Assembly: GCA_001805895.1 (NCBI GenBank)
Contig: MHHD01000008.1
Span: 1-26,007, forward strand
Direction of reading: 5' to 3'
DNA: 26,007 nucleotides
Origin: Omnitrophica WOR_2 bacterium RIFCSPLOWO2_12_FULL_51_8
GTDB lineage: Bacteria > Omnitrophota > Gorgyraeia > Gygaellales > Profunditerraquicolaceae
Shown: positions 1-26,007 of the stretch, in pieces
Layout of the letters: each line of letters opens with the position of its first letter
How positions within the stretch are numbered: the first letter of the stretch is position 1
Made by a program: the position numbers and the translations under genes
The notes under the pieces: generated by a model
Database searches by the model: none
What the model was told of the DNA's origin: nothing
What the model saw: only the letters and a program-made list of their open reading frames with translations

Positions 1-464
1 AAGGAGAGCGCCACGATCACGATACCCTGCCCACCGATAAACAGGGTCAGGTGCCGCCAGAAGTTATGCGTGTAAGACATGTGGTCTAAATCTTTTACCA
101 GGGTCAATCCCGTAGTGGCAAAACCGGACATAGCGTCAAAGCAGGCATCGAGAAAACTCTGCCAGTGGCCGCTTAAGTATAGCGGTATTGCCCCCAGGAG
201 CATCGCCGCCAGCCAGGAGAGGCTGACCACGATCATCCCCTGCATCCAGTTCAAGTCCTTCTCGGTATAACAGGCCTTGGTTAAGACCAGGCCAAAGAGC
301 AGGGCCACTTCCATAGCGATGACAAAATCCAGGACCGGATTAATCTCGCCAAAGGCCAGGCCGGCTAATATCGGCACAAGCATAGTCAGGCTCAGGCCAA
401 AAATAATCTTGCCTAAATAATACCCGATAATCTGAACGTCTTCGCGGCGAGGTTTCAGGATCAT
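1..464 (-). CDS. trkH: TrkH-family K+ uptake membrane protein, 5' part (runs off window start)
   Basis: Manual translation from ATG at 464: MILKPRREDVQIIGYYLGKIIFG...SFLDACFDAMSGFATTGLT...WRHLTLFIGGQGIV. Hydrophobic, carries the SGF(A/T)TTG selectivity-filter motif, and follows two trkA genes. Not in the ORF track. Confidence 0.92.
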   Translation of the reverse strand, partial: MILKPRREDVQIIGYYLGKIIFGLSLTMLVPILAGLAFGEINPVLDFVIAMEVALLFGLVLTKACYTEKDLNWMQGMIVVSLSWLAAMLLGAIPLYLSGHWQSFLDACFDAMSGFATTGLTLVKDLDHMSYTHNFWRHLTLFIGGQGIVIVALS

Positions 465-577
465 ATTTTGGGGTAAAATATCAGGCAGGCAAGGTACGCC
501 GCCAGCATGATGGCCAGCGCATAGAAAATTTCGCTGGCGATGCCCAATATAGCGTTGAACGTAAGTTTTATCCGCAT
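461..577 (-). CDS. 38-aa single-transmembrane peptide between trkA and trkH
   Basis: MRIKLTFNAILGIASEIFYALAIMLAAYLACLIFYPKI*. Starts 2 nt after the trkA stop, its TGA overlaps the trkH ATG (ATGA), and it fills the gap exactly. Confidence 0.65.
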   Translation of the reverse strand: MRIKLTFNAILGIASEIFYALAIMLAAYLACLIFYPKI

Positions 578-579
578 CT

Positions 580-1242
580 TTAAAGTTGACCGGCCAGTAA
601 ATTCAAGAGCTGCGGCTCATTCCCGATGGTGGTCAGGGCAATCACATCGTCTCCGGGCAGAAGCACGGTACTGCCTTTGGGGACAATCACCTCTTCCCCC
701 CGCACCAGCGAAACCAGCACCGCGTCCGCGGGAAGCTCGATATCCCTGACTTCCTTATTGATCACCGGGGAATCCTCCGGCAGGTCAAGGCGCACGATCG
801 CCAGCTTGCCGCGCTTGAAGCTCATCAAGTTGACGAAGTCCGAGAAGGAAACCTCTTCTTCGATAATTTTGGCAATAATAGTGGTGGAGTCTACCGGCAC
901 ATCGATGCCCAGCTCGGAAAAGGCATGCTCGTTATCGGGGTTGTTCACCCTGCCGACGGTGCGCCGCACATTGAACTTCTGTTTGGCCAGCTGGCAGATG
1001 ATCAGGTTATCTTCGTCATCGCCGGTAACCGCGGCGACCACATCCGCGCGCTCAATCCCGGCCTCTTCCAGTATCCGCGGGTCACAGCCGTCGCCGCTGA
1101 TCACTAAGGCCTCCAGCTCCCGGGCGATCTCTTCGCAGAGATTCCTTTCTTTGTCCACGATACTCACGGTATGCCTGCTGGACAAAAGCCTTTTGGCCAA
1201 AAAATAACCCACCTTCCCCGCGCCGACCAACAATATGCGCAT
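580..1242 (-). CDS. trkA: TrkA-family RCK (NAD-binding) regulatory subunit, single TrkA_N+TrkA_C
   Basis: GAGKVG Rossmann motif, GDGCD, VTGDDEDNL, C-terminal RCK_C domain. Confidence 0.93.
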   Translation of the reverse strand: MRILLVGAGKVGYFLAKRLLSSRHTVSIVDKERNLCEEIARELEALVISGDGCDPRILEEAGIERADVVAAVTGDDEDNLIICQLAKQKFNVRRTVGRVNNPDNEHAFSELGIDVPVDSTTIIAKIIEEEVSFSDFVNLMSFKRGKLAIVRLDLPEDSPVINKEVRDIELPADAVLVSLVRGEEVIVPKGSTVLLPGDDVIALTTIGNEPQLLNLLAGQL

Positions 1243-1296
1243 CTTGCCGCCCCCCTGTTATAGCACCCTGCCAACTAAATAATGCTTCGTTATCTT

Positions 1297-1340
1297 CGCA
1301 GATTAGCGCAGATGAAAAGATACAAGATGATCATCTGTGT
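1297..1340. repeat. Short copy of the CACAGAT hairpin repeat family
   Basis: 1297-1333 matches 17123-17159 at 33/37 nt, then continues directly into the ATCTGTG right arm. Confidence 0.75.
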
Positions 1341-1370
1341 AATAAAAATTGTTATTTTGTAGACAAGGTA

Positions 1371-2015
1371 TTATAGATTAAACTGCGCCCGGACCTTGGC
1401 CAGGCTTTCCACTTTTACTACCGCCATTAACACGTCTTTATCTCTGACCGTGGTCTTGGGCTCGGGGATGATTACCCCCTCCATCCTCCTGATCGCCGCC
1501 ACCAAGAATTCTCCGGCCAGATTGATTTCTCCTACCGCCCTGCCTACAAGGGGCCCTTTGGCTTCAATCTCCAGCACCCCCAGCTCCTTAGTCTCGATTA
1601 AGTAGCTGGAAAAGCGGCTCTCAATGATCTTATCCCTGAGCATCGAGGCAAACAGCACCGTGCCGCTGATGATGTCTAAACCCAGGGCGGCGTAGATATG
1701 CGCCCGCTGCGGGTCGTAGACCCGGGCGATGACCTTGGAGACTTTAAAGATTTTTTTCGCCACCTGCGCCGAAATCAAATTGGTGTTGTCGCCGTTAGTC
1801 ACTGCGCAGAAGGCATCCGCCTTCTCAATCCCCACCTGCCTTAACAGCCGCAGGTCAAACCCGTTGCCGACCGAGGTCAGGCCGTTAAAGGTGCCGCCTA
1901 ACCGCTCAAAGGAACCCGGGCTCTTATCGATCACCACCACGTCATGGCCCTCGCTGGAGAGCAGCTTGGCTAATTCCGAACCCACCCTGCCGCATCCGAC
2001 AATTATAATGTACAT
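1371..2015 (-). CDS. trkA: TrkA-family RCK regulatory subunit (second paralog)
   Basis: GCGRVG motif, VTNGDNTN, RCK_C domain; AAGGAG RBS upstream. Confidence 0.93.
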   Translation of the reverse strand: MYIIIVGCGRVGSELAKLLSSEGHDVVVIDKSPGSFERLGGTFNGLTSVGNGFDLRLLRQVGIEKADAFCAVTNGDNTNLISAQVAKKIFKVSKVIARVYDPQRAHIYAALGLDIISGTVLFASMLRDKIIESRFSSYLIETKELGVLEIEAKGPLVGRAVGEINLAGEFLVAAIRRMEGVIIPEPKTTVRDKDVLMAVVKVESLAKVRAQFNL

Positions 2016-2044
2016 TGTGGCTCCTTAAAAAATACCGTTTGAAT

Positions 2045-2392
2045 TTATTTCTTGGCTATTTCAACGAGCTTTTTAAATGCCGCGCTGTCTCTCACTGCCA
2101 AGTCTGCGAGGATTTTCCTGTCTAAGCCGACCTTGGCTTTTTTGAGGCCGTTCATAAAAACGCTGTAAGTGACCCCTGTCTCCCTGCAGGCGGCATTGAT
2201 GCGGCTGATCCAGAGCCGGCGGAAGGCGCGCTTTTTATTGCGCCGGTCGCGATAAGCGTATTTGAGCGCGTGCATCAGTGCGCGGCGCGCCTGCTGGAAC
2301 TGCTTGCTGCGGTCGCCCCAGAAACCCTTGGCTTTTTTTAATACCTTCTTCTTTCTCCTGCGCGTTGCGGCGCTGTGTTTGATTTTTGCCAT
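2045..2392 (-). CDS. rplT: 50S ribosomal protein L20
   Basis: KKAKGFWG...[23 protein letters not shown]; AAGGAG RBS; follows rpmI. Confidence 0.98.
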
Positions 2393-2409
2393 TGTAACTC
2401 CTTATTTTA

Positions 2410-2565
2410 GGTTACTAAAGGTTACTATACAATAAGTAAAATTGCGGTTTTGTTACTAAGGGTTACTATTGGTTGCTAAAATGCCTGCCGGCATAAGGTA
2501 ACTGTTAGTAACTAAGATACGTTATTTTAACTCGCTTTAGTAACCATTAGTAACTATTGGTAACC
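2410..2565. repeat. Hairpin element with 10-bp periodic arms (GGTTACTAAN / NTTAGTAACY)
   Basis: Units at 2410, 2420, 2451, 2461, 2471; inverted units at 2536, 2546, 2556. 2410-2419 is the exact reverse complement of 2536-2545. Confidence 0.8.
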
Positions 2566-2572
2566 TTGATAT

Positions 2573-2773
2573 TCACCCATACGGCAGCATCCGTTTGATA
2601 TATTGCGCTGCCTTGCCTCCGGCTAAGGTATGCCGCCTTCTTAAAGCCCGCAGCCTCTCCGGCTGCTTAGAGGTATTTAAGTGGCTCTTGCCGCCCGGCG
2701 AATATTTCACCTTGCCTTTCTTGCTCAGCTTGAATCTTTTAGCGACTCCTTTTTTGGTTTTGAGTTTAGGCAT
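2573..2773 (-). CDS. rpmI: 50S ribosomal protein L35
   Basis: MPKLKTKKGVAKRFK...MLPYG; lies between infC and rplT. Confidence 0.97.
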   Translation of the reverse strand: MPKLKTKKGVAKRFKLSKKGKVKYSPGGKSHLNTSKQPERLRALRRRHTLAGGKAAQYIKRMLPYG

Positions 2774-2779
2774 CTTTAC

Positions 2780-2826
2780 CCTTCATAGTTAATGAACACC
2801 GGCCAATCCTATATGGCCGGGTGTTA
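2780..2826. repeat. AACACC(C)GGCCA inverted-repeat element, short copy
   Basis: Left 28 nt match 20695-20722 at 26/28; right 16 nt are identical to 20770-20785. Confidence 0.8.
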
Positions 2827-3330
2827 TTTCGGCGCTACTACGAATGACATTATCCTGCCTTCCATCGACGGGCCGCGTTCCACCTGCCCGTCATTCTGGG
2901 TATCCAGGATAAATTTATCTAGAATTTTTCTCCCCAGGTCCTGGTGCTCCATCTGCCGGCCGCGGAAGAAAAGGTTGATTTTTACTTTGTCTTTTTTCTT
3001 TAAGAAGGATACCGCCTGTTTCAGCTTGGTTGCGTAGTCGTGGCTGTCGATATTGGGCTTCAGCCGGATTTCCTTGAGCCGGCTCTGCTTCTGGTGTTTC
3101 TTGGCCTCGCGCTCTTTTTTTTCCTGGTCGTATTTAAACTTGCTGAAGTCAATAATCCGGCAGACCGGCGGGCTGGCAGCGGGAGCGACCTCCACCAGGT
3201 CCAGTTCGCTCTGGCTGGCTAATTCCAGCGCCTGCTGGATGGGCACTACCCCCAATTGATTACCTTCCGAACCGATCAGCCTTACCTGCGGGACGCGAAT
3301 CCTTTCATTAGTGCGGATAAACTTTTTTAT
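2824..3330 (-). CDS. infC: Translation initiation factor IF-3, probable non-canonical ATA start
   Basis: RTNERIRVPQVRLIG, PPVCRIIDFSKFKY, KEIRLKPNIDSHDY. GGAGG lies 6 nt upstream of ATA (3330); the track's ATG at 3396 adds a non-homologous extension. Confidence 0.93.
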   Translation of the reverse strand: MKKFIRTNERIRVPQVRLIGSEGNQLGVVPIQQALELASQSELDLVEVAPAASPPVCRIIDFSKFKYDQEKKEREAKKHQKQSRLKEIRLKPNIDSHDYATKLKQAVSFLKKKDKVKINLFFRGRQMEHQDLGRKILDKFILDTQNDGQVERGPSMEGRIMSFVVAPK

Positions 3331-3348
3331 GGCACACCTCCTCAATGA

Positions 3349-3435
3349 GCCCGCCATAGTTCTTTGGCGGGCGAATTGATCCCGCGAGTGCGCCAAAATT
3401 ATCGTAGAGAATTTTGGCGCGGTTACGAGCGGGAT
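3349..3435 (-). promoter_or_regulatory. Two hairpins in the thrS-infC spacer (candidate cis-regulatory leader or REP-like repeats)
   Basis: Perfect 8-bp stem GCCCGCCA/TGGCGGGC (3349-3372) just upstream of the infC RBS; 11-bp stem GCGCCAAAATT/AATTTTGGCGC (3390-3420) with an outer ATCCCGC/GCGGGAT stem. Confidence 0.4.
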
Positions 3436-3445
3436 AGATATTCCC

Positions 3446-5188
3446 CTAGCCCATAGGCTTTATTTCTTCCAAGATCTTTTTTACAAACTCCCCTGCTGCT
3501 ATCGTGCCCAAATCGCCTTTTCCTTTTTTGCGCACAGAAACCGTTCCTTGTTTCTCCTCGCGCTCGCCCACCACTAAACAATAAGGAATTTTTTCCAACT
3601 CGGCGAGGCGGATTCTCTTATTTAAAGTTTCATTACGGCTATCCACCTCGGCCCGGATTAAATTATCCCGTAAAACCCCCTGAATATCCACTGCGTATTT
3701 TACGAAGGCATCTGCCACAGGGATCACCACTGCCTGCACCGGCGCCAGCCACAACGGCAGCTCACCGTTATAATGCTCCAATAGCGCCCCGATAAACCTT
3801 TCTAAGCTGCCGAGCAGTACCCGATGCAGCATAATTGGCTGCTGCTTACTGCCATCGGCAGCGATATAGGCCAGATCAAATCTTTTGGGCAGGGCAAAAT
3901 CGCACTGGATCGTCGCGCACTGCCACGACCTTTTCAAGGCGTCCTTTAATTTGACGTCGATCTTTGGCCCGTAAAAGGCGCCTTCGCCGGCATTCACCGC
4001 ATAAGCGAGGTTTTTTTCCTTGAGCGCATCCTCCAGCGCTGCGGTCGCACGCTGCCAGTCGTCCGCAGTGCCGATATATTTTTCCGGCCGGGTGCTTAAT
4101 TCTATACCGACCTCCGTAAAACCAAACGCACGCATGACCTCAAAAACAAAATCTATAATCCCTTTTATCTCTTGGCCCAGCTGCTCAGGCAAACAAAAGA
4201 TGTGCGCGTCATCCTGGGTAAAGCCGCGCACGCGCAGCAGGCCATGCAGCACCCCGGCCTTTTCATTCCGGTAGACCGTGCCCAGCTCAAAGAGCCGCAG
4301 CGGCAAATCCTTGTAACTTCTGGTCTGCGATCTGTAAATCAGGATGTGGCCCGGGCAGTTCATCGGCTTTAAAACGAATTCCTTGCCTTCGATATCCAAG
4401 GCGTACATATTCTCGCGGTAATATTCATAGTGGCCGCTCTTCTTCCAGAGCCCGGCCTGCATAAGATGCGGGGTAATCACCATCTGGTAGCCGCGTTTTA
4501 AGTGTTCCTCTTTCTCGTAATCCTCGATCAACGTGCGCAGCAACGCGCCCTTAGGGCGGTAAAACACCAGGCCCGCCCCCGCCTCTTCATGATAAATATC
4601 AAAGAACCCTAATTGCGGCCCCAGTTTCCGGTGGTCGCGCTTTTTTGCCTCTTCCAGATTTTTTAAATATTCCTCTAATTCTTTTTTGCCGGCAAAGGCC
4701 GTGCCGTAAATCCGCTGCAGCATGGGGTTAGTTTCTATCCCGTGCCAGTAGGCCCCGGCCACGGACAATAATTTAAAGGCCTTGATTTCTCCGGTAGAGC
4801 GGATATGCGGGCCGCGGCAAAGGTCCACAAAATCGCTGCCCGTTTTATAAATGGATACTCTCTCATCAGGAATTGCCTTGATTAAATCTATCTTGTAATC
4901 TTCGTTTAATTGCCGAAATAATTCCAGGGCCTCTTGCTTAGTTAATTCTTCCCGCACAAACGGCTTATCCGCCTGAATAATCTCGCGCATCTTCGCTTCT
5001 ACCTTGGCCAGATCCTCGTCGGAAAATGGCTCCTTTTTGCCTGCACTGAGCGCAGCCGAAGTGTCGAAGTCATAATAAAATCCATCTTCGATAGAAGGGC
5101 CAATGCCCAGCTTGGCTTCAGACCATAAGCCCTTTACTGCTTCAGCCATCACATGCGCACAGGAATGTCGTAAGATATCTAAGTCCAC
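3446..5188 (-). CDS. thrS: Threonine--tRNA ligase (short form without N-terminal TGS domain)
   Basis: RHSCAH editing motif, DLCRGPH, KPMNCP, RVRGFTQDDAH, FYGPKID, QCDF; GTG start. Confidence 0.98.
   Translation of the reverse strand: MDLDILRHSCAHVMAEAVKGLWSEAKLGIGPSIEDGFYYDFDTSAALSAGKKEPFSDEDLAKVEAKMREIIQADKPFVREELTKQEALELFRQLNEDYKIDLIKAIPDERVSIYKTGSDFVDLCRGPHIRSTGEIKAFKLLSVAGAYWHGIETNPMLQRIYGTAFAGKKELEEYLKNLEEAKKRDHRKLGPQLGFFDIYHEEAGAGLVFYRPKGALLRTLIEDYEKEEHLKRGYQMVITPHLMQAGLWKKSGHYEYYRENMYALDIEGKEFVLKPMNCPGHILIYRSQTRSYKDLPLRLFELGTVYRNEKAGVLHGLLRVRGFTQDDAHIFCLPEQLGQEIKGIIDFVFEVMRAFGFTEVGIELSTRPEKYIGTADDWQRATAALEDALKEKNLAYAVNAGEGAFYGPKIDVKLKDALKRSWQCATIQCDFALPKRFDLAYIAADGSKQQPIMLHRVLLGSLERFIGALLEHYNGELPLWLAPVQAVVIPVADAFVKYAVDIQGVLRDNLIRAEVDSRNETLNKRIRLAELEKIPYCLVVGEREEKQGTVSVRKKGKGDLGTIAAGEFVKKILEEIKPMG
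5039..5062 (-). repeat. 24-bp REP-like insertion in frame inside thrS (encodes TSAALSAG)
   Basis: Minus-strand ACTTCGGCTGCGCTCAGTGCAGGC; its first 20 nt match intergenic 15003-15022 at 15/20; it interrupts YYDFD/KKEPF. Confidence 0.65.
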
Positions 5189-5392
5189 TTTACTTTTCGG
5201 AGTCTCTCAACGGTTTTTTTCAGTCGGAAAGTATCTGCAGAAATATTTTTCCCTTTCATCTTATTAAGAGTCTACCACCATTTGCCAAGCAGCCCTAAAC
5301 CGCGCACTAGAAGTTTGTCTCTGCCAGAATTTGATATCCCAGCTGCGATCGGCCTTTTCCAAAGGAACTATTCTTTCCCAAATTTTTCTCAT
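5179..5392 (-). pseudogene. Frameshifted small protein resembling partners of DUF6036-type nucleotidyltransferases
   Basis: MRKIWERIVPLEKADRSWDIKFWQRQTSSARFRAAWQMVVDS then TAA at 5264-5266. Removing one base restores YKMKGKNISADTFRLKKTVERLRKVKWT* ending at 5179. Family resemblance is from recall. Confidence 0.5.
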
Positions 5393-5417
5393 CGTAGCCC
5401 TACCTCAGTCTGTCTGC

Positions 5418-5504
5418 TGAAAGGCGAAGCAGGACATTCTACCTTCAACTACCGCAATTCCTGCGAAGCCATACCTTAGTTTTTCTCGTTGAAAGGCGAA
5501 GCAG
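5418..5504. repeat. 15-bp direct repeat TGAAAGGCGAAGCAG, 72 bp apart, at the tRNA-Val 3' end
   Basis: Exact copies at 5418-5432 and 5490-5504. Confidence 0.6.
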
Positions 5505-5506
5505 AA

Positions 5507-5583
5507 TGGTGGGCCCAAGAGGACTTGAACCTCTGGCCTTTGCGATGTCAACGCAACGCTCTAACCAGCTGAGCTATGAGCCC
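5507..5583 (-). tRNA. tRNA-Val(GAC), CCA encoded
   Basis: GGGCTCA/TGGGCCC acceptor stem, TTGCG-TTGACAT-CGCAA anticodon arm, GGTTCAAGTCC T arm. Confidence 0.97.
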
Positions 5584-5602
5584 ACAATCCAAAAAGTTTT
5601 AC

Positions 5603-5935
5603 CTAATGCTGCCGGCGCGCGGCATAGGCAAAAGGCAAAAAATACCTCCTCCAGGATGCGTCGCTGGAGCCAAACTGATTTGCGCCGGCAAAAAAATCCA
5701 CCAGCGCCTCGCGCATCCGGGCAATCTCTTTGCGCCGGGCTAAGCCCCTTGTGCTGTCTAAAGTTAAATCCGTAAGTTCCAGCGCCCGCGCAAACGCCTG
5801 CCGGCTGTAATCAGAATCCTGCTTTGCCTTCCAGTTCAAAGCCCGCTCTACTTCGCTGCCAATGTTGGCCATCTGTTCCATAAACGGCATTTTGCCCCAT
5901 CTTCCCGCGGCAAGCTCCTTATGCTGCTGGCTCAT
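5603..5935 (-). CDS. Conserved hypothetical helical protein (110 aa), partner of DUF5674 protein
   Basis: GRW...MEQMANIGSEVERA motif; 4-nt overlap with the upstream ORF. Confidence 0.75.
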   Translation of the reverse strand: MSQQHKELAAGRWGKMPFMEQMANIGSEVERALNWKAKQDSDYSRQAFARALELTDLTLDSTRGLARRKEIARMREALVDFFAGANQFGSSDASWRRYFLPFAYAARRQH

Positions 5936-6273
5936 CCTTTAATCCGTCTGTTAATGACCTCAATGACCTTCTGGCGCACGCCTGCGTCATCCACGCCGCG
6001 GCTGCTATTGCCCTGAGAGGGACGCAGATTTATCAAGGAATCAAATTCTATATAGTCATCGCCTTGCTTTTCCGGATAAAGGTTAATCCCCCAAAGGCTT
6101 TTTTGTTTTGAGCCGTCTTCCAAAAGCAACGCTTCCAAATCAGAATGAAGCTCGGCATCAAGCGCAAGCAGGCCCCTCTCAACATCCACAACCGCTTTAA
6201 CTAAGTTCCCAAACATATTCGCGGCCATCTGCTTAAGCTCGTCGTTGCTTATTATCTCAGTGATGATTTTCAT
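5932..6273 (-). CDS. DUF5674-like protein (113 aa)
   Basis: VKAVVDV...DAELHSDLEALLLEDGSKQ..LWGINLYP...IEFDSLINLRPSQGN pattern recognised from recall. Confidence 0.75.
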   Translation of the reverse strand: MKIITEIISNDELKQMAANMFGNLVKAVVDVERGLLALDAELHSDLEALLLEDGSKQKSLWGINLYPEKQGDDYIEFDSLINLRPSQGNSSRGVDDAGVRQKVIEVINRRIKG

Positions 6274-6276
6274 AAG

Positions 6277-6456
6277 CTATAGAAAAAACGGCGCAGATAC
6301 TGCCGCTAATTTCTTCTGTTTCCTGATTAATTTCCTGTTGATGACATATTTTAAATTTAAAGTAACAAAGTTTAGATAATCGCTCATTGACAACTGCTTT
6401 GCGGCAGGAGGCGCCCCTTGCATAATAGGCAATCTTAGCTTCTCTTCTTTTGGCAT
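6277..6456 (-). CDS. 59-aa basic protein, probable partner of the nucleotidyltransferase
   Basis: MPKEEKLRLPIMQGAPPAAKQLSMSDYLNFVTLNLKYVINRKLIRKQKKLAAVSAPFFL*. Starts 1 nt after the NTase stop and ends 3 nt before the DUF5674 ATG. Below the ORF-track cutoff. Confidence 0.7.
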   Translation of the reverse strand: MPKEEKLRLPIMQGAPPAAKQLSMSDYLNFVTLNLKYVINRKLIRKQKKLAAVSAPFFL

Positions 6457-6457
6457 T

Positions 6458-6994
6458 TCAAGTCCTTTCCAATATTTTCCGGTAAAGTTCTTCTGTGCCG
6501 TACTGTAAACAAAGGGTTTTAAAGGCGCCTGTCTGGGCGTCCACTTTATTAACTCTGATCAATTCTATAATATCCGCCAGATCTTTATACTCGCGGATGC
6601 CAGGATTATACTTGATGGCATGCAACTTCAGTGCGATTAAATGATTAAGGCACGGCACGAGAAATTTTTGACCCGCGATATTAGCCTCTTTTGCCTCCTT
6701 AATAATTTTATCTAACGTCTCCCTATCCACAAACATGAAATCAATGTCCCAAAAAAATGGCTTTTCTGCCGACAGCCGGACAAATACCTCCTGCCCATAA
6801 TCCTGCTTAAACCCCTCTTTTTCTAACCGGCTGGCTATTTTGTCAAAATCGTCTTTGGTGATTAAGAAATCTACATCTGCAGTCTGGCGTGTTACCTTAT
6901 GGAAATTCACTGCAAAACCACCGATTAAAACATAAGGTATTTTTTCTTTGCCGCAGACAGCAGAAATTAGATGAAACACGCTTGGGTATTTCAT
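6458..6994 (-). CDS. Nucleotidyltransferase (Pol-beta superfamily, DUF6036/AbiEii-like)
   Basis: IGGFAV...RQTADVD and LIALKLHA...KDLADI motifs. Confidence 0.82.
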   Translation of the reverse strand: MKYPSVFHLISAVCGKEKIPYVLIGGFAVNFHKVTRQTADVDFLITKDDFDKIASRLEKEGFKQDYGQEVFVRLSAEKPFFWDIDFMFVDRETLDKIIKEAKEANIAGQKFLVPCLNHLIALKLHAIKYNPGIREYKDLADIIELIRVNKVDAQTGAFKTLCLQYGTEELYRKILERT

Positions 6995-7050
6995 TTTGCC
7001 AAATTATTTATCTCAACGCCCCCTGCCTCATTTTTAATCCCTTCCGCAAA

Positions 7051-7085
7051 ATCCCAGGCCTTTAGGCCGAGGGGGCTCCACTTCA
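7051..7085. other. Small hairpin resembling an IS200/IS605-type end remnant
   Basis: ATCCCAGGCC-TTTA-GGCCGAGGG. Resemblance to IS605 subterminal hairpins is from recall; no transposase nearby. Confidence 0.3.
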
Positions 7086-7131
7086 TCGTTGTTTAATGTT
7101 GCGGTGATGATTTTCTAGAAGATCCATTTTC

Positions 7132-7207
7132 AGGGTTCGCGTCCACGACTACTCAAGGAAAAACTTACCTTACTTCTCTTCTGACGGTTCACCTAAAAAT
7201 CTGGCGG
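7132..7207. mobile_element. L element copy 4 (att-like cassette end)
   Basis: AGGGTTCGCGTCCAC-39 nt-GGTTCACCTAAAAATCTGGCGG; same 39-nt spacing as copies at 12577 and 13878. Confidence 0.85.
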
Positions 7208-7208
7208 C

Positions 7209-7361
7209 TTACTTCACCGCGTCTGGCGAAATGCGGACGGTTTTGCCGTTTTCCCATACCGCAAGCGGGCGGCCCGTCTTCTTATGCCGCTCCACAACTT
7301 GCCGCACCGCTTTTTTTAACGCCGCCTCTGCTTTATCCTGCAAAGACATCCGTTTTTTCAT
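7209..7361 (-). CDS. 50-aa basic partner of zeta-like ATPase
   Basis: MKKRMSLQDKAEAALKKAVRQVVERHKKTGRPLAVWENGKTVRISPDAVK*. ATGA overlap with the upstream gene; its stop abuts the L element. Confidence 0.78.
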   Translation of the reverse strand: MKKRMSLQDKAEAALKKAVRQVVERHKKTGRPLAVWENGKTVRISPDAVK

Positions 7362-7939
7362 TGATGCCTCGCGCTTTTTTGAACCGCCTCAAATAATTCC
7401 TTGTTAACAATCTCTCTATGCCAGTTCTTTCTTTTCGCAATCAATATAGGCCTTGCCTTTGAATTATCAAACAACATCCAAGAATCAAGCAAGGGATCAT
7501 ATAGATCGAAGAAATTATTAATTCCGCGGGTAAAACGCCTGCGCACATCTTCAGCAGGAACATAATGCCCGCCTTCTACAACCCTGTCTTTAATACGCGC
7601 GATTGCGAGTCCGGGGCTGGGGATCCAAAGAAAGAATAGATGCAGCGCGTAGCCTTTCTTTTTGAACTCCTCTAGCAAGCTTACGTAGGATTTACCGGAT
7701 AAAGTAGTTTCAAATGCAAAATCAACGCCCCGTTTCGCATATTCGTGTATTTGCTGCAATACGAGTTTGCCGGCTTTAATGGCGGCAGCGCGAGGCTCAA
7801 ACGGAGCTAATCCTTGAGCGATCAGGTCGGCATTGACAAAATTCGGACAATTCACGTAATCAGGTAAAAACATCCTGGCAAACGTCGTCTTGCCCGATCC
7901 GTTAGGTCCCGCAATAATGTAAACTGCCTTGTTATTCAT
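7358..7939 (-). CDS. Zeta-toxin-like P-loop ATPase/kinase
   Basis: IAGPNGSGKTT Walker A, VNADLIA, FAFETTLSG, RV..GGH.VP..DVRRR. Confidence 0.85.
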   Translation of the reverse strand: MNNKAVYIIAGPNGSGKTTFARMFLPDYVNCPNFVNADLIAQGLAPFEPRAAAIKAGKLVLQQIHEYAKRGVDFAFETTLSGKSYVSLLEEFKKKGYALHLFFLWIPSPGLAIARIKDRVVEGGHYVPAEDVRRRFTRGINNFFDLYDPLLDSWMLFDNSKARPILIAKRKNWHREIVNKELFEAVQKSARHQ

Positions 7940-7995
7940 AAGCGCCTTTACCGCTCAAGGAACTTTACCAGATATAATCGTAGAACTCGCCTGAG

Positions 7996-8151
7996 CGTCA
8001 ACAATGAGGGGTAGTCGTGGGGCAGGCTAACCCCCTACAACCCTTTGAGATACCGCTACTTATAAAAATTTATAAGAAACGCGGTGTGGGCTGGCAAATT
8101 TCTCTGGGCGAACCCATCAACCCTACCCTCCGCAAGAAAACGTGCCATTAA
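7996..8151. mobile_element. R element copy 3 (diverged)
   Basis: CGTCAACAATGA + GGGGTAGTCGTGG...CTTATAAAAATTTATAAG...GCGAACCCATC; colinear with copies at 9772 and 12650. Confidence 0.8.
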
Positions 8152-8164
8152 AAGCAAAGAATGA

Positions 8165-8362
8165 TTATCCAGTAGTAGATGGGATAAATCCAAATATCTT
8201 TGTCTTATCCTTTATTACGATTTTCTTTACCACAGCAACAATTTTAGTCCCATCGTTCTCAAAATATTCCAATTTATCCCCTGAAGATACTGCTCCACCG
8301 CTCACCGTCCCTTCAAAAACAATGCCCCTGCCATGAATCCCAAAAATATCCTTTACCTCCAT
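8165..8362 (-). CDS. 65-aa protein resembling EF-Tu domain II beta-barrel, possibly truncated
   Basis: EVKDIFGIHGRGIVFEGTVSGGAVSSGDKLE resembles the V.DVFSI.GRGTVVTG.V..G.V..GD.V pattern. Confidence 0.55.
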   Translation of the reverse strand: MEVKDIFGIHGRGIVFEGTVSGGAVSSGDKLEYFENDGTKIVAVVKKIVIKDKTKIFGFIPSTTG

Positions 8363-8384
8363 CCTGCTATTAATAGCATCCTAC

Positions 8385-8444
8385 AGGGTTCGCGTCCACT
8401 ACAACTCACGCCCAAAATAGCTATGGCTCTCGTCCGTCAACCTC
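8385..8444. mobile_element. L element copy 3 (right half degenerate)
   Basis: Exact AGGGTTCGCGTCCAC at 8385-8399; the right half is reduced to CGTCAACCT. Confidence 0.7.
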
Positions 8445-8455
8445 GCCGGAGAAGG

Positions 8456-9589
8456 TCATAACCATTGATCGAGATGCGTAACACAATCAACAAACGGCGC
8501 TATCTCAACGCCTCGGTCATGCCACCGGCGATGTCCGAGATAAAGCAGACAAGTCTTTGCTTCCTTAAAATCCTCGCGGAATCGCCGTAAGGCGCCGAAA
8601 TCATCGGGGCGGATCTTCTCAGCCATTTTGATTTCAAAAGCGCGCAAACCTCGTTCGCCATACAGCACAAAATCCACCTCATCCGCCGTGGCTGTCCGCC
8701 AGTAATGCAAGCGATACCCCAAATTTTTGTAGTCGTTGATAGCGCGCGCTTCCTGCAAAAAAAGGGTCTCGAGCGCCGCTCCGTGTATTTCTTCCGGGGC
8801 ATCCAGTGACCCGCGCGGGCGGATAGCCTGAAATACTCCGGTGTCGAAGTAATAAAACTTGGGGTGCGTAATGAGTCTCCGTTTGACGCGCTTGGTAAAA
8901 ACCGGCAGGCGGATGGCAATCAATAAATCCTCAAGAATGCTGAAATAGTCTTCGACGACTTTGGCCGACACGGCGCACTCGCGGGCCACGGCCGCCATAT
9001 TGAGCAATCCGCCTTGGGAAAAGCTGGCGGCTTCCAGAAAACGGCTGAAGGCGCTGAGGTTACGGGCGAATCCTTCTTGTTGGACCTCTTCGCGCAGATA
9101 GGTGGCAGCGTAACTTTTCAGATAACCTTCTGGCTTGGCGCTCGTACAGGCCAGCGGCAGACCACCGTAACGAAGGGCGCGTTTGAGATCAAAGTCCTTG
9201 CCCAATTCCAACGCTGTCAGGGGATGCATATGATACGTCAACGCACGACCTGCCAGCAAGTTAACACCGCGGCGGCGTAACTTGCGCGCGCTTGATCCGG
9301 TCAGCGCGAATTGTAAGCGCCGCGACTCAATTAAACGGTGCGCTTCATTCAGCAATTCCGGCACGCGTTGGACCTCATCTAGAACTACCCAGCCCTTGTA
9401 ATCCTGGGGAATTCTTTCTCCCAACCGTGTCGGTTCAGCCAGCAGCTCGCTATAGATCCGGTAATCCAGCAAATCAAAAAAGAGCGCTCTGGGAAATTGA
9501 TCGTGCAGCCAGGCGGTCTTGCCTACTCCGCGGGGCCCGAACAGAAAGAAGCTCTGCCGCCTAGGGGGTTTGAGCAATCGTGCATACAT
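8456..9589 (-). CDS. AAA_14 ATPase with C-terminal DUF4143-like domain
   Basis: FGPRGVGKT, LDEVQ, LTGSSAR, LAGRA, KFYYFDTG, EVDFV...FEIK. Confidence 0.88.
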   Translation of the reverse strand: MYARLLKPPRRQSFFLFGPRGVGKTAWLHDQFPRALFFDLLDYRIYSELLAEPTRLGERIPQDYKGWVVLDEVQRVPELLNEAHRLIESRRLQFALTGSSARKLRRRGVNLLAGRALTYHMHPLTALELGKDFDLKRALRYGGLPLACTSAKPEGYLKSYAATYLREEVQQEGFARNLSAFSRFLEAASFSQGGLLNMAAVARECAVSAKVVEDYFSILEDLLIAIRLPVFTKRVKRRLITHPKFYYFDTGVFQAIRPRGSLDAPEEIHGAALETLFLQEARAINDYKNLGYRLHYWRTATADEVDFVLYGERGLRAFEIKMAEKIRPDDFGALRRFREDFKEAKTCLLYLGHRRWHDRGVEIAPFVDCVTHLDQWL

Positions 9590-9771
9590 AAGTCTTTTTT
9601 ATCATAAAAAAATGACTTGTCAAGTAATTTTTACATAATCTATCAAAGGCATTCTTTTCTTCTATTGCCCCATTTTTAACAAACTACTGCATTAATTTTG
9701 ACTGCTGTCAAATTTACTCGCAAGTAAATTTCCCTGTCCACGCAACGCCCCACGCCCTCTACTTGGCCACT

Positions 9772-9960
9772 CGTCAACAATGACGGGTAGTCGTGGACGA
9801 AAGTCGAACCCTGCAACCCATTGAGATACCGTTACTTATAAAAATTCATAAGAAACATGGTGTGGGCTGGCTAATCGCCCTAGACGAACCCATCTTCAAT
9901 AAACCTACAAAAACCAAAGAACCGACAAACCCAGAGCCATACTGCGACTATGTTATTTAG
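9772..9960. mobile_element. R element copy 2
   Basis: CGTCAACAATGA + CGGGTAGTCGTGGACG-n5-CGAACCCT...; 177 nt colinear without gaps with 12650-12826. Confidence 0.85.
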
Positions 9961-9986
9961 CTTGACCTTTAATCTAGGTTAGAAAT

Positions 9987-10988
9987 TTATTTATACAACC
10001 TCAACTCCATCTGACTACTCTCAATCTTTACTGCGTCACAACCATCCTTTAGTAAATCACGATAAAGCTCCTTTATGACATCCTTTTCAGTGCCTTCGTC
10101 AACGAACCTCAACGCAGAAGCAGCAAGATATGTCCTGTCTTTCTCAAACGCAATCCACTTGCGGTCAAGGACCTCGGCAGCCTCGCCAGACGTATTAGAA
10201 CCAGCAAAAAAATCCAGCACCAAATCCCCAGGGGCAGTCAAAAACTTAATGAAAAACTCAGGAAGCTGCCTTGGAAACCTTGCAGGATGAGGATCGGCAC
10301 CGACAAGCTTGCAAAAACGCAAATACTTAGAATTGCTCTCCGAATTGGAAATCTGCAAAAGATTAGAAGGAATAGCACCCCCATTCCCGTTAGGAATCCC
10401 AAAACTCTTAGAAATATTATGCCCAGAAGGACGCTCCTTCGGTGTATAAAACTTCTCGCTATTCTTCAACAACTCCTTCATGCGCTCAGAATACGGAACC
10501 AACACCCTCGAAACATCGGCATTAGGAAACTCCGACTTAGAAAACCACCAGACAGTATTCACCGAATCCTTAGCCCTAATCTTCCTCTTATTCACCCACT
10601 CAATCGGCGATGGCAGCTTAGACGGGTTATGCCAAAAAAACTCCTCAGCCAAGAAAAAGCCAAGCTCGTCACAAAAACGCACAAGTACCCTGAAATTATA
10701 AAGTGACCTAGTCGGCCTGCCCTTCTCGTAAGCACCACCCAAATCCAAAACAAAACTCCCATCTTCCCTCAACACCCTAAAGACTTTCCTGCCAAAAGCC
10801 ATCAACCAATCAACATAATCCTCCTGAGACTCATTCCCATACTCCTTCTTGCGCTGCAAGGCAAAGGGCGGGGAAGTTACCACCAGATTAACGCTGTCCG
10901 CAGCAAGGCAATCAAGAAGCTCCAGCGAATCACCCACAAACGCCCTGCCATGCTTCGTCTTATATACTGGAACAGGCAAATTACTCAT
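9987..10988 (-). CDS. Site-specific DNA methyltransferase, beta class, probably N4-cytosine, M.PvuII-like
   Basis: TSPPFALQRKKEYGN (motif IV), NPSKLPSPIEWVNKRKIR, HPARFP, DFFAGSNT (motif I). ATG at 10988 preferred over the track's TTG at 11015. Confidence 0.92.
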   Translation of the reverse strand: MSNLPVPVYKTKHGRAFVGDSLELLDCLAADSVNLVVTSPPFALQRKKEYGNESQEDYVDWLMAFGRKVFRVLREDGSFVLDLGGAYEKGRPTRSLYNFRVLVRFCDELGFFLAEEFFWHNPSKLPSPIEWVNKRKIRAKDSVNTVWWFSKSEFPNADVSRVLVPYSERMKELLKNSEKFYTPKERPSGHNISKSFGIPNGNGGAIPSNLLQISNSESNSKYLRFCKLVGADPHPARFPRQLPEFFIKFLTAPGDLVLDFFAGSNTSGEAAEVLDRKWIAFEKDRTYLAASALRFVDEGTEKDVIKELYRDLLKDGCDAVKIESSQMELRLYK

Positions 10989-11022
10989 GACAAAAAAATC
11001 CTCTCCTCTAACCAAGCCGGGC

Positions 11023-12477
11023 TCAATATATTTCGAGGTTGCCGACCCAACTCGAAAGAATCTTCCACAAAACAGTCACGGCAAAATAAACCTCTTTATC
11101 CTTATCCTTCAAGTCTTCAATCTCGGCGACAAGCTTCTCCTGCTTCTGCGTGCCAACAACCCAGGCAACCCACTTCCTCGCCCCATCATCAGCCATGACA
11201 GAAAGTAAATCCTTGACAGAGAAATTTCCGCTCTTGCTTAAAGCCCATGAAATACCGGCTCTCACATCCTCGCTCCCCTTCGGAAAATACTTGATGATTT
11301 CCTTGCCGAACAAGCCGGAAAGCCTAAACAAAGCACGGGCAGACTCAGACCGCACACCCAAATCAATATCATCAAAGACAGAAACCAAGGCGTCAAGCGC
11401 AACCTTGTTCTTAAGCTCGCCCAAAGCCCAGGCAGCACCAGCCCTGATCTCTGAATGCTGAGCCTTATCAAGCAAGACTTCGATTAGAAGTCTGCATGAG
11501 ACATCGCTACAAATTTCTCCAAGAATAATCACACACTCCAAACGATTCTCCAAATATTCATCAGCCAAAACAGACTTAAAGAAATCTACGCTGTCACTAA
11601 AGCCCATCTTCAAAAGGCTAGCCGCAGCCTCCAAACGGATATATATGTGGTCTCTTGCGTCGCCAGTCTTCTTGACCAGGGCTCCATGAATATCCGCCCC
11701 CTTAAAAAACGACAACGCTTTTGCTGCGCCGTAGCGATCACTCAAAGAAGCGCTCCTAATCATCCTAACGTAATCCCTGGCTTCCATGCCCTTACCACAG
11801 TCAAAACTCGTCGAAACAGGAACGACGCTTGCCAAAATCTGATCTTCAACAAAAACGTCCCCAGCCTTCACAAGAGGCTTAAGTCTGATACCCTTCTTCT
11901 CCAAGGCAAGACTGATAAGCCTGCCATCACCTCTACGCTTTAATTTAAGCCGTTCCTTGCCAACCTCCACGACTTCGCCTGCGCAACTGGCAACTGCGCT
12001 AGGCCAGGTAATCCTTGCCTCAAAGCCCTCCTCAGTGCCCTTCGGTTTCTCCCAAAAAACCTTCTTGTCAACAACAGCAGCCCTCAAAGGCTTAGCCGAC
12101 ACATACTGAACAAACCCGGAAGCAGCCCAATCAACAGGCTCAGTCCCAATCTTGCTACACTTCACAAAAGCAACCATGTCGCCATCATCCAAACCAAAAT
12201 CCCATCCTCGCTCAGGACTGACAACGCTATGCGACATCGTCACAAGCAGCTTAGTCTTAGCCCTCGACTCAACCCTCCTGCCACAGCCAACGCATAAGAC
12301 ATCAGGAACTCGCACCCTCTTAATTTTGATTTCCTTCCAAATCTTAAAGCTCATACTGCCACGTTCAAGCTCAACAGGACGATGCCCAAGCCGCTTCAAA
12401 TCCTCAAAAACCCTCCTCGTGCCAGTAGCGCCAATAGAAATCTTTTCTAAAAAACTCACATCCGTCTTAAAAGCCAT
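11023..12477 (-). CDS. Putative restriction endonuclease: N-terminal PD-(D/E)xK-like region plus C-terminal HEAT repeats
   Basis: VPDVLC...VESRAK in the N terminus; repeated helical units (RYGAAKAL, RLEAAASL, RAGAAWALGEL, RSESARAL); directly upstream of the methylase. Confidence 0.6.
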   Translation of the reverse strand: MAFKTDVSFLEKISIGATGTRRVFEDLKRLGHRPVELERGSMSFKIWKEIKIKRVRVPDVLCVGCGRRVESRAKTKLLVTMSHSVVSPERGWDFGLDDGDMVAFVKCSKIGTEPVDWAASGFVQYVSAKPLRAAVVDKKVFWEKPKGTEEGFEARITWPSAVASCAGEVVEVGKERLKLKRRGDGRLISLALEKKGIRLKPLVKAGDVFVEDQILASVVPVSTSFDCGKGMEARDYVRMIRSASLSDRYGAAKALSFFKGADIHGALVKKTGDARDHIYIRLEAAASLLKMGFSDSVDFFKSVLADEYLENRLECVIILGEICSDVSCRLLIEVLLDKAQHSEIRAGAAWALGELKNKVALDALVSVFDDIDLGVRSESARALFRLSGLFGKEIIKYFPKGSEDVRAGISWALSKSGNFSVKDLLSVMADDGARKWVAWVVGTQKQEKLVAEIEDLKDKDKEVYFAVTVLWKILSSWVGNLEIY

Positions 12478-12576
12478 AACAAAAAAATCCTTTCTCTAAA
12501 AAGAAACGATGACCTTTTCAAAAAGTTTTCGTACTCAAGTTTTTATTTACACTCATAAGCATCTCTTTTCCAGCTC

Positions 12577-12826
12577 AGGGTTCGCGTCCACAATTACTGT
12601 GCGCAAAATTGCTTTTGCTTCTCGACGGATGGTTCACCTAAAAATCTGGCGGGTAGTCGTGGACGGTAGGCGAACCCTACAACCCCTTGAAATACCGTTA
12701 CTTATAAAAATTTATAAGAAACGCGGTATGGGTTGGCTCATCGCCCTAGACGAACCCATCTTCAATAAACCTGAAAAACCTAAAGAACCAAAACAGTTAG
12801 AGCCTAACTATAATTATGCCATCTAA
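12577..12826. mobile_element. Complete L|R junction (attP-like composite site)
   Basis: L copy 2 (12577-12652) fused to R copy 1 (12653-12826); GGTTCACCT (12631) and AGGCGAACC (12668) are inverted about the GT at 12653-12654. Confidence 0.85.
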
Positions 12827-12838
12827 CAGCATTTTGCC

Positions 12839-13279
12839 TTAAAAAAGTTCCTTAGAATTAACGTTATAATTGATCATCAGCCAAGAATCGCCATACTTCT
12901 TCAAAACAAAAGAATCTGTAGATTCGCCTTTTTCATGGATTACCGTATACTGAACGCTAAAATATACTCCATCTGGGGCATAGTTAAGTCGCCAAGCGCC
13001 CTTCTTCCGCTCCTTAGCAATACCTAATTTCCCCCAAACGCCGTTCATTATCTTATCAAAACTTTCGCGGGGGCCACTCTTTTTGAATTTTTCATCAGCC
13101 ATCGAATCAAACATGTAGCCAAAATCTTGTTTATTGTAATGGTCATAGAAGCTTGCAATGAATTTTTCAACAGATGGCGTGAATTTACTGGCATTTAAAA
13201 AGGCGAAGCCACCAAAAACAACAAATAAAATTATTATTACCAAAAACGTAATTCCTAGACCAATAAAGAATTTCTTCAT
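12839..13279 (-). CDS. Membrane-anchored hypothetical protein (146 aa)
   Basis: N-terminal hydrophobic helix, then a soluble alpha/beta domain ending in SFVLKKYGDSWLMINYNV; GGAGG RBS. Confidence 0.75.
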   Translation of the reverse strand: MKKFFIGLGITFLVIIILFVVFGGFAFLNASKFTPSVEKFIASFYDHYNKQDFGYMFDSMADEKFKKSGPRESFDKIMNGVWGKLGIAKERKKGAWRLNYAPDGVYFSVQYTVIHEKGESTDSFVLKKYGDSWLMINYNVNSKELF

Positions 13280-13292
13280 TCTTGCACCTCCT

Positions 13293-13859
13293 CTATTTAT
13301 TCCGCAGATCGTTTACTATTTGGTAAACTTTTTCTGCATCTTTAATATCGTAAAAGGTCGGAACATCCTTCCCATAGAATGACGCAAAAAAATCCATACC
13401 GGTATTTTCATACATGCCCACCATAAATGAAGGGTTGCCAAATTTAACGGCACCTATTCCATTCGATCGAACGCTCTTGTTAATACACGGCAAAGTATTA
13501 ATGTATGCCGCTTGGATGTTTTCACCAAATAAGCTGGTCACAATTAATACTCGCTTATCAGTTACGGCATACCATGTTCTTTGCTTCTTCCACTTTTTAT
13601 AAAAAAATCTCCCAAAGATAGAATACAGGCCAATTAATACAAATGGGATACCAAATAACGCAAAAAATATTGGCGCGCCTTGCCCTGCCTTGTCCTTCAT
13701 AAAAAGGACAGAGGACTCCCAAAATATGGCGAACCCTCCCCACAATAAACTAAAAGGCACAAGAAAAACGTCAGACGCAGAAAACAGGATATTTGCTTCC
13801 GGCTGGCCTTTCCATAAAATTGATTCATCTTTTAGCAATTGCTTTTGCAGAACATCCAT
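13293..13859 (-). CDS. Two-TM membrane protein with bacterial PH-like C-terminal domain (188 aa)
   Basis: E.ILWKGQP, two TM helices, YAVTDKRVLI. ATG at 13859 preferred because the track's GTG at 13892 lies inside the L element. Confidence 0.75.
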   Translation of the reverse strand: MDVLQKQLLKDESILWKGQPEANILFSASDVFLVPFSLLWGGFAIFWESSVLFMKDKAGQGAPIFFALFGIPFVLIGLYSIFGRFFYKKWKKQRTWYAVTDKRVLIVTSLFGENIQAAYINTLPCINKSVRSNGIGAVKFGNPSFMVGMYENTGMDFFASFYGKDVPTFYDIKDAEKVYQIVNDLRNK

Positions 13860-13877
13860 ATAATTAACCCTTTCTCT

Positions 13878-13955
13878 AGGGTTCGCGTCCACGACAACCT
13901 AAGCAAAAAACGCAAGCGGCTGTCGTCGGACGGTTCACCTCAAAAACTGGCGGGT
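13878..13955. mobile_element. L element copy 1, joined to a tRNA-like half-site
   Basis: AGGGTTCGCGTCCAC-39 nt-GGTTCACCTCAAAAACTGGCGGGT. Confidence 0.85.
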
Positions 13956-14001
13956 TATTAGGGATTCGAACCCTCTCGCCTGCGCCAAAGATCTTTTCAA
14001 A
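13948..14001 (-). pseudogene. tRNA-like 3' fragment (T arm, acceptor strand, CCA) directly downstream of tRNA-Leu
   Basis: Minus strand: TTTGAAA-AGATC-14 nt-GAGGGTTCGAATCCCTA-ATAACCC-G-CCA; no matching 5' half. Confidence 0.55.
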
Positions 14002-14085
14002 TGCCGGGGGAGGGATTTGAACCCTCACACTCTTACGAGCGGCGGATTTTAAGTCCGCATTGTCTGCCAGTTCCAACACCCCGGC
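14002..14085 (-). tRNA. tRNA-Leu(TAA), CCA not encoded
   Basis: GCCGGGG/CCCCGGC acceptor stem, GCGGA-CTTAAAA-TCCGC anticodon arm, long variable arm, GAGGGTTCAAATCCCTC T arm. Confidence 0.97.
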
Positions 14086-14092
14086 AAAAATA

Positions 14093-14656
14093 CTAATATT
14101 TTACTGTTAAAAGCCTATCCAGATCGCCGGCGATACGTGGATTTTGGGCCTCGGCAGATATCTCCTGGGCCCAGTTTTTAAGATACCCTATATCCAGTCG
14201 CCCTTTATGCCGCATAATTATTTTTTCCGCATCCGCCAGATCCTGAGGCCTGCCCGGAATTATCTTTAAGAGCACCATATCCTCCGGCGTGGGAAAAAAT
14301 GCATTGGTATTATAAAGCCTGAAGGTTTTTTTTCTTTTAAATGCCTGGCGCTCCAGTTCAATGGAGGCAATAATAAAATCAACGTGGAATGCCCCATATT
14401 GTATCTGGAATGTACCTGTGGCCAGGGCCTTCTGCCGGCACTCTTGAGCATTAAATCTAAACCCAGCTTTTTTTGCCTTACTTAAAAAAACGGGTATTTG
14501 CTCTGCTTCTAACAGTATATCGATATCTACATCTCCCGTAGCCCTTGGTTCTCCTAAAAGCCCTACCGCGATTCCTCCGATAACTATATATTCGTATCTT
14601 TCTTTATTTAAAAAACCCGCTACCTTTTTATAAACATCTTCCACTAAGATTTTCAT
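14093..14656 (-). CDS. Nucleotidyltransferase (DUF6036-like)
   Basis: IGGIAV...PRATGDVD, PEDMVLLK...RPQDLAD. ATG at 14656 overlaps the upstream TGA (ATGA). Confidence 0.85.
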   Translation of the reverse strand: MKILVEDVYKKVAGFLNKERYEYIVIGGIAVGLLGEPRATGDVDIDILLEAEQIPVFLSKAKKAGFRFNAQECRQKALATGTFQIQYGAFHVDFIIASIELERQAFKRKKTFRLYNTNAFFPTPEDMVLLKIIPGRPQDLADAEKIIMRHKGRLDIGYLKNWAQEISAEAQNPRIAGDLDRLLTVKY

Positions 14657-14874
14657 GCCTTTTTCTGCAGGAGCATCTTCAGGCAAACAGGGTTATCTTC
14701 AAAAAAATTCTTCCGTAATTCCCAGATAAGCGCGGACGAAAGCAGGCGCTCTTCGATTGCTATGGCTTCTTTCATAGACAAATTCTTCAGCCGCCGCCTC
14801 TTCTCCTGCTCCCAAGGCTTAAATTTATTTTTGTCGAACAGCTTCTTATTATTTAGCTTGCTCATTTCAGCCAT
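14653..14874 (-). CDS. 73-aa basic partner protein upstream of the nucleotidyltransferase
   Basis: Coupled by ATGA overlap; small charged helical sequence. Confidence 0.7.
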   Translation of the reverse strand: MAEMSKLNNKKLFDKNKFKPWEQEKRRRLKNLSMKEAIAIEERLLSSALIWELRKNFFEDNPVCLKMLLQKKA

Positions 14875-14971
14875 TCCATCACCTGTCCGACATTATCATG
14901 CAAGATACTTTACGTACGGTTTTTCACCCGCTTGAATTGCCTTTAGCCTTCTCTCATTAAAACAATACTCT

Positions 14972-15048
14972 GTCCACTGCGAGAAGCCGCAGGCGCCGAA
15001 GCCCTTCGATTACGCTCAGGGCCTCGGCACTTAGTGCCTCGCAATGAC
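14972..15048. repeat. Nested REP-like element
   Basis: Outer arms GTCCACTGCGAG / CTCGCAATGAC; inner CCCTTCGATTACGCTCAGGGC (15002-15022). Confidence 0.6.
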
Positions 15049-15095
15049 GATAGAATTATGCACACTGCTCAAATAATTAGCGCGAAACCGAGAAA

Positions 15096-16235
15096 TTATT
15101 GCTGTAAAATAGCAACGCAGTCAGCAAGACTTACATACTTAATAATGTTGCGGCCGGCCTTCCTGGAATATGGCTGCTTGATGTCATGCGAGACTACCAG
15201 CACACTCGCCCGAGGATAATGATTAAGGAATATCTCGATATTCTTGCTATCCGCGCGGCCTGCAGCCCATTTGCACTCAACGGCAATAGGCTGCCTGCCC
15301 CGCGGCTTTAAAATAAAATCCATCTCGTGGCCGTGTTTATCGCGCCAGTAGTGGATATCTCTAGTCTGTAACTGCCCTTGAATCTCGTTCAAAACAAAAT
15401 GCTCCCACAATGTCCCCATGTCTTCTTGGCGTAACCGATCCCAGCCCCGGTAGTAACAAAAAAAACCGGTATCAAAGGTATAGACCTTGGGAGCCGCGAT
15501 AATTTCCGCAGCCTGATGGGTATGAAACGGCCTGACCACATGCATCACATAGGTCGCCTCTAACACGTTTAAATAATTGGTGACGGTAGTCCGGCTCACT
15601 TCGCAGGGCGAGGCAAAGGAAGACGCTTCAAACATCCCTCCGCTTTGCACCATCAAAAGCTCAAAAAACTTCTGGAAGGAATGCCGCCGCTCCAGACGGA
15701 AAAGCTCCTGAATATCTTTGGCCCAATATGAATCCGCCCACTCCTGAAATTCTTTTTCAGGAAAATGCTTTGCCATGAATAAAGCGGGTAGCCCCCCCCT
15801 TAAAAACCGATGTCTGATATCCTGATGGCCAAAGTCTTTCAGGTCTTCTGTCAGCATCGGGCATAACCATAACTCCCGCTTGCGATCGGTCAACGTATCC
15901 CTGAATTTTGAGGAAACCCCCAATGTGGAAGAGCCCGTAGCCGCAATCTGAATATCCGGATAATGATCGGCTGCTATTTTAAGAAGCTCGGAGGGATTAT
16001 CCAGCCGGTGTATTTCATCAAGAATAATCCGCTGCTTCCTAAAACCATCAAGAAATCCTTCCGGGCTTGCCATCATTTGGCGCACGCGCGGCAGTTCGCA
16101 GTCAAAATAAACCGCGTCCTTAATAGCTTTACTGAGAAACGTCTTGCCCGCCCGCCGGACGCCGGAAATCCATATAATGGATTTCTCTTGCCATAATTGC
16201 TCAATCTTGTTTAACCAAAAATGCCTGATGTACAT
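15096..16235 (-). CDS. AAA_14 ATPase with DUF4143-like domain (second copy type)
   Basis: SGVRRAGKT, LDEIH, ATGSS, KVYTFDTG, EMDFI...VECK. ATG at 16235 preferred over 16295. Confidence 0.88.
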   Translation of the reverse strand: MYIRHFWLNKIEQLWQEKSIIWISGVRRAGKTFLSKAIKDAVYFDCELPRVRQMMASPEGFLDGFRKQRIILDEIHRLDNPSELLKIAADHYPDIQIAATGSSTLGVSSKFRDTLTDRKRELWLCPMLTEDLKDFGHQDIRHRFLRGGLPALFMAKHFPEKEFQEWADSYWAKDIQELFRLERRHSFQKFFELLMVQSGGMFEASSFASPCEVSRTTVTNYLNVLEATYVMHVVRPFHTHQAAEIIAAPKVYTFDTGFFCYYRGWDRLRQEDMGTLWEHFVLNEIQGQLQTRDIHYWRDKHGHEMDFILKPRGRQPIAVECKWAAGRADSKNIEIFLNHYPRASVLVVSHDIKQPYSRKAGRNIIKYVSLADCVAILQQ

Positions 16236-16241
16236 AGCCAG

Positions 16242-16270
16242 AGCATACCATGCAATTTTTCTAAATGCAA
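16242..16270 (-). promoter_or_regulatory. Sigma70-type promoter, probably leaderless, for the ATPase
   Basis: TTGCAT-17 nt-TATGCT, ending 6 nt before the ATG at 16235. Confidence 0.45.
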
Positions 16271-16307
16271 GTATAATTGCGTTTAGTAAACCCAAACGCC
16301 ATTAAAG

Positions 16308-16379
16308 AGGCGACGAGCGGAATCGAACCGCTGAATAGCTCTTTTGCAGAGAGCTGCCTTACCGCTTGGCTACGTCGCC
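16308..16379 (-). tRNA. tRNA-Cys(GCA), CCA not encoded
   Basis: GGCGACG/CGTCGCC acceptor stem, GCTCT-CTGCAAA-AGAGC anticodon arm, U discriminator. Confidence 0.97.
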
Positions 16380-16382
16380 ATA

Positions 16383-16928
16383 TCAGAGAACCTTTTTTAC
16401 CTCTTTAATAATCGTCTCAACTTCCGCCAGACAGCCGATGCCTTCCTTGCCGCAGGCAAGCTTACCTTTTCTCGGCTCCACAAATTTATATCCCAATTCT
16501 TTAAGTTCCTTGATATTGCCCTGCGTGATTTTATTTAGGTACATCTGCTCATTCATCGCCGGACAGAAGAGCACTGGCGCCCGGGTGGCGCAGATGACGC
16601 AGGTCAATAAGTCATCGCAGATGCCGGCAGCGGCCTTGGCGATGATATTCGCGGTAGCCGGGGCCACCAGCACTAACCCCGCCTTTTCTGCCAGCGCAAC
16701 ATGCTCTATCTCCCAGGCCTCGGGTTCGCTAAACAACCCGCGAAAAACCTTGTTCCCGGAAAGACTCTGGAAGACCACCGGCTTAATCAGCTCTTCTGCC
16801 TCCCGGGTCATCACCACGTTGACCCGGAAATCCTCCTTGCGCAGCCGGCGCACAATCTCGCAAGCCTTGTAAATCGCGATGCTGGCAGTAACTCCCAGAA
16901 TAACCTCCCTGCCCCTCTTCCTTTGCAT
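16383..16928 (-). CDS. coaC: Phosphopantothenoylcysteine decarboxylase flavoprotein (CoaC domain of CoaBC only)
   Basis: GVTASIAIYKA, VAPATANIIAK, PAMNEQMY, LACGKEGIGCL. 181 aa, no CoaB domain. Confidence 0.9.
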   Translation of the reverse strand: MQRKRGREVILGVTASIAIYKACEIVRRLRKEDFRVNVVMTREAEELIKPVVFQSLSGNKVFRGLFSEPEAWEIEHVALAEKAGLVLVAPATANIIAKAAAGICDDLLTCVICATRAPVLFCPAMNEQMYLNKITQGNIKELKELGYKFVEPRKGKLACGKEGIGCLAEVETIIKEVKKVL

Positions 16929-16956
16929 AATATTTTATTCCAGCTCTGCTAACTGC

Positions 16957-17080
16957 GGGTATCAGGATATTAGGCAATCAGGATTTGGGTATCGGGATAT
17001 TAGGTTATTCGGATTTTGTTTTTATCCCTGATATCCCATTCCCCATAATTACCCTTTCCTGATTTCCCGATAACCTAATA
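16957..17080. repeat. Hairpin element with ~8-bp periodic arms (GGATATCA-like)
   Basis: Two tandem 30-mers (16957-16986, 16987-17016; 25/30 identical), then inverted units CCCTGATATCCC, TCCTGATTTCCCGATAACCTAATA. Confidence 0.75.
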
Positions 17081-17122
17081 CAAGCGCATTAAATATTCTT
17101 ACATTATATAACAGCGAATATA

Positions 17123-17218
17123 CACAGATTGGCACAGATGAAAAGATGCAAGATGATCACAGATAACGTCAAACAATATCTGTGCTCATTTGTATCTTCT
17201 CATCTGCGATCATCTGTG
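17123..17218. repeat. CACAGAT/ATCTGTG hairpin element
   Basis: CACAGAT at 17123, 17133, 17158; ATCTG(T/C)G at 17178, 17202, 17212. Confidence 0.8.
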
Positions 17219-17298
17219 CAACAGGGTATGTAAATTTATTTATTTCGTTTAATATCCGCCTTTAACCTGCAACATAATTATTTGAGCAGTATGCATAA

Positions 17299-17455
17299 TC
17301 GGGTTTCGTTTATCGGTTAGCGGTTGCGGCTACGTATCGTCTATCGTAAATCGTCTAAAAGGGTTTTCGTTTAAGAAGACGACACACGAAACCGAAAACG
17401 ATTTACGATACATAGCCGAAGCCGAAACCGAAACCGTTTAAGACGATAGACGAAA
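17299..17455. repeat. TATCG/CGATA periodic hairpin element
   Basis: Exact 13-bp inverted pair 17342-17354/17398-17410 and 11-bp pair 17337-17347/17443-17453; tandem CCGAAA/GCCGAA units. Confidence 0.75.
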
Positions 17456-17482
17456 TTTGAATTATACGCACCCCTCAATTAT

Positions 17483-17692
17483 TCAATCTTTCGCCTTGCT
17501 CCTGACATACCGCACCTTGCCTGCGGCAATCTCGTACAGGGCGACAGTAGAGGGCTTGACCGACTGGCTCATTTCCACCAGCTTAGGCTGGCCCTCGGCA
17601 ATTTCCAAGGCCCTCTTAGAGGCCAAGATGACTAATTTATAGATCGAACTCCCGCTCTGATCCAATAGCTTTTCCCGCGCAACGTATCCCAT
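17483..17692 (-). CDS. rpoZ: RNA polymerase omega subunit
   Basis: SIYKLVILASKRALEI...KPSTVALYEIAAGKV; AGGAGG RBS; lies between gmk and coaC. Confidence 0.93.
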   Translation of the reverse strand: MGYVAREKLLDQSGSSIYKLVILASKRALEIAEGQPKLVEMSQSVKPSTVALYEIAAGKVRYVRSKAKD

Positions 17693-17747
17693 TTGCCTCC
17701 TCGCTGGTATAATGTCCCGTCAACTAAATCATGCCTTGATAATTATA

Positions 17748-17871
17748 CACAGATTCACACAGATACGGCTGCCGGGCAACTGATTTTTTTGGATACACAC
17801 AGATACATAATATCTGCGTGTATCTTTCTTTTATCTGTGTCTATCTTTTTTTATATCTGTGTGCATCTGTG
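17748..17871. repeat. CACAGAT/ATCTGTG hairpin element overlapping the gmk 3' end
   Basis: CACAGAT at 17748, 17758, 17798; ATCTG(T/C)G at 17812, 17833, 17855, 17865. Confidence 0.8.
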
Positions 17872-18462
17872 CTGAGATAAGGCATTTAACATAATGCCCC
17901 GCAGCTCCTTTACTGCCTGATGCAAATTCTTATTTACCACGGTAAAGTCATACTCCCGGGAGGCGCGCAGCTCTGCCCGGGCAAGCTCTAACCTCCTGGA
18001 GACTTCTTCTTTCTTGGTCCGATGGCAGCGCTGGGCTATCCGCCGGCGCAGCGTCTCAAGCGACGGCGGGACAATAAATATAGTGGCGGTGTTGCGCGGA
18101 TAGAGCCTTTTTATCTTCCTGGCCCCGGCCAAATCTAAGCAGAGGACGATATTCCCGCCTTTTTTAATCTGGCCCTCGACAAAATCCCGGGGCGTGGCGT
18201 AATAATATCCCAAAAAATTGGTCCATTCAAGAATTTTCTTTGCTTTTAACGCGCGCCGAAAATCATCCCGCGCAAGAAAAACGTAGTCCCGGCCCTGCCT
18301 CTCTCCTGATCTCTTGGGCCGGGTGGTGAAGGAAATGGATTTGCGCAGCAGGCGCCTTAGGCCCGCTTCCTTGAGCAGCCTCTCCAAGAGCGTAGTCTTC
18401 CCGGAGCCCGAAGGGCCGGAGATTACAAAGATCATTCCTTTTGGTTCTGCCTTGGCTCTCAC
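17851..18462 (-). CDS. gmk: Guanylate kinase
   Basis: SGPSGSGKTT, SFTTRPKRSGERQGRDY, YYATP, FIVPPS. Confidence 0.95.
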   Translation of the reverse strand: MRAKAEPKGMIFVISGPSGSGKTTLLERLLKEAGLRRLLRKSISFTTRPKRSGERQGRDYVFLARDDFRRALKAKKILEWTNFLGYYYATPRDFVEGQIKKGGNIVLCLDLAGARKIKRLYPRNTATIFIVPPSLETLRRRIAQRCHRTKKEEVSRRLELARAELRASREYDFTVVNKNLHQAVKELRGIMLNALSQHRCTQI

Positions 18463-19283
18463 TCTATATTCTGCGCCTGCTCGCGGATTTTTTCGATCTG
18501 GCTTTTCATCTGCACTACACGGGAAGAGATCGCCACGTCAAAGGACTTCGCGCCCAGGGTATTGGCCTCGCGCTGCATCTCCTGGGCGATAAAATCCAAT
18601 TCCTTGCCCATCGGGCCTTTTCTGCTCAATTTATTTTTAAAGTTCCGGATGTGGAAGGCCAGCCGTTCGATTTCCTCCGAGATATCCGAATTCTTCAGGA
18701 AACTGGAACGTTCCTCGTTAGTATTTAACGACTTGAGTTTTTCTCTAATCGCCTTCTGAAAGCGCGCCTTGATGATCTCCAGATGGCCATTCAGGCCCTC
18801 CGCCCTCTTTTTCAGACAACCGTAAAGCGCCCGCCCTTCTTTATGCCGGGTGTTCTCCAGCTCTTCCAGCGCCTTTGAGAGGGCGGATTTAAGTTTTGGC
18901 CAAAGAGCCTCCCGGGGCATACGGCTTGCCTGCGATGAGAGGACCCCGGGTAGGTGCACCAGGGTGTTCAAGTCTACGTCTGCCCGGAGCCGGCACTGCC
19001 TGCTGACCTGCCGCAGTACGGCTAAATAATCCTTTAACAGCGCTTTATTGATAAAGACGCCGGGGTTCCTGCCGCCAATAAAGTTGATCGCGCAAGTGAC
19101 CCTGCCGCGTTTGATCTTGGTTTCGATTTCTTTTTTCAGCTTGTCCTCCAGAGACAATAGCCCCTCCGGCAGGTGGAATACCGCTTCAAAAAATTTATGG
19201 TTGGAACTGCGCAGTTCCACGCTTACCTTGCCAAAAGGCGCAATCTCAATTTCTTTTGAGCCGAAACCGGTCATACTATTCAT
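18459..19283 (-). CDS. yicC: YicC/YloC-family protein (endoribonuclease)
   Basis: MNSMTGFG, DISEEI.RL, GKELDFIAQEMQREANTLGAKS, EKIREQAQNIE. Confidence 0.95.
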   Translation of the reverse strand: MNSMTGFGSKEIEIAPFGKVSVELRSSNHKFFEAVFHLPEGLLSLEDKLKKEIETKIKRGRVTCAINFIGGRNPGVFINKALLKDYLAVLRQVSRQCRLRADVDLNTLVHLPGVLSSQASRMPREALWPKLKSALSKALEELENTRHKEGRALYGCLKKRAEGLNGHLEIIKARFQKAIREKLKSLNTNEERSSFLKNSDISEEIERLAFHIRNFKNKLSRKGPMGKELDFIAQEMQREANTLGAKSFDVAISSRVVQMKSQIEKIREQAQNIE

Positions 19284-19304
19284 CCGCGCATCCCTTTCGT
19301 TTCT

Positions 19305-19808
19305 TTAAGCCCAAACCGCTCTTTTAAAATCTCTCTCGCTGACTTCTTTCTTGGGATATAATTCCACGATGATCTCCTCGGGCGCAAACCACAGTTTGAT
19401 CTCGCGCTCCGCCTCTAATTCATTGGAAGAGACGTGGATCACGTTTTCATAGACGCCCGAGGTAGTGATCCTGCCGTAAGAGCCGCGGATGGAAGTCGGT
19501 TCCGCCTCTTCCGGGTTCGTGGCCCCGGCCAGTTCCCGGCATTTTTTGATCGCCTCTTTGCCCCAGTACACCAGGGCCATCACCTTGCGCCGGTCATGCA
19601 GCTCGCCGCGGAGATACCTGATGATTTCTTCGAAAAACGGCTTGTCCTTAAGATGTTTGTAATGTTCCTCGGCCAGCCCCCGGGACACGCGCGCCATTTT
19701 GGCGGCGACGATCTCCAGTTTGGTTTCCGACAAACGGGTCAGGATGTTGCCGGTTAAAGATTTTTTCAAGCCGTCGGGCTTAATCAAAATCAAGGCCGCC
19801 TGGTTCAT
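19305..19808 (-). CDS. ndk: Nucleoside diphosphate kinase
   Basis: LIKPDG, AEEHY, GATNP.EA...SIRG..G, NVIHVS. ATG at 19808 with an AAGGTG RBS; the track's start at 19898 overlaps parB. Confidence 0.95.
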   Translation of the reverse strand: MNQAALILIKPDGLKKSLTGNILTRLSETKLEIVAAKMARVSRGLAEEHYKHLKDKPFFEEIIRYLRGELHDRRKVMALVYWGKEAIKKCRELAGATNPEEAEPTSIRGSYGRITTSGVYENVIHVSSNELEAEREIKLWFAPEEIIVELYPKKEVSERDFKRAVWA

Positions 19809-19833
19809 CCCGCACCTTCTCTCTTGTTCATCA

Positions 19834-20685
19834 TTACTGCGCCCCCCCTCTGATCCGCTGCGCGATCCGCTCCAGATCTTCCGGCGAGTAAAATTCAATC
19901 AAGATGTGCCCGCGTTTTTTCCTTTTGCTGATCCTGACTTTGGTTGCCAGGAGATGCTGTAATTCTTCTTCCAAAGCCGCCAGGTAAGGCTCGCGGTTGG
20001 AAGCGCCGATGCGGCGATTAGGCAGCCTCGGCCGGTGCATTTTAATCAAACCCTCCAACTCTTGCACCGAGAGGCCCCTGGCAATCACTTCCTGGGCTAA
20101 CCGGCGCTGCTGGTTGGCGTCATCTAATTCCAGCAGGGTCCGGCCATGGGCAAAAGAAATCCTGCCCCGCTTCATCTCTGCCTGGATCTCCTGCGGCAAT
20201 TTCAACAGGCGCAAGGTATTGGTCACCGAGACTCGGGCCTTGCCAATCACATTACTGATCTTTTCCTGGGTAACCTGGAATTTTTCGATCAGGTATTGGT
20301 AGGCATGCGCCTCTTCAATGGGATTCAGGCCCTGGCGCTGGATGTTCTCGATGAGCGCCATTTCCAAGGAATCGCGGTCTTCGACATCCTTGACGATAAT
20401 CGGCACTTCTTTTAATTGCAGGATCGCTGCTGCCCTTAACCGGCGTTCGCCGGCAATCAGTTCGTAACCTTCGCCTTTGCGGCGCACTAACAGCGGCTGG
20501 ATTACCCCCTTTTCCCTGATCGACTGCGCCAGCTCTTCGATATTCTGGGAATCAAAGTCCTCGCGCGGCTGAAAAGGATTGGGTTTGATTTGTCCAGTCT
20601 GGACATAAACAATCTCATCTTTGTGGAGGGACTCTCTTTCTGGGATTAAGGCGCTGAGGCCTTTTCCCAAAGCTCTTCTTTCCAT
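19834..20685 (-). CDS. parB: Chromosome partitioning protein ParB/Spo0J
   Basis: RRALGKGLSALI, NPFQPR, LIAGERRLRAA, ENIQRQGLNPIEEA, HTH motif. Confidence 0.97.
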   Translation of the reverse strand: MERRALGKGLSALIPERESLHKDEIVYVQTGQIKPNPFQPREDFDSQNIEELAQSIREKGVIQPLLVRRKGEGYELIAGERRLRAAAILQLKEVPIIVKDVEDRDSLEMALIENIQRQGLNPIEEAHAYQYLIEKFQVTQEKISNVIGKARVSVTNTLRLLKLPQEIQAEMKRGRISFAHGRTLLELDDANQQRRLAQEVIARGLSVQELEGLIKMHRPRLPNRRIGASNREPYLAALEEELQHLLATKVRISKRKKRGHILIEFYSPEDLERIAQRIRGGAQ

Positions 20686-20694
20686 TAGGCTACT

Positions 20695-20785
20695 CCTTCA
20701 TAGCAAATGAACACCGGCCAATTTCCCACAAGGGAACACTTGCGCAATTCCGCATAAGCGCAAGGTGCCATATGGCCGGGTGTTA
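20695..20785. repeat. AACACC(C)GGCCA inverted-repeat element, long copy with 47-nt internal hairpins
   Basis: Termini match 2780-2826; the centre holds TTCCC/GGGAA and CACTTGCGC/GCGCAAGGTG stems. Confidence 0.8.
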
Positions 20786-21565
20786 ACATGTAGCTTGACT
20801 ATGGGGGTGAATACCGAGCAATTCCCGGCTCAACTCTTCGTATTTCTGCGCGCCGCTGGAATCCTTATCATAGAGCGCCACTGGCTTGCCAAAGCTGGGC
20901 GCCTCAGTCAAACGGATACTGCGGGGAATAATCGTTTCAAAAACCTTTTCTTTAAAATAATTCTTTACCTCCTGGATTACTTCCTTAGTCAGATTAGTGC
21001 GGTAATCTGCCATGGTCAGCAAAACTCCTTCAATGGCCAACTCCGGATTGAGATTATCCTTCACAAGTCTAATAGTATTAACGAGTTGCGTTACTCCTTC
21101 TAAGGCATAATATTCGCACTGTACTGGGATAAGCACCGAATCCGCAGCGCATAACGCATTGATAGTCAATAAACCTAAAGACGGTGGTGAATCAATAATA
21201 ATGAAATCAAAGCTCTGCTTCTGGCTTTGCAACGCCCTTTTCAGGCGGTATTCGCGGCCCAAAACACTTACCAATTCTACTTCTGCGCCGGTTAAATCCA
21301 AATTAGAAGGGGCGAGTAAAAGATTAGGGATGAGGGATGACTGGAAAATTTCTTTTATATCTAATTCTTCCAGCAAGACATGATAAGTGCTTTTTTGGAT
21401 GCTGTGCCGGTCAATGCCAATGCCGCTGGTAGCATTGGCCTGAGGGTCTAAATCAATTAATAAAATTTGCTTGCGGGCTAAAGCCAGGTAGGCGGCTAAA
21501 TTAATCGCGGAGGTTGTCTTGCCGGTACCGCCCTTCTGGTTACAGACCGCGATTATTTTACCCAT
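20783..21565 (-). CDS. parA: Chromosome partitioning ATPase ParA/Soj
   Basis: NQKGGTGKTT, DLDPQANAT, DSPPSLG, PVQCEYYALEG, RLTEAPSFG. Confidence 0.97.
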   Translation of the reverse strand: MGKIIAVCNQKGGTGKTTSAINLAAYLALARKQILLIDLDPQANATSGIGIDRHSIQKSTYHVLLEELDIKEIFQSSLIPNLLLAPSNLDLTGAEVELVSVLGREYRLKRALQSQKQSFDFIIIDSPPSLGLLTINALCAADSVLIPVQCEYYALEGVTQLVNTIRLVKDNLNPELAIEGVLLTMADYRTNLTKEVIQEVKNYFKEKVFETIIPRSIRLTEAPSFGKPVALYDKDSSGAQKYEELSRELLGIHPHSQATC

Positions 21566-21675
21566 TACGAGAGATATAGTTAACGAGTTCCCTGAGGAAC
21601 AAGGCTCTACTCATTCTACAGAATGTCATCGCAGAATTTCATTTTGTCTTTATTATCTAATAATTTTGGCGCTTG

Positions 21676-21879
21676 TCAAGCGCTTTCTTTAGCCTCAATC
21701 AGACTTACTCTCACTTTAGCTGGCTTTGCCCCAGGCATGCCAAAAAGCCCCTTTTTCTCCTCAGAGAGCACTTCAATCTTAACTTTATGGCGCGGCAATT
21801 TTAATTCTCGAAGCGCTTTTTTTACTGCTTCCGCAACTGTCATCCCCTCTATCTCTATACTATATTTATTGCCGGCCAT
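21676..21879 (-). CDS. jag: Jag/EloR N-terminal domain only (67 aa)
   Basis: G.TV.EAV..AL.EL.....V.IEVL.E..KGLFG...KPA.VRV; follows yidC; no KH or R3H domains. Confidence 0.85.
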   Translation of the reverse strand: MAGNKYSIEIEGMTVAEAVKKALRELKLPRHKVKIEVLSEEKKGLFGMPGAKPAKVRVSLIEAKESA

Positions 21880-21882
21880 TTT

Positions 21883-23385
21883 TCATATTCCACGATTAAC
21901 CCGTAATTGATAAACCAGGGTAAGCGCGCTATTAATAAACCAATATAACACCAATCCGGATGGCATGCGATAGAAAATAAAACCGAATAATAATGGCATC
22001 AGGATCAACATCATTTTTTGCTGTTCGGCAGCCGCACCTACGTTGTTTTTAGTCAAAGAAATTTTTTGCTGGATAAACATCCCGATAGCCATTAAAATCG
22101 GCAAAATATTCACTTCGTTATTTAACACAGGCAGAGAAAAAGGCATGGTGAATAAACGGTCCGGCGCAGATAAATCTTTGATCCAAAGGAAATGCGCGCC
22201 TTTTAAGGCCACTGAGCGCATCAGCGCCTGGTATAGAGCGAAAAATATGGGCATCTGTAAAATCAAAGGCAAACAGCCGCCCAGTGGATTTACTTTATGC
22301 TCCCGATAGAGATCCATAATTTCCCGGTTAAGTTTTTGCGGATTGTCTTTATAGGCATTACGCAATGCCTCCACTTTTGGCTGTAAAATTTGCATTTCTT
22401 TCATCGAACGCATTTGTTTTAAGGTAAGTGGATAGAGGATAAGATAAACTGCAAAACTTAATAATACAATCGACCAGCCCCAATTATGCACCAACGCATA
22501 GAAAAATCTTAAAAGTTGCAGGAGCAATTGGGCAATAAAGTCAAAGGTACCGTAATGAATCACTGAAGCCCATTGTTTTTTTACTGCTTCAATTGGCTGT
22601 AACTCTTGAGGTCCCAAATAAATATAAAATTTTTCACTGATACTGGCGCCTGCCGGCAAAATAATTGCTTTGCCGGCAAAACCTGCCTCGGATGTATAGT
22701 TATTGATTTTCTTTACAAAAACATCGCGCGGCCCGGCAGCAGATTCCAGAATTGCGCAAAAGTATTTGTCCCTTACCGCTAAAAATTTAGCGTCGCTGAA
22801 AGAGGCATCTTTCAGTGGATTGAGATGGACAGTCTGATCCTGTTTGCCCACTGCTACGTCTTGATAACGCGCATCCGCATTCTTGGCATCCGAAGTCAAG
22901 GCAGCTAAAATTACCGGCATATTCAAAATTTCAGATTGGACATTTTCAGATTGGACATTTACTTCTAACTCAATGATATATTTGTCGTTATGGAATGTAA
23001 AATGTTTTTTAATCTTTTTAGTTGCGTCTCTTGCTTCAAAAGTAATGCTGTTTTCCGTACTGCCTGTTTTTTTAAAAGTCAGGTTTTTGTCTGCTAATAA
23101 AAACCCGGATTTTAAACTATAGACAGCATTCTGGTACTTGAGGAATGCGACTTCTTGAATCGCCGCCCATGGCTCAATAAAGGTAATTGCATATTTTTGA
23201 TTCTGAAATTTAGAAAAGGCGTGTGGGGGCGGGGCAGCGCCATCTTCCTTCTGCGTGATCGGAAGAGTGATGGGCTTCGATGCAACTCCTTTGTTTTCAA
23301 GATGATATGCCTTAGAAGCAAAAGTTGACCAAGTTAGCAAAATTAAGAATGATAGCGCGATGGCTAAAATCAGTCGTTTTTCCAT
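21883..23385 (-). CDS. yidC: Membrane protein insertase YidC
   Basis: MEKRLILAIALS, YIYLGP, NWGWSI, NPLGGCLP..LQMPIFFALY, PSGLVLYW. Confidence 0.97.
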   Translation of the reverse strand: MEKRLILAIALSFLILLTWSTFASKAYHLENKGVASKPITLPITQKEDGAAPPPHAFSKFQNQKYAITFIEPWAAIQEVAFLKYQNAVYSLKSGFLLADKNLTFKKTGSTENSITFEARDATKKIKKHFTFHNDKYIIELEVNVQSENVQSEILNMPVILAALTSDAKNADARYQDVAVGKQDQTVHLNPLKDASFSDAKFLAVRDKYFCAILESAAGPRDVFVKKINNYTSEAGFAGKAIILPAGASISEKFYIYLGPQELQPIEAVKKQWASVIHYGTFDFIAQLLLQLLRFFYALVHNWGWSIVLLSFAVYLILYPLTLKQMRSMKEMQILQPKVEALRNAYKDNPQKLNREIMDLYREHKVNPLGGCLPLILQMPIFFALYQALMRSVALKGAHFLWIKDLSAPDRLFTMPFSLPVLNNEVNILPILMAIGMFIQQKISLTKNNVGAAAEQQKMMLILMPLLFGFIFYRMPSGLVLYWFINSALTLVYQLRVNRGI

Positions 23386-23391
23386 TTTGTT

Positions 23392-23607
23392 TCAGGTTAA
23401 CGGATCGTATGCGGGTTTTTTACATAAGGGGTGGCAGCGATATATTCTTTGGCTGGCTTTTAAGCTGCCCAGCCAAAAACCATACTTTAAGATCGCCTGC
23501 TGCGCGTACTCTGAGCAACTCGGGCTGAAACGGCAGGAGGGTGGCAGCAATCCCCGGATGAAAAGCTGATAAATCCCTAAGGCGCTGAGAGCTAGTTTAC
23601 CCAGCAT
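23392..23607 (-). CDS. yidD: Membrane protein insertion efficiency factor YidD
   Basis: CRFSPSCSEYA, RIYRCHP, YDP. Confidence 0.95.
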   Translation of the reverse strand: MLGKLALSALGIYQLFIRGLLPPSCRFSPSCSEYAQQAILKYGFWLGSLKASQRIYRCHPLCKKPAYDPLT

Positions 23608-23744
23608 CAGATACTCAGGCGTTTACGCCCTTTGCGCCGGCGGCGCGCTAACAAACGACGACCAGCCCTTGAGGCCATTTTTTTGCGAAACCCGTGCCGG
23701 CGCTTTCCGACGATATTAGTTGGCGTTTTGAGGTTCTTTTTCAT
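23607..23744 (-). CDS. rpmH: 50S ribosomal protein L34 (45 aa)
   Basis: [50 protein letters not shown] overlap with yidD; below the track cutoff. Confidence 0.95.
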
Positions 23745-23752
23745 GGCATAAA

Positions 23753-23780
23753 ATTATAACAGAAAGCGGACTGAAGTCAA
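23753..23780 (-). promoter_or_regulatory. rpmH promoter
   Basis: TTGACT-16 nt-TATAAT with TGn extended -10. Confidence 0.75.
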
Positions 23781-23818
23781 GGAATTGTTACGCTTCTTTT
23801 GTTGCGCTTCTTTTTTTG

Positions 23819-23846
23819 TTGACGCCACTGAATATTGTTGTATAAT
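23819..23846 (+). promoter_or_regulatory. dnaA promoter
   Basis: TTGACG-16 nt-TATAAT, divergent from rpmH. Confidence 0.7.
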
Positions 23847-23895
23847 ATGGAGGCTTTGTTGTTTTAACTCCGCTATAATTTTTACCGCGTTTTTG

Positions 23896-23937
23896 TTTTC
23901 CACAGAGTTATGCAAGTTGTGGATAAGCTGTGAATTG
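23896..23937. promoter_or_regulatory. DnaA-box cluster upstream of dnaA
   Basis: TTTTCCACA (23896), perfect TGTGGATAA (23918), degenerate TGTGAATTG (23929). Confidence 0.8.
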
Positions 23938-23957
23938 CGGCCCGCAAGATAATCTTT

Positions 23958-25289
23958 ATGGTTGATACCGTCAAAATTTGGCAGCTGGCGCAGGAACAAT
24001 TGAAGGCGCGCCTGGGCGCGGCAATCTTCGATCCCTGGATCCTGCCGCTGAAACCCAAGGCAACGGAAAATGGCGGCTTGACTCTGGAAGCGCCGGATAG
24101 TTTTTTCCGCGACTGGGTGGAACAATATTACCGGCCCGTCTTGCAAGAGACGGTTGACTCCTTAAGCCCCCAGCAAAAATTGCCGCTCAGGCTTGAGGTG
24201 GCTTGTGCCGGAGGGCAGGGAACGGCCCCCGCCGCGAAGATAGAGGCGCGCCCACCCGCGCCATACCCCGGCAACCTTAATCCTCGTTATACCTTTGAAA
24301 ATTTTGTCATTGGCCCTTCCAACCGCCATGCCCACGCTTATTCCCTGGCCGTGGCCAATGCGCCGGCCAAGGCCTATAACCCTTTATTTATTTACGGCGG
24401 AGTGGGCTTGGGTAAGACCCACCTCATCCAGGCCATCTGCCATCAGATCAAAAACGATACCGGCAAAAATTTAAAGAATTGCTATATCTCCTCTGAGCGC
24501 TTCACCAACGAACTGATCGACGCCATCCAGCGGCACTCTACTTCGAGCTTCCGCGGCAAATACCGCAATGCGGACGTCCTAGTGATAGACGATATCCATT
24601 TTATCGCCGGCAAAGAGTCCACGCAGGAAGAATTTTTTCACACCTTTAATACCCTTTACGACGCGCACAAACAAATTATTTTTTCTTCTGACCGCCCCCC
24701 TAAAGAAATCGCGAATTTACAGGACAGGCTCGTATCTCGTTTTGGCTGGGGGCTGACCTGCGATATTCAGCCGCCTGATTTAGAAACCCGGGTAGCTATC
24801 TTGAAAAAGAAAATAGAGCGGGAGCCGGTATCTGTTCCGGATGAGGTTATCTTTTTTATCGCGCAGCTGATCAAAACCAATATCCGCGAGTTAGAGGGGG
24901 CGCTGATTCGCACTATCGCCTATTCCTTGTTAGAGGAAAAGCCCATTTCTTTAGACCTCGCCAAAGAAGTGTTAAAAGACTTATTAAAAGAGACTAAGAA
25001 GCTTATCACTGTGGATTTCATCCAGCGCTGCGTGACCGAAGAATTCGGGCTTTCGCTGCAAGACCTGAAAACCCGGCGCCGCAACAAAACAATCGTTTTA
25101 CCCCGGCAGATTGCTATGTATCTTAGCCGGGAGTTAACGGATTTGTCGTTTCCGGAAATCGGTAATTTTTTTGGCGGGAAAGACCATACCACGGTTTTAC
25201 ACTCTTATAATAAGATTAAAGTTGAAATAAATAACAATGAGGCGCTTAAAGATAGGGTGGAAAGGGTTATCCAGGTAATTAAACAGTAA
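23958..25289 (+). CDS. dnaA: Chromosomal replication initiator DnaA
   Basis: YTFENFVIGPSN, YNPLFIYGGVGLGKTHL, IDDIHF, NIRELEGAL, GGKDHTTVLHS. Confidence 0.99.
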   Translation: MVDTVKIWQLAQEQLKARLGAAIFDPWILPLKPKATENGGLTLEAPDSFFRDWVEQYYRPVLQETVDSLSPQQKLPLRLEVACAGGQGTAPAAKIEARPPAPYPGNLNPRYTFENFVIGPSNRHAHAYSLAVANAPAKAYNPLFIYGGVGLGKTHLIQAICHQIKNDTGKNLKNCYISSERFTNELIDAIQRHSTSSFRGKYRNADVLVIDDIHFIAGKESTQEEFFHTFNTLYDAHKQIIFSSDRPPKEIANLQDRLVSRFGWGLTCDIQPPDLETRVAILKKKIEREPVSVPDEVIFFIAQLIKTNIRELEGALIRTIAYSLLEEKPISLDLAKEVLKDLLKETKKLITVDFIQRCVTEEFGLSLQDLKTRRRNKTIVLPRQIAMYLSRELTDLSFPEIGNFFGGKDHTTVLHSYNKIKVEINNNEALKDRVERVIQVIKQ

Positions 25290-25425
25290 TTGCATAAGAT
25301 ATCCACTCAAACTTTTTCAGCTAATTATTTGAAAAATTTATAGTTAGCCGTTTTTCCACAAATATAAAATCCCTTACGACGATTACGATTTTAATATTTT
25401 ATAATATAAATAAAAGGAGCGGCCA
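25290..25425. other. Probable oriC unwinding region (dnaA-dnaN spacer)
   Basis: DnaA box TTTTCCACA at 25352-25360, period-3 run TAC GAC GAT TAC GAT, then an AT-rich tract. Confidence 0.65.
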
Positions 25426-26007
25426 ATGAAATTAATTGTTAAAAAAGATGTGTTCTTAGAAGGTATTCAAGCAGTGCAAAATGTTATTGATGTAAGATCT
25501 GCCCTGCCAATACTTTCTCATATTTTATTGGAAACCCAGCAAGATAAAATTAAAATGATCGCCACGAATTTGGATATCGGGATAAGTTGTGTAGTGCCTG
25601 TGGATATTCAGGAGGGAGGGGCGATTACTGTACCCGCAAAAAGATTCAGCGATATAATCAAGGAATTACCCGATAATGAAATTACAATCACCACCAAAAA
25701 AAACAACCTAGTGGTTATAGAAACCCCGGCCTGCCAATTTAAAATTATGGGGCTGCCGCGCGAAGAATTCCCCAAACTCCCCGAATTTAAAGACAGTGAA
25801 GTGATTAAACTGGAACAAACGGGGTTAAAAAAGATATTGCAATTAACTTCTTTTGCCGTGTCGAGCGACGAGACCCGTTATATTTTAAACGGGATACTGT
25901 TTAAAATCCTAAAAAACCACCTGATTGTAGTGGCTACGGACGGCAAAAGGCTGGCAGTAGTGGAAAAAAAACTTTCTCAAGAGACGGAACGGGAAATTAG
26001 TATTATT
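25426..26007 (+). CDS. dnaN: DNA polymerase III beta clamp, 5' part (runs off window end)
   Basis: AAGGAG RBS; MKLIVKK...LPILSHILLE...ATNLDIGI...VPAKRF...EEFP...DETRYILNG...VATDGKRLA. Not in the ORF track. Confidence 0.97.
   Translation, partial: MKLIVKKDVFLEGIQAVQNVIDVRSALPILSHILLETQQDKIKMIATNLDIGISCVVPVDIQEGGAITVPAKRFSDIIKELPDNEITITTKKNNLVVIETPACQFKIMGLPREEFPKLPEFKDSEVIKLEQTGLKKILQLTSFAVSSDETRYILNGILFKILKNHLIVVATDGKRLAVVEKKLSQETEREISII

What the first reader, a model, noticed from the sequence alone, without database searches (positions are those of the whole stretch)
7132..14001. Tandem array of recombinase-less cargo cassettes bounded by conserved L and R elements at a tRNA 3' end
Seen: four L copies (7132, 8385, 12577, 13878) share AGGGTTCGCGTCCAC. 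Three of them then have exactly 39 nt of variable sequence and GGTTCACCT(A/C)AAAA..TGGCGG. Three R copies (~8008, 9784, 12650) share GTAGTCGTGG...AACCC...CTTATAAAAATT(T/C)ATAAG...CGAACCCATC. They form R-cargo-L units of about 0.45 kb (EF-Tu-like ORF), 2.9 kb (RM pair) and 1.3 kb (two membrane genes); a fourth L borders the NTase operon. At 12653 one unit's L joins the next unit's R seamlessly, and the last L is fused to a tRNA-like end. No integrase gene is visible in the 26-kb window. Inference: non-autonomous elements serially integrated at one site by a recombinase acting in trans, an integron-like but non-attC platform stockpiling defence/TA-type genes.
Basis: partly seen in the sequence, partly recalled or inferred. 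Interest (0 to 1): 0.92.

Follow-up and report, generated by a model that had tools for sequence, protein, structure and literature searches.

The report
Integrase-less gene cassettes behind tRNA-Ser
A stack of five or six small gene cassettes sits on the relic of a serine tRNA gene; they carry no recombinase but are bounded by the two arms of the attachment site of a phage-type large serine integrase, a gene-capture layout that looks like an integron and runs on different machinery.

Summary
The repeats are real: four L copies and three R copies, none expected by chance. In relatives, the L end (TGGCGG) abuts the 3' end of a tRNA-Ser gene. R abuts the hairpin flank seen at empty tRNA-Ser sites. 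L|R is the joined form. This gives a full attB/attP/attL/attR set that shares only CGG.

R is not just a site. It encodes a peptide under purifying selection, homologous to the N-terminus of a ParB-like HTH module fused to some large serine recombinases (LSRs).

In relative G100, a ~44.5-kb prophage is bounded by the same R. At its other end an LSR gene has 3' codons (…RQQW) that run into antisense tRNA-Ser. Those codons recur, decayed, at window 7985-8009 and about 9767-9785.

It was not found in this 63%-complete genome.

Activity is inferred, and the array looks partly decayed. Cargo in relatives is mixed, not only defence genes.

This scan found the same cassette family before on other DNA (e1-999048), with no recombinase identified.

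It is a new variant of a known kind: tandem non-autonomous att-bounded elements.

The parts
7131..7207 (+). L1: left arm, canonical type. It starts CAGGGTTCGCGTCCAC and ends GGTTCACCT..TGGCGG.
   Evidence: The GGTTCA motif lies 22 nt from the junction.
7209..7939 (-). Cargo of cassette A: a zeta-toxin-like P-loop kinase (7358-7939) and an overlapping 50-aa ORF (7209-7361) downstream of it, a possible partner.
   Evidence: Pfam Zeta_toxin, E=2e-12. ORFs.
7985..8009 (+). L'a: short left arm of the second type (…TCGCCTGAGCGTCAACAATGA GGG). It is homologous to the last codons (…ERQQW) of the LSR gene of G100/G361. Here TGG has become TGA.
   Evidence: (19/20 identical to the G361 LSR end).
8010..8142 (+). 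R1: right arm, short class. It holds a P'-type half-site and then a + strand ORF (VVVGQANPLQPFEIPLLIKIYKKRGVGWQISLGEPI…stop).
8165..8362 (-). Cargo of cassette 1: a 65-aa ORF with no family match.
8384..8446 (+). L2: eroded left arm. It has the canonical start, and its end resembles the L' type (CGTCAACCTCGCCGG).
8456..9589 (-). Cargo of cassette B: an AAA_14 + DUF4143 ATPase.
   Evidence: Pfam.
9767..9785 (+). L'b: decayed short left arm (ACTCGTCAACAATGACGG, reading …RQQ-stop).
9786..9959 (+). R2: right arm, long class. Its ORF ends …EPYCDYVI-stop.
9987..12477 (-). Cargo of cassette 2: an N6/N4 DNA methylase (9987-11015) and a HEAT-repeat protein (11023-12477).
   Evidence: Pfam.
12576..12652 (+). 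L3: canonical left arm, joined directly to R3.
   Evidence: The frame is open across the junction.
12653..12826 (+). R3: right arm, long class. Its ORF ends …EPNYNYAI-stop.
12839..13892 (-). Cargo of cassette 3: a DUF4019-like protein of 146 aa (12839-13279) and a 199-aa protein with no family (13293-13892; the real start is probably the ATG at about 13859).
13877..13953 (+). L4: canonical left arm next to the tRNA relic.
13954..13992 (-). Relic of the target: variable arm, T arm, acceptor strand and CCA of a tRNA-Ser-like gene. The 5' half is missing and the acceptor is mutated. GAACC ends 19 nt from the junction, as in 20 tRNA-Ser junctions of relatives.
   Evidence: (16-nt identity to the T arm of G051 tRNA-Ser).

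Best explanation
Window 7131-13992 is a tandem stack of five or six non-autonomous integrative cassettes, each with 1-2 genes. All cargo reads in the direction of the target tRNA. The stack sits at the extreme 3' end of what was once a tRNA-Ser gene.

**Structure of a cassette.** Each cassette keeps only the two arms of the attachment site of a temperate-phage large serine recombinase (LSR).
- R is the P' arm. It also carries the first ~45-60 codons of the ParB-like HTH module that follows attP in the phage.
- L' is the P arm, which is the last ~8-10 codons of the LSR gene (…RQQW).
- L is a longer 77-nt variant of that arm.

**Inferred mechanism.** An LSR supplied in trans by a resident or infecting phage of this family would recombine a circular cassette (junction L|R or L'|R) with the tRNA-Ser end. 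The crossover lies inside the shared CGG. The cassette lands between the tRNA and its former downstream hairpin.

**What is shown.** The repeats, the att quartet, the coding nature of R, and the physical link of both arm types to LSR genes and to a prophage in relatives.

**What is inferred.** That the LSR moves the cassettes, that stacking is serial, and that cargo is read through from the tRNA side. This particular array is probably old and partly inert, given the truncated tRNA, eroded L2, and TGG changed to TGA in both L' arms.
For: 1. **Non-chance repeats.**
2. **Spread.** The same arms occur in 11 of 61 relatives by DNA and 45 of 234 genomes of the order by peptide.
3. **Target.** The L end abuts tRNA-Ser(gga, tga, cga or gct), depending on the genome.
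4. **Occupied versus empty sites.**
   - The G051 Ser(cga)-Ser(tga) spacer is ~750 bp and empty. In G038 the same spacer is 3.76 kb and holds R-cargo-L.
   - The G042 empty Ser(gga) flank (…GAAAATGAAAACGG|AGAGG) matches the flank before the distal R in the same genome (…GAAATGAAAACGG|GTAGTC).
5. **Short core.** attB and attP share only CGG. This fits a 2-bp serine-recombinase crossover and not a 6-8-bp tyrosine-recombinase overlap.
6. **Autonomous element in G100.**
   - An LSR open frame of 583 aa is 71% identical to the G361 LSR, which has Resolvase, Recombinase and Zn_ribbon_recom domains.
   - It ends …CGTCAACAATGGCGG|AGAGGCAGGGATTCGAACC, which is antisense tRNA-Ser(gga).
   - About 44.5 kb away on the same strand lies an R whose first 43 nt equal those of R3, preceded by …AAAACGG.
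   - The interval encodes terminase, portal, major head and tail proteins.
7. **G361.** The LSR frame runs through …RQQW|R into an R-type peptide, 601 aa in all.
8. **Match to the window.** Window 7987-8006 is 19/20 identical to that LSR end.
9. **Half-site registers.**
   - The GAACC motif ends 24 nt from the junction in about 30 R copies, and 19 nt from it in 21 of 21 tRNA-Ser junctions.
   - GGTTCG lies at 27 nt in L'.
   - This is the 5-bp attP/attB shift described for LSRs (PMC3783163).
10. **Cassette regularity.** There are 18 complete cassettes in 13 genomes, with cargo of 266-2681 bp. 23 of 25 ORFs are co-oriented with the tRNA.
Against: - No LSR of the linked subfamily is in G000. Its two LSRs (C75, C18) are only 27-28% identical to it.
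- G038 and G121 carry arrays but have no Recombinase-domain hit.
- Logan contigs of four metagenome runs show no joint at any L or R edge. Contigs hide rare forms.
- No L copy in 234 genomes of the order is preceded by a long ORF. The canonical 77-nt L is therefore tied to an LSR only through its shared ends with L'.
- Canonical LSRs do not recombine attP with attL or attR (PMC3783163). How stacks grow is therefore unexplained.
- Cassettes A and B have no recognisable R at their left ends.
Confidence: 0.72

Rival explanations
1. The units are stumps of serially integrated prophages, reduced in place. Each was cut down by deletion to its att-proximal moron genes. They were never mobile as cassettes.
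For: - The arms derive from a prophage att site.
- In attP-form contigs, defence genes sit right after R on the opposite strand, like prophage-end morons.
- The arms in the window are decayed and no helper LSR was found.
- No joints were seen.
Against: - The left boundary of L (…AGGGTTCGCGTCCAC) and the start of R are the same to the base in about 25 copies. These flank unrelated cargo in at least 13 genomes and at four tRNA-Ser isoacceptors.
- Independent deletions would give ragged ends.
- Up to four R copies stand in one array (G121).
- Minimal L' arms without an LSR recur.
Confidence: 0.15
2. This is a tyrosine-recombinase system: an integron/CALIN array, a tRNA island of the Islander type, or Xer-dependent (IMEX or pdif-like) modules.
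For: - The small, co-oriented cassettes look promoterless.
- L start and R start are inverted copies of one word.
- Xer-like recombinases are present in every genome checked.
Against: - attB and attP share only CGG.
- The arms show no GTTRRRY-type core and no dif-like 28-mer (read).
- The only tyrosine recombinases found are two ~290-300-aa Xer-like genes on other contigs.
- The arms are homologous to an LSR gene end.
Confidence: 0.04
3. L and R are structured RNA or regulatory repeats (tRNA-linked terminators or processing signals) that spread by duplication, not att sites.
For: - L+R folds better than shuffles (z = -2.0 and -3.0).
- A small hairpin in L shows compensatory change, CCCTCC/GGAGGG to CCTTCC/GGAAGG.
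- L supplies the CCA of the tRNA.
Against: - There is no Rfam family.
- The palindrome in the window's R is not kept in relatives.
- R varies mostly at third codon positions (1919/1333/2827).
- The occupied/empty comparisons show inserted DNA.
Confidence: 0.05
4. These are TIR-bounded non-autonomous transposons (MITE or mobile insertion cassettes), with L start and R start as terminal inverted repeats.
For: L start and R start form a 20-25-nt inverted repeat. The 105-nt L3 plus R-start unit looks MITE-like.
Against: - There are no target-site duplications.
- Insertion is always at the same base of tRNA-Ser.
- The conserved R body lies outside such TIRs.
- No copies exist elsewhere in the genome.
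Confidence: 0.03

Closest known systems
Dehalococcoides ssrA-specific genomic islands with the LSR DsiB (McMurdie et al. 2011, PMC3146451)
   Same: - Tandem islands sit at the 3' end of a small stable-RNA gene.
- The integrase is a large serine recombinase whose gene overlaps attL. Its stop codon lies beyond the junction, in the neighbouring island or the RNA gene.
- Some islands lack the integration module and were likened to cis-mobilizable elements.
   Different: - Their target is the T loop of tmRNA, with a 20-bp direct repeat. Here the target is the last bases of tRNA-Ser, with a 3-bp core.
- Their islands are tens of kb with a six-gene integration module. Here cassettes are 0.3-2.9 kb with no recombination gene.
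- Here the post-junction reading frame (R) is conserved at the protein level.
SCCmec, pseudo-SCC elements and SCC composite islands (CcrAB large serine recombinases); from my own knowledge, also discussed in PMC3146451
   Same: Recombinase-less cassettes flanked by the integration-site sequences stack in tandem with recombinase-bearing ones at one chromosomal site. They are moved in trans by an LSR.
   Different: - The target is the 3' end of a protein gene (rlmH/orfX).
- The elements are kb to tens of kb.
- No coding right arm is known, and there is no tRNA mimicry in the arms.
Chromosomal integrons and CALIN arrays (IntI, attI, attC)
   Same: The cassettes are small, hold one to a few genes, are co-oriented and stand in a row at one site. 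They carry accessory, TA and defence genes. Many arrays stand without a nearby integrase.
   Different: - That system uses a tyrosine recombinase acting on folded single-stranded attC hairpins with a G|TT crossover.
- Here there is no IntI and no attC.
- The arms here are the two halves of a double-stranded LSR attP, and the target is a tRNA end.
Phage large serine integrases (A118/LI, Bxb1, phiC31) and their att sites (Rutherford et al. 2013, PMC3783163)
   Same: - attP is an imperfect ~50-bp inverted repeat.
- The distal motif lies 5 bp nearer the centre in attB than in attP.
- The identical core is tiny.
- The autonomous relative is a prophage.
   Different: - Those enzymes are strictly attP x attB and do not build stacks.
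- Their attP lies outside the int ORF. Here it lies inside the 3' part of the ORF.
- Here derived cassettes without int are common.
Cis-mobilizable elements and tandem accretion at ICE att sites (ICESt1/ICESt3 family; review PMC5704250, seen only in the listing, otherwise from my knowledge)
   Same: The elements are flanked by attL/attR and lack recombination genes. They accumulate next to an autonomous element at a conserved gene end.
   Different: Those use tyrosine integrases, have long identical att cores, and are larger elements.

Membership tests
LSR (large serine recombinase) integrative element / its non-autonomous derivative | An LSR gene (Resolvase + Recombinase + zinc ribbon) is physically joined to the att arms. 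| tested here: inconclusive
   Met in relatives. In G100 the LSR-L'|tRNA-Ser junction has R 44.5 kb away. In G361 the LSR frame runs into R. Not met in the window or in the G000 assembly.
LSR integrative element | attP is an imperfect inverted repeat of about 50 bp around a central dinucleotide. | tested here: met
   In L'|R, GGTTCGCCT lies 25-27 nt left of the junction, and its complement ends 24 nt right of it.
LSR integrative element | attP and attB share only a very short identical core. | tested here: met
   Only CGG is common to L|R, L|tRNA, flank|R and flank|tRNA.
LSR integrative element | The distal (zinc-ribbon) motif is shifted 5 bp toward the centre in attB relative to attP. | tested here: met
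   GAACC ends at 24 nt in about 30 R copies and at 19 nt in 21 of 21 tRNA-Ser halves. The rule comes from PMC3783163. This is sequence geometry only, and no binding data exist.
LSR integrative element | Conservative recombination is catalysed by the enzyme on these sites. | not testable with these tools
   This needs an in vivo or in vitro assay.
Integron / CALIN | An IntI-type tyrosine recombinase with attI lies at the head of the array. | tested here: not met
   No recombinase is in the window. Only Xer-like genes of 288-301 aa were found, on other contigs, in G000 and four array-bearing relatives.
Integron / CALIN | attC sites are present: a single-strand hairpin with paired R''/L''-L'/R' boxes and a GTTRRRY core. 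| tested here: not met
   The arms do not contain that core at the junction. No attC covariance model was available, so the check was done by eye only.
Integron / CALIN | Small, co-oriented cassettes of one to a few genes. | tested here: met
   18 cassettes hold 266-2681 bp of cargo, and 23 of 25 ORFs share one orientation.
tRNA-gene island of a tyrosine integrase (Islander type) | A displaced tRNA 3' fragment forms a direct repeat at the far end, and a tyrosine integrase lies next to the tRNA. | tested here: not met
   The repeated word is not tRNA sequence. The tRNA stays whole up to …CCG. No tyrosine integrase is adjacent.
Cis-mobilizable / pseudo-SCC type non-autonomous element | Flanked by both att arms of an autonomous element, with no recombinase of its own, at the same target. 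| tested here: met
   The R and L/L' arms equal the arms of the G100 prophage at tRNA-Ser. Cargo ORFs carry no recombinase domains.

The most novel reading that the evidence does not exclude
This may be a serine-integrase gene-capture platform that works like an integron.

**attB regeneration.** The 77-nt L arm carries its GGTTCA motif in the attB register, 21-22 nt from the junction, against 27 nt in the phage's own P arm. Each inserted cassette would then rebuild an attB-geometry site (L|tRNA, 21-22/19) at the tRNA. That site can accept the next element, which would explain the stacking.

**State-dependent integrase tail.** R encodes a beta-hairpin plus proline-rich peptide under purifying selection. 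It is fused to the integrase only when an L/L'|R junction stands behind the int gene, that is, in the excised circle or in a tandem array. The integrase would then exist in state-dependent isoforms that could set directionality.

**Expression.** Cargo would be expressed by read-through from the tRNA-Ser promoter.
Probability: 0.2. Interest if true: 0.85.

Novelty: new variant of a known kind. Interest (0 to 1): 0.66.

Why it matters
- **Biology.** If the cassettes are moved by the phage integrase, Omnitrophota and relatives have a second, independent way to stack small accessory genes at one chromosomal address. It is built from a serine integrase and a tRNA end, not from IntI and attC.
- **Testable enzyme.** The work gives a concrete enzyme family (…RQQW LSRs), concrete ~50-bp sites, and natural minimal arms of 25-30 bp to test.
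- **Engineering.** Serine integrases are widely used for genome engineering. A natural arm that restores an attB-like site after each insertion, and an integrase whose C-terminus changes with integration state, would both be useful and mechanistically informative.
- **Annotation.** The result explains the many 50-120-aa 'orphan' ORFs and ~150-aa HTH proteins of this family: 260 hits at E ≤ 0.001 among the 1.84 billion cluster representatives searched, and 111 of 401 genomes sampled in the phylum.

Tried and rejected
- **Rfam, permissive thresholds.** Only the three tRNAs and chance hits were found. No family matches L or R.
- **Exact 15-mers of L and R in IMG/VR.** 52 loci came back. None aligns beyond the seed, so they are chance matches.
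- **Own-genome search.** No copies lie outside this contig.
- **The two LSRs of G000.**
  - The C75 LSR reads into tRNA-Gln.
  - The C18 LSR is a truncated gene next to tRNA-Leu, with an L-like tail.
  - Both are only 27-28% identical to the LSR linked to these arms. They are not proposed as the helper.
- **Metagenome runs.** Only Logan contigs at about 5x depth were available. They show no joints at L or R edges and no alternative array. Higher summed depth over R (about 25 against 5) shows only that R-like DNA is more abundant in the samples. This is inconclusive, not negative.
- **Promoter/terminator scan of 6900-14200.** Counts equal those in shuffles. The TTGACG inside both L' arms, 16-18 nt before a -10-like hexamer upstream of cargo A and B, is noted but not claimed.
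- **HMMER search of 1.84 billion proteins with the R/HTH profile.** The best 150 hits (of 260) contain no full-length LSR. The LSR link came instead from six-frame genome searches.
- **Fold of the full-length HTH relative.** The model is good (pLDDT 86.6), but matches to ParB/Noc/Spo0J DNA-binding domains are weak (E 0.04-0.5). It is therefore called 'ParB-like' only loosely.
- **Readings considered and dropped.**
  - Group I/II intron, ribozyme or tmRNA: no model hit.
  - pdif/IMEX modules: no dif-like site.
  - MITE/MIC: no target duplication, and only a single target.

Full report
**1. Observation**

The window is a whole 26-kb contig of a 0.94-Mb, 63%-complete MAG.

- The word AGGGTTCGCGTCCAC stands at 7132, 8385, 12577 and 13878, with 0 expected in shuffles.
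- Three L copies align over 78 nt, and all four over the first 25 nt.
- R stands at about 8010, 9786 and 12653. The copies align over 110-179 nt.
- L3 runs straight into R3 at 12652|12653.
- L4 is followed by a 39-nt tRNA 3' fragment just downstream of tRNA-Leu(taa).
- No other copy exists in the assembly.
- All cargo genes lie on the minus strand:
  - a zeta-toxin-like kinase with a 50-aa partner ORF
  - a 65-aa ORF
  - an AAA_14/DUF4143 ATPase
  - an N6/N4 methylase with a HEAT-repeat protein
  - a DUF4019-like protein with an unassigned protein

Only some gene labels needed correction.

**2. What the ends touch**

The same L and R occur in 11 of 61 close relatives by DNA and in 45 of 234 genomes of the order by peptide. 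The layout is the same: R-cargo-L, often repeated.

In those genomes the TGGCGG end of L is the reverse complement of the …CCGCCA end of a tRNA-Ser gene. The isoacceptor is gga, tga, cga or gct depending on the genome. L is therefore not native to one tRNA.

Occupied and empty sites can be compared.
- The G051 Ser(cga)-Ser(tga) spacer is about 750 bp with no arm. In G038 it is 3.76 kb and holds R-cargo-L.
- In G042 the flank of an empty tRNA-Ser(gga) is a hairpin ending …AAAACGG. It recurs in front of the distal R of the array at tRNA-Ser(cga).

This gives all four junction types:

| Junction | Role |
|---|---|
| flank\|tRNA | attB |
| L\|R | attP-like |
| L\|tRNA | one hybrid |
| flank\|R | the other hybrid |

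The only letters common to all four at the junction are CGG.

The window's partner of L4 keeps the T arm of a tRNA-Ser, with 16 nt identical to that of G051. It has a mutated acceptor strand and no 5' half, so it is a relic.

**3. R is coding**

I aligned 23 gap-free R copies from about 20 genomes. Pairwise differences fall 1919/1333/2827 on codon positions 1/2/3 of one + strand frame. The frame is open in 21 of 23 copies.

- Examples are I-S-L-G-E-P-I written with many synonymous codons, and Arg as either CGT or AGA.
- In R2 and R3 the stop is kept (TAG and TAA) at the same codon. The same stop position is seen in several relatives.
- Where L and R are joined, the frame continues from L into R.
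- Strong matches always lie in open frames of 121 aa or less.

**4. What the peptide belongs to**

Weak matches led to proteins of about 130-170 aa whose first ~60 residues align with R.

- A profile of both finds 260 proteins in 1.84 billion and 111 of 401 genomes sampled across the phylum.
- A model of a full-length member (pLDDT 86.6) has a disordered start, a beta-hairpin, a proline-rich linker and a helical domain. The helical domain resembles ParB/Noc/Spo0J DNA-binding domains only weakly.
- The window's R stops right after the linker.
- In several genomes this module is the C-terminal part of one long open frame with a large serine recombinase:
  - G373, 699 aa
  - G141, 724 aa
  - G070 and an NCBI assembly (GCA_000954095.1), both cut at the 5' end
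  - G361, 601 aa, where the tail is the short R class seen in R1
- The G361 and G373 frames carry Resolvase, Recombinase and zinc-ribbon domains.

**5. The recombinase link**

The LSR frames end …(S/T)(P/E)ERQQW, written …CGTCAACAATGG, directly before the junction.

- The stretches in front of R1 and R2 in the window read …CGTCAACAATGA(G/C)GG. The first is 19/20 identical to the G361 gene end.
It is made of the last codons of an LSR gene, with TGG decayed to TGA.
- The subfamily occurs in 16 of 234 genomes of the order.

G100 shows the complete autonomous element.
- The LSR frame ends …CAACAATGGCGG and runs into antisense tRNA-Ser(gga).
- About 44.5 kb away on the same strand lies an R whose first 43 nt equal those of R3, preceded by …AAAACGG.
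- The interval encodes terminase, portal, major head, tail and replication proteins, so it is a prophage.

The same order (HTH/R, then 15-46 kb, then LSR, on one strand) is seen in G154, G042 contig C34 and G019. Other members of the subfamily sit on tRNA-Gln with an analogous arm.

LSR genes that read into antisense tRNA ends are common in this order. One is in the window's own genome, at tRNA-Gln.

**6. Site geometry**

| Half-site | Motif | Distance from junction | Copies |
|---|---|---|---|
| R | GAACC ends | 24 nt | about 30 |
| tRNA-Ser | GAACC ends | 19 nt | 21 of 21 |
| L' | GGTTCG begins | 27 nt | – |
| Canonical L end | GGTTCA begins | 21-22 nt | – |
| L start (reverse complement) | GAACC ends | 19 nt | – |

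- L'|R is thus a ~50-bp imperfect palindrome. GGTTCGCCT lies on both sides.
- The tRNA half has the same motif 5 bp nearer the centre. This is the relation between attP and attB half-sites reported for the A118-type integrase and proposed for other LSRs (PMC3783163).
I place the crossover in CGG, not at GT, because CGG is what all junction types share.
- The canonical L end has its motif in the attB-type register. L and L' share both extremities (CAGGGTTCGC… and …TGGCGG) and differ in the middle, which is 13 nt in L' and about 60 nt in L.
- I cannot say how L arose. I also cannot say whether its register lets L|tRNA act as a renewed attB. That is the novel case.

**7. Regularities of the cassettes**

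- 18 complete R-cargo-L units from 13 genomes carry 266-2681 bp of cargo in 1-3 ORFs.
- 23 of 25 ORFs point the same way as the tRNA and against the R frame.
- Cargo in relatives is mixed. 5 of 23 are SAM methyltransferases. Others are SIMPL, TPR or unknown, and only the methyltransferases hit a PADLOC model.
- In attP-form contigs the genes after R are defence-type:
  - an OLD-type TOPRIM ATPase with a UvrD helicase, and a restriction system
  - HNH and HATPase proteins
  - a HEPN and nucleotidyltransferase pair

**8. Reading**

The most economical account is that the cassettes are non-autonomous derivatives of temperate phages that integrate at tRNA-Ser by an LSR. They keep the two att arms and a few att-proximal genes, and they depend on a helper integrase. 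This is the logic of the following known systems:
- cis-mobilizable elements
- pseudo-SCC elements
- the integrase-less members of the Dehalococcoides ssrA islands, where the LSR gene dsiB also overlaps attL and where a state-dependent 3' end was already discussed (PMC3146451)

What differs here:
- the size of the units, which is integron-like
- the target and the 3-bp core
- the minimal 25-30-bp left arm
- the conserved coding right arm
- the two left-arm registers

**9. Limits**

- No helper LSR is present in this genome. It is 63% complete, and mobile DNA is often unbinned.
- Two fairly complete relatives with arrays have no LSR hit.
- Public contigs show no joints.
- Canonical LSRs do not use attL or attR as targets, so the growth of stacks is not explained.
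- In G231 the same 30-nt flank precedes both an R and the tRNA-Ser, which I cannot account for.
- Cassettes A and B lack an R.
- The window's array, with a broken tRNA, an eroded L2 and stop-mutated L' arms, is probably old.

**10. Earlier work of this scan**

A follow-up on another genome (e1-999048) reached the same picture: mobile cassettes behind tRNA-Ser in Omnitrophota, integron-like, recombinase unidentified. I reached the layout independently before seeing that note.

The phylum name rests on that note and on my recollection that GCA_000954095.1 is an Omnitrophota single-cell assembly. I could not confirm it in the paper library.

- the LSR and prophage link
- the second arm type
- the coding test of R
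- the half-site registers

Noticed in passing
G000 contig C75 (locus L086) 974-2592: The window's own genome has a 530-aa large serine recombinase whose last ~16 codons are antisense to tRNA-Gln(ctg). This is an integrated element of another LSR subfamily, preceded by an HTH (XRE-like) gene.
   Followed up: partly
G000 contig C18 (locus L087) 1-1459: A truncated LSR (379 aa; homologues are 500-640 aa) lies downstream of tRNA-Leu(cag). Its odd tail (…KPIFGSPRRR-stop) and DNA (…AAGCCAATTTTTGGCTCTCCTCGACGGAG) resemble the middle of L variants. The contig ends 46 nt later, perhaps at a repeat.
   Followed up: partly
window 14093-16295: A second accessory islet lies between tRNA-Leu and tRNA-Cys. 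It holds a DUF6036 nucleotidyltransferase, a 73-aa ORF and another AAA_14/DUF4143 ATPase of the same family as the cargo of cassette B. No L or R arms are present.
   Followed up: no
window 7974-8001 and 9711-9740 (minus strand): The reverse complement of both L' arms supplies a TTGACG/TGGACA -35-like hexamer, 16-18 nt before a -10-like hexamer, just upstream of cargo A and B. Scan totals are not above chance.
   Followed up: partly
L copies in relatives (e.g. L028:1347-1422, L057:2334-2409): A small hairpin just before GGTTCAC changes on both sides (CCCTCC/GGAGGG to CCTTCC/GGAAGG). The same letters also read Pro-Pro-Arg-Arg in the L frame, so structure and coding cannot be separated.
   Followed up: partly
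L078:7613-7685, L030:11421-11497, L051:1636-1694, L032:4346-4398: In some L variants the start reads AGTTCGAATCCCC…ACTCAAGCC. This looks like the T arm and acceptor strand of a tRNA on the opposite strand to tRNA-Ser. The origin of the L start is unresolved.
   Followed up: no
G231 contig C4 (locus L076) about 3840-3873 and 5677-5707: The same 30-nt flank (…GCCTCAATTTAACGTAGGCAAAAATGGCGG) stands both before an R and before tRNA-Ser(gga) in one array. It looks like a cassette whose left arm is a copy of the host flank. Unexplained.
   Followed up: no
loci L156, L157, L166 (G065, G186, G131): LSRs of 536-540 aa from yet another subfamily carry a related HTH module as a C-terminal domain in one gene, next to tRNA-His or tRNA-Glu.
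   Followed up: no
window 12624-12924 and 6905-7506 in metagenome runs X1, X4: Summed contig depth is 3-5 times higher over R3 and over L1/cassette A than over the neighbouring cargo. Contigs also join R3 to other left flanks, so R-like DNA has more copies in the community.
   Followed up: partly
window 17135-17206; 1292-1333 and 17118-17159; 15055-15079 and 17275-17299: A hairpin repeat family (CACAGAT-type) gives a spurious mir-787 Rfam hit below threshold. It includes an 86%-identical direct repeat and a 96% inverted repeat around the tRNA-Cys/rpoZ region. It is unrelated to L/R.
   Followed up: no

What the first reader, a model, noticed from the sequence alone, without database searches (positions are those of the whole stretch)
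8008..12826. R element keeps a reading frame: a peptide tail that becomes attached only across the junction
Seen on the plus strand: R1 (12650-12826) and R2 (9784-9960) are both 177 nt, gap-free and stop-free, 43/58 aa identical, and end at the same codon (TAA versus TAG). They differ at 7 synonymous and 15 non-synonymous codons. R3 keeps the frame (LQPFEIPLLIKIYKKRGVGW) through an apparent compensating -2/+2 indel. L copies read GFAST(T/I)T...VHLK(I/N)W into the junction, giving WRVVVDGRRT with R but WRVIRDSNP with the tRNA-like half. Established: some integrases contain attP within their gene, so integration swaps the C terminus (Myxococcus phage Mx8). Inference: L and R are the 3' end of an ancestral recombinase gene whose tail is switched by recombination. 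The synonymous excess is modest, and DNA-site spacing could explain part of the conservation.
Basis: partly seen in the sequence, partly recalled or inferred. Interest (0 to 1): 0.72.

Follow-up and report, generated by a model that had tools for sequence, protein, structure and literature searches.

The report
Small gene starting inside a recombination site
The conserved reading frame in the R repeat is real, but it belongs to a small gene that starts just inside the recombination junction of recombinase-less cargo cassettes stacked at a tRNA end; no evidence was found that it is a recombinase tail switched on by recombination.

Summary
R1 and R2 are gap-free 58-codon frames, 43/58 aa identical, with 7 synonymous and 15 non-synonymous codon differences and a shared stop position.

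R is coding. It occurs in 54 of 234 genomes of the order (Omnitrophota by Atlas and record names). Only this frame is open. pN/pS is 0.35 in frame against 0.83 and 1.39 out of frame, and a second subfamily gives 0.34.

- None of 27 copies has a long upstream frame.
- R matches the N-terminal part of a family of about 250 small proteins. The long members (120-190 aa) add a ParB/KorB-type HTH domain, and several start with ATG where R has GTG, 9 nt inside R.
- L is 75 nt, palindromic and non-coding.
- The junction TGG|CGG is the reverse complement of a tRNA CCA end. In relatives L abuts tRNA-Ser.
- In relatives, intact large serine recombinases end at Trp-478, encoded by that TGG, and read on into antisense tRNA. 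So recombinase tails do change there.
- Only recombinase 3' stubs, never an intact gene, read in frame into R.

This scan had already noted the cassette array on this window.

The parts
12650..12826 (+). R1. Its first ~27 nt (CGGGTAGTCGTGGACGGTAGGCGAACC) form a tRNA-3'-end-like recombination half-site. A small ORF runs from GTG 12659 to TAA 12824-12826 (55 aa, short form, subfamily A).
9784..9960 (+). R2, with the same architecture. The ORF runs from GTG 9793 to TAG 9958-9960 (55 aa). The codon just before R is TGA, so nothing can read in from upstream.
8008..8151 (+). R3, a diverged copy of the ..WQISLGEPIN.. subfamily. GTG is at 8017 and the stop follows 47 codons counted from 8008. It carries a -2/+2 indel pair in the half-site and is preceded by TGA.
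12575..12649 (+). L copy fused directly to R1. It is a 75-nt non-coding end piece ending in GGTTCACCTAAAAATCTGG.
7130..7204 (+). L copy, separated from R3 by an 800-bp insert carrying a zeta-toxin-like gene.
8385..8462 (+). Degenerate L copy. Only its first ~50 nt are recognisable.
13876..13950 (+). L copy next to the tRNA-like fragment. It has an in-frame TAA and the best hairpin of the window copies (z -1.86).
12647..12652 (.). Junction core TGG|CGG, the reverse complement of the discriminator plus CCA of a tRNA. The same core is at 7202-7207 and 13948-13953.
13951..13990 (-). tRNA 3' fragment (GGGTTCGAATCCCTAATAACCCG, followed by CCA). It has no 5' half. It is the short-spaced half-site joined to the last L.
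14001..14086 (-). Intact tRNA-Leu(TAA) flanking the array.
12839..13892 (-). Cargo of the cassette R1..L(13876): two ORFs of 146 aa and 199 aa without a clear family.
9987..12477 (-). Cargo of the cassette R2..L(12575): an N6/N4 DNA methylase (342 aa) and a HEAT-repeat protein (484 aa).
8165..8362 (-). Cargo of the cassette R3..L(8385): a 65-aa ORF with no family.
7208..8007 (-). Insert of a second class between L(7130) and R3. It carries a zeta-toxin-like P-loop protein (193 aa) and a 50-aa ORF. Its right end is GTCAACAATGAG.
8463..9783 (-). Insert of the second class between L(8385) and R2. It carries a DUF4143/AAA_14 ATPase (377 aa). Its right end is GTCAACAATGAC.

Best explanation
R is the tRNA-distal end of small cargo cassettes that carry no recombinase. 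The cassettes are stacked head to tail at the CCA end of a tRNA or tRNA fragment in an Omnitrophota genome.

**What R holds.** R has two overlapping functions.
1. Its first ~27 nt are a recombination half-site that mimics a tRNA 3' end: TGG|CGG...GCGAACC.
2. From a GTG 9 nt inside R it encodes its own 55-aa protein.

**The protein.** It is the short form of a small, uncharacterised family. Long members of 120-190 aa have the same N-terminal beta-hairpin segment (..EI.LL[IV]K.YR[KR]R..G..I[SA]L.[ED]P) followed by a ParB/KorB-type HTH DNA-binding domain. Purifying selection on this gene explains the conserved frame.

**L.** L is the non-coding, palindromic 75-nt tRNA-proximal end. L-end plus R-start form an attP-like imperfect inverted repeat, GGTTC-N17..N17-GAACC. 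In the tRNA half the GAACC motif lies 5 bp closer to the junction, as in an attB.

**Inferred mechanism.**
- A large serine recombinase supplied in trans moves the cassettes as circles that carry an L|R joint.
- The R gene has no room for its own promoter or ribosome site between the crossover and its start codon. Its expression signals must therefore come from whichever arm recombination joins to it.
- Its product acts on DNA or on the recombinase at the site.

**Recombinase tails.** Recombinase ORFs of relatives do run across this junction and change their tails. R is not such a tail.
For: **Shown**
- R has protein-type conservation in one frame only, replicated in subfamily B.
- The stop position is shared by all ten intact 58-codon copies.
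- Two copies in locus L047 carry in-frame insertions of 7 and 8 codons.
- No long upstream ORF exists in 27 copies, and R2 and R3 are preceded by TGA.
- The R peptide aligns with the N-terminal part of 120-190 aa proteins. A profile built from these finds only 256 proteins in 1.84 billion, none longer than 341 aa among the 150 listed.
- Long forms begin MDSEH, MGS, MTV, MDAKR or MDE at the position of R's GTG-GAC.
- All 10 intact 58-codon copies have GTG at codon 4, as do 17 of 26 copies of 52 codons or more (the others include long forms, aligned differently, and three short forms with GTA or GTT).
- The long-form model (pLDDT 90.7) shows an N-terminal beta-hairpin and a helical domain. The helical domain matches ParB, Noc and KorB DNA-binding domains. 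Atlas clusters carry HTH_ParB and are mostly Omnitrophota.
- The layout R-cargo-L|tRNA-Ser recurs in relatives.
- Large serine recombinases abut the same TGG|CGG junction with tRNA-Ser in 20 loci.
- Half-site spacing, counted from the sequence: GGTTC at -19..-15, GAACC at +23..+27 in R, and GAACC at +18..+22 in the tRNA-like half.

**Inferred**
- Mobilisation in trans.
- Junction-dependent expression.
- The role of the protein.
Against:
- The Shine-Dalgarno match upstream of GTG is weak (GGCGGG).
- GTGGAC is also part of the DNA half-site, so its conservation is not clean evidence for a start codon.
- Three otherwise intact copies have GTA or GTT there (L020, L062, L023).
- About 40% of R copies are truncated or frame-shifted.
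- Copies in different genomes may have inherited the selection signature from master elements rather than being selected in place.
- The cognate recombinase of L|R is not identified. The Ser-type recombinase clade has a different end sequence (GCnCCnTWTC..TGG) and was not found in this genome, which is 63% complete.
- Relatives' tRNA-Ser reads CGG-AG where R reads CGG-GT. The exact crossover dinucleotide is therefore unresolved.
Confidence: 0.6

Rival explanations
1. R is the alternative C-terminal extension of a recombinase whose gene spans attP. In the excised form, or at an L|R-type joint, the recombinase is extended in frame by the R module. In long forms the extension is a beta-hairpin plus a ParB-type HTH domain. 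After integration the recombinase reads into antisense tRNA instead. R's frame is conserved because it is translated as that tail.
For: - Ser-type large serine recombinases read TGG as their conserved Trp-478 and continue across the crossover.
- R's frame is in phase with that Trp codon.
- Recombinase 3' fragments run in frame into R in P0104, P0124, P0055, L113, L111 and L010, and into a long form in P0003.
- Several long-form ORF calls carry upstream ..W extensions.
Against: - Every such fusion is a stub of 25-197 recombinase codons without the catalytic domain. None is intact in 234 genomes, in the metagenome pattern scan, or in the listed hits of the 1.84-billion-protein search.
- Intact recombinases carry arbitrary tails of 3-90 codons, so a defined tail is not needed.
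- The phase match has a 1-in-3 chance and is fixed by sequence, so it does not count as repeated independent events.
- In the one tRNA-Gln example the recombinase frame of contig C75 is out of phase with the long-form gene of L078.
- The end sequence of this recombinase clade is not the inverted partner of R-start.
- Intact R ORFs persist next to unrelated flanks and behind stop codons.
Confidence: 0.1
2. The R frame is not translated. R is a truncated relic of the 5' end of a long-form gene. It is kept because the DNA serves as a recombination arm, holding accessory binding sites and the spacing between them.
For: - The first 27 nt are conserved as DNA, not as codons. The variable positions fall in codons 6-7 at all three codon positions.
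- Many copies are truncated.
- The short forms lack the HTH domain.
- R contains an A/T-rich palindromic stretch (first-reader note e1-5283846).
Against: - Substitutions are three-periodic, with pN/pS of 0.28-0.41 even in the subfamily-specific tail (codons 41-58).
- The stop position is conserved.
- The same signal appears in two subfamilies.
- Binding-site conservation does not produce an excess of synonymous change in one frame.
Confidence: 0.17
3. The array is an integron-like or tyrosine-integrase island. L|R would be an attC-like or core-type site, and the cassettes would be moved by a tyrosine recombinase.
For: - Cargo genes are co-oriented in short cassettes.
- The joints are palindromic.
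- tRNA 3' ends are classic targets of tyrosine integrases (general knowledge).
- One cassette locus has a tyrosine recombinase about 7 kb away, at G137:C15.
Against: - No integrase lies in the window. The only strong tyrosine recombinase in the genome is a 297-aa open frame on another contig.
- L and R occur separately, unlike attC sites.
- Identity with the tRNA is only about 6 nt (TGGCGG).
- Serine recombinases sit at exactly this junction in 20 related loci.
Confidence: 0.05

Closest known systems
SCC / pseudo-SCC composite islands of staphylococci (large serine recombinases CcrAB/CcrC; from general knowledge)
   Same: Cargo cassettes, some lacking a recombinase, are stacked head to tail at the extreme 3' end of one conserved gene. 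Each is bounded by short repeats of the integration site. Serine recombinases move them in trans.
   Different: The target here is a tRNA CCA end, not rlmH. The cassettes are far smaller (0.4-2.9 kb). The arms are long and conserved (75 nt and 177 nt). One arm holds a gene start. No Ccr relationship was tested.
Integrase genes that contain their own attP: Myxococcus phage Mx8 intP and SSV1-type archaeal integrases (tyrosine recombinases; the latter are reviewed in a paper listed, PMC8371274, which was not read)
   Same: In relatives of this window a recombinase ORF crosses the crossover, so integration changes its C-terminus.
   Different: The enzymes here are large serine recombinases, and only the residues after Trp-478 change. 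In the window itself there is no recombinase, and R is a separate gene.
attP/attB half-site geometry of large serine integrases (zinc-ribbon motif about 5 bp further out in attP than in attB; general knowledge of LI/A118 integrase structures)
   Same: In L-end and R-start the GGTTC/GAACC motif lies equidistant, 22 nt either side of a centre at positions +4/+5 of R. In the tRNA half it lies 5 nt closer.
   Different: This rests on spacing only. No binding or recombination was shown, and the central dinucleotide is not the same in all partners.
ParB/KorB/Noc HTH DNA-binding domain proteins (PF17762)
   Same: The helical domain of the long-form relatives matches these folds.
   Different: There is no CTPase or ParB N-terminal domain. 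The R short form lacks the HTH entirely and keeps only the N-terminal hairpin segment.
Integron gene cassettes
   Same: Short cassettes with co-oriented cargo are separated by palindromic joints. The cargo includes defence and toxin-antitoxin-like genes.
   Different: No IntI is present. The joints fall into separable L and R halves. There is no GTTRRRY core. The array is anchored at a tRNA end.

Membership tests
Large-serine-recombinase attachment sites | A large serine recombinase gene at or near the site | tested here: inconclusive
   None lies in the window. The genome has two on other contigs, one reading into antisense tRNA-Gln. The Ser-type clade was not found in this 63%-complete genome. 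In relatives, 20 such genes abut the same TGG|CGG junction.
Large-serine-recombinase attachment sites | attP is an imperfect inverted repeat of about 50 bp around a 2-nt crossover | tested here: met
   At 12631-12676, GGTTC lies at -19..-15 and GAACC at +23..+27 relative to TGG|CGG. That gives 22 nt either side of the centre (sequence).
Large-serine-recombinase attachment sites | The outer motif lies about 5 bp closer to the centre in attB half-sites | tested here: met
   GAACC is at +18..+22 in the tRNA-like half at 13951-13972 and in the tRNA-Ser of relatives.
Large-serine-recombinase attachment sites | Identical central dinucleotide in attP and attB | tested here: inconclusive
   R and the window's tRNA-like half both read CGG-GT. 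The tRNA-Ser of relatives reads CGG-AG. Only TGGCGG is common to all partners.
Large-serine-recombinase attachment sites | Recombination between the sites by the enzyme | not testable with these tools
Recombinase gene spanning its own attP (tail switched by integration) | The recombinase reading frame crosses the crossover point | tested here: not met
   This holds for the window. There is no recombinase. L's frame has a stop in 1 of 3 window copies and in 8 of 19 listed overall. At most 62 codons are open upstream of any R. The feature is met in relatives for the Ser-type recombinases reading into tRNA.
Recombinase gene spanning its own attP (tail switched by integration) | An intact recombinase that ends in the R sequence in some configuration | tested here: not met
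   Only stubs were found, of 341 aa or less and without a catalytic domain.
ParB/KorB-type HTH proteins (PF17762) | A helix-turn-helix DNA-binding domain of the ParB type | tested here: not met
   The R short form ends before the domain, and Pfam and NCBIfam give no hit. The long-form relatives do have it by fold and by Atlas. Their own Pfam scores are below threshold.
Integron cassettes | An IntI-type integrase and a complete attC after each cassette | tested here: not met
   No integrase lies in the window. L and R halves occur apart from each other.
Known RNA families | A match to an Rfam model in R or L | tested here: not met
   Only the three tRNAs reach threshold in the window.

The most novel reading that the evidence does not exclude
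A large serine recombinase whose C-terminal module is attached and detached by its own reaction.

- In the excised (attP) state, the 478-aa enzyme would be extended in frame by the R module: a beta-hairpin, plus a ParB-type HTH domain in long forms.
- Integration would cut the module off.
- The module would then be made separately from its internal start at the other end of the element.

The enzyme would thereby sense and lock its own recombination state. The recombinase-less cassettes would be decayed descendants of such elements.
Probability: 0.1. Interest if true: 0.8.

Novelty: new variant of a known kind. Interest (0 to 1): 0.45.

Why it matters
It shows that a repeat that looks like a mere attachment-site scar hides a conserved small gene whose start codon sits 9 nt from a recombination crossover. 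Whatever is joined there by recombination must supply the gene's expression signals.

It also defines a cassette system at tRNA CCA ends in the uncultured phylum Omnitrophota. The system carries defence and toxin-type cargo. It comes with serine recombinases whose coding sequence runs across the crossover.

If the small protein proves to be a recombination accessory factor, it would add a new family to the very heterogeneous set of directionality factors known for serine integrases.

Tried and rejected
- **Rfam.** The window scan gave only tRNAs. The conserved flank beside the recombinase units gave nothing credible, so the tmRNA or ncRNA idea was dropped.
- **R or L as a true tRNA.** Reading either as a tRNA T-arm and acceptor does not work. 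ARAGORN finds none and the stems do not pair.
- **Integron attC idea.** Rejected because L and R occur as separate halves.
- **Promoter and terminator scan.** Results over 7000-14100 were at chance level.
- **Recombinases near the loci.** tblastn with the genome's own two serine recombinases against all fetched loci found only the tRNA-Gln overlap. Recombinase searches in five genomes with arrays found none adjacent.
- **Co-occurrence.** By my own tally, genomes with R and genomes with the Ser-type recombinase clade overlap about as often as chance predicts. This was not used as evidence.
- **Complex prediction.** Recombinase residues 140-480 with the R short form gave no verdict.
- **An error of mine.** I first thought the window's L copies differ by a 4-nt indel. 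They are all 75 nt.
- **Literature search.** One search gave no paper on a serine integrase gene spanning attP at a tRNA end; an earlier call was malformed.


Full report
**1. The observation**

- R stands at 8008, 9784 and 12650.
- L stands at 7130, 12575 and 13876, with a degenerate copy near 8385.

R1 and R2 are 177 nt including the stop and align without gaps.
- They share 143/174 nt and 43/58 residues.
- They differ at 7 synonymous and 15 non-synonymous codons.
- They stop at the same codon.

R3 keeps the frame after what reads as a -2/+2 indel pair, then stops after 47 codons.

The three clear L copies are each 75 nt and read ..GFAST.T...VHLK.W in the frame that enters R. The copy at 13876 has an in-frame TAA. 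WRVIRDSNP is read at the L|tRNA-like joint.

**2. R is coding**

R and L have no other copies in this genome. They are widespread in relatives.
- DNA matches occur in 33 of 201 genomes of the family.
- R-peptide matches occur in 54 of 234 genomes of the order.
- Two database records and the Atlas clusters place these sequences in Omnitrophota.

Ten distinct intact 58-codon copies, from the window and 8 other loci, stop at the same codon; TGA also occurs at that position in a frame-shifted copy (L013). The other five frames carry 2-8 stops in every copy.

| Measure (ten intact copies, codons 4-58) | Claimed frame | Shifted frames |
|---|---|---|
| Minimum substitutions at codon positions 1/2/3 | 29/23/49 | not computed |
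| Pooled pN/pS, subfamily A | 0.35 | 0.83, 1.39 |
| Pooled pN/pS, subfamily B (..ALISLGEP..PYNKGILS..) | 0.34 | 0.90, 1.56 |

Sources are for subfamily A and for subfamily B.

Two copies in locus L047 carry in-frame insertions of 7 and 8 codons.

**3. R is not the end of a longer gene**

I extended the frame upstream in 27 copies.
- The frame is open for 0 to 62 codons, through unrelated sequence.
- R2 and R3 are directly preceded by TGA.

The R peptide weakly matched the N-terminal part of ORFs of about 145-190 aa in related genomes. An alignment confirms the homology..I.LL[IV]K.YR[KR]R..G..I[SA]L.[ED]P.

A profile search of 1.84 billion representative proteins found only 256 members.
- Nearly all are 50-200 aa.
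- In the 120-190 aa members the R-like segment is N-terminal.
- Several long forms begin with ATG where R has GTG-GAC: MDSEH.., MDAKR.., MDE.., MGS.., MTV...
- All 10 intact 58-codon copies have GTG at codon 4, and 17 of 26 copies with 52 or more open codons do; the remainder includes long forms aligned differently and three short forms with GTA or GTT.

The long form folds with high confidence (pLDDT 90.7).
- It has a short beta-hairpin, which is the R-equivalent part.
- A proline-rich linker follows.
- A helical domain follows that. Its best structural matches, about 40 in a row, are ParB, Noc and KorB DNA-binding domains. All are at weak E-values.
- The Atlas assigns HTH_ParB to the nearest clusters.

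R therefore encodes the start of a gene that reads into the cassette. In the window it is a 55-aa short form without the HTH domain.

The first nine codons behave as DNA rather than as codons. GTCGTGGACG and CGAACC are fixed, and the five bases between them vary at all codon positions.

**4. What the junction is**

TGG|CGG is the reverse complement of the discriminator plus CCA.
- In relatives the usual layout is chromosome|R-cargo (0.5-1.2 kb)-L|tRNA-Ser. L touches the 3' end of tRNA-Ser(GGA) or tRNA-Ser(GCT).
- In the window the last L touches a tRNA 3' fragment that has no 5' half. It lies next to tRNA-Leu.

Counting from the junction gives the half-site spacing.

| Element | Motif | Position |
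|---|---|---|
| L-end | GGTTC | -19..-15 |
| R | GAACC | +23..+27 |
| tRNA halves | GAACC | +18..+22 |

So L|R is an attP-like inverted repeat, 22 nt either side of a centre. The tRNA half has the shorter, attB-like spacing. Another first-reader note (e1-5283847) proposed this, and my counts agree.

Identity between partners is only TGGCGG. That fits a serine recombinase better than a tyrosine recombinase. The central dinucleotide is unresolved, because relatives' tRNA-Ser reads CGG-AG where R reads CGG-GT.

**5. L is not coding**

- Its W frame holds a stop inside the 25 codons in 8 of the 19 copies listed, including the window's copy at 13876.
- Its middle differs completely between copies yet always forms a hairpin.
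  - GTCCACAATTAGTGTGGAC plus a T-run is one version.
  - CTCAAG..CTTGAG, GCAAAA..TTTTGC and AGCCAAA..TTTGGCT are others.
  - A second small stem covaries between CCTCC/GGAGG and CCTTC/GAAGG.
- Single-strand folds give z-scores of -2 to -4.8 in relatives. The window's copies at 7130 and 12575 give no excess stability.

**6.

Four predicted proteins found by the profile are C-terminal fragments of large serine recombinases. They run in frame through ..PYPCW|RVVVD.. into R (P0104, P0124, P0055) or through ..RQKW|LPTMDSEH.. into a long form (P0003).

Using the recombinase part as a query found many intact recombinases in the order.
- They are 70-84% identical to one another across genera.
- Each has Trp-478 encoded by the junction TGG.
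- Each reads on into antisense tRNA-Ser, as WRRGRDSNPG.., or into other tRNAs.
- The extra tail is 3 to 90 codons.

The window's own genome has a different 530-aa serine recombinase whose last 16 codons overlap antisense tRNA-Gln. In this group of elements the recombinase C-terminus is indeed written across the crossover.

Every recombinase|R joint is only a stub: L082, L084, L085, L111, L113 and L010. Three searches found no intact recombinase reading into R.
- A pattern scan of the metagenome collection gave 3 hits.
- A pattern scan of 234 genomes gave 1 hit.
- The protein search found no fused ORF above 341 aa among its listed hits.

Other points weigh against R being a functional tail.
- The tails of intact enzymes are arbitrary, so a defined tail seems unnecessary.
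- The phase agreement between Trp-478 and R's frame is fixed by the sequences. It does not count as repeated independent evidence.
- The end sequence of this recombinase clade (GCnCCnTWTC....TGG) is not the mirror of R-start. Its own partner is an inverted copy of itself (section 8).
- The enzyme that moves L|R cassettes remains unidentified.

**7. Mechanism, with status**

*Shown*
- The cassette architecture.
- The coding status of R and its family.
- The non-coding nature of L.
- The tRNA-end junction.
- Serine recombinases at the same junction in relatives.

*Inferred*
- Cassettes move as circles with an L|R joint, through a serine recombinase supplied in trans. This resembles recombinase-less SCC-type cassettes.
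- Arrays arise by repeated integration or by homologous recombination between arms.
- Only about 9 nt separate the crossover from the R start codon. Promoter and ribosome-binding signals must therefore come from the partner arm, so R expression should depend on the junction.
- The R protein acts at the site, on DNA or on the recombinase. I found no direct support for this last step. A complex prediction gave no verdict.

**8. Surroundings**

- *Second insert class.* Two inserts sit exactly between an L and an R, at 7208-8007 and 8463-9783. Both end in GTCAACAATGA[GC]. The first starts with a half-site-like CGGCTTACTTCACCGCGTCTGGCGAAA. This agrees with first-reader note e1-5283843.
- *Cargo.* It is defence or toxin-like.
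  - A zeta-toxin-like protein.
  - A DUF4143 ATPase.
  - A DNA methylase with a HEAT-repeat protein.
  - Nucleotidyltransferase toxin-type genes to the left.
- *Recombinase units.* The Ser-type recombinase gene is bracketed by an inverted copy of its own last ~100 nt.
  - The copy lies just upstream of the gene's start and is nearly identical within each locus.
  - This gives a 1.6-kb unit with terminal inverted repeats, set between a tRNA 3' end and a second tRNA-like end.
  - Solo stubs of that end lie next to many tRNA genes, often at contig ends.

**9. Verdict**

- The reading-frame conservation is real and stronger than first judged.
- The proposed meaning, a recombinase tail attached across the junction, is not what R is in this window. 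It remains a low-probability reading for ancestral or excised forms.
- The system is a new variant of serine-recombinase cassette islands, with an uncharacterised small gene family embedded in the attachment arm.

Noticed in passing
L086-L105 (e.g. L087:328-1953, L094:332-1950): A highly conserved clade of 478-aa-core large serine recombinases, 70-84% identical to the reference sequence across genera. Each gene is bracketed by an inverted, near-identical copy of its own last ~100 nt. This gives a 1.6-kb unit with terminal inverted repeats. It is inserted between the CCA end of tRNA-Ser or tRNA-Ala and a second tRNA-like end. It looks like a minimal recombinase-only mobile element.
   Followed up: partly
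L039:974-2592 (own genome, contig C75): A 530-aa large serine recombinase whose last 16 codons overlap antisense tRNA-Gln(CTG). An XRE-type HTH gene precedes it. This is an example, in the same genome, of a recombinase ORF crossing a tRNA-end junction.
   Followed up: partly
L114-L133 (contig starts in about 20 related genomes): Solo stubs of 32-55 codons from the recombinase 3' end lie directly against tRNA 3' ends (Ser, an Ala-like tRNA, and others). Many contigs begin inside them. This suggests repeats or population heterogeneity that breaks assemblies.
   Followed up: partly
window 7205-8007 and 8463-9783: A second class of insert sits exactly in L|R joints. Both examples end in GTCAACAATGA[GC]. 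The first begins with CGGCTTACTTCACCGCGTCTGGCGAAA, which has the same spacing as the R half-site but no ORF.
   Followed up: partly
window 7204-7220 (minus strand): On the minus strand, the A-run of the L end becomes a U-tract directly after a hairpin formed by the neighbouring half-site. This gives a terminator-like site. In relatives the same U-tract follows the tRNA-Ser 3' end, so L may supply a terminator for the tRNA or for cargo transcripts.
   Followed up: no
L083:260-7285 (record JYNY01000616): A long-form gene, fused in frame to a recombinase remnant, is followed by large defence cargo. The cargo is an OLD-type TOPRIM ATPase plus a UvrD helicase (Gabija-like) and a ResIII/RE_endonuc protein.
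   Followed up: no
L047 (G228:C4), R copies at about 50 and 2911: In-frame insertions of 7 and 8 codons (..TLPRRQAGLQPLE..) lie just after the half-site part of R.
   Followed up: no
L019, L020, L028 next to L or R: Another repeated hairpin element (GCACTCCGCTCGCT....CGCTCGCTTGAGTGCCG) takes the place of the tRNA or of L beside some L and R copies.
   Followed up: no
window 9987-12477: An N6/N4 DNA methylase is paired with a 484-aa HEAT-repeat protein instead of a recognisable restriction enzyme.
   Followed up: no
L106:7356-7600 and equivalents in L087, L089, L092, L094, L098: A conserved G+C-rich stretch (..ACCGCGCCTGTCGGCGCTCCCACATCTCCCG..) lies beyond the recombinase unit's tRNA-like flank. 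It has no Rfam match.
   Followed up: partly

Follow-up and report, generated by a model that had tools for sequence, protein, structure and literature searches.

Recombinase-less cassettes in tandem at tRNA-Ser genes of Omnitrophota are joined at what is probably the attP-type junction of a large serine recombinase with an attachment site inside its own gene

Large serine recombinases (LSRs) such as those of A118/LI, phiC31 and Bxb1 have Resolvase, Recombinase and zinc-ribbon domains and recombine attP with attB, sites that are short, imperfectly symmetric and share a very short core (PMC3783163). The motif for the zinc-ribbon domain (ZD) of the LI integrase lies 5 bp further from the centre in attP than in attB (PMC3783163), and serine integrases are described as acting with the integrase alone on sites of ~40-50 bp (PMC12286644; PMC3783163). 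Cassettes can accumulate at a single target. In composite SCC islands, cassettes with or without their own LSR, the latter known as ccr-less pseudo-SCC, lie in tandem at the 3' end of rlmH, a conserved gene, and are separated by repeated att-derived sequences (bioRxiv 10.1101/336396; PMC3900703). Similarly, the tycheposons of Prochlorococcus target tRNA genes, push older elements inward by repeated integration, leave degenerate remnants and tandem junctions, and carry defence and niche cargo; 910 of 937 have a tyrosine recombinase and the rest LSRs, and their boundaries are partial tRNA repeats (bioRxiv 10.1101/2020.12.28.424599). In the SSV-type 'suicidal' integrases of archaea, the att site lies within the integrase ORF and the gene is altered on integration; these are tyrosine recombinases, which are split and inactivated, and, according to a review, only Archaea are known to have recombinases that disrupt the gene encoding them (PMC8371274). 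Integron arrays, finally, consist of short, co-oriented, recombinase-less cassettes with structured inter-cassette sites.

Here we analysed a stretch of 26,007 nucleotides, referred to below as the window, from Omnitrophica WOR_2 bacterium RIFCSPLOWO2_12_FULL_51_8. An island at ~5.6-16.3 kb lies between housekeeping genes, has all of its genes on the minus strand and contains tRNA-Val, tRNA-Leu and tRNA-Cys. These three were the only tRNAs that Rfam and ARAGORN found in the window, and the two repeats described here, L and R, matched no known RNA in that search. The assembly is 0.94 Mb in size and 63% complete, and a search of all of it found L/R repeats confined to one contig (C8). The repeats delimit short cassettes that are promoter-poor, co-oriented and without a recombinase, and that lie one after another at the 3' end of a chromosomal tRNA-Ser. 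The parts of this tandem array are as follows.

7132, 8385, 12577 and 13878, plus strand: starts of the four L copies, each beginning with AGGGTTCG and then CGTCCAC...
7132-7207, plus strand: L1, followed by an X-type insert (a zeta-toxin pair) and not by R.
8008-8183, plus strand: R1, with a truncated tail ORF, preceded by the end of X1 (...CGTCAACAATGAG).
9784-9959, plus strand: R2, with an intact tail ORF, preceded by the end of X2 (...CGTCAACAATGAC).
13878-13953, plus strand: L4, which adjoins the tRNA-Ser remnant in an attL-type junction.
13946-13985, minus strand: tRNA-Ser-like 3' fragment with T arm, acceptor strand and GCCA, at which the array is integrated.

L is joined directly to R only once, at 12577-12825, where the third R starts at ~12653. 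The segment 12577-12760 is an L-R junction, probably of attP type, between two neighbouring recombinase-less cassettes.

Of 234 genomes from the same order, 38 contain the 261-nt L-R unit, with identities of 71-91%; it was also found in 62 stretches of species-representative genomes, mostly Omnitrophota, and in 97 metagenome stretches. In every locus that could be traced into chromosomal DNA, the 3' end of a tRNA-Ser adjoins the right end of L. Among 38 full L copies, 15 adjoin tRNA-Ser and another 12 continue into R; the adjoining genes include the isoacceptors gga, gct, tga and cga, and 15 related loci have an intact tRNA-Ser at the place of the fragment in the window. The other side of R is bordered by terminator-like hairpins and, in one relative, by the same tRNA-Val that closes the island here. 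The cassettes are therefore integrated at the 3' end of tRNA-Ser, singly or in tandem. Viral contigs gave no R matches, and their 18 matches to a 15-mer from the start of L were all at chance. With SCC islands the array shares cassettes with or without their own LSR, the tandem arrangement at the 3' end of a conserved gene and the att-derived repeats between cassettes. It differs in its target, tRNA-Ser instead of rlmH, in its much smaller cassettes (0.5-3 kb), in the 180-nt integrase-coding R and the structured 76-nt L that each cassette keeps, and in its phylum, which is a different and uncultured one. It is like the tycheposons in targeting a tRNA, in the inward displacement of older elements, in its degenerate remnants and tandem junctions and in its defence and niche cargo, and unlike them in its serine recombinase and in having L and R arms as boundaries.

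A search for recombinases around ~190 array loci found nothing, save on four metagenome contigs, and most arrays had no recombinase within 8-20 kb. On one of the metagenome contigs (L296), a 620-aa ORF (L296:1272-3131) with the domains Resolvase (PF00239), Recombinase (PF07508) and Zn_ribbon_recom (PF13408) crosses the junction in frame (...NWYHWR/VVVDGRRT..., where the slash marks the junction) and stops within R. A region-restricted search of 5.8 billion proteins gave two more LSRs with an R-encoded tail, P0002 and P0003, one of which has a different body upstream of the junction; in both of their contigs the LSR is followed by convergent cargo genes. R is thus physically linked to a recombinase with Resolvase, Recombinase and zinc-ribbon domains in the metagenome contigs L296, P0002 and P0003.

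Within the order, 20 genomes gave matches to the L296 protein. Near-full-length homologues, 66-83% identical, are present in about a dozen of these, and their matches end at ~residue 562, exactly the junction. At least eight genomes have a homologue that shows 71-83% identity over residues 1 to ~562 and then terminates within the tRNA-Ser complement. Of 12 homologue loci that we fetched, eight have the LSR ORF running into the tRNA-Ser complement, and in a ninth, which is cut by a contig end, the tail is likewise tRNA antisense (...WR/RGWDSNPG... and a stop). One LSR gene therefore exists in two states, a body joined to R (attP-type) and the same body joined to antisense tRNA-Ser (attL-type). 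Overlap of LSR genes with tRNAs is also seen elsewhere in the phylum: one LSR of the present genome (C75) overlaps tRNA-Gln by 45 nt, and three metagenome LSRs overlap tRNA-Asn. In general, LSRs are frequent in the order (125 of 234 genomes, vs 2 of 14 control genomes).

With the L296 protein as the query, the assembly that contains the window, which is 63% complete, gave no cognate LSR, and only ~4-5 of the 234 genomes hold arrays and cognate LSR together. Two LSRs that this genome does encode, C18 at tRNA-Leu and C75 at tRNA-Gln, were considered as the array recombinase and set aside, having no homologue near arrays. A search over ~17 kb around the integrated LSR copies did not reveal an R end. 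The L296 contig has no terminal overlap and may represent a tandem junction instead of an excised circle.

R is coding DNA, and what it encodes is the tail of this LSR. Read on the plus strand from the junction, R copies give VVVD(G/E)xRTLQP.EI.LLIKIHRKR.MG.LI.L.EP... up to a common stop. In 78 of 115 distinct R copies, the tail frame stays open over 55 codons or more, compared with 0-4 copies for each of the other five frames, and the stop at codon 57 is common to 50 of the 115. Minority bases across the 115 copies number 279, 195 and 556 at the first, second and third codon positions, and this excess of third-position variation points to purifying selection on a protein. The tail can also be read as a 55-codon ORF from a GTG at 12659. 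The satellite-type subfamily of tails (...GWLIALDEPIF...YDYVI) is not among the LSR-fused tails that we found, and for this subfamily the purifying selection might instead reflect a free 55-aa peptide. We also considered the R peptide as an independent protein family. It has no match in Pfam or NCBIfam, and R is tied to LSR ORFs instead. An uncharacterised HTH protein of ~145 aa weakly resembles the R peptide at its N-terminus (43% identity), and the family of this protein dominated a profile search with the R peptide.

We consider it probable, at roughly 0.7, that the L-R unit is the attP-type junction of an LSR, that R codes for the tail of that LSR, whose att site lies inside its own gene, and that the cassettes are its satellites at tRNA-Ser. 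To our knowledge, such an arrangement has not been described before for serine integrases. In the attP arrangement the LSR ORF would read ...W-R/V-V-V-D... across a short common core, C-GG, and would end ~57-59 codons further on, in R. Upon integration it would instead enter the tRNA-Ser complement, and R would stay behind at the far end of the element. The first 26 bp of R would double as a P-type half-site composed of an inner motif, a 5-nt spacer and CGAACCCT. In the cassettes of the window, R would be combined with cargo genes, encoded on the same strand as the tRNA, and with the 76-nt L arm, which would take the place of the LSR gene and bear a P' half-site beside the core and an inverted attB-type half-site at its outer end. 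The parts of the junction are listed below.

12577-12597, plus strand: L-start, the R half-site in inverted form and with attB-type spacing: AGGGTTCG is followed directly by the 13-nt inner motif.
12598-12628, plus strand: variable middle of L, which differs in sequence between copies and always supplies the hairpin partner arm or arms.
12629-12652, plus strand: L-right, the putative left (P') half-site: A(T/G)GGTTCA, 14 nt, GG.
12650-12652, no strand assigned: common core C-GG, the putative crossover position.
12653-12678, plus strand: R-start, the putative right (P-type) half-site: 13-nt inner motif, 5-nt variable spacer, CGAACCCT.
12653-12826, plus strand: the C-terminal tail of the LSR, encoded in 57 codons counted from the junction, with the stop TAA at 12824-12826.

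The geometry of these sites agrees with that of LSR attachment sites. The domains of the linked recombinase and the short and imperfectly symmetric sites are features of the LSR attP/attB systems (PMC3783163), as the very short putative core would be. L copies conserve GGTTCAC...CTGGCGG at their right end; L-right reads AGGGTTCA, 14 nt, GG, and in the LSR gene the corresponding stretch is AAGGTTCG, 16 nt, GG. On the other side, the first CGAACCC lies at a constant offset in 112 of 115 R copies, and the 5-nt spacer of R-start has 23 sequence variants and a constant length. CGAACCC follows GG after 18 nt in R, vs 13 nt in the T arm of tRNA-Ser and in L-start, so that the outer motif is nearer to the centre in the bacterial half-site by the same 5 bp that separate the ZD motifs of attP and attB (PMC3783163). 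The locus differs from the described LSR sites in three respects: the crossover would lie ~57-59 codons inside the integrase ORF, so that integration would give the protein another C-terminal tail; the genes targeted, at their extreme 3' end, encode several tRNA-Ser isoacceptors; and the satellite arm carries an extra inverted attB-type half-site ~54 bp away. It is like the SSV-type integrases in having the att site within an integrase ORF that is altered on integration. Unlike them, it involves a bacterial LSR, which keeps its catalytic and DNA-binding domains and swaps only the last ~57-59 residues.

The initial annotation had placed the crossover at a GT. The sole bases common to the L-R, LSR-R, flank-R, L-tRNA-Ser and LSR-tRNA-Ser junctions are C-GG, and the X-R junctions are symmetric about the core GG. 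The C precedes GGGTAG in 45 of 47 genome copies; upstream of it stands TGG in 28 and other bases in 19. A typical tRNA-Ser reads GG-AG where R reads GG-GT. These alignments place the crossover most plausibly at C-GG and not at GT. The 56/57-bp symmetry that had been described around the GT is consequently approximate and dependent on that choice: measured from C-GG, the left element is ~54 bp and the right element ~58 bp away.

That symmetry had been taken as a sign of a tripartite synaptic site, in which accessory proteins bound at about 56 bp on either side, as in res or attP intasomes, would drive inversion or capture of cargo. Besides L-start, an inverted short half-site on the left, it invoked three motifs within R. 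A model of this kind would have the palindrome bind a dimer and the IHF-like sequence bend the DNA.

12680-12692, minus strand: IHF-like match with one mismatch (TTTCAAGGGGTTG), within codons Q-P-L-E-I of the tail ORF.
12696-12723, no strand assigned: 28-bp palindrome, covering codons (P)LLIKIYKKR of the tail ORF.
12751-12757, plus strand: second CGAACCC, 80 nt after the first at 12671, within codons D-E-P.

All of the proposed motifs do exist in the three R and four L copies of the window, and the spacing of L-start is conserved in other genomes. Further copies upheld the conservation of L-start and of the first CGAACCC, but not that of the palindrome. The palindrome is self-complementary at 24 of 28 positions at 12696-12723 and is present in R1 and R2 as well, but elsewhere it scores mostly 6-14 of 28 and reaches at least 20 in just 5 of 115 R copies, so it is specific to this lineage. 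Most other R copies encode LLIKIHRKR at this place, with ...TTCATCGCAAACG... (H-R-K-R) in other genomes. The IHF-like sequence is kept in 76 of 115 R copies, which might seem to favour a protein site; this is what conserved coding sequence would give, and matches with one mismatch number 39 in the window vs 32 +/- 6 expected, which is chance level. The second CGAACCC does lie 80 nt after the first, but only 53 of 115 copies keep it, and the LSR-fused tail subfamily has GAGAACCG (G-E-P) there. The three R-side motifs are codons of the conserved tail ORF and not binding sites, and their spacing is constant because the reading frame enforces it. The claim of fixed spacing from the crossover thus holds for L-start (76 nt in 27 of 38 copies) but has no such meaning on the R side. 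Conserved repeats or IHF sites at fixed flanking positions, as an accessory-site synaptosome would have, were not found; L-start alone is conserved.

A flip or capture of cargo had also been proposed, on the grounds that an AC at the end of L-start is the complement of GT. The core is C-GG, and the AC is AG in 21 of 38 copies. Neither skipped nor strand-switching joints were seen in Logan contigs from four public runs, a test of low power at ~5x depth. The contigs break or branch at 12647-12676, as a repeat boundary would, and the depth over R is 2-4x that of the flanks. Taking these points together with the small, integrase-only sites described for serine integrases (PMC12286644; PMC3783163), we regard a tripartite symmetric site as very improbable.

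The 11+6+11 bp architecture of the palindrome could also suggest a dif-like Xer site by which the cassettes are mobilised, and Xer-like tyrosine recombinases are the only ones among the PF00589 matches in these genomes. Sequence similarity, however, continues across the palindrome on both sides, the breakpoints lie 56-58 bp off, and none of the 115 R copies has a junction break inside it. Because the palindrome is in addition missing from most R copies and is coding sequence, we give this explanation almost no credence.

We next turn to L-start, the one element of the earlier proposal that persists across genomes. Each L does open with an inverted R half-site that lacks exactly 5 bp: L1 is the reverse complement of the R3 half-site at 21 of 21 positions once the 5 nt GTAGG are removed, and L2-L4 have 2-3 mismatches. 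L-start (AGGGTTCGCGTCCAC, at most 2 mismatches) recurs in related genomes and metagenomes and is nearly invariant in 27 aligned L copies. In the 38 L copies that keep the right end of L, the span between the first base of L-start and the last of TGGCGG measures 76 nt in 27, 75 nt in seven and 74, 77 or 81 nt in four. The terminal dinucleotide that is AG in 21 of these copies (AATTAG) is followed by 2 nt (TG, TC, CT...) that never match GG/CC.

On the cargo strand, L-start forms the 3' arm of a hairpin in every L copy. Type A copies have two hairpins, ACCCTCC/GGAGGGT (with the variants CCCTTC/GAAGGG and CATCC/GGATG) and CGTCCACA/TGTGGACG, type B copies have a single long stem, GTCCGACGACAAC/GTTGTCGTGGAC, and the copy at 12577 in the window is a degenerate type with an inner GCAAAA/TTTTGC stem. 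The mean MFE of L is -22.5 kcal/mol on the cargo strand vs -20.5 on the other, a small difference, and RNAalifold on 27 L copies with both architectures mixed gave no single consensus fold. On the cargo strand, L precedes the first cargo gene and follows either the tRNA-Ser gene or the previous R, and 21 of 38 copies have a Shine-Dalgarno-like sequence and a start codon within 36 nt. Judged from these sequence features, L-start most likely belongs to a leader or tRNA trailer with secondary structure on the cargo strand. Since its sequence is fixed, and not just its pairing, binding of one integrase subunit in the attB mode may be a second function.

A stronger version of this idea is that L-start serves as an extra attB-configured integrase half-site, from which a coiled coil reaching to the P'-bound subunit would tune the synapsis or directionality of satellites, which have neither an integrase nor a directionality factor. 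It would be compatible with a role as hairpin or leader. The perfect match of L1 to the R half-site, from which it differs by the 5 missing spacer nucleotides alone, the near-invariance of L-start next to variable hairpin partners and the fixed distance to the core all fit such a site, and the spacing corresponds to the ZD-motif shift, P- and B-type coiled-coil contacts being what underlies directionality (PMC3783163). On the other hand, it would be a lone half-site without a partner half, and pairing in the hairpin also accounts for the inner motif. Moreover, the autonomous attP (LSR-R) has no inverted equivalent, only a direct CGAACCCT ~55 nt upstream that is coding. We know of no accessory site of this sort for serine integrases, which further counts against it. 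We therefore hold this function to be possible but rather unlikely.

The complementarity between L-start and R-start raises a further alternative, in which the two would fold into a single-stranded DNA hairpin of ~100 nt with 5 nt extrahelical, as in attC, for a tyrosine recombinase. The 21-bp complementarity with a 5-nt bulge does exist, the folding of the region is stronger than that of shuffled sequence (z = -3.5), and the short, promoter-poor, co-oriented, recombinase-less cassettes with structured sites between them do recall integron arrays. However, there is no IntI-like gene, PF00589 matches being Xer-like only and numbering 1-3 per genome, and no crossover at the R' box of a structure-conserved hairpin was found: the junction lies between L-right and R-start and off the hairpin base. 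L-start and R-start do not covary, R being constant and L variable; the sites are conserved in sequence and not just in structure; the two arms are kilobases apart in single insertions, and L-start pairs inside L. Finally, the recombinase physically fused to R is an LSR. An integron-like fold is thus very improbable.

Overall, the system works like an LSR element with recombinase-less satellites. As the cassettes have no LSR gene, the LSR would be supplied in trans; many cassettes may be immobile relics. Tandem attP-type junctions are no direct product of attP x attB recombination, and an extra step is needed. Integration of a co-integrate circle, or attR x attL recombination between elements at adjacent tRNA-Ser genes, could provide it. 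More speculatively, the two tails might act as a state sensor in this clade of LSRs, with the R-derived tail of the excised or tandem form and the tRNA-antisense tail of the integrated form biasing directionality. Satellites would then keep R, possibly as a free 55-aa peptide from GTG 12659, along with the extra attB-type half-site in L, to exploit the helper integrase, and the whole would amount to an integron-like cassette system based on a serine recombinase. We put this forward only tentatively and think it the less likely outcome.

For the reading of this locus, a claim of symmetric accessory sites would mislead, as three of the four "sites" are codons. One concrete element has been isolated from it, an invariant inverted half-site with attB spacing that lies within a hairpin. 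How directionality is controlled in serine integrases, which are used for genome engineering, is under active study, and a natural swap of the integrase tail and a natural extra half-site would bear on it. For the Omnitrophota, these results tie a widespread class of recombinase-less cassettes to a specific serine integrase that targets tRNA-Ser.

The array of cassettes lies at the 3' end of a tRNA-Ser. Of this tRNA the window has only a 3' fragment, which follows tRNA-Leu(taa) at a distance of 14 nt on its downstream side. The source assembly as a whole, which is 63% complete, yielded no tRNA-Ser gene.

13946-13985, minus strand: tRNA-Ser target of the array, 3' fragment only

In the window, the end sequence R is also preceded by inserts of a second class (X). 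In summed Logan contig depth from four groundwater or soil runs (window 12373-13106), R reached 2-4x the depth of the adjacent sequence, and the contigs had loose ends at 12647 and 12791, which show that in the same communities R is also joined to other sequences.

7209-8010 and about 8446-9786 of the window, and 4555-4610 of locus L064: X inserts, second insert class

At its end X carries the R half-site in inverted orientation and of P type, in the order AGGGTTCG-like, 5 nt, CGTCAACAATGAC. This copy adjoins R directly, and the X|R junction thus forms a near-symmetric site centred on GG. The outer motif of this inverted copy is degenerate in the window X inserts.

R encodes the C-terminal tail of a large serine recombinase (LSR), and this tail is resembled, with 43% identity, by the N-terminus (MD..R..EI.ILVKMYRRRGKG.SISL.DP) of a conserved protein of ~145 residues that belongs to no Pfam family and for which the representative library contains 51 relatives at E < 1e-10.

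L113:1204-1641, minus strand: ~145-aa protein with a C-terminal helix-turn-helix, homologues in loci L114-L121

The cargo is defence-type throughout. Behind the LSR-R fusion of metagenome contig L296 (3213-10244), the genes include CBASS-like ones (SMODS and ThiF/E1-like), DUF6602 and an HTH_17/zinc-ribbon protein. In the window cassettes, the genes encode a zeta-toxin pair, DUF4143 ATPases, an N4/N6 methylase and its HEAT-repeat partner, and nucleotidyltransferases.

The source genome has two further LSRs. The first shares 45 nt with the complement of tRNA-Gln(ctg) and the second lies 76 nt from tRNA-Leu(cag), and both look like elements built in the same way as those at tRNA-Ser and integrated at other tRNAs.

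Contig C75, 971-2563 (locus L041): LSR at tRNA-Gln(ctg)
Contig C18, 50-1300 (locus L040): LSR near tRNA-Leu(cag)

Across the order, the Recombinase domain (PF07508) occurs in 125 of 234 genomes, often in several copies, compared to 2 of 14 control genomes, and the tyrosine recombinases in the six genomes checked were Xer-sized only. This lineage appears to have large serine recombinases as its main integrases.

What the first reader, a model, noticed from the sequence alone, without database searches (positions are those of the whole stretch)
12631..13972. Half-site geometry matches the attP/attB 5-bp shift of large serine recombinases
Seen: around a central GT, the outer GGTT/AACC motif lies 22 nt away in the L right halves (L1, L2) and R left halves (R1, R2), but 17 nt away in the tRNA-like half (13956-13972) and in all four inverted L-start sites. 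So 12631-12676 is 22/22 and 13932-13972 is 22/17. Established: in large serine integrases the zinc-ribbon-domain motif is 5 bp closer to the centre in attB than in attP; Bxb1 sites show this around a GT core. Inference: 12653 is an attP-like tandem junction and 13954 a hybrid attL/attR. Caveat: a GG centre 2 bp away also fits the local palindrome at R2.
Basis: partly seen in the sequence, partly recalled or inferred. Interest (0 to 1): 0.8.

Follow-up and report, generated by a model that had tools for sequence, protein, structure and literature searches.

The report
Serine-integrase docking sites at tRNA end
The two sites are real attachment sites of a family of large serine integrases that insert at the very 3' end of tRNA genes in Omnitrophota. 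The element-side arm imitates the tRNA T-loop five base pairs further out, but the crossover lies in CGG rather than the proposed GT, and no matching integrase is in this genome.

Summary
GGTT-N18-GT-N18-AACC occurs only at 12631-12676 and GGTT-N18-GT-N13-AACC only at 13932-13972, each about 0.03-0.04 expected by chance.

The serine-integrase reading is largely right. It rests on relatives rather than on that symmetry:
- In about 40 related Omnitrophota genomes, full-length large serine recombinase (LSR) genes end exactly at TGG|CGG and read into antisense tRNA-Ser or tRNA-Ala.
- The same genes carry a second arm that imitates the tRNA.
This is the 5-bp shift described for A118-type integrases.
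- Remnants of LSR 3' ends are fused in frame to R in several genomes.

Corrections:
- The only bases shared by all junction types are CGG (12650-12652, 13951-13953), so the centre is probably GG, not GT.
The sites are therefore 18/23 and 18/18, not 22/22 and 22/17.

By descent, 12650 is a cassette-to-cassette (P-P') junction and 13951 a P-B' junction on a tRNA relic. No cognate LSR was found in this 63%-complete genome.

This scan has met the family before on other DNA. My limited literature searches found no description of it.

The parts
12577..12649 (+). It is the right end of the methylase/HEAT cassette. Its last 19 nt (12631-12649, GGTTCACC...CTGG) form the left arm of the junction site.
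   Evidence: Repeat families. The L end is conserved in 23 copies from relatives, with GGTTCA starting 19 or 18 nt before CGG.
12650..12652 (+). CGG core of the cassette-cassette junction, and the inferred crossover region (GG 12651-52 most likely).
   Evidence: CGG is the only sequence shared by the left and right junctions of cassettes and by the LSR-linked sites.
12653..12826 (+). The P'-type arm (12653-12676) mimics a tRNA acceptor/T-arm with 5 extra bp. It is followed by a conserved open frame (RVVVDGRRTLQP...) that ends at 12826.
   Evidence: CGAAC ends 23 nt after CGG in 33/33 distinct copies. The frame is open over 42 codons in 31/37 copies, while the other two frames are closed in 36-37. 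LSR 3' remnants are fused in frame to it.
12839..13279 (-). Cargo gene 1 of the 1.3-kb cassette (146 aa, weak DUF4019 match).
13293..13859 (-). Cargo gene 2 (188 aa from the in-frame ATG at 13859; no family match).
   Evidence: An 87%-identical DNA copy sits in another genus in a different context.
13878..13950 (+). It is the right end of the 1.3-kb cassette; left arm 13932-13950.
13951..13953 (+). CGG core of the cassette-tRNA junction. It is the complement of acceptor bases 71-72 plus the discriminator of the tRNA relic.
13954..13990 (-). tRNA 3' relic (T arm, acceptor strand ATAACCC, G, then CCA inside the L end). This is the B'-type arm, with CGAAC ending 18 nt from CGG.
   Evidence: Sequence read. 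ARAGORN and Rfam do not call it. All 36 tRNA arms in relatives share the same spacing.
14001..14086 (-). tRNA-Leu(taa), immediately upstream of the relic in tRNA sense.
7132..7207 (+). Its CGG (7205-7207) is followed by an unrelated cassette (zeta-toxin-like gene).
8005..8183 (+). It is preceded by the second end type ...GAGCGTCAACAATGA|GGG.
   Evidence: The same end type (GAGCGTCAACAATGG|CGG) abuts R in three other genomes and tRNA-Ser(gga) in G069.
8385..8446 (+).
9784..9960 (+). It is preceded by ...CGTCAACAATGA|CGG.

Best explanation
The stretch 12631-13972 is one recombinase-less gene cassette (R arm, two small genes, L arm). It lies in a stack of such cassettes docked on the 3' end of a tRNA relic.

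Its two boundaries are attachment sites of a family of large serine recombinases, widespread in Omnitrophota, that integrate at the 3' end of tRNA genes, mostly tRNA-Ser.

Shown:
- Exchange happens inside CGG, the complement of acceptor bases C71-C72 plus discriminator G73.
- On the tRNA side, the host arm is the acceptor/T-arm itself.
- The element arm (start of R) is a tRNA look-alike whose T-loop-like motif sits exactly 5 bp further from the core.

Inferred:
- The integrase zinc-ribbon domain reads this motif at about bp 12-19 on the tRNA arm (attB mode) and about bp 17-24 on the R arm (attP mode).
- The staggered cut is at GG (12651-52, 13952-53). GG is non-palindromic, which would fix the single orientation seen for all cassettes.
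- The cassettes were inserted, one in front of the other next to the tRNA, by an integrase supplied in trans. Each insertion leaves L|tRNA as a fresh target.

By descent, 12650 is a P-O-P' tandem junction and 13951 a P-O-B' junction. The integrase is not encoded in the window and was not found in this incomplete genome. The array may be currently immobile.
For: (1) Cognate enzyme in relatives. A fragment carrying the R peptide (P0026) has upstream LSR C-terminal sequence. In 234 genomes of the same order it matched about 40 full-length 480-593-aa frames that end at the W|R (TGG|CGG) point. One of these has Resolvase, Recombinase and Zn_ribbon_recom domains and matches the SPbeta and A118 integrases.

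(2) These genes end ...TGG|CGG|AGAGG and run into antisense tRNA-Ser, or TGG|TGG into tRNA-Ala.

(3) A complete element in G091 has a left junction of terminator flank|TGGTGG|tRNA-mimic arm and a right junction of LSR 3' end|TGGTGG|tRNA-Ala. This defines B, P', P and B'. G127 has the same layout.

(4) Invariant spacing. CGAAC ends 18 nt after CGG in 36/36 tRNA arms, 23 nt in 12/12 LSR-linked mimic arms, and 23 nt in 33/33 R copies. The published model puts the motif at bp 16-24 versus 11-19.

(5) R is joined in frame to LSR 3' remnants in P0026, P0008, P0041, L098 and several phylum-level hits.

(6) At least 10 single cassettes in other genomes have flank|CGG|R...L|CGG|tRNA-Ser. Empty tRNA-Ser genes show terminator...A|CGG|AGAGG.

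(7) Core identity is only 3 bp.

(8) The repeats are 77-91% identical across families in which thrS DNA is 66-73% identical or barely alignable.
Against: - No LSR of this family is in the window or in the 936-kb, 63%-complete assembly. Its two LSRs sit at tRNA-Gln and tRNA-Leu(cag); the one compared, on contig C75 at tRNA-Gln, is only about 25% identical, and neither was hit in the P0026 search.
- No full-length LSR fused to R was found in about 630 Omnitrophota genomes, only remnants.
- The L arm shows no clear homology to the LSR 3' end that serves as the P arm in integrase-bearing elements.
- From CGG the L arm has the short (attB-like) spacing. A free cassette would therefore carry a short/long site, which in the canonical model resembles an inert attL.
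- Laying public contigs from four runs showed no excision or circle joints.
- The tRNA relic has an acceptor strand unlike tRNA-Ser.
- No recombination has been observed directly.
Confidence: 0.7

Rival explanations
1. L is not a cassette end but the host's own trailer behind tRNA-Ser, that is, the B arm. On this reading 13932-13972 is an unoccupied, symmetric attB (18-CGG-18) and 12631-12676 is an attL (short/long). The extra L copies would come from duplicated tRNA-Ser loci.
For: Measured from CGG, L|tRNA is symmetric and L|R is short/long. L lies directly behind intact tRNA-Ser genes in many genomes. In G019 no R was detected by either the DNA or the peptide query.
Against: - In single cassettes L sits where the P arm must be (flank|R...L|tRNA). 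The left flank is an ordinary terminator, as at empty tRNA-Ser genes.
- Tandem L|R junctions without any tRNA occur in the window and in G051, G032, L080 and L090.
- Empty tRNA-Ser sites lack L.
Confidence: 0.12
2. The array is a fossil. Integrase-bearing elements inserted repeatedly, their integrase genes were then deleted, and L and R are decaying scars with no present function.
For: No cognate LSR was found here. Several L and R copies are degenerate, for example 8385 and the ends at 8004 and 9783. No joints were seen.
Against: - The arm spacing and the first 25 nt of R are invariant in 33 distinct copies across families.
- The repeats are better conserved than thrS.
- One public contig holds a near-identical L|R junction followed by different DNA.
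Confidence: 0.1
3. The array is a tyrosine-recombinase system: integron-like attC sites, or a tRNA island of the tycheposon kind.
For: Co-oriented, promoter-less-looking cassettes behind a strong promoter. L plus the R start can be drawn as an imperfect hairpin with a 5-nt bulge.
Against: - The only tyrosine recombinase found in the genome is a Xer-like 297-aa frame on another contig.
- Shared core is only 3 bp, and no tRNA segment is duplicated.
- Homologous sites abut LSR genes in about 40 genomes.
- The palindrome inside R is not conserved.
Confidence: 0.03

Closest known systems
Attachment sites of phage-type large serine integrases (A118/LI, Bxb1, phiC31, SPbeta)
   Same: - The family enzyme has Resolvase, Recombinase and zinc-ribbon domains.
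- The core is very short.
- The outer motif is 5 bp further from the centre on the element arm than on the host arm, at about bp 17-24 versus 12-19, as in the LI model.
   Different: - The target is the extreme 3' end of a tRNA gene.
- Only the tRNA-side arm carries a conserved motif. The other arm is a terminator flank, the integrase's own 3' coding end, or L.
- The integrase frame runs across the crossover.
- Integrase-bearing members keep a spare inverted copy of attP.
- Here the sites bound integrase-less cassettes stacked in tandem.
Integron cassette arrays (IntI, attI, attC)
   Same: Small, co-oriented, mostly promoter-less cassettes, including toxin-antitoxin and restriction-modification genes, stacked at one fixed entry point.
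   Different: No IntI, no attC-type R/L boxes and no G|TT exchange. The site is a double-stranded LSR-type site on a tRNA end, and the linked enzyme family is a serine recombinase.
Tycheposons and other tRNA-anchored tandem islands (tyrosine integrases)
   Same: Tandem cargo modules, some without a recombinase, at tRNA 3' ends (named from my own knowledge and from the abstract listed).
   Different: Those duplicate a stretch of the tRNA and use tyrosine recombinases. Here nothing beyond CGG is duplicated and the linked enzyme is an LSR.
Integration-dependent immunity phages (attP inside a coding gene, so integration changes a protein's C-terminus)
   Same: The crossover lies inside an open frame, so the protein's tail differs between the joined and integrated states (from my own knowledge, not checked here).
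   Different: There it is a repressor gene and a tyrosine integrase. Here it is the serine integrase's own gene, and any function of the tail is untested.

Membership tests
Large serine recombinase attachment sites | A recombinase with Resolvase, Recombinase and zinc-ribbon domains is linked to the site | tested here: inconclusive
   Met in relatives: about 40 full-length LSR frames end at the homologous TGG|CGG. Not met in the window or in the own 63%-complete assembly, whose two LSRs are of other kinds.
Large serine recombinase attachment sites | Exchange at a 2-bp centre, so very little identity is shared between partner sites | tested here: met
   Only CGG is common to the left and right junctions of at least 10 cassettes, to empty tRNA-Ser sites and to LSR-linked sites. 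The exact dinucleotide is not resolved.
Large serine recombinase attachment sites | Outer (zinc-ribbon) motif 5 bp closer to the centre in host arms than in element arms | tested here: met
   On the tRNA side, CGAAC ends 18 nt after CGG in 36/36 tRNA arms and 23 nt after it in 12/12 plus 33/33 element arms. The model is quoted from PMC3783163. On the other side there is no consistent motif; L has the short spacing.
Large serine recombinase attachment sites | Each site is an imperfect inverted repeat about the centre | tested here: inconclusive
   L|tRNA is symmetric (18-CGG-18). L|R is 18-CGG-23. LSR 3' end|mimic arm shows no symmetry.
Large serine recombinase attachment sites | Demonstrated attP x attB recombination | not testable with these tools
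   Public contigs laid on the array showed no joints at the sites.
Integron (attC/attI with IntI) | IntI-type tyrosine recombinase beside the array | tested here: not met
   Pfam scans of the window ORFs found none. The only Phage_integrase hit above the cut-off in the genome is a 297-aa Xer-like frame on contig C79.
Integron (attC/attI with IntI) | attC with R''/L''-L'/R' boxes and exchange at G|TT | tested here: not met
   The junction reads CTGG|CGG|GTAG and has no GTTRRRY box at the boundary.
Tyrosine-integrase tRNA islands | Direct repeat of a tRNA 3' segment (overlap of 6-8 bp or more) at both ends | tested here: not met
   Left and right junctions share only CGG.

The most novel reading that the evidence does not exclude
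This would be a serine-integrase counterpart of the integron. Integrase-less cassettes each carry a tRNA-mimic arm (R) and an arm (L) that, once inserted, rebuilds a symmetric target with the tRNA. Cassettes can then be stacked serially behind a tRNA-Ser promoter.

In addition, in integrase-bearing members the recombinase gene is cut by its own crossover. The conserved 58-aa R-encoded tail would be attached only in the joined (attP) state and could tune activity or direction.
Probability: 0.25. Interest if true: 0.8.

Novelty: new variant of a known kind. Interest (0 to 1): 0.6.

Why it matters
- It gives a natural, many-fold replicated example of the 5-bp zinc-ribbon shift that separates attP from attB in serine integrases. 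Here it is written into a tRNA and its mimic.
- It ties the recombinase-less cassette stacks seen behind tRNA-Ser genes in Omnitrophota to a concrete enzyme family.
- If the cassettes are moved in trans, this is a gene-capture platform built on serine rather than tyrosine recombination.
- Its short, well-defined sites (tRNA end plus mimic) would be easy to test and possibly useful as orthogonal integrase/site pairs.

Tried and rejected
- **GT as crossover:** rejected. tRNA-Ser junctions read CGG|AG and LSR-linked mimic arms read CGG|TG.
- **Cognate LSR in the own genome:** not found. The C75 LSR (at tRNA-Gln) is about 25% identical and has no inverted 3'-end copy. The C18 LSR lies beside tRNA-Leu(cag).
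- **L as a decayed copy of the LSR 3' end:** a MAFFT alignment gave no convincing homology beyond TGGCGG.
- **Second end type (...GAGCGTCAACAATGG) as a long-spacing left arm:** the outer GGTTCG is present in only 2-3 copies and absent in G069, so this was dropped.
- **R as a known protein domain or RNA:** no Pfam family even at E<=10. Rfam finds only the three tRNAs.
- **The 28-nt palindrome in R as a conserved hairpin:** it is not conserved in relatives, while the peptide frame is.
- **Full-length LSR fused to R:** none in about 630 genomes, only remnants. The best case, P0026, is cut by a contig end.
- **Public runs:** only low-depth Logan contigs were available. No joints appeared at the sites.
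- **Literature:** three searches found the A118/LI model but no description of this family.

Full report
**Naming.** L is the 78-nt element that starts AGGGTTCGCGTCCAC and ends ...GGTTCACCTAAAAATCTGG. R is the roughly 179-nt element that starts GTAGTCGTGGACGGTAGGCGAACCC. All genes of the array lie on the minus strand. "LSR sense" below means the window's plus strand.

**The observation.**
- GGTT-N18-GT-N18-AACC matches only 12631-12676, and GGTT-N18-GT-N13-AACC only 13932-13972. Shuffles expect 0.03 and 0.04.
- L occurs at 7132, 8385, 12577 and 13878. R occurs at 8005, 9781 and 12647. None occurs elsewhere in the 936-kb assembly.
- The L start is an inverted copy of the R start lacking 5 nt.
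- On the minus strand, 13990-13949 reads as a tRNA 3' part: T arm, acceptor strand, G, CCA. It sits directly after tRNA-Leu(taa) and is not called by ARAGORN or Rfam.

**What surrounds it.** Between tRNA-Val (5507) and tRNA-Leu (14001) lie co-oriented small gene sets:
- a nucleotidyltransferase with DUF5674;
- a zeta-toxin-like gene;
- a DUF4143 ATPase;
- an N4/N6 methylase with a HEAT-repeat protein;
- two small unknown ORFs.

No recombinase is among them. The assembly holds one Xer-like tyrosine recombinase and two LSRs. The LSRs sit at tRNA-Gln and beside tRNA-Leu(cag). The one compared, at tRNA-Gln, is only about 25% identical to the family described below.

**Relatives.**
- L and R recur in 10 of 60 relatives from several families of the same order. 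Record titles name Candidatus Omnitrophota for most.
- L lies directly behind intact tRNA-Ser genes, reading ...CTGG|CGG|AGAGG. CGG is the complement of acceptor C71-C72 plus the discriminator.
- The common unit is flank|CGG|R, cargo, L|CGG|tRNA-Ser. It is seen in at least 10 genomes, with tandem L|CGG|R junctions in several.
- Flanks left of R are unrelated. They are often terminator hairpins, with or without TGG (an encoded CCA), exactly as at empty tRNA-Ser genes in the same loci.

**R carries an open frame, and that frame leads to the enzyme.**
- One plus-strand frame of R is open for 42 codons in 31 of 37 distinct copies. The other two frames are closed in 36-37. Third codon positions vary most, and one copy has an in-frame 15-nt insertion.
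- A search of 1.84 billion representative proteins found 42 hits. Nearly all are short ORFs with the peptide at the C-terminus and unrelated N-termini.
- Three hits (P0026, P0008, P0041) have upstream sequence that proved to be the C-terminal region of large serine recombinases.
- With P0026 as query, 102 of 234 genomes of the order matched. About 40 of the matches are full-length 480-593-aa frames that align up to the W|R point, that is TGG|CGG.
- One such protein has Resolvase, Recombinase and Zn_ribbon_recom domains and matches the SPbeta and A118 integrases.

**Anatomy of the integrase-bearing elements.**
- The LSR gene ends ...TGG|CGG and continues into antisense tRNA-Ser. A sub-family ends TGG|TGG and runs into tRNA-Ala.
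- Just upstream of the gene lies an inverted copy of its last 94-130 bp. This copy is joined through the same CGG to a tRNA-like arm.
- In G091 and G127 the whole element is visible. From left to right it reads: terminator flank|TGGTGG|mimic arm plus about 415 nt; 6-8 kb of cargo; the inverted copy; the LSR; and then LSR end|TGGTGG|tRNA-Ala.
- This layout fixes which arms are B, P', P and B'.
- Earlier notes of this scan describe the same spare inverted attP on other DNA. I saw it independently.

**Geometry.**
- Counting from CGG, CGAAC ends at nt 18 in 36/36 tRNA arms.
- It ends at nt 23 in 12/12 mimic arms of integrase-bearing elements, whose inner sequences differ widely.
- It ends at nt 23 in 33/33 distinct R copies.
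- With GG of CGG as the central dinucleotide, the 8-nt motif occupies bp 12-19 on the tRNA and bp 17-24 on the mimic.
- Rutherford et al. 2013 place the zinc-ribbon motif at bp 11-19 in attB and bp 16-24 in attP (PMC3783163).

**The centre.** The bases after CGG are AG (tRNA-Ser), TG (mimic arms) and GT (R and the relic here). The bases before CGG are TGG in element arms and anything in host flanks. Exchange must therefore lie within CGG. GG is common to the Ser and Ala sub-families and is non-palindromic, which fits the single orientation of all cassettes. CG is not excluded. GT is excluded for the tRNA-Ser events.

**The left arm.** The L end is conserved in 23 copies, with GGTTCA starting 19 or 18 nt before CGG. 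This is the short spacing. L|tRNA is thus symmetric (18-CGG-18) and L|R is 18-CGG-23. Host flanks and the LSR 3' end show no such motif.

The family seems to put its specificity in the tRNA-side arm. The canonical long/long versus short/short picture holds on that side only. How a short/long L|R site would escape the self-inhibition proposed for attL-like sites is unexplained.

**Interpretation.**
- The cassettes lack an integrase and would need one in trans. None was found here, so present mobility is open.
- Points in favour of a living system:
  - the arms are invariant;
  - the repeats are better conserved than thrS (85, 77 and 83% against 73, 69 and 66% in three relatives);
  - a public contig carries a near-identical L|R junction followed by different DNA.
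- Points against: degenerate copies in the window, and no joints in the contigs laid.

**Novelty.** The enzyme class and the 5-bp rule are known. Three things appear undescribed in my three literature searches: the tRNA 3'-end target with a tRNA-mimic arm, the integrase frame crossing its own site, and integrase-less cassette stacks. The scan has met the family repeatedly.

Noticed in passing
window 12650-12826, 9784-9960, 8008-8150: R keeps one open plus-strand frame (RVVVDGRRTLQPLEIPLLIKIY.KRGMGW...), conserved in 31/37 copies from many genomes. In several genomes it is fused in frame behind remnants of an LSR C-terminus, so an integrase reading across the joined site would gain a 58-aa tail.
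   Followed up: partly
L072 (G091:C3) rc 4015-12890; L073 (G127:C3) rc 2360-13240; L041, L048 and others: Integrase-bearing relatives keep a spare, inverted copy of the whole attP region: 94-130 bp of the LSR 3' end plus the mimic arm, and about 415 bp more in G091 and G127 (100% identical arms in G127). The LSR gene and the cargo are therefore each bracketed by long inverted repeats.
   Followed up: partly
window 7985-8004 and 9768-9783; L081, L082, L102; L118 (G069:C47) 3070-3105: A second cassette end type, ...GAGCGTCAACAATGG|CGG, abuts R in the window (degenerate) and in three other genomes. It abuts tRNA-Ser(gga) directly in G069. In the window these cassettes (zeta-like toxin, DUF4143 ATPase) sit between an L and an R.
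   Followed up: partly
window 7134/7186, 12579/12631, 13880/13932: Each L has two GGTTC[GA]C motifs in the same orientation exactly 52 nt apart. Between them is a hairpin whose stem (GTCCACGAC / GTCGTCGGAC) is kept while its inside varies between copies and genomes.
   Followed up: no
own genome contig C75 971-2592 and C18 50-1459: The genome's two other LSRs also sit at tRNA genes. The C75 frame runs into antisense tRNA-Gln(ctg) from its CCA end, and the C18 gene lies beside tRNA-Leu(cag).
   Followed up: partly
window 13293-13874; L118 (G069:C47) 1364-1945: The 188-aa cargo gene has an 87%-identical DNA copy in another genus. There it is not flanked by L or R but by a roughly 20-nt inverted repeat (AGGGCGCTGCCC.TAATTC).
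   Followed up: no
window 12578-12791 (public run X7, one 1538-nt contig): A contig from another groundwater sample matches L copy 3 plus the first 140 nt of R with 3 differences. It then continues for 1.3 kb into sequence unlike the window, which suggests the same junction with another cargo.
   Followed up: no
window 8168-8362 (-): The 0.45-kb cassette holds a roughly 64-aa ORF. By eye it resembles an EF-Tu domain-2-like beta barrel. This was not tested.
   Followed up: no
whole assembly: ARAGORN finds 16 tRNA genes and a tmRNA in the 79 contigs, and none is a tRNA-Ser. The tRNA-Ser loci, the usual docking sites, may be unassembled.
   Followed up: no
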